Shown here: in pieces, positions 1-32,000 of the stretch
How the letters are laid out: every line of letters begins with the position of its first letter
How positions within the stretch are numbered: position 1 is the first letter of the stretch
Origin: Coprobacillaceae bacterium
GTDB lineage: Bacteria > Bacillota_I > Bacilli_A > Erysipelotrichales > Coprobacillaceae
Direction of reading: 5' to 3'
NCBI GenBank assembly: GCA_963675915.1
Contig: OY780959.1
Span: 240,001-272,000, forward strand
DNA length: 32,000 bases
The notes under the pieces: model-generated
What the model was told of the DNA's origin: nothing
Databases searched by the model: none
What the model saw: only the letters and a program-made list of their open reading frames with translations
Position numbers and translations under genes: made by a program

Positions 1-211
1 AGCGCCGAACTATCAAAGGGCTTACGACATGGTTTATTCGCTTTGTTCTGAAGACTATTTCATTGTGATTGGCTGTTCATGTTATACTTCGATTGCGGTT
101 GAACTGCGCAAAGTGGCTAAAATCAAACGGGCCAACGTTATCGAAATTCAGGAAGATGCGGCTGCGAAGGTACCGGAATTACTGAAAAATTTAGTTGAAC
201 ACAAAAATTAG
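1..211 (+). CDS. 3' end of an upstream gene (about 69 C-terminal codons); weak resemblance to the C-terminus of Sir2-type deacylases
   Basis: Frame 2 is open from the window edge to TAG 209-211. The pattern FIVIGCSCYTS...ANVIEIQ recalls the Sir2 'viGTSl.V.P...vieiN' region but is not diagnostic. Confidence 0.35.
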   Translation, partial: APNYQRAYDMVYSLCSEDYFIVIGCSCYTSIAVELRKVAKIKRANVIEIQEDAAAKVPELLKNLVEHKN

Positions 212-240
212 TTGACAAATAATATGATTATTAGTAATAT
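212..240 (+). promoter_or_regulatory. sigma-A-type promoter of the aroF leader
   Basis: TTGACA 212-217, 17-nt spacer, TAATAT 235-240, directly upstream of the T-box leader. Confidence 0.55.
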
Positions 241-261
241 ACGTTTAAATACAGTGATAAG

Positions 262-491
262 AAATAGTAATGATAACCCTTTTGTCTAGAGAGTTCTTGG
301 TTGGTGGAAAAGAATCAGAAATTATCATGAATACATCTTTGAGTAGAACGTTGAAAACAAGTAGGCGTATCCGGTTATAACCGTTATATTATGTGAGTAT
401 GATAGTACTTGAAGAGGTTGCCGTAGTGATGCGGTGATAAACAAAGGTGGTAACGCGATGACTCGCCCTTTATAGGGACGAGTCTTTTTTA
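262..491 (+). promoter_or_regulatory. T-box riboswitch leader, specifier UAC (Tyr)
   Basis: AGUA 266-269 and GAA 329-331 flank a 7-bp helix (270-276 with 322-328). AGAGAG at 288-293. UAC 332-334 is followed by A. T-box core AAAGGTGGTAACGCG at 443-457. Terminator hairpin 460-484 plus T-run 485-490. Confidence 0.8.
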
Positions 492-522
492 TTTCTAAAA
501 AAGAGAACAGGAGAGCAGAATT

Positions 523-1527
523 ATGATTATCGTATTAAAATCAAAAGCAACAGCAGAAGACATTAAAATCGTCGAGGATATTGTCCGTTCAAAAGGATTG
601 ACACCTCACGTATCGACTGGTGATGAACAAACAATTATCGGACTGGTTGGGGATACGACCAAGATCGACCCGGAAACAATCGAAGTCAATCCAATTGTTG
701 AAAGAGTCATGCATGTATCGGTGCCATACAAACTGGCCAGCCGTCATTTCCATCCAGAAGACAGCATCATCGATGTTTCAGGTGTCAAAGTTGGTGGCGG
801 AAACTATGCTTACATTGCCGGACCATGTTCGGTTGAAAGTGAAGAACAGGTTATTGAAATCGCCAAAGCGGCCAAAGCTGCCGGAGCAAACATGCTTCGT
901 GGTGGGGCGTTCAAACCACGTACCAGCCCATACGCATTCCAAGGAATGGGATCAAAAGCATTGGATATTCTGGTTAAAGCCCGCGAGCTTACTGGACTTC
1001 CAATCGTAACTGAACTGATGGATGTCGACCATATTGAAGAATTCGAAGAAAAAGTGGATATGATCCAAATCGGAGCCCGCAACATGCAAAACTTCACTTT
1101 ATTAAAAGAAGTAGGGAAACGAACAACCAAACCGATCTTATTGAAAAGAGGTCTGGCTGCTACTTACCAAGAATGGATCATGTCAGCTGAATACATCATG
1201 GCCAGCGGGAACAAGAACGTCATCCTTTGTGAAAGAGGGATCCGTACTTTCGAAACTTATACAAGAAACACTTTGGATCTTCAGGCAATTCCAGTCCTGA
1301 GAAGAATGACTCACCTTCCAATCATCATCGATCCATCACATGCCGGAGGAAAATACTGGCTGGTTGAACCGATGGCTAAAGCGGCGATGATTACCGGGGC
1401 GGACGGATTGATGATCGAAGTCCACAATGATCCTGCTTGCGCACTTTGCGATGGAGCTCAATCATTGAAACCGGAAAAATTTGCGAGCCTGATGGAGAAA
1501 ATTAAAAAAATCGAAACGATTATGTAA
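523..1527 (+). CDS. aroF: 3-deoxy-7-phosphoheptulonate (DAHP) synthase, type I-beta, with N-terminal ferredoxin-like regulatory domain
   Basis: 334-aa ORF with AGGAGAG RBS. The KDO8P/DAHP-synthase barrel motifs are present (GPCSVES, LRGGAFKPRTSPY.FQG, KRG, IIDPSH). An extra ~65-aa N-terminal domain resembles Thermotoga-type enzymes. Confidence 0.9.
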   Translation: MIIVLKSKATAEDIKIVEDIVRSKGLTPHVSTGDEQTIIGLVGDTTKIDPETIEVNPIVERVMHVSVPYKLASRHFHPEDSIIDVSGVKVGGGNYAYIAGPCSVESEEQVIEIAKAAKAAGANMLRGGAFKPRTSPYAFQGMGSKALDILVKARELTGLPIVTELMDVDHIEEFEEKVDMIQIGARNMQNFTLLKEVGKRTTKPILLKRGLAATYQEWIMSAEYIMASGNKNVILCERGIRTFETYTRNTLDLQAIPVLRRMTHLPIIIDPSHAGGKYWLVEPMAKAAMITGADGLMIEVHNDPACALCDGAQSLKPEKFASLMEKIKKIETIM

Positions 1528-2349
1528 TCATTTCGATAGGATTTCAACTCCGGTAGGAGTTATCAAGATAGTATGTTCAAATTGGCAGGAAGGATAGCCG
1601 TCTTCGGTATAGACAGTCCAGTTATCGCCGGCGTCGACGAAAACTTCCTGAGAACCAAGATTGAGCATTGGTTCGATTGTAAAGACCATGCCGGGAATAA
1701 TAGTATAGGTCTTTTCGTTTGGTTTGAAATGGTACACGTAAGGGTCCTCGTGCAAAGCGAGCCCGACTCCATGTCCGGTGAATTCCCGAACCACGCTCAA
1801 ATCGTGTTCATGGGCGTATTTTTCAATCACGGCTCCGATGTCGCCAATCGTGGTTTCGTAAGGGACAATCGACTCGATGGCCAATTCCAGCGCCTCTTTG
1901 GTGTGGAATACCAGATCCTGGATGATTGGGTGAACCTCACCGATCATATAGGTTCGTGAAGCATCGCCGTAATAATCGTTGTACATGGTGGTGGCATCGA
2001 TATTGATGATATCGCCGTCTTGAAGAATATCCTCGCTGTTGGGAATACCGTGACATACCACATCGTTGAGCGATGTGCAGATGTGCTTTGGATACCCCAT
2101 GTACCCGAAGTCAGCGCACACGGCACCTTTTTCCCGGGTGAATTTTTCGGTCATCTCATCGATCTGCAAAGTCGAGATTCCGGCTTTGACATGGTCTTCC
2201 AAATAGTCCAACAATGCGGTGTTGATGTCGCATGCTTGGCGAATTCCTTCGATTTGTTCATTGTTTTTTATGATTTCAGGGGGCGGGATCAAGTGGCCGC
2301 TCGCTTCTAATTCTTTGATTTTTTCTAAGTCTACGAAGTCTGGATACAT
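1528..2349 (-). CDS. map: methionine aminopeptidase, type I
   Basis: 273-aa ORF with the metal-ligand context of MetAP (VCHGIP, DGDIINID, DASRT, FTGHGVG, FTIEP, FEHT). Confidence 0.95.
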   Translation of the reverse strand: MYPDFVDLEKIKELEASGHLIPPPEIIKNNEQIEGIRQACDINTALLDYLEDHVKAGISTLQIDEMTEKFTREKGAVCADFGYMGYPKHICTSLNDVVCHGIPNSEDILQDGDIINIDATTMYNDYYGDASRTYMIGEVHPIIQDLVFHTKEALELAIESIVPYETTIGDIGAVIEKYAHEHDLSVVREFTGHGVGLALHEDPYVYHFKPNEKTYTIIPGMVFTIEPMLNLGSQEVFVDAGDNWTVYTEDGYPSCQFEHTILITPTGVEILSK

Positions 2350-2485
2350 TGTAATTACCTCCGCTTCAATTATAACACAATCTGGGAAAATTCAATATTT
2401 ATTAGCTTAAAAATAATCTTTTTGGATTAAAAGCAAGACATCTTGAAAAAAACTGAAAAATTAGAATATAAATTGGAATATCTAC

Positions 2486-2513
2486 TTGAAATAACTTTGT
2501 AATAGTGTATAAT
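2486..2513 (+). promoter_or_regulatory. candidate rpsU promoter
   Basis: TTGAAA 2486-2491, 16-nt spacer, TATAAT 2508-2513. Confidence 0.5.
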
Positions 2514-2548
2514 GATAAAGAATTTAGAGTCGAAAGGGGGAAAGAAGA

Positions 2549-2731
2549 ATGGCAAAGACAGTTGTAAGAGATAACGAATCATTAGATGACGCTCTTAGAA
2601 GATTTAAAAGACAAGTTTCTAGAACTGGAACCCTTGCAGAAGCTCGTAAAAGAGAATTTTATGTAAAACCAGGTTTAAAAAGAAAATTAAAGTCTGAAGC
2701 AGCAAGAAAAAACAATAAGAAAAAAAGATAG
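2549..2731 (+). CDS. rpsU: 30S ribosomal protein S21
   Basis: 60-aa basic ORF ([12 protein letters not shown]...REFY.KPG..RK) with GGGGGAAAG RBS. Confidence 0.95.
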
Positions 2732-2756
2732 GCTCATGCAAATGAGTCTTTTTTTT
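2731..2756 (+). terminator. intrinsic terminator after rpsU
   Basis: GGCTCAT / ATGAGTC stem with a GCAA loop, followed by an 8-T run. Confidence 0.75.
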
Positions 2757-2827
2757 ATGCCATATTTCACGTGAAATGTTGCGTTAATCAGGGTGGTTTG
2801 ATAAAATGGAATAAATAAGGAGACTAT

Positions 2828-3784
2828 ATGAAAGATACTATTCAGATTACCGATTTCAGCATCGACAAGCTAAGTTTGCTTAGTGGTTCCAATGACAAGC
2901 ATTTCGAGATAATCGAAGATCAGCTTAGAGTCGAGATATCCCTGAGAGGTGATATGATCTCGATTTCCGGCAAGGATGAACACAGCATCAAGGAAGCCAA
3001 GGATGTCCTTGAAGCTCTGATTGGCTTGATCAAAAAAGGAATTCAGATTCATCGTCGTGACGTAATTTATGCTTTGCGTCTTGAAGACAAACAAAACCTG
3101 GAATCGATCGAGGAACTTTATAAGATTAAAATCGCCCGTACGATTACCGGGAAACTGATTTATCCCAAAACGTTTGGTCAGAAAGTCTATTATCAGGCCC
3201 TGAAAAACAACGATGTCGTTTTTGGGATTGGTCCTGCCGGTACCGGAAAGACCTATATGGCGGTGGTCATGGCGGTAACTGCGCTTAAAAACAATGAGGT
3301 TCAGCGAATTGTTCTGACTCGTCCGGCGGTTGAAGCCGGCGAATCACTTGGTTTCTTGCCGGGTGATCTTAAAGAGAAAGTTGATCCTTACTTGCGCCCG
3401 CTCTATGACGCGCTCTATGACATGCTTGGTTTGGAACAAACCGAGAAACTGATTGAAAAAGGAATCATTGAAATCGCACCTTTGGCCTACATGCGGGGGC
3501 GGACTCTTGAAGATGCTTATGTCATCCTCGATGAGGCCCAAAATACCACCAAGGCCCAGATGAAAATGTTTTTGACCCGGTTGGGGTTCAACTCCAAAAT
3601 GATTGTCACCGGTGATGTTTCACAAATCGATCTTCCTTGGGGAGTCGACTCTGGGCTAAGACAGGCATCGAAGATTCTCAAGGGGATCAAAGGAATAAAA
3701 TTCGTGTATCTCAGCCCGATGGATGTGGTTCGTCATCCGGTCGTTCAAAAGATCATCGAAAGTTACGACAAAATCGAAGAGTAA
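2828..3784 (+). CDS. phoH: PhoH-like ATPase
   Basis: 318 aa. Walker A GPAGTGKTY, Walker B ILDEAQN, and conserved LTRPAVEAGE.LGFLPG and GD.SQIDLP motifs. Confidence 0.9.
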   Translation: MKDTIQITDFSIDKLSLLSGSNDKHFEIIEDQLRVEISLRGDMISISGKDEHSIKEAKDVLEALIGLIKKGIQIHRRDVIYALRLEDKQNLESIEELYKIKIARTITGKLIYPKTFGQKVYYQALKNNDVVFGIGPAGTGKTYMAVVMAVTALKNNEVQRIVLTRPAVEAGESLGFLPGDLKEKVDPYLRPLYDALYDMLGLEQTEKLIEKGIIEIAPLAYMRGRTLEDAYVILDEAQNTTKAQMKMFLTRLGFNSKMIVTGDVSQIDLPWGVDSGLRQASKILKGIKGIKFVYLSPMDVVRHPVVQKIIESYDKIEE

Positions 3785-3863
3785 ACCATATTTTCACATT
3801 AAATTTTTGGATTTTTACGGAACTGTTATTCTATAATTGACTTAGTTACAAAGGAGTGATTAT

Positions 3864-4985
3864 ATGGAACAACAAGAAAAAAATAAAAATTTCCTGCAAT
3901 TTTTCATTATTTTAATAGTTGTCGTCTTGATGGCGAGTAACGTATATCTTTTTATCGAAGTCCAGGATCTCAAGGGGGCGTCTGCCAATAACACCAACCA
4001 GACCAGTGAGACCGCGACGACGGTTGCCAATGTCCAGTATGATGTTACAACGACCACTACTGAAGTGGTTTCCGATGTTGAGAACTCGGTAGTCGGAGTG
4101 GCCAATTATGTCAACGGTCAACTGTATTCAACCGGTTCGGGCGTTGTGTATCGGGTTTCGGGAACAACGACTTACATCATCACCAATAATCATGTTATCG
4201 ATGATGGGACGTCTTTTGAAGTCGTGTTTGCCGACGGGAACACTTATGATGCCGATTTGGTAGGTGGGGACACTTATTCGGATATCGCGGTTTTGGCGGT
4301 TAAAAATGTCTCAAATCCTCAACCAATCGATATCGGTTCGACAGCTTTGCTTGATTCAGGGGAAACTGTAATTGCAATCGGATCGCCGCTGGGGCTTGAA
4401 TATTCAGGAACCGTGACTCAAGGGGTTATTTCCGGAAAAGACCGGACCATCACTTTGGATCTTAACAGCGATGGTGTGGCTGATTGGGATATGAACGTAA
4501 TCCAGACCGATGCGGCCATCAACCCGGGAAACAGTGGCGGGGCTTTGGTCAATATGGCCGGGGAATTGGTTGGAATAACTTCTTCCAAACTGGCGGCCAC
4601 TGATGTCGAAGGAATGGGATTTGCCATTCCGGTTGAAGATGCAACCACTTATGCGGATCAGATTATTCAAAACGGTGAAGTGGTAAGACCGGTCTTTGGA
4701 ATCTCATCAGTTTCATTGGAAAACTATTCTTCATACCAACGGGCTTTTTATGGCATTTCATCAAATCTCAATACCGGAATCTATATTGCGAAAGTATATG
4801 ATGATTCGGCTGCGGATCAAGCCGGGCTTGAAGAAGGTGACGTAATTACCGAATTCGACGGGGTTACTGTGACAACCTACAAATCGTTCCTGAGTGCCCT
4901 TTATTCAAAAGAGCCGGGAGATACTGTCAAAGTGACTTATAACCGCAACGGAAGAAACACCACAGTTAATGTGACTTTAAAATAA
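3864..4985 (+). CDS. htrA: HtrA/DegP-family serine protease with N-terminal membrane anchor and C-terminal PDZ domain
   Basis: 373 aa with a TM helix near the N-terminus. Catalytic contexts TNNHVI, DIAVL and GNSGGAL. PDZ-like tail with GLEEGDVI. Confidence 0.9.
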   Translation: MEQQEKNKNFLQFFIILIVVVLMASNVYLFIEVQDLKGASANNTNQTSETATTVANVQYDVTTTTTEVVSDVENSVVGVANYVNGQLYSTGSGVVYRVSGTTTYIITNNHVIDDGTSFEVVFADGNTYDADLVGGDTYSDIAVLAVKNVSNPQPIDIGSTALLDSGETVIAIGSPLGLEYSGTVTQGVISGKDRTITLDLNSDGVADWDMNVIQTDAAINPGNSGGALVNMAGELVGITSSKLAATDVEGMGFAIPVEDATTYADQIIQNGEVVRPVFGISSVSLENYSSYQRAFYGISSNLNTGIYIAKVYDDSAADQAGLEEGDVITEFDGVTVTTYKSFLSALYSKEPGDTVKVTYNRNGRNTTVNVTLK

Positions 4986-4997
4986 TTTCAAATAAAC

Positions 4998-5030
4998 AAA
5001 CCCTCGGTGGCAATTTGCTCCGGGGGTTTT
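4998..5030 (+). terminator. intrinsic terminator after htrA
   Basis: AAACCCTCGG ... CCGGGGGTTT hairpin followed by T residues. Confidence 0.7.
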
Positions 5031-5055
5031 AGTCTTATGGAAATATTGGGAAAAC

Positions 5056-5079
5056 AAAAAAACGGCCAGGCCGTTTTTA
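5056..5079 (-). terminator. intrinsic terminator after ferredoxin (A/T-flanked, potentially bidirectional)
   Basis: AAAAAACGGCcagGCCGTTTTT. On the minus strand the hairpin is followed by a 7-T run. Confidence 0.7.
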
Positions 5080-5085
5080 CTTTAA

Positions 5086-5271
5086 TTATTCTACAACGAT
5101 TGCTTCAACTGGACAAGCAGTAGCAGCTTCTTTAGCAGATTCTTCGTTATCTCCTAAGTCACCAGCTATAACAACTGCCAAACCATCATCACCTAATTCG
5201 AATACTTCTGGTGCGATTCCAACACATGCTCCACATCCGATGCAAGTATCAAGTACTGTAGCTTTTGCCAT
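5086..5271 (-). CDS. fer: small [4Fe-4S]/[3Fe-4S] ferredoxin
   Basis: 61 aa from the internal ATG at 5271, preceded by AAAGGAGG. CIGCGAC...ACP cluster motif. The 75-aa track ORF looks like an over-extension. Confidence 0.85.
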   Translation of the reverse strand: MAKATVLDTCIGCGACVGIAPEVFELGDDGLAVVIAGDLGDNEESAKEAATACPVEAIVVE

Positions 5272-5397
5272 AATGAATCCTCCTTTTTTTCTTTCACCGA
5301 AATTATAGCACAAAAGTGCTCAAAATAAAAGATGTTTGTTTCTTTTTATTATGATATAATATGGATGTAAATATTAAAAAAAGCGGGGAGTAAGGAC

Positions 5398-6165
5398 ATG
5401 TCGAGATATGAAAAATATCGCAGTTTGCGTGAAGGCATCAAAGAGCTTAATGCCGAAAAGAAAACAGATAATGAAGTAGTTGTGGAAGCGTCACAATCCC
5501 AACAGGATGACTTCCTGGATTTTCTGGGAGAAAAGAGCGAATCAACTGTCAAAACCGAACCGAATGAAGATACTCTGGAAGTGGCCAAAACTTTCAAAGA
5601 TATTAAAAATGAAAAAGATCCGGACGTTGACCGGGCAATCCAGTCAGCCAAAAAATCATTGGGTGAATCGGAAAGTACCCGAATCAATATCCTGAACAAA
5701 ATAAAAAATCCAACTGTTGAAAAAGTAGTGGTTGATGCGGATGAAAAATATCAGACCGCTGATTTCAGCGCCGGGATGTTCATTCATCCAACCAAAGGCA
5801 AAATATCGGAACACGAACCGGAAATGGCTGTGGCTGAAGTTGAGGAAGTCAAATTGGATGATGAAATCGAAACTAAAAAAACCGGTGAATCAAAACGGGC
5901 TAAGACCCTGATGGAACGCCTTGAAGAAATTACAAAGGAACAGGAACAGGAAATGCCGGCAGCCAAAGGGGAAAAAAGCGAGGTTAAGGCAGCAAATGTC
6001 CCTGAATTTGGGGAAGACACCATGGAAATCGTCGCTGGTGATCTTGACTATGATAATGAATTTGTCGAAAATGGCAAAGGAGCATTGATATTGAATGTGA
6101 TTATTGGTATTCTATTAGTTGTGTTTGTTGCGCTGTGTGTTTACATAGCGATACAGTTAATATAG
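5398..6165 (+). CDS. hypothetical acidic protein with a single C-terminal transmembrane helix (tail-anchored)
   Basis: 255-aa ORF with GGGGAG RBS. Long E/D/K-rich low-complexity body and a hydrophobic C-terminus ALILNVIIGILLVVFVALCVYIAIQLI. No recognisable family. Confidence 0.6.
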   Translation: MSRYEKYRSLREGIKELNAEKKTDNEVVVEASQSQQDDFLDFLGEKSESTVKTEPNEDTLEVAKTFKDIKNEKDPDVDRAIQSAKKSLGESESTRINILNKIKNPTVEKVVVDADEKYQTADFSAGMFIHPTKGKISEHEPEMAVAEVEEVKLDDEIETKKTGESKRAKTLMERLEEITKEQEQEMPAAKGEKSEVKAANVPEFGEDTMEIVAGDLDYDNEFVENGKGALILNVIIGILLVVFVALCVYIAIQLI

Positions 6166-6175
6166 GAGACTAAGA

Positions 6176-6838
6176 ATGAGTAAAATCACAATTGCCATAG
6201 ATGGACCGAGTGCATCGGGAAAATCGACAGTTGCAAAGATTGTAGCTAAAAAACTGAATTACATTTACATTGACAGTGGAGCCATGTATCGTTCGGTTTG
6301 TTTATACTGTTTATCTCATGACATTGATATTAACGATGAAGCAGCCGTGAGTGCTGCTTTAATTGATATGGATATCGATATGGATGCGACGGGAGTCATT
6401 TACCTTAATGGTGAAAATGTATCGGACAAAATCCGTGAAGACCATATCAGCATCGGAGCGTCAATAGTTTCCCAATATCAGGCAGTACGTGATGCTCTTG
6501 TTGCCAAACAACGCGAAATTGCCGCAAAAGGCGGAACAATCATGGATGGTAGGGATATTGGAACTGTGGTGCTTAAAGATGCCGAGTTGAAAATCTACCA
6601 AGTTGCTTCAAGTGAAACACGGGCTAAGCGCCGTTATGAAGACAATTTGTCACGCGGTCTCGAGGCGGATTACAATAAAATCCTGACTGAAATCAAGCAG
6701 CGTGACTATCAGGACACTCATCGGGAAATTTCCCCGCTCAAAAAAGCGGATGATGCGATTGAAATCGATACATCGGATCTTGAAATCGAAGAAGTGGTCG
6801 AATTAATAATGAATTTAGTAAAAGAAAAGGAGGCATAA
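6176..6838 (+). CDS. cmk: cytidylate kinase
   Basis: 220 aa. P-loop [13 protein letters not shown], then DSGAMYR and DGRDIGT motifs. Confidence 0.95.
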
Positions 6839-6839
6839 T

Positions 6840-8144
6840 ATGGCAGGTGTAGTTGCTATAGTTGGACGGGCTAATGTCGGTAAATCGACGATTTTCAACC
6901 GAATCGTAGGTCAGCGGATCTCGATTGTTGAAGACGTTGCCGGAGTTACCCGTGACAGAATTTATGCTAAGGCCAGCTGGCTGACAAAAGAATTCCGTCT
7001 GATTGATACCGGTGGGATCGAGTTGGAAAACGCTTCGTTTACCGACCAGATCACCATGCAGGCTCAGATTGCGATTGAAGAAGCGGATGTAATCATCTTT
7101 GCGGTCAACGGCCGTGACGGGGTGACCCGTGAAGACGAATATGTCGCGAGACTGCTTAAACGCAGCAAAAAGCCGGTCATTCTTGCAGTAAACAAGATTG
7201 ATGACGGTGATTTTAAAAATGAAATATATGAATTTTACTCTCTTGGAGTCGGAGATCCGATTGCGGTATCCGGAGTCCATGGGATTGGAATCGGGGACTT
7301 GCTTGATGAAGTCATCAAACAGCTTGATTTCGTTGAAGAAGAAGTTGATGAAGACGAAATCCGTTTCAGTATCATCGGACGTCCCAATGTCGGAAAATCT
7401 TCACTTACCAACGCCTTGCTTGGTGAGGAACGGGTAATCGTTTCGAATATCGAAGGGACAACCAGGGATGCCATTGATACGGCCTTTGAAAAAGACGGAC
7501 AGAAATATCGGGTTGTCGATACGGCTGGAATGCGTAAAAAAGGTAAAATATACGAAAATATTGAAAAGTATTCGATTTTAAGAGCCTTGTCGGCGATTGA
7601 AAAGAGTGACGTGGTCCTGATTGTCATCGATGGGGAAACCGGAGTTCGGGAACAGGATAAACACGTTGCCGGATACGGACACGAAGCCGGGAAAGGGATT
7701 GTCATTGTTTACAACAAATGGGATCTCGTTGAAAAAGATGACAAGACGATGGCCAAAATCGAGAAGGAACTGCGTACGCAATTCAAATATCTTGATTATG
7801 CTCCGATTGTCTTTGTGTCGGCCAAAACTCATCAGAAAGTCAATCAGATTTTCCCATTGATCGAGAAAGTCCATGAATCAAACAATAAACGAGTGCAGAC
7901 TTCAGTCTTGAACGATGTTCTTGTGGATGCCCAATTGATGAATCCGACCACTACTTTCAATAACGGAAGATTGAAAATTTATTATGCCAACCAGGTGGCG
8001 GTGGCACCGCCGACGTTTGTCTTGTTTGTCAATGATCCAAACTTCATGCATTTCTCGTACAAACGTTATCTGGAAAACAAGCTTAGAGAAGCATTTGGTT
8101 TTGAGGGGACGCCAATTCATATAATTTGTAGAAAGCGAGATTAA
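6840..8144 (+). CDS. der: ribosome-biogenesis GTPase Der (EngA), two tandem G domains plus KH-like domain
   Basis: 434 aa. G1 motifs GRANVGKS and [24 protein letters not shown]. Start lies 1 nt after the cmk stop. Confidence 0.95.
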
Positions 8145-8145
8145 A

Positions 8146-9150
8146 ATGAGCAAAATTGCAATTTTAGGAACTGGGTCATGGGCTACTGCGTTAGCTCAGG
8201 TTTTAGTGGATAACGGTCACGAAATATTAATGTATGGGATCAGCAGGGACGAGATTGATGACATCAACAACAATCAACGTAACAGTAAATTCTTCCCGGA
8301 CGTTACGTTCAGTGAAAAAATAAGAGCCACTGATGATCTTGAACAGACTCTCGAAGGTGCAAGTTACATTTTGATCACTGTGCCGACTCAGGCGGTTCGG
8401 GGACTACTCGAACAGGTAAAACCGTTGCTTAAATACAAAGTGACGGTAATCAACGCTGCCAAAGGTTTCGACCTCGGTTCGAACATGAGGATGTCATCGA
8501 CAATCCGTTCGGTGTTTGACGGTGATGAAATCGATCCGGTCGTTTCTTTGATCGGACCTTCGCATGCCGAAGAAGTAATCTTGCGGCTCCTTACTGTGGT
8601 TACTGCGGTATCCCTGGATCTTGATGTGGCCAAGGATGTCCAACATCTGTTCTCAAATGACTATTTCCGGGTTTATCGCAATGATGATGAAATCGGAAGC
8701 GAATATGGTGTCGCATTCAAGAATGTCATCGCCGTGGCGGCCGGAGCCCTGGTTGGTTTGGGATATGGTGACAATACCAAAGCGGCCCTGATCACCAGAG
8801 GGTTGGCGGAAATGGTCCGCTATGGAATGAAAAAGGGCGGTCGTCTTGAAACGTATCTGGGCCTGACCGGAGTTGGAGACTTGATTGTCACCTGCTCATC
8901 ACCCCATTCACGTAACTTCCAGGCCGGTTATGAAATCGGAAGAACCAATGATGCCAAGAAGTTCATGGCAACAAACAAGAAGACCTGTGAAGGGATTCGA
9001 ACTTGCAAGGTCATCCATCTCGATGCCCAGCAATATGACGATATCGAATTGCCGATAATAGACGCAATTTATCGGGTATTATACGAAGGAAAGGAACCGA
9101 AAGTGGAAATCAACAACCTCATGTCAAGGTCGCTGAAAATTGAGGATTAA
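8146..9150 (+). CDS. gpsA: NAD(P)H-dependent glycerol-3-phosphate dehydrogenase
   Basis: 334 aa. GTGSWATALA dinucleotide fold, GPSHAEEV, NVIAVAAG, and TCSSPHSRN with AG..IG contexts. Confidence 0.95.
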   Translation: MSKIAILGTGSWATALAQVLVDNGHEILMYGISRDEIDDINNNQRNSKFFPDVTFSEKIRATDDLEQTLEGASYILITVPTQAVRGLLEQVKPLLKYKVTVINAAKGFDLGSNMRMSSTIRSVFDGDEIDPVVSLIGPSHAEEVILRLLTVVTAVSLDLDVAKDVQHLFSNDYFRVYRNDDEIGSEYGVAFKNVIAVAAGALVGLGYGDNTKAALITRGLAEMVRYGMKKGGRLETYLGLTGVGDLIVTCSSPHSRNFQAGYEIGRTNDAKKFMATNKKTCEGIRTCKVIHLDAQQYDDIELPIIDAIYRVLYEGKEPKVEINNLMSRSLKIED

Positions 9151-9166
9151 AAATCTGAATTTTTAT

Positions 9167-9195
9167 TTGACTTATAGATATGAATTCTATATAAT
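9167..9195 (+). promoter_or_regulatory. candidate promoter of yceD-rpmF
   Basis: TTGACT 9167-9172, 17-nt spacer, TATAAT 9190-9195. Confidence 0.6.
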
Positions 9196-9216
9196 GTTGA
9201 TTGCGGTTATGGAAAG

Positions 9217-9726
9217 GTGATTATTTTGAAATACAATATACAATGGATTATTAAACATAAAGGTAATTTCGATTTTGAAGAAGATATAAAGTTTCCTGAA
9301 AATCTATTTGACCCGTATTCTCAAATTAATGGCCTTAAAGACATTAATGTCTCAGGTACCGGAACCTTAGACAATAACCACGAGAAATTGGTGGTTATGC
9401 TAAATATTAAAGGGATTATGCTTTTGCCTTGCGCACTAACACTTGAAGAAGTCGAGTACCCTTTCAATATCAGTTCCACCGAAGTATTTTCCTTTGTTAA
9501 GCCTGATCCGCTAAGTGATGAGCGCGAAGTGAAGAAAAACATGATTGACTTGACCCCGGTGGTTCTTGAAAACATCATGATTGAGGTGCCGATGCGTGTC
9601 GTTAAGGATGATGCTAAAATTAAATCTGAAGGAAAAGGTTGGAAGATCTTAGACAAGGATGAAGCAAATCAAGAGGATTATATCGATCCTCGTTTAGCGA
9701 AGTTGAAAGATTATTTTAAACAGTAG
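9217..9726 (+). CDS. yceD: YceD/DUF177-family protein (23S rRNA accumulation protein-like)
   Basis: 169-aa ORF (GTG start as in the track; exact start uncertain). Conserved position immediately upstream of rpmF. Central C.L..E motif and acidic C-terminus ending DPRLAKLKDYF. Confidence 0.8.
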   Translation: MIILKYNIQWIIKHKGNFDFEEDIKFPENLFDPYSQINGLKDINVSGTGTLDNNHEKLVVMLNIKGIMLLPCALTLEEVEYPFNISSTEVFSFVKPDPLSDEREVKKNMIDLTPVVLENIMIEVPMRVVKDDAKIKSEGKGWKILDKDEANQEDYIDPRLAKLKDYFKQ

Positions 9727-9738
9727 GAGGTGTACTTA

Positions 9739-9906
9739 ATGGCAGTACCATTTAGAAGAGTATCAAGTACAAGAAGAAACAAAAGAAGAACTCATGACAA
9801 ACTTACAGTTCCAGCTGTAGTGGTATGTCCTGAATGCGGTGAATACAAAATGTCACATAAAGTTTGTAAACACTGTGGAACATACAAAGGTCAAAAAGTC
9901 TTATAG
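9739..9906 (+). CDS. rpmF: 50S ribosomal protein L32
   Basis: 55-aa ORF below the track cutoff: [22 protein letters not shown]...CPECGE.K..H.VC..CG.YKG. GGAGG RBS at 9726-9730. Confidence 0.9.
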
Positions 9907-9910
9907 TATC

Positions 9911-9935
9911 AGTCTCCTCAGGGGGACTTTTTCTT
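9911..9935 (+). terminator. intrinsic terminator after rpmF
   Basis: AGTCTCC tca GGGGGACT hairpin followed by TTTTT. Confidence 0.65.
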
Positions 9936-9957
9936 TTGCCTTTTTAATCAGATTGAT

Positions 9958-9983
9958 GCCGACGGAGCAATCCGCCGGCTTTT
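9958..9983 (+). terminator. second terminator-like hairpin plus TTTT; homing site of intron copy A
   Basis: GCCGaCGGA gcaa TCCGcCGGC (9958-9979) then TTTT (9980-9983). The intron 5' GTGCG starts at 9984. Confidence 0.6.
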
Positions 9984-10304
9984 GTGCGACAGGCAGTCGC
10001 TTAGATGCCATGTATACAGGTACATGGCATTTTCCTTTTATAAATGAGTTCCTGTAATAGTTAGCTATCAATACAGTAAATATCATGGAATAGGGAAACC
10101 CCGTAGGTACAAATCCTACCCCGTGCGCACTGGTGCTATTCGGGAAATCTAGTCTAGGGCATAATCGTGAGATTGTGTTTGAAGGAGACGCAGTAGTCGA
10201 GAGACCTGTAGATGAGTTGGCAGGCCGAAACTAAAAGTGAATCACATGTTGCGGCAGTGGAGAATGTGACGACGTTGCGAAAGGTGCGGAAGTCTATTCA
10301 CGAC

Positions 10305-10310
10305 ATATTC
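10305..10310. repeat. target-site duplication, left copy (ATATTC)
   Basis: ATATTC is present once in the uninterrupted paralogous site (25609-25614) and twice here, flanking the insertion. It is 7 bp if the ambiguous T at 10311 is counted. Confidence 0.85.
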
Positions 10311-10331
10311 TGTCGCTAGCCAGTTTATATG
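10311..10331. repeat. left terminal inverted repeat
   Basis: TGTCGCTAGCCAGTTTATATG compared with the reverse complement of the right end, TGTAGCTAGTCAATTTATTTG. About 17 of 21-22 positions match by eye. Confidence 0.75.
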
Positions 10332-10519
10332 GTAAGTATTTCTAGGATTTTATGCAAATTAAATAGAGGCCATTGCCAATTAATTTGAATGTTTATTCTT
10401 CAAATTAGTTGAACCTGACCTCTTTTTTTGTTACCTTGTTGATAAATATTCCATAGAAAGAAAAAAACGAGAGACCCAACCTGCAAGTAGTTTCTCTCGT
10501 TTGCCATATAGACAAACGT

Positions 10520-11074
10520 ATGATAACTTATCACAACGATAAAATCAAGAGTAAATTACTCGAAATCGATTCCGAATCAAAGCTCCAAGCTTTTTATAAC
10601 GAAGCTGTAAATGATATTAACCGTTACGCCATCGGTTGTGTCAACTCATGCAATGGTAATCACATCATTCATGGTTATTATAACCGAAGGGTAAAACTGC
10701 CTTTTGGCTTTTTCAGGTTGCGGATAATGCGGCTAAGATGCAAGGATTGCGGTAGAACCCATGCAATTCTTCTTTCATGTTTGGTTCCATATTCAAGTAT
10801 CCCGTTGGCTGTTCAAGTTGAGATTTCCATACATAAAAATAATCAGAAACTATTAAAAGCCATTCTTGATCGAAATCCCTATATGTCTGAGTGTGAAATT
10901 TATAATGTTGTGAGCAGGTATATCAATTTTTGGCAGCAACGTTTGATGTCATTGAGAATTGAATCAAATGATATTAACCGTCTTGTTGAAAGCTGTTTTT
11001 CAAATTATTTGATGCAGTTCATGCAATGTAGAAATACCATAAATATCCTGTATACAATCAACCACATAGGATGA
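10520..11074 (+). CDS. Cys-rich (putative zinc-ribbon) protein of unknown function, first gene of the transposon
   Basis: 184-aa ORF. CVNSC...H then a basic stretch and CKDCGRTH, suggesting a 4-Cys zinc ribbon. From memory it resembles DUF6431-type proteins seen next to transposases. RBS is weak. Confidence 0.6.
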   Translation: MITYHNDKIKSKLLEIDSESKLQAFYNEAVNDINRYAIGCVNSCNGNHIIHGYYNRRVKLPFGFFRLRIMRLRCKDCGRTHAILLSCLVPYSSIPLAVQVEISIHKNNQKLLKAILDRNPYMSECEIYNVVSRYINFWQQRLMSLRIESNDINRLVESCFSNYLMQFMQCRNTINILYTINHIG

Positions 11075-11122
11075 GTTAAATAATCGATTCTATTAGTATA
11101 TAGTGGGTGACGGAGGTATTAT

Positions 11123-12370
11123 ATGGATAAAAAAGAACAAGAATACGTAGCGTTGATGCGCCATCGGATCATTCATGACATCATTACCGGAAATTATGAT
11201 GCTGCATGGTCTAAGAATCAGGCGATTACGGAAGCTACCAAGAAAGTCTATAAGAGTTTCGACAACCGTGATTTCACTGTCTCAAGCAGTACCATCTCCA
11301 GATGGATTGCTGCTTACGAAGAAAAAGGCTTCGATGGATTGATTCCTCAAAAGCGAAGTGATTGTGGCAAGTCAAGAAGACTGGATGATGACATCGTTGA
11401 AACAATCAAATATTATAAGACAACCTATCCTAGATTGCCGGCAACTGTAATATACGGCAAGTTGATTGAGAAAGGAATCATCAAGAAAACTGATGTTTCC
11501 CTATCAACCGTTAACCGATGTGTCAATCAGATAAAGTCGGAATTGCGGCTTTCAAACAAGAAAGACATGCGTCGCTACGAAGTGCCCCATATCAATATGA
11601 ACTGGGCTGGCGACAGTTCGGTCGGCCCTTACATAACCATTAATGGCAAGAAGAACCGGACATACATGATTGCCCTGATCGATGATGCTTCAAGGATGAT
11701 CGTCCATCTTGATTTGTATTTGAATGACAACACAGTCAATTTGATGGATACCATGAAAAGTGCGGTAACAAAATATGGAGTTCCTGAGATGTTCAGGTTT
11801 GACAACGGCTCCAATTATCGAAATCACCAGATCAAGATGATTGCAGCAAGGATTAATTCAACCATTAGCTACTGCAAACCGTACTCGCCGGAAGGAAAAT
11901 CAAAAATTGAGCGGGTGTTTCGGACGATCAAAGATCAGTTCTTCGCCCAAATAAACATAAAAGATTACACAAACAATCTAGAAGGTTTGAAGCAGGATTT
12001 AAGCCAGTTCATCAATGATTACAACAACAAGGTGCATTCGTCTTTGAATGGATTGACACCTCATCAACGTTTTTTTCAGGAAAGCAACCTTATCAAAAGG
12101 CTTGATGATGACTTTATCGACAACACTTTCCTGTTCGAAGTAGAGCGGTCTGTCAGTACTGATTCGGTAATCAAAATAGATAATCGGGAATACGAGATTG
12201 ATTATATCTATTCTGGTGAAAGGCATATGTTCCGATATACTCCGGACTTGGAAAACGTCTATATAGTCAACAAGAATACCGGCGAACTGGAACGGATTCA
12301 CCTACTTGATAAAAACGCCAATTCAAAAGTAAAACGAGTGCAGCCAAAATTATGCGGAGGAGAAGATTAA
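11123..12370 (+). CDS. DDE transposase, retroviral-integrase (rve) fold with Mu-transposase-like C-terminal domain (TniA/TnsB/MuA-like)
   Basis: 415 aa with GGAGG RBS. N-terminal HTH region (STISRWIAAYEEKGFDGLIPQKRSD.G.SR). Catalytic contexts WAGDS, FDNGSNY and KIER, with 35 residues between the second D and the E. C-terminal beta-barrel-like VIKIDNREYE...FRYTPDL. Confidence 0.85.
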   Translation: MDKKEQEYVALMRHRIIHDIITGNYDAAWSKNQAITEATKKVYKSFDNRDFTVSSSTISRWIAAYEEKGFDGLIPQKRSDCGKSRRLDDDIVETIKYYKTTYPRLPATVIYGKLIEKGIIKKTDVSLSTVNRCVNQIKSELRLSNKKDMRRYEVPHINMNWAGDSSVGPYITINGKKNRTYMIALIDDASRMIVHLDLYLNDNTVNLMDTMKSAVTKYGVPEMFRFDNGSNYRNHQIKMIAARINSTISYCKPYSPEGKSKIERVFRTIKDQFFAQINIKDYTNNLEGLKQDLSQFINDYNNKVHSSLNGLTPHQRFFQESNLIKRLDDDFIDNTFLFEVERSVSTDSVIKIDNREYEIDYIYSGERHMFRYTPDLENVYIVNKNTGELERIHLLDKNANSKVKRVQPKLCGGED

Positions 12371-13173
12371 TGGAAAAATATTGGACCAGATATGGATTGG
12401 AATTCAATCCGTTTATCAAGAACTCAAAGAATTTATTTATTGAAACAAGTGAATACCAGGAATTGAAAGTACGCCTTAACAGCCTTTTTGAAATCAAGGG
12501 TTTCGGACTAATAGTCGGTGAACCCGGCCATGGCAAAACAACCATGATCAGAAACTATATCAAAACACTCCCCAAATCAGCTTACAAGATAATTTATTTG
12601 TCAATGTCGACCCTTACAGTCAAGGAGTTCTATATGCAACTAGCTGAGTCGCTGGATCTGACTCCTCGGTATCGAAAGAATGATCTGTTCAGGGAGATCC
12701 AATCAGCCATAAACCAGTTGATTTACGAAAAAAGGATTACCCCGGTGTTTATCTTTGATGAATGTAATTACATGAATAACGCCATTCTTAATGATTTGAA
12801 GATGATCTTCAATTTTGATATGGATTCCAAGGATCATGCTGTAGTCTTGATGGTCGGATTGCCGACAATAACAAGGAACCTGAAATTAACCGCTCATGAA
12901 CCATTGCGCCAGCGAATGATTATCAATTACAAACTTGAGCCATTGAACAAGAGTGAAAGTCTTGCTTATATCAAAGACAAGCTCCAAGGCGGAAAAACAA
13001 TTCAAGAAGTGTTCAATGATAATGCAATTGAGGCAATCATCAATGCATCCAACGGCACCTGTCGGGTTATTGATCGGATATGTGACCGGGCAATGTTTAT
13101 CGGAGCAATCAGAAAAATCGAAGTAATTGATTCCGATTTAATCCTAGAAACAATCGAAGAGGTAGTAATTTGA
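12370..13173 (+). CDS. AAA+ ATPase, TniB/ExeA (AAA_22)-like transposition partner
   Basis: Likely start is ATG 12370, overlapping the transposase TAA by 1 nt (TAATG), with GGAGGAG RBS. The N-terminal YGL.FNPF motif resembles ExeA-like ATPases. Walker A GEPGHGKTT, Walker B VFIFDECN. The track ORF from 12352 is probably over-extended. Confidence 0.85.
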   Translation: MEKYWTRYGLEFNPFIKNSKNLFIETSEYQELKVRLNSLFEIKGFGLIVGEPGHGKTTMIRNYIKTLPKSAYKIIYLSMSTLTVKEFYMQLAESLDLTPRYRKNDLFREIQSAINQLIYEKRITPVFIFDECNYMNNAILNDLKMIFNFDMDSKDHAVVLMVGLPTITRNLKLTAHEPLRQRMIINYKLEPLNKSESLAYIKDKLQGGKTIQEVFNDNAIEAIINASNGTCRVIDRICDRAMFIGAIRKIEVIDSDLILETIEEVVI

Positions 13174-13478
13174 TAATCGAATACTTCTGCAACTATGATG
13201 AAAAAACATGGGCCAACGAGATAGTAATAGTCTCACAAAACCCAGATAAGTGTGAATTCCAGCTAAGATATGACGGAAATGAAATCGAAGTGATAGTAGG
13301 TAAATCAGCCAAAGGGAACTGGATTTGCATCCCGTTGATGAAGCTGGGACTGGAACTATCATATTTCAAAGACAAATTTTGGAACAAGTCAGCTCTATTG
13401 CGCGAGATAGATCCAATCAGCAGCGAAGCAATATCACAAGCAATCTACAAAATAAACGAGTCAGGGATAATCGTCTAA
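13170..13478 (+). CDS. small hypothetical protein, last gene of the transposon
   Basis: 102-aa ORF. The TTG start overlaps the ATPase TGA (TTTGA) and is preceded by GAAGAGG. No recognisable motif. Confidence 0.5.
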   Translation: MIIEYFCNYDEKTWANEIVIVSQNPDKCEFQLRYDGNEIEVIVGKSAKGNWICIPLMKLGLELSYFKDKFWNKSALLREIDPISSEAISQAIYKINESGIIV

Positions 13479-13604
13479 AAAGGCGATTATTTTCTTTTTC
13501 CTCTAAAACATCATTTCAAATAAACTGAATATTCCATTCGATTAATTTGAAGAGCATCAAAAAAGGGCCAAAAGAAGGTCCATATAATTTGAAGAATCAT
13601 CCAT

Positions 13605-13625
13605 CAAATAAATTGACTAGCTACA
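13605..13625. repeat. right terminal inverted repeat
   Basis: CAAATAAATTGACTAGCTACA is the reverse complement partner of 10311-10331. Confidence 0.75.
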
Positions 13626-13631
13626 ATATTC
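13626..13631. repeat. target-site duplication, right copy (ATATTC)
   Basis: Same hexamer as 10305-10310. Intron sequence resumes exactly here. Confidence 0.85.
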
Positions 13632-13948
13632 TAAGAACCAGTCGAATATGCCGGCACTCCATTGTGAAGGTGATTGGCATGTCAACAAGGGCGTAGTTGA
13701 TGACCCTGTGAGACCTCTTCATCCACCGAAAGGATAATCATCTATAAGAGTCATTCGAAGTGATGGTTATATGAAGAGGAGTCAGACAATCTCATAGTAG
13801 TGAAGTAGTCATGCGACCAAACGTTTGGCGAAGCAAAGGGGATTGACCTTTTACAATTCTTACTTTGTTTAATCGTAATGGTAAGAATGACGGTACTTAG
13901 GTACAAACGAATTCAAAGAACGATAAATAGAAAGAGAGGTTTGAAATT

Positions 13949-15373
13949 ATGAATGAACCGTTGAAATTGAAGTGGCATTCTCTGTATGGACAAATACTCC
14001 AGGACAGGAAAATACTAGAAGCATGGAAGCAGGTAAAAGCAAATCATGGAAGTGGCGGAATCGATGGGGTAACCATTGAACGCTTCATGGAAAATGAACA
14101 AGACAATCTGGACAAGCTACTGGAAGAACTGAGATTAAAGGAATATAGACCAATCCCTGTAAGGCGAGTATATATCCCTAAGAAAAACGGAAAGAGAAGA
14201 CCATTGGGAATACCAATAGTCAAAGATCGGATAGTTCAGCAGGTGCTAACCAATATCCTAACCCCAAAATATGAGGCCGGTATATTCCATCACTGGTCAG
14301 TTGGCTACCGCCCGAATCGTGGTGTCGACAGTGCCATGCAGATTATCATCAAGAACATCGAGGAAGGAAGAAACTGGATATACGATTGTGATATCAAAGG
14401 GTTCTTCGATAACATTCCCCATAAAAAGTTGATGAAGGTATTGAATAAATGCATCGCTGATGGGACTGTTCTTGATTTGATTTGGTCATGGCTCAAAGCG
14501 GGATACATGGAAGACGGCAAACATATGCAAAGCAAAAGTGGAACACCGCAAGGTGGCGTTATTTCACCGCTACTTGCAAACATCTACCTGAACGAACTGG
14601 ATTGGAAGTTGCACGAGGCAAAGATTCACTTCGTGCGTTATGCCGATGATTTTCTCTTGTTTGCGAAAACAGAAGAAGAAATTGAGAGGGCAGGAAAGAT
14701 AGCCAGAGAGGTGATTCAATCATTGGGATTGGAAATGGCTATGGACAAAACCAAAGTGGTGGACTTTAAAAATGATGATTTTACATTTCTTGGATTTGAC
14801 TTCAAACACTGGAGGAAAAACAAGAAAGGTGAAGACTACTATTTCATAGTTCCCACCGCCAAGTCGCTCAAAGACTTCAAAAAGAAAATCAAGGATAAGA
14901 CGCAAAGAAAGTGGACATTTTCTCAGGATAAATGGGTAAGCATGCTTAACCCGATTATAGTCGGAAAAGTCAATTATTACCTGAATGTCTACAAAGCACT
15001 GGAAATATTCAAGAAGCACAATTACAAAACCCGGTGTAATATCAAGATAATGGGATGGAAGCTCAATAAAATTGATCAGTATATCCGGCATAGATTGCGG
15101 ATGTGCATGTTGCATAAACACCCGACAATCAGGAGGGCATCTGGAATGAATGTGAAATGGAATCTCAAATTCTTCGCACTGATAGGTTTGAAACCGGCAA
15201 ATTGGTATTATTTCAATGTTATGTATGACTATCCGATTGAAATTTATGTCCAAAATCAACAGAGCAAAAATAGAACTCGCGCAAAGAAAAATGCCGAAAG
15301 CGACAGAAAATTGGGAACTAAAAGATACACAAAACAAAAATTCACAAAAATAGCCTACTCTTTTAGCAAGTAG
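13949..15373 (+). CDS. group II intron reverse transcriptase/maturase (RT plus X domain, no En domain)
   Basis: 474 aa. RPLGIPIVKDRIVQQ, GYRPNR, TPQGGVISPLLANIYL, RYADDF, and a maturase region with VNYY. Confidence 0.9.
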   Translation: MNEPLKLKWHSLYGQILQDRKILEAWKQVKANHGSGGIDGVTIERFMENEQDNLDKLLEELRLKEYRPIPVRRVYIPKKNGKRRPLGIPIVKDRIVQQVLTNILTPKYEAGIFHHWSVGYRPNRGVDSAMQIIIKNIEEGRNWIYDCDIKGFFDNIPHKKLMKVLNKCIADGTVLDLIWSWLKAGYMEDGKHMQSKSGTPQGGVISPLLANIYLNELDWKLHEAKIHFVRYADDFLLFAKTEEEIERAGKIAREVIQSLGLEMAMDKTKVVDFKNDDFTFLGFDFKHWRKNKKGEDYYFIVPTAKSLKDFKKKIKDKTQRKWTFSQDKWVSMLNPIIVGKVNYYLNVYKALEIFKKHNYKTRCNIKIMGWKLNKIDQYIRHRLRMCMLHKHPTIRRASGMNVKWNLKFFALIGLKPANWYYFNVMYDYPIEIYVQNQQSKNRTRAKKNAESDRKLGTKRYTKQKFTKIAYSFSK

Positions 15374-15411
15374 ACTATAATCATTCATAAAATCAGATTT
15401 AGTAAATTGGT

Positions 15412-15444
15412 AAGCCGTATGCGTTAATAGCGCATGTGCGGTTT
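15412..15444 (+). ncRNA. group II intron domain V (copy A)
   Basis: AAGCCGTATGCG...CGCATGTGCGGTTT. AGC triad, 2-nt bulge on the 3' arm, followed by a domain VI hairpin. Confidence 0.8.
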
Positions 15445-15673
15445 GATAAGGGGCTAGCTTAGAAATAAGTTAGCCTACTTTATTTGAGCGCTCCAAGACC
15501 AATCCCGATATTTGCCGGGTTTTGGAGCCTTGGTGGTGAAAACCATCCACTTCGTCCCACCAAAAAAAGCCCTGTTAATGGTGATAATTGGAGTTTTGGA
15601 CTCTAAAAAAGCAAAGATAGGGGACAGATAAGGTGAAAAAACCGTTTTTTTACACTAAGGTACCGGTATTTGC

Positions 15674-15703
15674 TTGAATTGGTGGATTGATTGGGTATAT
15701 AAT
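15674..15703 (+). promoter_or_regulatory. candidate mraZ/dcw promoter
   Basis: TTGAAT 15674-15679, 18-nt spacer, TATAAT 15698-15703. Confidence 0.5.
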
Positions 15704-15738
15704 AGTGGTATGAAGTGGAAAGAGGTGGGGAGAAGTGT
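15704..15738 (+). promoter_or_regulatory. putative MraZ operator: phased (A/G)GTGG direct repeats
   Basis: AGTGG at 15704, AGTGG at 15714, GGTGG at 15724 and AGTGT at 15734 (the last includes the GTG start). Exact 10-bp phasing, immediately downstream of the -10 box. Confidence 0.55.
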
Positions 15739-16166
15739 TTTTTGGTGAATATCGACATAACCTTGATGCCAAAGGGCGTCTTACCATCCCGTCAAAGTAC
15801 CGCGGTCAGTGCGGCGAAAGTGTCATGGTCACAATCGGTTTTGACGGCTGCATTTCCCTTTACAATCATGACGGATGGGAAGAATACTACCATGAACTCA
15901 TTTCCGCCAACAAGAATGCCCGCGATGCCCGCAAATTGCTGCGAATCATCATGGCGCGCACCAGCGAACTGGAGTTCGACAAACTGGGAAGAATCAATAT
16001 CCCCAAACAGCTTAAGGACAAGGCCGCTTTGGAAAAAGAAGTGGTGATCATCGGAGCCGGTGACCATGTGGAAATATGGGCACAGGAAATCTGGGATGAT
16101 TTTGCTGTTGATGCCGAAGAGCAACTGGATGATATTTTTGAAAAAATGTTTATGAACAAGGAGTAA
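15735..16166 (+). CDS. mraZ: transcriptional regulator MraZ
   Basis: 143 aa with GTG start and GGGGAG RBS. Two SpoVT/AbrB-like repeats with the DAKGRLTIP and DKLGRINIP motifs. Confidence 0.95.
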   Translation: MFFGEYRHNLDAKGRLTIPSKYRGQCGESVMVTIGFDGCISLYNHDGWEEYYHELISANKNARDARKLLRIIMARTSELEFDKLGRINIPKQLKDKAALEKEVVIIGAGDHVEIWAQEIWDDFAVDAEEQLDDIFEKMFMNKE

Positions 16167-16169
16167 ATT

Positions 16170-17108
16170 ATGTTTGAACACATCAGTGTCTTGAAAGAAG
16201 AAGCAATTGAAGGATTAAATATTAGGCCTGATGGAATCTATGTGGATTGCACGTTGGGCGGAGCCGGCCATTCATCGGAAATATTGAAACGCCTGACTAC
16301 CGGTCACCTTTACTGCTTCGATCAGGATGATCAGGCAATTGAATACGCAAGAGGCAAGTTGGAGCAAATCGGAACCAATTTCACGATTATCAGATCCAAC
16401 TTCAGATATATCAAAGAAAAACTGGCTGAACAGGGAGTCGAAAAAGTCGACGGGGTCCTGTTCGATTTGGGAGTGTCTTCACCTCAGTTCGATCAGTCCG
16501 GCCGCGGTTTTTCATACAACTATGATGCCAGACTGGATATGAGAATGGATACCACGGCGAAAAAAGACGCATATTACGTGGTCAACAATTATCCATACGA
16601 GGAACTGGTTAAGATCCTCTATAAATATTCGGATGAGAAATTTGCCAAACAGATTGCCCGCCGAATTGAAAAGCATCGCGAAATCAAACCGATTGAAACA
16701 ACTTTCGAGTTGGTGGATATCGTTAAAGAGGCGATTCCGGCCCGGGCAAGAAGAACCGGTGGTCATCCGGCCAAGCGGACATTCCAGGCTTTAAGAATCG
16801 AAGTCAACGATGAGTTGGCCGTGTTTGAAATCGCCCTGAAGGACGCCTTAGAAATGACAAATCTTGAAGGACGGGTGGCGGTAATCACCTTCCATTCCCT
16901 TGAAGACAAAATCTGCAAGTACACCTTCAATGACATTACCAGAGTCAAGGATGTGCCCAAAAATATTCCGGTCATACCGGACCATCTTCAGCCGAAATTC
17001 AAATTGGTCAACCGCAAGGTGATCATCGCGAGTGAAGAGGAACTTGAACTGAACAAACGCGCTCATAGCGCCAAATTAAGAATAGTAGAAAGGGTAAGGG
17101 AAGATTAA
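16170..17108 (+). CDS. rsmH: 16S rRNA (cytosine1402-N4)-methyltransferase
   Basis: 312 aa. [24 protein letters not shown]...RGFS, and ITFHSLEDK. Confidence 0.95.
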
Positions 17109-17109
17109 G

Positions 17110-17406
17110 ATGAGTAAATGCACACCATATGAAAAACTATGTATCAAAGTCTTTGTGACAGTATTGATTATCACTACGTTGGTATCGATGGGATTTGGAA
17201 CATTCGCAACGAAATACAACCGCGATATCCAGACGACAACCAATGAGATTTCTCAGCTTGAAGCGGACATCGATAGTATCGAAATAAGCAAACAGGAACT
17301 TACTTCTTTCGACCGGGTATGCGACGTAGCGACAAGCAACGGTTATACATACCAAAATGATGCAGTAGCAACCAATGTAGGAATCATCAACAATGAAGCC
17401 CAATAA
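17110..17406 (+). CDS. ftsL: FtsL-like cell-division protein (bitopic, coiled coil)
   Basis: 98-aa ORF with one TM helix followed by a heptad-like segment. Canonical position between rsmH and the class B PBP. Sequence alone is weakly informative. Confidence 0.6.
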   Translation: MSKCTPYEKLCIKVFVTVLIITTLVSMGFGTFATKYNRDIQTTTNEISQLEADIDSIEISKQELTSFDRVCDVATSNGYTYQNDAVATNVGIINNEAQ

Positions 17407-19540
17407 AATAGCGTACTTGGCCATAGGATATATGGTCATTATTGCTCTTATAATAGCCAATGTGGGCTATTTGATGGCGACCGGGAAGAACTTGTACTCC
17501 CAGGGCGATCTTGCTGCATACGCCCAAACCCGAGCGGTAAAGACTACTCCGGTCTATGCGCAGCGGGGGACAATCTATTCCAGCGACGGTCAGATCATTG
17601 CACAGGATGTGACCAAATACAAATTGATTGCCATTATCGACAAGAGTCGGCCTGGATACGGGGACACGCCCAGTTATCTGGTCGATTATGATGCTTTGAT
17701 CAATGATGTCTCGGTGATCATCGGAATGGAACCGGCCAAGATGTCCGAGAAACTGGACAATGCCGTGGCCAAGGGATCTTATCAGATTGAATTCGGTTCT
17801 TATGGAAATTCACTTTCGGCAATTCAAAAAAAACAGATTGAGGCTTTGGAAATTTCCGGGTTGGAATTCTCGGAGGTCCTTTCGCGCAACTATCCGATGG
17901 GGGATTTCGCATCTTACGTGGTCGGCTATGCCACCAATAACTACATTTCTCAGGATGATCAAAAAATAGTCGGGGGCTATGGAGTCGAAGCTGAATACAA
18001 TGATCTTTTGGCCGGGGCCAACGGATATGAGATGTATCAGGTCGACACTTCTGGTTATATCCTGCCAGGAGGAATGATTGAAGAGGCGGATCCTCAAAAC
18101 GGCTCCATCATCAATCTGACCATTGATTCGAGTCTCCAACGGGACCTCGACACCTTGATGGAAGAAAACCTCAGTGATGCCGATGCCCAAATTGGAAGTT
18201 GTGTCATCATCGAAGCCAAAACCGGGCGGATTCTCGCCCAAAGCAATTATCCATCATTCGATCCCAATAAACGGGATATCGATAATTATACGAATTTCTT
18301 GACGCAATACCCTTATGAAGTCGGATCGATTTTCAAACCGTTTGTCTATTCGTACCTGATTGAAAACGGGCTGTACAACGGTAATGAACTTTATCAGTCC
18401 GGAAGTTATCAGGTGACCAATTCCAGTGGTCGGGTCATTGCGACCATCCATGACTGGAATTATCGTGGTTGGGATGCCATTTCATACAATGAGGGGCTCT
18501 ACCGCTCGAGTAATACGGCAATCTGCAATCTCCTTGACAAAGTTCCAAGTCATGATGACCTGGTTGATTTTTATTACAAGCTGGGCTTCTTTGAATCTAA
18601 CAATGTTGATGGATTCGATGTTTACGGCGGGATCGGACCTAACGGGGAATTGGCCAATTACTACACTTCGGGATTTGGCCAAGGAACGACGCTGACATTG
18701 TATCAGCTGGCCCGCGCCTATAGCATGTTTGCCAATGACGGAAAAATGATAACTCCTTACTGGATCGACTCGATTATCGATGGCGATACCAGCGAGGTTC
18801 TATATCTGGCCAATACTGAGTATTCGCAAAAACTGATTTCCAGCGATACCGTTTCTCAAATGAAAGACTTGCTCTACGGGGTAACTCATTTTGAAGGTGG
18901 AACCGGAACCCGCTATCAAATCGAAGACAGCAATATCAGCATTATCGGTAAAACCGGAACCGGTCAGATTGCAAAAAACGGAACCTATTCGAACGATGAA
19001 TACAGCCATTCGTTCGTGGGGATGTTCCCATATGAAGATCCGGAGATCATTATCGCCTTTTGTTATGTCGGCGAGTATTCAACCAGCGACTGGCCCGACA
19101 ATATCATCAAAGGAATCACGCCGGCTGCCTACAGCACGGTTCACAAATATCAGGAGGACACCACTTCGATTGAAGGAATGGTCAACACCCTGTCGAGCTA
19201 TACCAATCAGTCAATCTCTTTTGTTACCTCACAGCTCAACAGTTGTGATCTCAACCCGGTTGTCATTGGTAATGGTGCAACTGTGGTCAGTCAGTATCCT
19301 ACGGCATACTCGATTGTCAATTCGGGGAGCAAGGTATTCCTGAAAACCGAGGGAAATGTGATCACCATTCCGGATTTGACGGGATGGAGTCGCAAGGATG
19401 TCTCGACCTACTGTTCGCTTTCGGGAATTGATATTGAAATTTCCGGTGACGGACTGGTGGTTGTCAGCCAGAATATCCCGTCTGGAACCCAGATTACTTC
19501 AAGTGATCTGGTGACGGTTATGATGGGGGACAAAGAATAG
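17393..19540 (+). CDS. pbpB: class B penicillin-binding protein (FtsI/PBP2B type) with two C-terminal PASTA domains
   Basis: 715 aa. N-terminal TM helix, SIFK (SxxK), SSN (SxN), KTGTG (KTG), and two ~60-aa PASTA-like repeats at the C-terminus. Confidence 0.9.
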   Translation: MKPNKIAYLAIGYMVIIALIIANVGYLMATGKNLYSQGDLAAYAQTRAVKTTPVYAQRGTIYSSDGQIIAQDVTKYKLIAIIDKSRPGYGDTPSYLVDYDALINDVSVIIGMEPAKMSEKLDNAVAKGSYQIEFGSYGNSLSAIQKKQIEALEISGLEFSEVLSRNYPMGDFASYVVGYATNNYISQDDQKIVGGYGVEAEYNDLLAGANGYEMYQVDTSGYILPGGMIEEADPQNGSIINLTIDSSLQRDLDTLMEENLSDADAQIGSCVIIEAKTGRILAQSNYPSFDPNKRDIDNYTNFLTQYPYEVGSIFKPFVYSYLIENGLYNGNELYQSGSYQVTNSSGRVIATIHDWNYRGWDAISYNEGLYRSSNTAICNLLDKVPSHDDLVDFYYKLGFFESNNVDGFDVYGGIGPNGELANYYTSGFGQGTTLTLYQLARAYSMFANDGKMITPYWIDSIIDGDTSEVLYLANTEYSQKLISSDTVSQMKDLLYGVTHFEGGTGTRYQIEDSNISIIGKTGTGQIAKNGTYSNDEYSHSFVGMFPYEDPEIIIAFCYVGEYSTSDWPDNIIKGITPAAYSTVHKYQEDTTSIEGMVNTLSSYTNQSISFVTSQLNSCDLNPVVIGNGATVVSQYPTAYSIVNSGSKVFLKTEGNVITIPDLTGWSRKDVSTYCSLSGIDIEISGDGLVVVSQNIPSGTQITSSDLVTVMMGDKE

Positions 19541-19545
19541 AAAAT

Positions 19546-19570
19546 AGAGCCTTTTTATGGGCTCTTTTTT
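19546..19570 (+). terminator. intrinsic terminator after the PBP gene
   Basis: AGAGCC ... GGCTCT hairpin followed by TTTTT. The stem is short. Confidence 0.55.
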
Positions 19571-19581
19571 GTAAAAAACAG

Positions 19582-19609
19582 TTGCATTTTAATTGCTGTC
19601 ATGTATAAT
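19582..19609 (+). promoter_or_regulatory. candidate promoter of the CBS/CorC gene
   Basis: TTGCAT 19582-19587, 16-nt spacer, TATAAT 19604-19609. Confidence 0.5.
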
Positions 19610-19726
19610 GGACATTCAGGGCTATCGGAGAATACCGATATATTTTGACAAACAATTTCAAATGTAATAAAATATAACAAAAAACATGAATATTTAGATA
19701 AATATAGGAAATAAAGGAGATTTAAA

Positions 19727-21001
19727 TTGGACGCCTCCCAGATATCAATGATAATTATTTTATTAATATTATTATTTGCTTCGGCAGTTTTTTCATCAAG
19801 CGAGACCGCTTTTCTTTCGGTCAATAAAATCAGGATAAGAAATTTATCCAGCGAAGGGAATCAAAAAGCTCAGCTAGTTGAAAAGTTGCTTGAGGACAGC
19901 GATCGGCTATTCGCATCGATCCTGGTTGGAAATAACTTGGTGAACATTCTGGTTTCATCACTGACGACTTCATTCATGATCACGCTATTTGGCAATGAAG
20001 GTGTCTATATCGCTTATGCGACCGGAATTTTGACGCTGTTGATTTTGGTGTTCGGAGAAATTACGCCTAAGAACCTGGCGACCAAAAAGGCTGATACTAT
20101 GACGCTTTTTTTGGCTCGTTTCATCTATTTGGTTGTTATTGTGGCAACTCCGGTTGTTGTTGTTTTGAATATCTTCTCCCGGATTTTCATCCTGATTCTA
20201 GGTGGCAGCATCGAGGACAGACCGACGGTCACTGAAGAAGAATTGAAAACAATCGTGACGGTATCCCATGAAGAAGGGGTGCTTGAAGATGAGGAACGTC
20301 AGATGATTCACAACGTGTTCGATTTTGGGGACACGGAAATCCGTGACATCATGACGCCTAGAATAAATGTTACCGTTCTTGATGAGGGTTGCACCTATCA
20401 GGAATTGATCGACATGTACCAAAAAGTCCGCTATTCCCGTTATCCGGTCCATTCGGAATCGTTTGACGAGGTTGTCGGGGTTTTGAATATCAAAGATTTG
20501 TTGTTTTTCAAGATTAACCCGGAAGAGTTCAATATCACCGATTACTTGCGTGAAGTTTTCGTGGTGTATGAGTTCAATCATATCGACTATGTATTCGAGT
20601 CGATGCGGAAGGAACATGCAACCATGGCGGTGGTACTCGATGAGTATGGCGTGTTTTCGGGTATTGTAACCTTTGAGGATATTGTAGAAGAAATCGTTGG
20701 CGAAATAGCTGATGAATATGATGACGAATTCGAAAAAGAAATCGTCGCTATTTCAGAAAATGAATTTCTTGTGGATGGGACCACAAACATTATCGAAGTA
20801 AATGAATTTCTGAACACCAGTTTTGATGAAGAGGAATTCGATTCTATCGGTGGTTTGGTCCTCGGTGAATTGAAGTCGACTCCTGAAGTCAATGAGCAGA
20901 TTGTAATCGATAATTGCATCTTTACAGTCATTGCCATTGACAAAAGAAGAATCGATCATTTGAAAATCACCATTGTAGAAAGTGAGGAACCTGCAAACTA
21001 G
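19727..21001 (+). CDS. DUF21-CBS-CorC_HlyC membrane protein (TlyC/CorC 'hemolysin' family, putative divalent-cation transporter)
   Basis: 424 aa with TTG start and AAAGGAGA RBS. N-terminal multi-TM DUF21 region with the SSSETA motif, a tandem CBS pair (R.IMTPR...), and a C-terminal transporter-associated domain. Confidence 0.85.
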   Translation: MDASQISMIIILLILLFASAVFSSSETAFLSVNKIRIRNLSSEGNQKAQLVEKLLEDSDRLFASILVGNNLVNILVSSLTTSFMITLFGNEGVYIAYATGILTLLILVFGEITPKNLATKKADTMTLFLARFIYLVVIVATPVVVVLNIFSRIFILILGGSIEDRPTVTEEELKTIVTVSHEEGVLEDEERQMIHNVFDFGDTEIRDIMTPRINVTVLDEGCTYQELIDMYQKVRYSRYPVHSESFDEVVGVLNIKDLLFFKINPEEFNITDYLREVFVVYEFNHIDYVFESMRKEHATMAVVLDEYGVFSGIVTFEDIVEEIVGEIADEYDDEFEKEIVAISENEFLVDGTTNIIEVNEFLNTSFDEEEFDSIGGLVLGELKSTPEVNEQIVIDNCIFTVIAIDKRRIDHLKITIVESEEPAN

Positions 21002-21018
21002 ATGCAGGGCATTGTAGG

Positions 21019-22329
21019 ATGAAAAAAGAAGTAGAAATCAAAAAAATCGGAATTAACGGTGAAGGAATCGGTTATATCGACCGCAAAATCTGTTTTGTCA
21101 AAGGCGGATTGCCGGGCGAAACGGTTCTTGTCGATATCACCAAGACAACCCGTAACTTCCATGAAGGAAATATAATCAAGATAATCAGCCGTTCGCCGGC
21201 GCGTGAAAGCGTTCGTTGCAAACAAAACAAAAACTGTATGGGGTGTACCTTGCTCCATGCCAAATATTCAAACCAGCTTAAATTCAAAAAGGAACTGGTC
21301 CGCGAATCACTTAGAAAATACACTAATTTTGATTTGAACAAAGCGGTTTTCAAAGACGTAATCGCTTCAAAGGATACCGAAGGATTCATCAATAACGTCA
21401 ATTTGCCGATTGTGGAATTCAACGGATATCTGAATTTCGGGATTTATCAACGGGGATCGAAGTATCTGACATTGATTGACCGTTGTTTCAAACAACACCC
21501 ATTGATCAATCAGACGCTGGTCGATCTTTCAAAAATCCTTAACGAATGCAAGGGTAAATTGTATGATGACAAGTTCAAAAAAGGTCTTCGTTTCTTGAAA
21601 CTGGCTATCCGCGGTGACAAGGTTACGGTGGTAATCATCACTGGTAAAGACGGTCTGGCCCGCGATATCATCGACAAAATTTCCGAGTTGGAATATGTCG
21701 GAGCCTTGTATCAGTCAACCAATACTTCGAAGTATTCGGATTTCGAGGATACCGGATATACCAAATATTACGGTAATGCCCGTTTGCCGGTCGAATTCAA
21801 TGGCGAAAAATACCTTTATTCGGTGAAAACCCAACTGCCTGACAATCTTGACAATGCAGCCAAGGTTTATGGGAATATCTATAAAATGCTCGAGAATTCC
21901 AAAAAAATAATTTCCATCGGAGGTAAATCTTGCCTTTTCGAAATGGGAATCGCTGACAAGGAAGTAACGATCGTCGAAGCGAAAAACTATGCGCGTGATG
22001 ATTTCAAACTTAATGCGAAATCAAAAAATCTCGATAATATCTCAATCAGACTCGGAGCTGTTGATGATGTGATTGTTTCATTGGCTAAAAAGAAAGAATA
22101 TGACACTGTAGTGATGTTTTTGGAAAATTCAAATATTACCGAAGCTGTCAAAAACTCGTTGGTGCTTGGGAAGGTGGAAAACCTGATTTTGGTCGGGGAC
22201 AACTATTCGACTTTGGCTAAAGAGTTAAGTGAAGTTGAAAAATACTACACGCTTGAACGAATTGTTGGAGTGGACACTGCGCCGCACACTTCGAATCTGA
22301 CCACAATTGTCAAATTAAAAAGAATCTAA
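21019..22329 (+). CDS. RumA/RlmD-family (TRAM plus Fe-S plus class I MTase fold) protein with substituted catalytic motifs; probably not an active m5U methyltransferase
   Basis: 436 aa. TRAM-like N-terminus (GINGEGIGY...GGLPGE.V) and a C-x5-C-x2-C plus distal Cys pattern as in RumA. The positions of the SAM-binding, DPPR/DPAR, SCNP and H.E motifs read SIGGKSC, FLENSN, VGDNY and SNLTT. Confidence 0.7.
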   Translation: MKKEVEIKKIGINGEGIGYIDRKICFVKGGLPGETVLVDITKTTRNFHEGNIIKIISRSPARESVRCKQNKNCMGCTLLHAKYSNQLKFKKELVRESLRKYTNFDLNKAVFKDVIASKDTEGFINNVNLPIVEFNGYLNFGIYQRGSKYLTLIDRCFKQHPLINQTLVDLSKILNECKGKLYDDKFKKGLRFLKLAIRGDKVTVVIITGKDGLARDIIDKISELEYVGALYQSTNTSKYSDFEDTGYTKYYGNARLPVEFNGEKYLYSVKTQLPDNLDNAAKVYGNIYKMLENSKKIISIGGKSCLFEMGIADKEVTIVEAKNYARDDFKLNAKSKNLDNISIRLGAVDDVIVSLAKKKEYDTVVMFLENSNITEAVKNSLVLGKVENLILVGDNYSTLAKELSEVEKYYTLERIVGVDTAPHTSNLTTIVKLKRI

Positions 22330-22337
22330 TATAACCC

Positions 22338-22380
22338 GAATCACCGCTAACCTTTTCTAGGGCAAAGCGGTGATTCTTTT
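22338..22380 (+). terminator. terminator-like hairpin plus TTTT; homing site of intron B
   Basis: GAATCACCGCT (22338-22348) pairs with AGCGGTGATTC (22366-22376), followed by TTTT 22377-22380. The apical part is large and partly paired. Confidence 0.55.
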
Positions 22381-22905
22381 GGTATGCCGGGCATGGCATA
22401 TATCTAGGTGGTGAAAGTCCACTGTGGGGGTGACGTCGCAACTGCCAACCACTAGCCAATATCAAGGGTGTCCATCGTGAGGTGGAATCTGAAAGAAGAT
22501 GGAGGCAAAACCCTGGTCCGAGGTACACAAATCACATATCAGGCAGGTAATGGGGACGAGCGTGCCAAACAACGCGAAGTCATAAGAGGTTGCGGAATAC
22601 AACTATTACATGTAAATGTGGCGGATATATGGGGTGAAAGAGATATGACCTTATCCCGGGAGATCTTGCGAGGGAGCAATCCTAGTAACAACGAATCGCA
22701 AGAAGTCAGCAGACGTCGTAGTAGCGAAGAAGTGGCTGTAATGGCCATGGAGTGAAGGACTGAATGAATCTATCAGTTATTAAAATTAGGCTTGATTTCA
22801 TCATGCGAAACCGCAAAGACAGACGAACACACTATCAAGGCCCGAAAGAAGAATTTAGGGGAAGTGAGCCTGATGAATAGCGAAATCAATGGAGGTAACG
22901 GAAAT

Positions 22906-24189
22906 ATGAATACTGATAACACATTACTTGAAGAAATGCTTAGTGATATCAATCTCAAAAAGGCATATACCCAAGTAAAACGAAACAAAGGCGCTAGTGG
23001 CGTTGATGGAATGAAAGTATTGGACCTCAAAGGATATCTGGATGAACATCTTGATGAAATAAAGGAAACGATACAAATCAGGAAATACAAACCACAGCCT
23101 GTGCTAAGAGTGGAAATACCGAAACCAGATGGTGGAGTTAGAAATCTAGGAATACCAACAGTAGTTGACCGATTTGTCCAACAGGCCATCGCCCAGGTAT
23201 TGATTCCTATCTATGAACCCTTGTTCAGCGATAACAGTTACGGTTTTAGACCTAATAGAAATTGTGAGATGGCAATCGTCAAAGCATTGGAATACATGAA
23301 TGATGGTTTCCAATGGATTGTCGACATTGACTTGGAGAAATTCTTTGATAACATCAACCACGATAAATTGATTACCTTAATCATGAAAGATGTCAAGAAT
23401 GGTGAAATTGTATCACTGATAAGAAAATTCCTGGTAAGTGGAATAAGCATTGATGGAGAATACAAAGAGTCAATAATCGGATCAAGCCAAGGAGGGCCGT
23501 TGAGTCCATTGTTGAGTAATATCGTCCTTAACGAACTCGACAAAGAATTGGAGGCTAGAGGGTTGCATTTTACTAGGTACGCTGATGACTGCATGATATT
23601 TGTCGGTAGCAGTAAAGCTGCAGATAGAGTTATGGAGAATGTGCGAAAGTTCATTGAAAAGAAGTTGGGGCTCAAGGTCAACATGACCAAAAGCAAAGTA
23701 TCCAAACCAAATGATATCAAATACTTGGGATTTGGATTCTATTATGACAACTTCAGCCAGTCATGGAAAGCCAAACCACATGCTAAATCAATAGCTATCT
23801 TGAAAGATAAGCTCAGAGAACTGACTAATAGAAGTTGGTCAGTATCATGGGAATTTCGCCGAATGAAAATAAGGCAACTTATTGTCGGGTGGATCAATTA
23901 CTACCGAATCGGAAATTTCAAATCCAAATGTGCAAGGCTGGATGGCTGGATTAGATTTAGAATCCGAATGTACCTGTGGAAGAAATGGAAAACCATCAAG
24001 AACCGTAGAAAACAGTTGAGAAAACTAGGGGCCCAAAGATGGCAATATGAATCATGGTCAAATTCCAGGAAATCATATGCCCGCTGTGCAAGCACGTTTC
24101 TGCGAACCAAAATAACAAACAAAGTACTCAAAAGAAATGGTCTAGCATCACTGCTAGACCAATATCAGTTAAAACATATTTTAGTATAG
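22906..24189 (+). CDS. group II intron reverse transcriptase/maturase (RT plus X, no En domain)
   Basis: The best start is ATG 22906, with GGAGG 10 nt upstream. Track starts at 22792 and an ATG at 22873 are in frame but lie in ribozyme sequence. Motifs: NLGIPTVVDRFVQQA, GFRPNR, SQGGPLSPLLSNIVL, RYADDC, WINYYR. Confidence 0.85.
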   Translation: MNTDNTLLEEMLSDINLKKAYTQVKRNKGASGVDGMKVLDLKGYLDEHLDEIKETIQIRKYKPQPVLRVEIPKPDGGVRNLGIPTVVDRFVQQAIAQVLIPIYEPLFSDNSYGFRPNRNCEMAIVKALEYMNDGFQWIVDIDLEKFFDNINHDKLITLIMKDVKNGEIVSLIRKFLVSGISIDGEYKESIIGSSQGGPLSPLLSNIVLNELDKELEARGLHFTRYADDCMIFVGSSKAADRVMENVRKFIEKKLGLKVNMTKSKVSKPNDIKYLGFGFYYDNFSQSWKAKPHAKSIAILKDKLRELTNRSWSVSWEFRRMKIRQLIVGWINYYRIGNFKSKCARLDGWIRFRIRMYLWKKWKTIKNRRKQLRKLGAQRWQYESWSNSRKSYARCASTFLRTKITNKVLKRNGLASLLDQYQLKHILV

Positions 24190-24195
24190 ATTTAA

Positions 24196-24227
24196 ACCGC
24201 CGTATGCCGGACGGCACGTACGGTGGT
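24196..24227 (+). ncRNA. group II intron domain V (copy B)
   Basis: ACCGCCGTATGCC ggac GGCA(cg)TACGGTGGT. Canonical 2-nt bulge, with CGC in place of AGC. Confidence 0.75.
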
Positions 24228-24369
24228 GTGAGAGGTCGGAAATAAAATTTTATTTATTTCCTCCTACTCGATTCTTTGGGGCGGTGAACGAAAATGGCTC
24301 GGTAATGCATAATTGTCTTTATAAAATAATTGCTTTTTGGTATTATTTAGCAAAAGAGAGGGATATGAT

Positions 24370-25263
24370 ATGTCAGATAAATTAAAGGGGATTTTTAGCT
24401 GTATTCTAGGCGCATCGTTTTGGGGAGTTTCGGGAATTTGCGGTCAGTTTTTCTTCGCCAATTACCCGATCAGCGCCGCCCAGGTGACGGTAATCCGGAT
24501 GTTGGGGACCGCGGTGGTCCTGCTTCCGTTTTTAAGGTGGCAGCAGGGGCCTAAGATCTATGATATTTTTTCCAATAAGCGTGATGTCGTGATTTTGCTG
24601 TTATTTTCACTATTCGGTCTGCTGTTTTGCCAATATGCCTATATTGCGGCGATTTATTATTCAAATGCGCCTACGGCCACGATTTTGCAGTATACCAGTG
24701 CGATATTCATCCTGGTTTTCACCTGCCTGCGTTTTTTGCGGTTGCCGACGATCAGGGAAGCCCTGTCGATCATGATGGCGGTTGCCGGGGTGTTTTTGAT
24801 TGTGACCCATGGCGATATTTCGACTTTGGTCCTTTCGACCAGCGGTCTTTTCTGGGGAATCAATGCGGCTTTGGGGGCGGCGTTCTACATCCTGATTCCT
24901 ACGCGAATCATTCATAAATACGGGGTGTTGACCATCATCTCCTATGCAATGCTTATCGGTGGGGTGGCTTTATGGCTGATTGGCCGGGTAAACATTTTCG
25001 ATTTGAATCTTGATTTGGCCGGTTATGCGATGATTCTAGTGATCATCCTGATTGGAACCCTGGGCGGTTTTGGTCTGTATCTTCATGGTTCGTCGCTGGT
25101 CGGTTCCATCGGAGCGGGGATGCTGGGGGCATTTGAACCGCTGACTTCGCTGGTGCTGTCGGTTATTGTTTTCGAACTGGTATTCGCTCCGGTTGATTAT
25201 CTCGGTTTCTTGCTGGTGCTGGTGGCGATTCTGGTTCTGGCTGGAAAAAAACGAAAATCCTGA
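24370..25263 (+). CDS. EamA/DMT-superfamily transporter (10 predicted TM segments)
   Basis: Start is probably ATG 24370 (MSDKLKG..., AGAGAGGGA RBS); the track starts at 24337. Highly hydrophobic with a two-repeat EamA-like organisation. Confidence 0.8.
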   Translation: MSDKLKGIFSCILGASFWGVSGICGQFFFANYPISAAQVTVIRMLGTAVVLLPFLRWQQGPKIYDIFSNKRDVVILLLFSLFGLLFCQYAYIAAIYYSNAPTATILQYTSAIFILVFTCLRFLRLPTIREALSIMMAVAGVFLIVTHGDISTLVLSTSGLFWGINAALGAAFYILIPTRIIHKYGVLTIISYAMLIGGVALWLIGRVNIFDLNLDLAGYAMILVIILIGTLGGFGLYLHGSSLVGSIGAGMLGAFEPLTSLVLSVIVFELVFAPVDYLGFLLVLVAILVLAGKKRKS

Positions 25264-25287
25264 GGGTTGTCTTGTGACAATCCTTTT
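25264..25287 (+). terminator. intrinsic terminator after the EamA gene; homing site of intron copy C
   Basis: GGGTTGTC ttgt GACAATCC (25264-25283) then TTTT (25284-25287). Intron GTGCG starts at 25288. Confidence 0.7.
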
Positions 25288-25931
25288 GTGCGACAGGCAG
25301 TCGCTTAGATGCCATGTATACAGGTACATGGCATTTTCCTTTTATAAATGAGTTCCTGTAATAGTTAGCTATCAATACAGTAAATATCATGGAATAGGGA
25401 AACCCCGTAGGTACAAATCCTACCCCGTGCGCACTGGTGCTATTCGGGAAATCTAGTCTAGGGCATAATCGTGAGATTGTGTTTGAAGGAGACGCAGTAG
25501 TCGAGAGACCTGTAGATGAGTTGGCAGGCCGAAACGAAAAGTGAATCATATGTTGCGGCAGTGGAGAATGTGACGACGTTGCGAAAGGTGCGGAAGTCTA
25601 TTCACGACATATTCTAAGAACCAGTCGAATATGCCGGCACTCCATTGTGAAGGTGATTGGCATGTCAACAAGGGCGTAGTTGATGACCCTGTGAGACCTC
25701 TTCATCCACCGAAAGGATAATCATCTATAAGAGTCATTCGAAGTGATGGTTATATGAAGAGGAGTCAGACAATCTCATAGTAGTGAAGTAGTCATGCGAC
25801 CAAACGTTTGGCGAAGCGAAGGGGATTGACCTTTTACAATTCTTACTTTGTTTAATCGTAATGGTAAGAATGACGGTACTTAGGTACAAACGAATTCAAA
25901 GAACGATAAATAGAAAGAGAGGTTTGAAATT

Positions 25932-27356
25932 ATGAATGAACCGTTGAAATTGAAGTGGCATTCTCTGTATGGACAAATACTCCAGGACAGGAAAATACTA
26001 GAAGCATGGAAGCAGGTAAAAGCAAATCATGGAAGTGGAGGGATTGATGGGGTAACCATTGAACGCTTCATGGAAAATGAACAAGACAATTTGGACAAGC
26101 TACTGGAAGAACTGAGATTAAAGGAATATAGACCAATCCCTGTAAGGCGAGTATATATCCCTAAGAAAAACGGAAAGAGAAGACCATTGGGAATACCAAT
26201 AGTCAAAGATCGGATAGTTCAGCAGGTGCTAACCAATATCCTAACCCCAAAATATGAGGCCGGTATATTCCATCACTGGTCAGTTGGCTACCGCCCGAAT
26301 CGTGGTGTCGACAGTGCCATGCAGATTATCATCAAGAACATCGAGGAAGGAAGAAACTGGATATACGATTGTGATATCAAAGGGTTCTTCGATAACATTC
26401 CCCATAAAAAGTTGATGAAGGTATTGAATAAATGCATCGCTGATGGGACTGTTCTTGATTTGATTTGGTCATGGCTCAAAGCGGGATACATGGAAGACGG
26501 TAAACATATGCAAAGCAAAAGTGGAACACCGCAAGGTGGCGTTATTTCACCTCTACTTGCAAACATCTACCTGAACGAACTGGATTGGAAGTTGCACGAG
26601 GCAAAGATTCACTTCGTGCGTTATGCCGATGATTTTCTCTTGTTTGCGAAAACAGAAGAAGAAATTGAGCGGGCAGGAAAGATAGCCAGAGAAGTGATTC
26701 AATCATTGGGATTGGAAATGGCTATGGACAAAACCAAAGTGGTAGACTTTAAAAATGATGATTTTACCTTTCTTGGATTTGACTTCAAACACTGGAGGAA
26801 AAACAAGAAAGGTGAAGACTACTATTTCATAGTTCCCACCGCCAATTCACTCAAAGACTTCAAAAAGAAAATCAAGGACAAGACGCAAAGAAAGTGGACA
26901 TTTTCTCAGGATAAATGGGTAAGCATGCTTAATCCGATTATAGTTGGTAAAGTCAATTACTACCTGAACGTCTACAAAGCACTTAAAATATTCAAGAAGC
27001 ACAACTACAAAACCCATTGCGACATAAATCTAATGGGAAGGGAACTAAATACAATTGACAAGTATATTCGCCAAAGGCTGAGAATGTGCATGCTGCATAA
27101 ACATCCGACAATCAGGAAAGCGTTTGGAATGACGGTTAAATGGAATATAGCATTCTTTGCGATGATTGGTTTGAAACCGGCATACTGGCACTATTTCAAT
27201 ACCATGTATGGATATCCAATTGAAATATATGTTCAAAGACAACAGGGTATCAACAAAGAAGTAACGAAAAACAGAGTGGAACAGTGCAGGAAAGCCGGAA
27301 TCAAGTATTACACGAAAGAAAGAAACAAGAAAATAGCCTACTCTTTTAGCAAGTAG
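25932..27356 (+). CDS. group II intron reverse transcriptase/maturase (paralog of 13949-15373)
   Basis: 474 aa. The first ~300 aa are identical to copy A. The last ~170 aa are strongly diverged, at equal length. Confidence 0.9.
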   Translation: MNEPLKLKWHSLYGQILQDRKILEAWKQVKANHGSGGIDGVTIERFMENEQDNLDKLLEELRLKEYRPIPVRRVYIPKKNGKRRPLGIPIVKDRIVQQVLTNILTPKYEAGIFHHWSVGYRPNRGVDSAMQIIIKNIEEGRNWIYDCDIKGFFDNIPHKKLMKVLNKCIADGTVLDLIWSWLKAGYMEDGKHMQSKSGTPQGGVISPLLANIYLNELDWKLHEAKIHFVRYADDFLLFAKTEEEIERAGKIAREVIQSLGLEMAMDKTKVVDFKNDDFTFLGFDFKHWRKNKKGEDYYFIVPTANSLKDFKKKIKDKTQRKWTFSQDKWVSMLNPIIVGKVNYYLNVYKALKIFKKHNYKTHCDINLMGRELNTIDKYIRQRLRMCMLHKHPTIRKAFGMTVKWNIAFFAMIGLKPAYWHYFNTMYGYPIEIYVQRQQGINKEVTKNRVEQCRKAGIKYYTKERNKKIAYSFSK

Positions 27357-27394
27357 ACTATAATCATTCATAAAATCAGATTTAGTAAATTGGT

Positions 27395-27427
27395 AAGCCG
27401 TATGCGTTAATAGCGCATGTGCGGTTT
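27395..27427 (+). ncRNA. group II intron domain V (copy C)
   Basis: Identical to 15412-15444. Confidence 0.8.
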
Positions 27428-27570
27428 GATAAGGGGCTAGCTTAGAAATAAGTTAGCCTACTTTATTTTGTCTTTTTGGGTATTTTGGCGGATGTTACGG
27501 TAACGTAATTTTTATGCTTGTAAATACAATCGAATTATAAAATATGGTATAATGAATCAAGGTGATGCAA

Positions 27571-30500
27571 ATGAAGGGGAACATAAATGTTGTAACCAGT
27601 TATTCGTTTCAAAAAAGTACTGTTTTGATTACGGAACTGGTCCAAAAAGCTAAACAAATGAATATCGGGGTTTTGGGGATCTGCGACATCGACAACATGT
27701 ATGGAGCCCTGGAGTTTTATCATGCTTGCGAGCGTGAAGACATCAAGGCAATCATTGGCCTTCAGGCCACAGTGGCAATCGAGGGTGAAAAATACCCGTT
27801 GCTGCTCTATGCCCGTAACTATCAGGGGTATCTCGAGCTGGTCAAGATCACATCGATCATCAATATCGCCCCGGAGCGTGCGATTGACATCGAACAACTG
27901 GCCGATATCGCCAAAAATCTGTTTGTGGTCGGCGGTGATTACAACGGTCTGATTGCTACGGCGCTCAAGCGGATGCTGATTGAAAAAACGGTCTCTAACA
28001 TCAGGATGTTCAAACGGTTGTTTGGCGAGGCGTTTTTTATCGGTATTTCAGCTTCGCTGGTCGAACTTGAAAACAAGATCAATGCCCAGCTGATCAAACT
28101 GGCCCATCGAGAGGCGGTTGGCCTGCTGGGATACAACAAGGTGAAATATCTTGAATACGAAGATGCTTTCGCCATCGATTTGATGGAAGCCAGTGAAAAA
28201 GGGGCCAAGCTTGAACTTTCCAGCGAACCCTATAATCCCTGCTATTATCTCAAGGATCTGACCACTGTCAGCTCGATGTTCCTGCCTGAAATAAATGATA
28301 ATGTCGACTGGCTGATCGACAACTGCAATCTCGACCTTTCCAAGATGGAGATGCATTTGCCAAGATTCCCGCTAAAACCAAATCAGGAAGCCAAGAAATA
28401 TCTCGACATCCTCTGTCATGTGGGACTTAAAAAGCGTTTCAACAATCAAATCACGCCGCGCTATCTTCAGCGGCTTGAATATGAACTGGAAATCATCAAC
28501 AAGATGGGATTCGACGATTATTTCCTGATTGTCTATGATTATGTCCAGTTTGCCAAGAAAAACAATATTCTGGTCGGACCGGGCCGGGGATCGGCGGCCG
28601 GATCGCTCGTTTCCTACTGTCTGGGGATCACCAATATTGATCCGATCAAATACGATTTGCTGTTTGAACGGTTCTTGAATGTCGACCGGATTTCGATGCC
28701 GGATATCGATATCGATTTCCAGGACACCCGAAGGGATGAAGTGGTCAACTACGTGATTGAAAAATACGGAATCGACCATGTGGCCGGAATCGTGACTTTC
28801 ACTACCTATGGTCCAAGAGTGGCTATCAAGGATCTAGGCAAGGTGATGGGGCTCTCACTGCCATATTTGGAAATGGTGGCCAAACAGGTGCCGACCAATC
28901 CCAAGAACCGCAAATCGATCATGGAAGTCTATCGCAGCTCCAATCATTTCGCCTCGATGATCGACCGCAATCCGGCGATGTATCGGATTTTGCGCAGTTG
29001 TGCTTTGGTTGAAAAGATTCCCAAGAACGCCTCGACCCATGCGGCGGGAATTGTGCTTTCTTCAAGCAATCTGCTTGATATTGCGCCAATTGGCATCAAC
29101 GGTGATTATCGGGTGATCCAGTATTCCAAAGATTACATCGAGGAAGCCGGATTTTTGAAAATGGACTTTCTGGGACTGCGAAACCTCAGTGTGATTCAGT
29201 CGATCACCAATCAGGTTTACCAGAACCGGGGGATTAATATCAATGTCAACCAGCTTGACTTCAATGACAAGAAGACCTTCAATCTGTTATCTCAAGGCAA
29301 TACCCTGGGGATATTCCAGCTGGAGTCAGCCGGTATGACCGACCTTGTCAAGAAAATGCGGATTTCTTCCCTTGACGATATCATTGCCGCAATTGCGCTT
29401 TATCGTCCCGGTCCGATGGAAAACATTCCCGATTATCTGGCCCGCAAAACCGGGCAGCAGCCGGTTGATTACATCATCGATGATTTAAAACCGATTTTGC
29501 AGTCGACTTATGGGATAATGATCTATCAGGAACAAATCATGCTGGCTGTTCAAAAAATCGCCTCGTTTTCTCTTTCCAAGGCGGACAAGCTGCGCAAGGC
29601 GATGTCGAAAAAGCAAGCTTCATATATGATCGAACTCAGGGATGAATATATCCAGGGAGCGCTTCGCAATGGCTATACTAATGAACAGGCGACCAGATCG
29701 TTTGAGACGATTCTCAAATTCGCCAACTACGGTTTCAACAAGGCCCACAGTGTCTCATATGCCTATATCGCTTATTATCTCGCTTATCTCAAAGCCAATT
29801 TCCCGACCGAATTCTACAGTGCCATTTTGACCAATGAGGCCGGGAACAAAAAGACAATCATCAAGGCGATGAATGAGTGTCGCAAACTCAATATTTCAAT
29901 CCTGCCCCCTTCAATCAACTATTCTTATGATTACTTCAAGGTTGAAGGAAATAATATCCGTTATTCCCTGACGGCAATCAAAAACGTCGGGCGGGCGTTT
30001 TACCAGCGGCTTGAACAGGCCCGTGAAGACGGTCCGTTTTTGAATATCGATGATTTCATTTTTAGGATGGATAATAAAATCAACTCCCAGACGATGATGG
30101 CACTGATTGATGCGGGGTGTTTCCACGAATTCAATCATCCGCCCCATGAAATCAAGGAGAATCTCTTCGCCCATGTCGCCAAGTTCGAAAATGTGAAGAA
30201 ATTCAACCTCGACAAGATTGCAGCTGACGATCTCGAAGTGGCCTACAAGGATGAATGGAACGACCGCAAACAAAATGCAATCAATCTGGAATTGGAAAAA
30301 CAGGCCTTGGGTATCTATCTTACCGCCCATCCGCTGACCAAGTTGAAACAGTCAAGACATGTCGAGACCGATATTATTGATCTGACCAGCCACATCGATA
30401 AAAAGGTAAGAGTACTGATGACTTTGACCAGAGTCAAGGTCATTCAAGATCGAAACGGAAACAACATGGCCTTTATCGAGGGTCAGGACGAGACCGGAGG

Positions 30501-30639
30501 GATTTCCGGTGTTCTGTTTTTTGAAGCCTATCAGCGGTTTGCGAAACTGTTGGTACGGGGGACCAATCTGATTGTCGAGGGCCGGGTGGACAATTCCCGG
30601 GAACTCCAGATTGTAGTCCAAACGATAAACCATGTCTAA
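27571..30639 (+). CDS. dnaE: DNA polymerase III alpha subunit, DnaE type
   Basis: About 1022 aa. ATG 27571 follows AAGGTGA; the track start GTG 27562 and ATG 27565 are in frame. Motifs: GPGRGSAAGSLV.Y.LGIT.IDP, LLFERFLN..R..MPDID.DF, FLGL.NL, LFQ.ES.GM, ALYRPGP, and a C-terminal OB fold. Confidence 0.93.
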   Translation: MKGNINVVTSYSFQKSTVLITELVQKAKQMNIGVLGICDIDNMYGALEFYHACEREDIKAIIGLQATVAIEGEKYPLLLYARNYQGYLELVKITSIINIAPERAIDIEQLADIAKNLFVVGGDYNGLIATALKRMLIEKTVSNIRMFKRLFGEAFFIGISASLVELENKINAQLIKLAHREAVGLLGYNKVKYLEYEDAFAIDLMEASEKGAKLELSSEPYNPCYYLKDLTTVSSMFLPEINDNVDWLIDNCNLDLSKMEMHLPRFPLKPNQEAKKYLDILCHVGLKKRFNNQITPRYLQRLEYELEIINKMGFDDYFLIVYDYVQFAKKNNILVGPGRGSAAGSLVSYCLGITNIDPIKYDLLFERFLNVDRISMPDIDIDFQDTRRDEVVNYVIEKYGIDHVAGIVTFTTYGPRVAIKDLGKVMGLSLPYLEMVAKQVPTNPKNRKSIMEVYRSSNHFASMIDRNPAMYRILRSCALVEKIPKNASTHAAGIVLSSSNLLDIAPIGINGDYRVIQYSKDYIEEAGFLKMDFLGLRNLSVIQSITNQVYQNRGININVNQLDFNDKKTFNLLSQGNTLGIFQLESAGMTDLVKKMRISSLDDIIAAIALYRPGPMENIPDYLARKTGQQPVDYIIDDLKPILQSTYGIMIYQEQIMLAVQKIASFSLSKADKLRKAMSKKQASYMIELRDEYIQGALRNGYTNEQATRSFETILKFANYGFNKAHSVSYAYIAYYLAYLKANFPTEFYSAILTNEAGNKKTIIKAMNECRKLNISILPPSINYSYDYFKVEGNNIRYSLTAIKNVGRAFYQRLEQAREDGPFLNIDDFIFRMDNKINSQTMMALIDAGCFHEFNHPPHEIKENLFAHVAKFENVKKFNLDKIAADDLEVAYKDEWNDRKQNAINLELEKQALGIYLTAHPLTKLKQSRHVETDIIDLTSHIDKKVRVLMTLTRVKVIQDRNGNNMAFIEGQDETGGISGVLFFEAYQRFAKLLVRGTNLIVEGRVDNSRELQIVVQTINHV

Positions 30640-30651
30640 AAGGAGAATATG

Positions 30652-32000
30652 ATGGATAGAATTATTTTAATAGATGGAAACAGTTTGCTGTATCGGGCGT
30701 ACTTTGCTACGGCAGCGATGGGCAATCTGATGATGAACAAGGACGGAGTTCCGACCAATGCGGTATACGGCTTTTCAAATATGATGGAGTCGCTGCTGCG
30801 CCAGGAACCTAAATACATCATGGTCGCCTTTGATTATGGCAAGAAAACTTTTAGAAATGATCTTTTCGACGTCTACAAGGACAACCGTTCAGCGGCACCG
30901 GATGAACTGGTGGTTCAGTTCTCGATGGTAAGAGAATATCTTGAAGCCCATGGGGTCGCTTTTCAGGAAGTCGAAGGATATGAGGGTGATGATGTCATCG
31001 GGACAGTAGCTACGAAACTGGCCCAAGAAGGTATTCAGGTGGATATCGTTACCAGCGACAAGGACATGCTTCAACTGATTGATGAAAATGTCCATATTCA
31101 TCTGACTAAAAAAGGAGTCAACAATATCAAGGTCATGGATGTCGCCGCATTTAAGGAAGAGTACGGACTGATGCCTGATCGGATGCGGGATATCAAAGGG
31201 CTGATGGGTGACAAGGCCGACAACATTCCGGGGATTCCCGGAGTAGGTGAAAAAACCGCGCTCAAGCTACTTCACCAGTATGACACGATTGAAAATCTGG
31301 TGGCCAACACCCATGAACTCAAAGGCAAACTGAAGGAAAAAGTGGAAAACAACACCGATATCGCCCTGCTTTCCAAAAAAATCGCCACCATCATCACTGA
31401 TGTCCCAATCGAAATCGATATGGATGCCTATGAATATACCGGGTATGATTATGACAAACTGGCGGCTTTCTACAAACGCTATGACATGAACTCGCTTTTA
31501 AAGAAAATGGGAGTCAAACAAACAACCAAACCGGAGACCTTCGATTACGAGGTGGTCAGCTCAATGCCGACGGGGTTAAAGTCATTCGCACTGGCTGTGG
31601 CCATTTACGATGGCAATTACCATAAATCACCGGTTTTGGGTTTCGGTCTGATTGAAGATGACAAAGCTTACTATATTTCTTATCAGGATGCTGTCAATGA
31701 CGCTGGTTTCAAAAAACTGCTCGCAGATGAAAATGTCAAAAAGACGGTTTATGACAAGAAGAAAGTCAAACTGGCACTTAGATGGAATGGTTTGGAAATA
31801 AACGGGATTGATTTCGATTTGCAACTTGCTGCATACATCCTCAATCCGGCGACCAAGGACGAAATCAAACATGTGGTCGACCAGTATGCCGACCTGCCGC
31901 TTGATTATGATGAAAACGTTTATGGCAAGGGTGCCAAGAAACATATTCCTGAAGACCCGATTCTTGCCAGACATCTTTGCATGCAGGCCAAGGGGATCAA
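30652..32000 (+). CDS. polA: DNA polymerase I, 5' part (5'-nuclease domain and start of the 3'-5' exonuclease-like domain); runs off the window
   Basis: Open frame from ATG 30652 (or 30649) to the window end, preceded by AAGGAG, 12 nt after the dnaE stop. Motifs: LIDGNSLLYRAYFA, DxxKTFR, TSDKDMLQL, GD..DNIPG.PGVGEKTA.KLL. Not in the ORF track because no stop is reached. Confidence 0.9.
   Translation, partial: MDRIILIDGNSLLYRAYFATAAMGNLMMNKDGVPTNAVYGFSNMMESLLRQEPKYIMVAFDYGKKTFRNDLFDVYKDNRSAAPDELVVQFSMVREYLEAHGVAFQEVEGYEGDDVIGTVATKLAQEGIQVDIVTSDKDMLQLIDENVHIHLTKKGVNNIKVMDVAAFKEEYGLMPDRMRDIKGLMGDKADNIPGIPGVGEKTALKLLHQYDTIENLVANTHELKGKLKEKVENNTDIALLSKKIATIITDVPIEIDMDAYEYTGYDYDKLAAFYKRYDMNSLLKKMGVKQTTKPETFDYEVVSSMPTGLKSFALAVAIYDGNYHKSPVLGFGLIEDDKAYYISYQDAVNDAGFKKLLADENVKKTVYDKKKVKLALRWNGLEINGIDFDLQLAAYILNPATKDEIKHVVDQYADLPLDYDENVYGKGAKKHIPEDPILARHLCMQAKGI

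Follow-up and report, generated by a model that had tools for sequence, protein, structure and literature searches.

The element and its boundaries

The window analyzed here is a stretch of 32,000 nucleotides from a Coprobacillaceae bacterium (contig OY780959.1), and within it a group II intron is interrupted by an insert carrying four genes. The insert lies at exactly 10311-13625, a length of 3315 bp, and has the ends TGT...ACA, as found by self-BLAST against an uninterrupted paralogue of the intron in the same window. The features are as follows.

9984-15485, + strand: host group II intron (Rfam Intron_gpII; Pfam RVT_1, GIIM)
10305-10310, no strand: left 6-bp target-site duplication ATATTC, present singly in the paralogous empty site 25609-25614
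10311-10334, + strand: left terminal inverted repeat TGTCGCTAGCCAGTTTATATGGTA
10350-10407, + strand: left subterminal repeats TTATGCAAATTA (10350-10361, two mismatches) and TTCTTCAAATTA (10396-10407)
10465-10502, + strand: hairpin with a 10-bp stem just 5' of ORF1 (-15.5 kcal/mol, z-score -3.7)
10520-11074, + strand: ORF1, 184 aa, DUF6431 four-cysteine (CX3C...CX2C) protein (Pfam DUF6431, E 8e-8)
11123-12370, + strand: ORF2, 415 aa, DDE transposase (Pfam rve, HTH_32)
12370-13173, + strand: ORF3, 267 aa, AAA+ ATPase of AAA_22/ExeA/MuB/TniB type (Pfam AAA_22, 4e-20)
13170-13478, + strand: ORF4, 102 aa, DUF6618 protein (Pfam DUF6618, 2e-7)
13464-13493, + strand: terminator-like hairpin spanning the ORF4 stop (terminator scan: 13-pair stem then CTTTTTCC)
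13543-13596, - strand: right subterminal repeats CTCTTCAAATTA (13543-13554) and TTCTTCAAATTA (13585-13596)
13602-13625, - strand: right terminal inverted repeat ...CATCAAATAAATTGACTAGCTACA, identical to the right end of the related element L001
13626-13631, no strand: right 6-bp target-site duplication ATATTC (self-BLAST)
13949-15373, + strand: reverse-transcriptase/maturase ORF of the host intron (Pfam RVT_1, GIIM)
15410-15483, + strand: domain V-VI of the host intron (within Intron_gpII)
25288-27468, + strand: uninterrupted paralogous group II intron, which supplies the empty site

The self-BLAST matches 9979-10311 to 25283-25615 at 99.4%, and 13626-15485 to 25609-27468 at 94%. The two alignments overlap by 7 nt (ATATTCT) on the uninterrupted paralogue, and this sets the borders to the nucleotide, as a sequence-only reading of the window had claimed from the empty site. 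That reading had left the duplication at either 6 or 7 bp. A second copy of the element located elsewhere (L111) is 99.85% identical and has the flanks CTTAAT/TGT...ACA/CTTAATa. Since it has its own, different duplication of CTTAAT, the length is settled at 6 bp, and the element has moved recently. In 12 independent insertions of relatives the duplications are likewise of 6 bp, and all are perfect.

The left end TGTCGCTAGCCAGTTTATATGGTA and the reverse-complemented right end TGTAGCTAGTCAATTTATTTGATG are identical at 18 of 24 positions, giving imperfect inverted repeats of ~24 bp where the sequence-only reading had ~21 bp. The terminal motif TGTWGA..GCCA/GTCAAATTA is found again in the relatives L001, L010, L032 and L057. 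Beyond the terminal repeat the two ends share short subterminal motifs only. The subterminal motif occurs five times in the window against 0.81 expected, with four of the five inside the element; its orientation to each terminus is constant, and it is kept in L001, L010 and L111. These repeats are probable transposase-binding sites.

ORF1 to ORF4 form one operon. The Shine-Dalgarno sequence GGAGG precedes both ORF2 and ORF3, the ATG of ORF3 overlaps the ORF2 stop as TAATG (12368-12372), and the TTG start of ORF4 overlaps the TGA stop of ORF3 as TTGA. The terminator-like hairpin at the ORF4 stop probably marks the end of the operon.

The transposase and ATPase

ORF2 has an HTH N-terminus, an RNase H-like core and a Mu-type C-terminal β-barrel region. 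The catalytic residues D164, D227 and E263 do not vary across the family alignment, and 35 residues separate D227 from E263. The Pfam Mu-transpos_C model matches relatives only, ORF2 of the window being below its reach. The best PHROG match is to the Mu-type transposase PHROG 310 (1e-51, residues 5-386). When the ORF2 family profile is compared with a Tn552-like transposase of B. cereus, hhalign gives a probability of 99.7% (E 2e-26, 358 columns), and the two proteins are 26% identical by BLASTP. The comparison with IS21 IstA gives 92% and E 5e-7. Both the assignment of a 415-aa DDE enzyme with a D..D-35-E arrangement and its placement with the Mu/TniA-type transposases, made originally from the letters alone, are thus borne out.

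ORF3 contains Walker A (GEPGHGKTT) and Walker B (FDECN) motifs. Its best PHROG match is PHROG 296, 'DNA transposition protein' (4.5e-25), and it is 23% identical to the Tn552-like ATPase over its full length (residues 19-268, E 2e-7). The AAA+ partner and its overlap with the transposase gene had been described correctly, apart from a length of 268 aa that should be 267. Sequence searches of the PDB with the core proteins return matches to TnsB, IstA and MuB.

No resolvase/recombinase, TnsA or TniQ domain was found in any ORF of the element in Pfam and NCBIfam scans, in agreement with the sequence-only reading, and there is no resolvase gene among the called or annotated genes of the related elements examined.

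The family and its activity

The element does not stand alone: it belongs to a very large family found in gut and soil Firmicutes. The transposase has relatives with ≥49% identity to it in at least 120 protein clusters, and 525 metagenome stretches encode relatives. Elements of the family are 3.0-3.5 kb in size, and the order of the four genes is retained at 34% transposase identity. Some genomes hold 6 to 15 copies. There are six in Helicovermis and at least seven in C. butyricum, the latter with a common transposase and ends that are co-linear, and 15 have been described for Clostridium sp. JS66 in a preprint. Inversions between element copies are visible in C. butyricum, and laboratory evolution produced a 63-kb deletion between two copies.

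Purifying selection acts on all four genes, with dN/dS well below 1: 0.17-0.23 for ORF1, 0.03 for ORF2, 0.01-0.02 for ORF3 and 0.07-0.10 for ORF4. ORF1 is evolving 5-10 times faster than the enzymes. Both flanking ORFs, whose absence from close copies would have made them look like passengers, are retained in all of these.

The family has no name in current annotation. No NCBIfam IS model passes its cut-off for the transposase, and the PGAP names of the family proteins are generic in every genome seen, so the match to an already named family that the earlier reading had allowed for is not found in either source. The literature holds one mention of the family, as an unnamed "three-gene cassette".

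The DUF6431 protein

The Cys-rich protein encoded by ORF1 had been listed as unknown. It matches Pfam DUF6431 with 32.5 bits, above the gathering threshold of 26.6 bits. Residues C40, Y54, R56, R71, C74, C77, T80, P90 and Y91 are invariant, and the C-terminal half is helical. The cysteine pattern suggests that the protein is probably a zinc ribbon, and it has a weak likeness to the zinc-ribbon N-termini of the ISL3, ISH6 and ISKra4 transposases (NCBIfam matches of 14-22 bits). A structure model with pLDDT 52 was unusable.

We examined the co-conservation of the two accessory genes across the family. A DUF6431 homologue lies 5' of the transposase gene in all 92 evaluable loci, and a DUF6618 gene 3' of the ATPase gene in 19 of 76 (by HMM scan), although there are several copies per genome so that the loci in both counts are not phylogenetically independent. 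The two accessory genes thus differ in status: DUF6431 occurs throughout the family, whereas DUF6618 is optional. Given its presence in every locus at a fixed position, DUF6431 is not a passenger gene.

DUF6431 would appear to fill the gene slot that is held by the resolvase in Tn552-like elements. Its position, its conservation and the weak domain similarity make a role as a DNA-binding third subunit probable, be it as a regulator that binds the operon or the ends or as a target adaptor of low specificity. It might instead be solely a transcriptional repressor of the operon with no part in the transposition reaction. This is a possibility to be taken seriously, if not the one we favor. ORF1 is the first gene of the operon, it has no obvious Shine-Dalgarno sequence where ORF2 and ORF3 have GGAGG, and its faster evolution would fit such a role. 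So would the conserved hairpin just 5' of it, in which a C-G pair has become U-A in L001 and L022, a compensatory change that preserves the stem; on the minus strand this hairpin resembles an intrinsic terminator, with a T-run past the stem. Moreover, Tn3-type and Tn552-type elements have in the equivalent slot a resolvase that is also a repressor. Yet a structural subunit would equally be expected to be retained universally across deep divergence. In other transposases, zinc-ribbon modules of this kind form the DNA-binding N-termini.

The DUF6618 protein

The 102-aa ORF downstream had been noted as translationally coupled and unknown. The coupling is consistent with the TTGA overlap, but the protein does belong to a described family, matching Pfam DUF6618 with 31.5 bits against a gathering threshold of 27 bits. 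A search for DUF6618 gives 112 cluster representatives at E ≤ 1e-3, with the conserved motif G..GN..CIP...G.ELS...D.FWN. An AF2 model of ORF4 has a pLDDT of 95.9, and its fold has no structural match in the PDB and viral libraries.

Three-gene relatives that lack ORF4 are multicopy; across the family, then, elements can move without it. From its position and conservation, DUF6618 is probably a dispensable modulator of the ATPase to which it is translationally coupled. It could alternatively be cargo outside the transposition machinery, for example a small host-directed or anti-defence protein. The gene is missing from three quarters of the loci, including those of multicopy and apparently recently active relatives, and the protein resembles no transposition protein, just as its fold is unmatched. 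But the identity and position of cargo normally vary, whereas DUF6618 is always directly 3' of the ATPase in 19 loci whose transposases range from 34% to 97% identical, and its start and the stop of the ATPase gene overlap in the close clade. It is scattered over the transposase tree in at least eight separate lineages, the deepest branches included, and its position is kept in plasmid elements of C. estertheticum and C. tagluense with a transposase only 34% identical. We consider a cargo role unlikely, and prefer that of a modulator.

Insertion sites

The host intron begins with GTGCG directly after a terminator-like hairpin, and the element is inserted 327 nt from the intron 5' end. Comparison of related copies for target preference revealed no consensus among the insertion sites in the 12 perfect 6-bp duplications.

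The location of the window copy raises the question of whether the element picks group II introns, or mobile DNA generally, as targets. Four of the six Helicovermis copies lie in or adjoining intron sequences, two of them 23 bp apart in paralogous introns and in like orientation; L001 is within another transposase gene, and several C. butyricum copies lie among IS elements. However, the insertion points are non-homologous: counted from the intron start, they are at +48 and +71 in Helicovermis and at +327 nt in the window. One copy interrupts the RT ORF and is oppositely oriented, and further copies lie in ordinary genes or intergenic DNA. IS elements of other kinds are also present in these introns (IS3 in L013 and L014), and dispensable DNA is where insertions preferentially survive. 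Active choice of introns or mobile DNA is accordingly rather improbable.

Relationship to characterized transposons

Judged by sequence, the two core proteins have clear relatives in Tn552 (p480/p271) and Mu (A/B), whereas their kinship with IS21 is much more distant. The closest characterized relative of the family is Tn552, a transposon of Staphylococcus. The transposases are homologous over ~360 residues spanning the N-terminal motif, the DDE core and the β-barrel, the p271-type AAA_22 ATPases over their full length, and the order of transposase and ATPase in overlapping genes is the same. The element also makes a 6-bp duplication, as documented for Tn552 together with its gene set (PMC3276174); the sequence-only reading had placed 6-7 bp nearer to Tn552 than to the 5 bp of Tn7, Mu and Tn5053, which agrees with that source (~6 bp). 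There are clear differences, however. Tn552 has the serine resolvase BinL and a res site, and the element has neither; in the Tn552-like element of B. cereus a resolvase gene lies in the slot where the element has that for DUF6431. The inverted repeats of Tn552 are ~120 bp, against ~24 bp plus subterminal repeats here, and the element has no cargo but has the optional DUF6618 gene in addition. No preference for res sites like that of Tn552 is seen for insertions of the element.

Mu resembles the element in its A and B proteins, as indicated by the PHROG matches and a weak PDB match to MuB, in its TG...CA ends with several internal sites and in low-specificity target choice. But Mu is a phage with a 5-bp duplication and a 663-aa transposase. 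Tn5053/Tn402 (TniA, TniB, TniQ, TniR) and the Tn7-like elements (TnsA-E, CRISPR-associated) share the logic of enzyme plus ATPase. They have a 5-bp duplication, and the element lacks TniQ/TnsD, TnsA, TniR and an attachment site or guide. The similarity of ORF2 to TnsB is weak (PDB sequence match 5e-6; PADLOC TnsB V-K), and ORF3 scores 19.4 bits with TniB (PF05621) against a cut-off of 22.4.

The element could alternatively be described as an ordinary IS21 or IS481 member carrying two passenger genes. IS21 is compact, has no resolvase and repeats motifs in its ends, and its β-barrel DDE enzyme depends on an AAA+ helper (PMC11208146, PMC10122671), and the best NCBIfam match of ORF2 is transpos_IS481 at 170.6 bits, with transpos_IS21 at 65.8 bits. 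Yet these fall below the curated cut-offs of 224 and 160, respectively. IS481 is a single-gene IS and IS21 has only two genes, whereas family elements carry three or four. IstB of IS21 is in the DnaC-like clade (PF01695), but the best match of ORF3 is AAA_22 at 72.8 bits, with none to IstB_IS21 at E<0.1. The transposase profile is far nearer to the Tn552-like enzyme than to IstA, and the generic PGAP names also speak against membership. We regard this description as very improbable.

The element is thus likely to be an autonomous transposon with recent activity, belonging to a large family of 3.0-3.5-kb Bacillota transposons that is unnamed by NCBIfam/PGAP and has Tn552 as closest characterized relative. 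The domain and copy evidence agrees with the compact, autonomous four-gene transposon, with its Mu/TniA-type enzyme and coupled AAA+ partner, that had been proposed at the outset.

A possible mechanism

The paradigm of a DDE enzyme with an ATPase comes from Mu, Tn7 and IS21 (PMC11208146). By analogy with these systems, the HTH domains of the transposase would mediate its binding to both the terminal and the subterminal repeats; the enzyme would pair the ends and join their 3' CA termini to the target at positions 6 bp apart. The ATPase, with ATP bound, would coat or mark the target DNA, and would recruit and activate the transposase through the β-barrel and C-terminal region (PMC11208146). With neither a resolvase nor TnsA in the element, another route to simple insertions is required. 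Host recombination or repair of a Mu-like strand-transfer intermediate could provide it, as could a donor pathway like that of IS21 or IS3.

We suggest tentatively that DUF6431 may be an obligatory third subunit, and DUF6618 an ATPase regulator of new fold, in a minimal machine of the MuA/MuB type. If so, the zinc-ribbon, DNA-binding DUF6431 would replace the resolvase or occupy the TniQ slot, either directing the ATPase to targets or permitting simple insertions in elements that have neither resolvase nor TnsA. DUF6618 would be gained and lost by lineages to tune target choice or immunity, and the family would be a new multi-subunit system of very small size (3 kb), separate from Tn552, IS21 and Tn7.

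Transposons in which a DDE enzyme works with an AAA+ regulator of its own (Mu, Tn7 and its CRISPR-associated relatives, IS21, Tn552) are the main models of controlled target choice, and they underlie programmable DNA-insertion tools. Of the known solutions to second-strand cleavage, cointegrate resolution and target selection, the present family has none. In their place there is always the predicted zinc-ribbon protein DUF6431, and sometimes DUF6618 with its unmatched fold. The roles of these two proteins would reveal how a system of this kind, reduced to a minimum, brings transposition to completion. Under generic annotation names only, elements of the family drive rearrangements in industrial and gut Clostridia.

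Boundaries of the element and its recent movement

Self-BLAST of the window aligns positions 9979-10311 with 25283-25615 at 99.4% identity, and 13626-15485 with 25609-27468 at 94%. The two alignments share 7 nt on the uninterrupted intron copy, and the insert therefore comprises 10311-13625 (3315 bp), with ATATTC on each side. It begins with TGT and ends with ACA, and 18 of its first 24 nt agree with the last 24 nt read as reverse complement. The bounds and termini placed by the sequence-only reading are thus borne out by comparison with the uninterrupted paralogue.

A second copy (L111), on the ENA contig ERZ21878193:ctg6212l, is 99.85% identical to the element and encodes an identical transposase. 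It is surrounded by unrelated DNA, with CTTAAT preceding its TGT and CTTAATa following its ACA. This copy shows that transposition has been recent and that the duplication is 6 bp in length. Perfect 6-bp duplications flank 12 independent insertions of relatives, and one further insertion has either a 7-bp duplication or 6 bp with a chance match. The earlier estimate had been 6 bp, or 7; for this element 6 bp stands and 7 does not. L111 is itself disrupted at 855-3295 by a 2441-bp IS66-family element in the left non-coding end, where about 9 bp corresponding to window 10377-10385 are duplicated, and another IS66 copy, in inverted orientation, is located 0.56 kb past its right end. Searching plasmid and phage collections with the whole-element DNA gave no match, and scanning viral contigs with the transposase (ORF2) gave no relative.

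Genes of the element

The element is occupied by four ORFs, all on the same strand.

Genes of the element (window coordinates)
10520-11074, + strand: ORF1, 184 aa, Pfam DUF6431
11123-12370, + strand: ORF2, 415 aa, HTH_32/28/29 and rve domains
from 12370 (ATG of the TAATG overlap), + strand: ORF3, 267 aa, AAA_22
13170-13478, + strand: ORF4, 102 aa, TTG start overlapping the ORF3 TGA, Pfam DUF6618

ORF3 had been described as a 268-aa AAA+ protein overlapping ORF2 through TAATG. The assignment and the overlap are correct, and the length is 267 aa from the ATG at 12370. The two flanking ORFs, taken to be of unknown type, both belong to Pfam families, though only as domains of unknown function. GGAGG precedes ORF2 and ORF3, and inspection of the ORF1 start found no obvious ribosome-binding site. 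Two longer antisense ORFs have no family match.

Residues D164, D227 and E263 of ORF2 do not vary across the family, and the last two are separated by 35 residues; ORF3 has the Walker A motif GEPGHGKTT and the Walker B motif FDECN. The family alignment and the sequence thus confirm the D..D-35-E triad and both nucleotide-binding motifs. Domain searches of all ORFs found no resolvase, TnsA or TniQ domain, again as had been read. In ORF1 the residues invariant among 12 homologues include C40, C74 and C77, and C44 is present in the window protein; the resulting CX3C...CX2C four-cysteine motif is a probable zinc ribbon, and a helical region follows it. ORF1 is weakly similar to the N-terminal regions of ISH6, ISL3 and ISKra4 transposases.

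We compared the window genes with those of two related loci, a copy from a Coprobacillaceae MAG (L001) and L022. The dN/dS ratios are 0.17-0.23 for ORF1, 0.03-0.04 for ORF2, 0.01-0.02 for ORF3 and 0.07-0.10 for ORF4. All four genes are under purifying selection, and the DUF6431 gene is the fastest evolving. The divergence from L001 is mosaic (window 10311-11074 against L001 5190-5952). The first ~50 bp of the left end cannot be aligned by BLAST and ORF1 is 71% identical (dS 0.80), while ORF2-ORF4 are 94-99% identical (dS 0.36-0.58) and the right end agrees fully over its terminal ~27 bp. The difference may come from exchange of the left module or from its faster evolution.

Relationship of the core enzymes to known systems

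The best NCBIfam match of ORF2 is IS481 at 170.6 bits, below the cut-off of 224, followed by IS3, ISNCY and then IS21 at 65.8 bits (cut-off 160), none of which passes. Relatives of ORF2 match Pfam Mu-transpos_C and Mu-transpos_C_2. In PHROGs, ORF2 groups with Mu-type transposases (1e-51 across residues 5-386) and ORF3 with 'DNA transposition protein' (4.5e-25). The nearest solved structures are TnsB (5e-6) and IS5376 IstA (6e-5) for ORF2 and, weakly, RuvB and MuB for ORF3. A profile of 13 family transposases aligns with the Tn552-like transposase of B. cereus over 358 columns, from the N-terminus through the beta-barrel (probability 99.7%, E 2e-26), but with IS21 IstA only at a probability of 92% (E 5e-7). 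ORF3 is 23% identical to the Tn552-like ATPase over its full length. These results, with the Pfam rve and AAA_22 matches, uphold the description of a Mu/TniA-type DDE enzyme with an AAA+ partner.

Tn552 encodes p480, p271 and the Bin resolvase and makes 6-bp duplications (PMC3276174), in agreement with the sequence-only reading, which placed the duplication closer to that of Tn552. From the profile, ATPase and duplication comparisons, the closest characterised system is Tn552, rather than IS21, Tn5053 or Tn7. The mode of action would, by analogy, be like that of Tn552, Mu or IS21, and the enzymes are homologous to those of Tn552. Tn552 has a resolvase, a res site and long inverted repeats, all missing here. 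IS21 has an IstB-type ATPase; the element has none, and its IstA score is below the cut-off. It also scores below the IS481 cut-off and is multi-gene. Tn5053 and Tn7 have TniQ, TniR, TnsA and a 5-bp duplication, whereas the element lacks these genes and duplicates 6 bp. Judged from its sequence, then, it lacks defining features of each named family compared (Tn552, IS21, IS481, Tn5053 and Tn7). The T. kivui megatransposon was rejected as a relative; it is unrelated and uses an IS1182-like element. A literature search for transposons combining AAA_22 with rve, and for reviews treating Tn552, IstB, MuB and TnsC jointly, found nothing useful.

The family and its gene content

At E<=1e-10 the database contains 2219 relatives of ORF2, and the best 120 of its relative clusters are all of about 414 aa and at least 49% identical. 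Many relatives lie on contigs of 3.0-3.4 kb, as expected of collapsed repeats, and a metagenome scan found 525 stretches encoding relatives. C. butyricum GCA_013149575.1 has at least seven copies and Helicovermis profundi six, in each case with the same transposase and co-linear ends. In Clostridium sp. JS66, 15 copies of a 'DUF6431 / DDE / AAA ATPase three-gene cassette', left without a name, have been reported, two of which bound a 63-kb deletion (bioRxiv 10.64898/2026.08.16.744336).

We ran HMMs made from the DUF6431 and DUF6618 alignments over all fetched loci. Counting several copies per genome, a DUF6431 ORF lies immediately upstream of the transposase in 92/92 loci with enough upstream sequence, and a DUF6618 ORF immediately downstream of the ATPase in 19/76 with enough downstream sequence. 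Co-conservation of the flanking ORFs, suggested earlier as a check, holds for the 184-aa ORF and in part for the 102-aa ORF. Annotated plasmids from C. estertheticum and C. tagluense also have the full four-gene order, with identity to the window proteins of only 34% for the transposase and 27-30% for DUF6618. The element of the Sporosarcina plasmid pSporoP37 (L016; 32% identity) has a DUF6431 ORF at 2833-3366 that is unannotated in the record. In the ORF4 position it has a translationally coupled 85-aa ORF (5550-5807) matching neither DUF6618 nor any other Pfam family, which may be a diverged or replaced fourth gene.

In a neighbour-joining tree of the transposases, four-gene elements fall in at least eight separate lineages, the deepest included. 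This distribution fits either repeated loss of an ancestral gene or a module that is readily exchanged. The multicopy elements of C. butyricum and Helicovermis, 3042-3045 bp long, have three genes and leave no space for ORF4, which is therefore dispensable for movement across the family.

Non-coding ends

The subterminal motif TTCTTCAAATTA is repeated in both non-coding ends.

Copies of TTCTTCAAATTA in the ends of the element (window coordinates)
10350, + strand: left end, weaker copy
10396, + strand: left end
13543, - strand: right end
13585, - strand: right end

Every copy has the same orientation relative to its terminus. The window contains five copies against 0.81 expected, four of them inside the element, and the motif is kept in relatives at corresponding distances from the tips. 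Several subterminal binding sites are likewise typical of the ends of Mu, Tn7 and IS21.

Within the 3' end of ORF1, TTTTTCAAATTATTTGATG (10996-11014) contains the subterminal motif together with a near-perfect match to TCAATTTATTTGATG, the right-terminal sequence, and both L001 and L111 retain it. It could serve as a binding site for the transposase inside the element, upstream of ORF2. The same stretch codes for the conserved SNYL.QFMQ motif of ORF1, and protein constraint may explain its conservation.

A hairpin at 10465-10502, 18 nt ahead of the ORF1 start, is conserved, and relatives show a compensatory base-pair change in it. On the minus strand a T-run comes after it, as in an intrinsic terminator. 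The hairpin may shield the operon from transcription entering from outside, or act as an operator. Checking the abutted ends by eye only, we found no junction promoter of the IS21/IS3 circle type; TTGACT lies 8 nt from the tip of the right end, and the left end has no suitably spaced -10 box. In the C. butyricum subfamily (L002-L009, L018-L019) the ends are TAT...ATA (TATAGAATAGCA...TGCTATTCAATA) in place of TGT...ACA. These lack the usual terminal CA, yet are flanked by 6-bp duplications (7 bp in L006).

Target sites and neighbourhoods of the copies

Further copies had been expected to yield a target preference, but a logo of 13 sites gave no consensus. Many of the copies are lodged in other mobile DNA. 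The window copy and four of the six Helicovermis copies lie in or beside group II intron sequence, L001 is inside another transposase gene, and several C. butyricum copies are among IS elements. In Helicovermis, paralogous introns carry two insertions at points 23 bp apart. A common structural position in the intron was rejected, as the insertions lie at +327 nt in the window and +48/+71 in Helicovermis from the intron start, at sites that do not align. These introns are also occupied by other IS elements. Targeting explains the pattern no better than does the survival of insertions in dispensable DNA.

Five copies (L003, L004, L008, L009 and L027) have serine or tyrosine recombinase genes within 0.5-2.5 kb. 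The targets of Tn552 and Tn5053 are res sites. This proximity may reflect res-type targeting, or may equally reflect residence in mobile islands.

Two inverted Helicovermis copies (L013 and L014; AP028654.1, ~1.82-1.84 Mb) lie tail to tail about 2.5 kb apart, surrounding intron fragments and an IS3. One has the perfect duplication ACATAC and the other none (CTCCGT / CAAACA). The arrangement points to local rearrangement and against strong target immunity. In C. butyricum GCA_013149575.1 contig 1, the copies L002 (419912-429159) and L003 (1066220-1075467) are in opposite orientations with swapped flanking hexamers, attgac...cgttat and cgttat...attgac. This fits either a ~650-kb inversion by homologous recombination or intramolecular replicative transposition.

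The window has three group II introns in 32 kb (9984-15485, 22471-24272 and 25288-27468). The first and third are paralogues, both starting GTGCG directly after a terminator-like hairpin and T-run, a way of inserting that is typical of bacterial class C introns. Identity between the two is 99.4% over the 5' 333 bp and only 94% over the other 1.86 kb, a contrast suggestive of gene conversion or a mosaic history. The second of the three introns is of another class (Rfam group-II-D1D4-3 and D1D4-1). Upstream of an ORF at 523-1527, the window has a T-box leader at 245-473 (Rfam, 128 bits), which is unrelated to the element.

Accessory proteins and a proposed mechanism

A model of ORF4 built from a 51-sequence alignment (pLDDT 95.9) has a six-stranded antiparallel sheet followed by two helices. 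It has no significant match in the PDB (best E 0.13) or among predicted structures of viral proteins, where the best hit is an uncharacterised phage protein (E 0.04, TM 0.52). The ORF1 model, from an alignment of only four close sequences, is unusable (pLDDT 52). Profile searches of PDB sequences with the DUF6431 and DUF6618 families found no match, longer DUF6618-containing proteins include no fusion with an extra Pfam domain, and PADLOC made no defence-system assignment. The DUF6618 alignment is too diverse for deriving search patterns, and two long repetitive proteins matching ORF4 (P0129 and P0138) were discarded as low-complexity artefacts. In the literature searched, no paper mentions DUF6618, and DUF6431 has two incidental mentions only.

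The bounds, the 6-bp staggered joining, the repeated end motifs, the gene set, the conservation and the copy number are established directly. Mu, Tn7 and IS21 provide the paradigm for the transposase and ATPase steps (PMC11208146). On that analogy the transposase would assemble on the terminal and subterminal sites and join the 3' CA ends to target DNA, and the ATP-bound ATPase would bind the target DNA and activate the transposase via its beta-barrel and C-terminus. We tentatively suggest that the DUF6431 protein is a DNA-binding third component. Its gene lies where the B. cereus Tn552-like element has its resolvase gene and is the fastest evolving of the four, which fits a regulator or a low-specificity adaptor. 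The DUF6618 protein, translationally coupled to the ATPase, might modulate it. The main interest of the element is that of a very common minimal transposition system, carrying two conserved proteins with putative roles.
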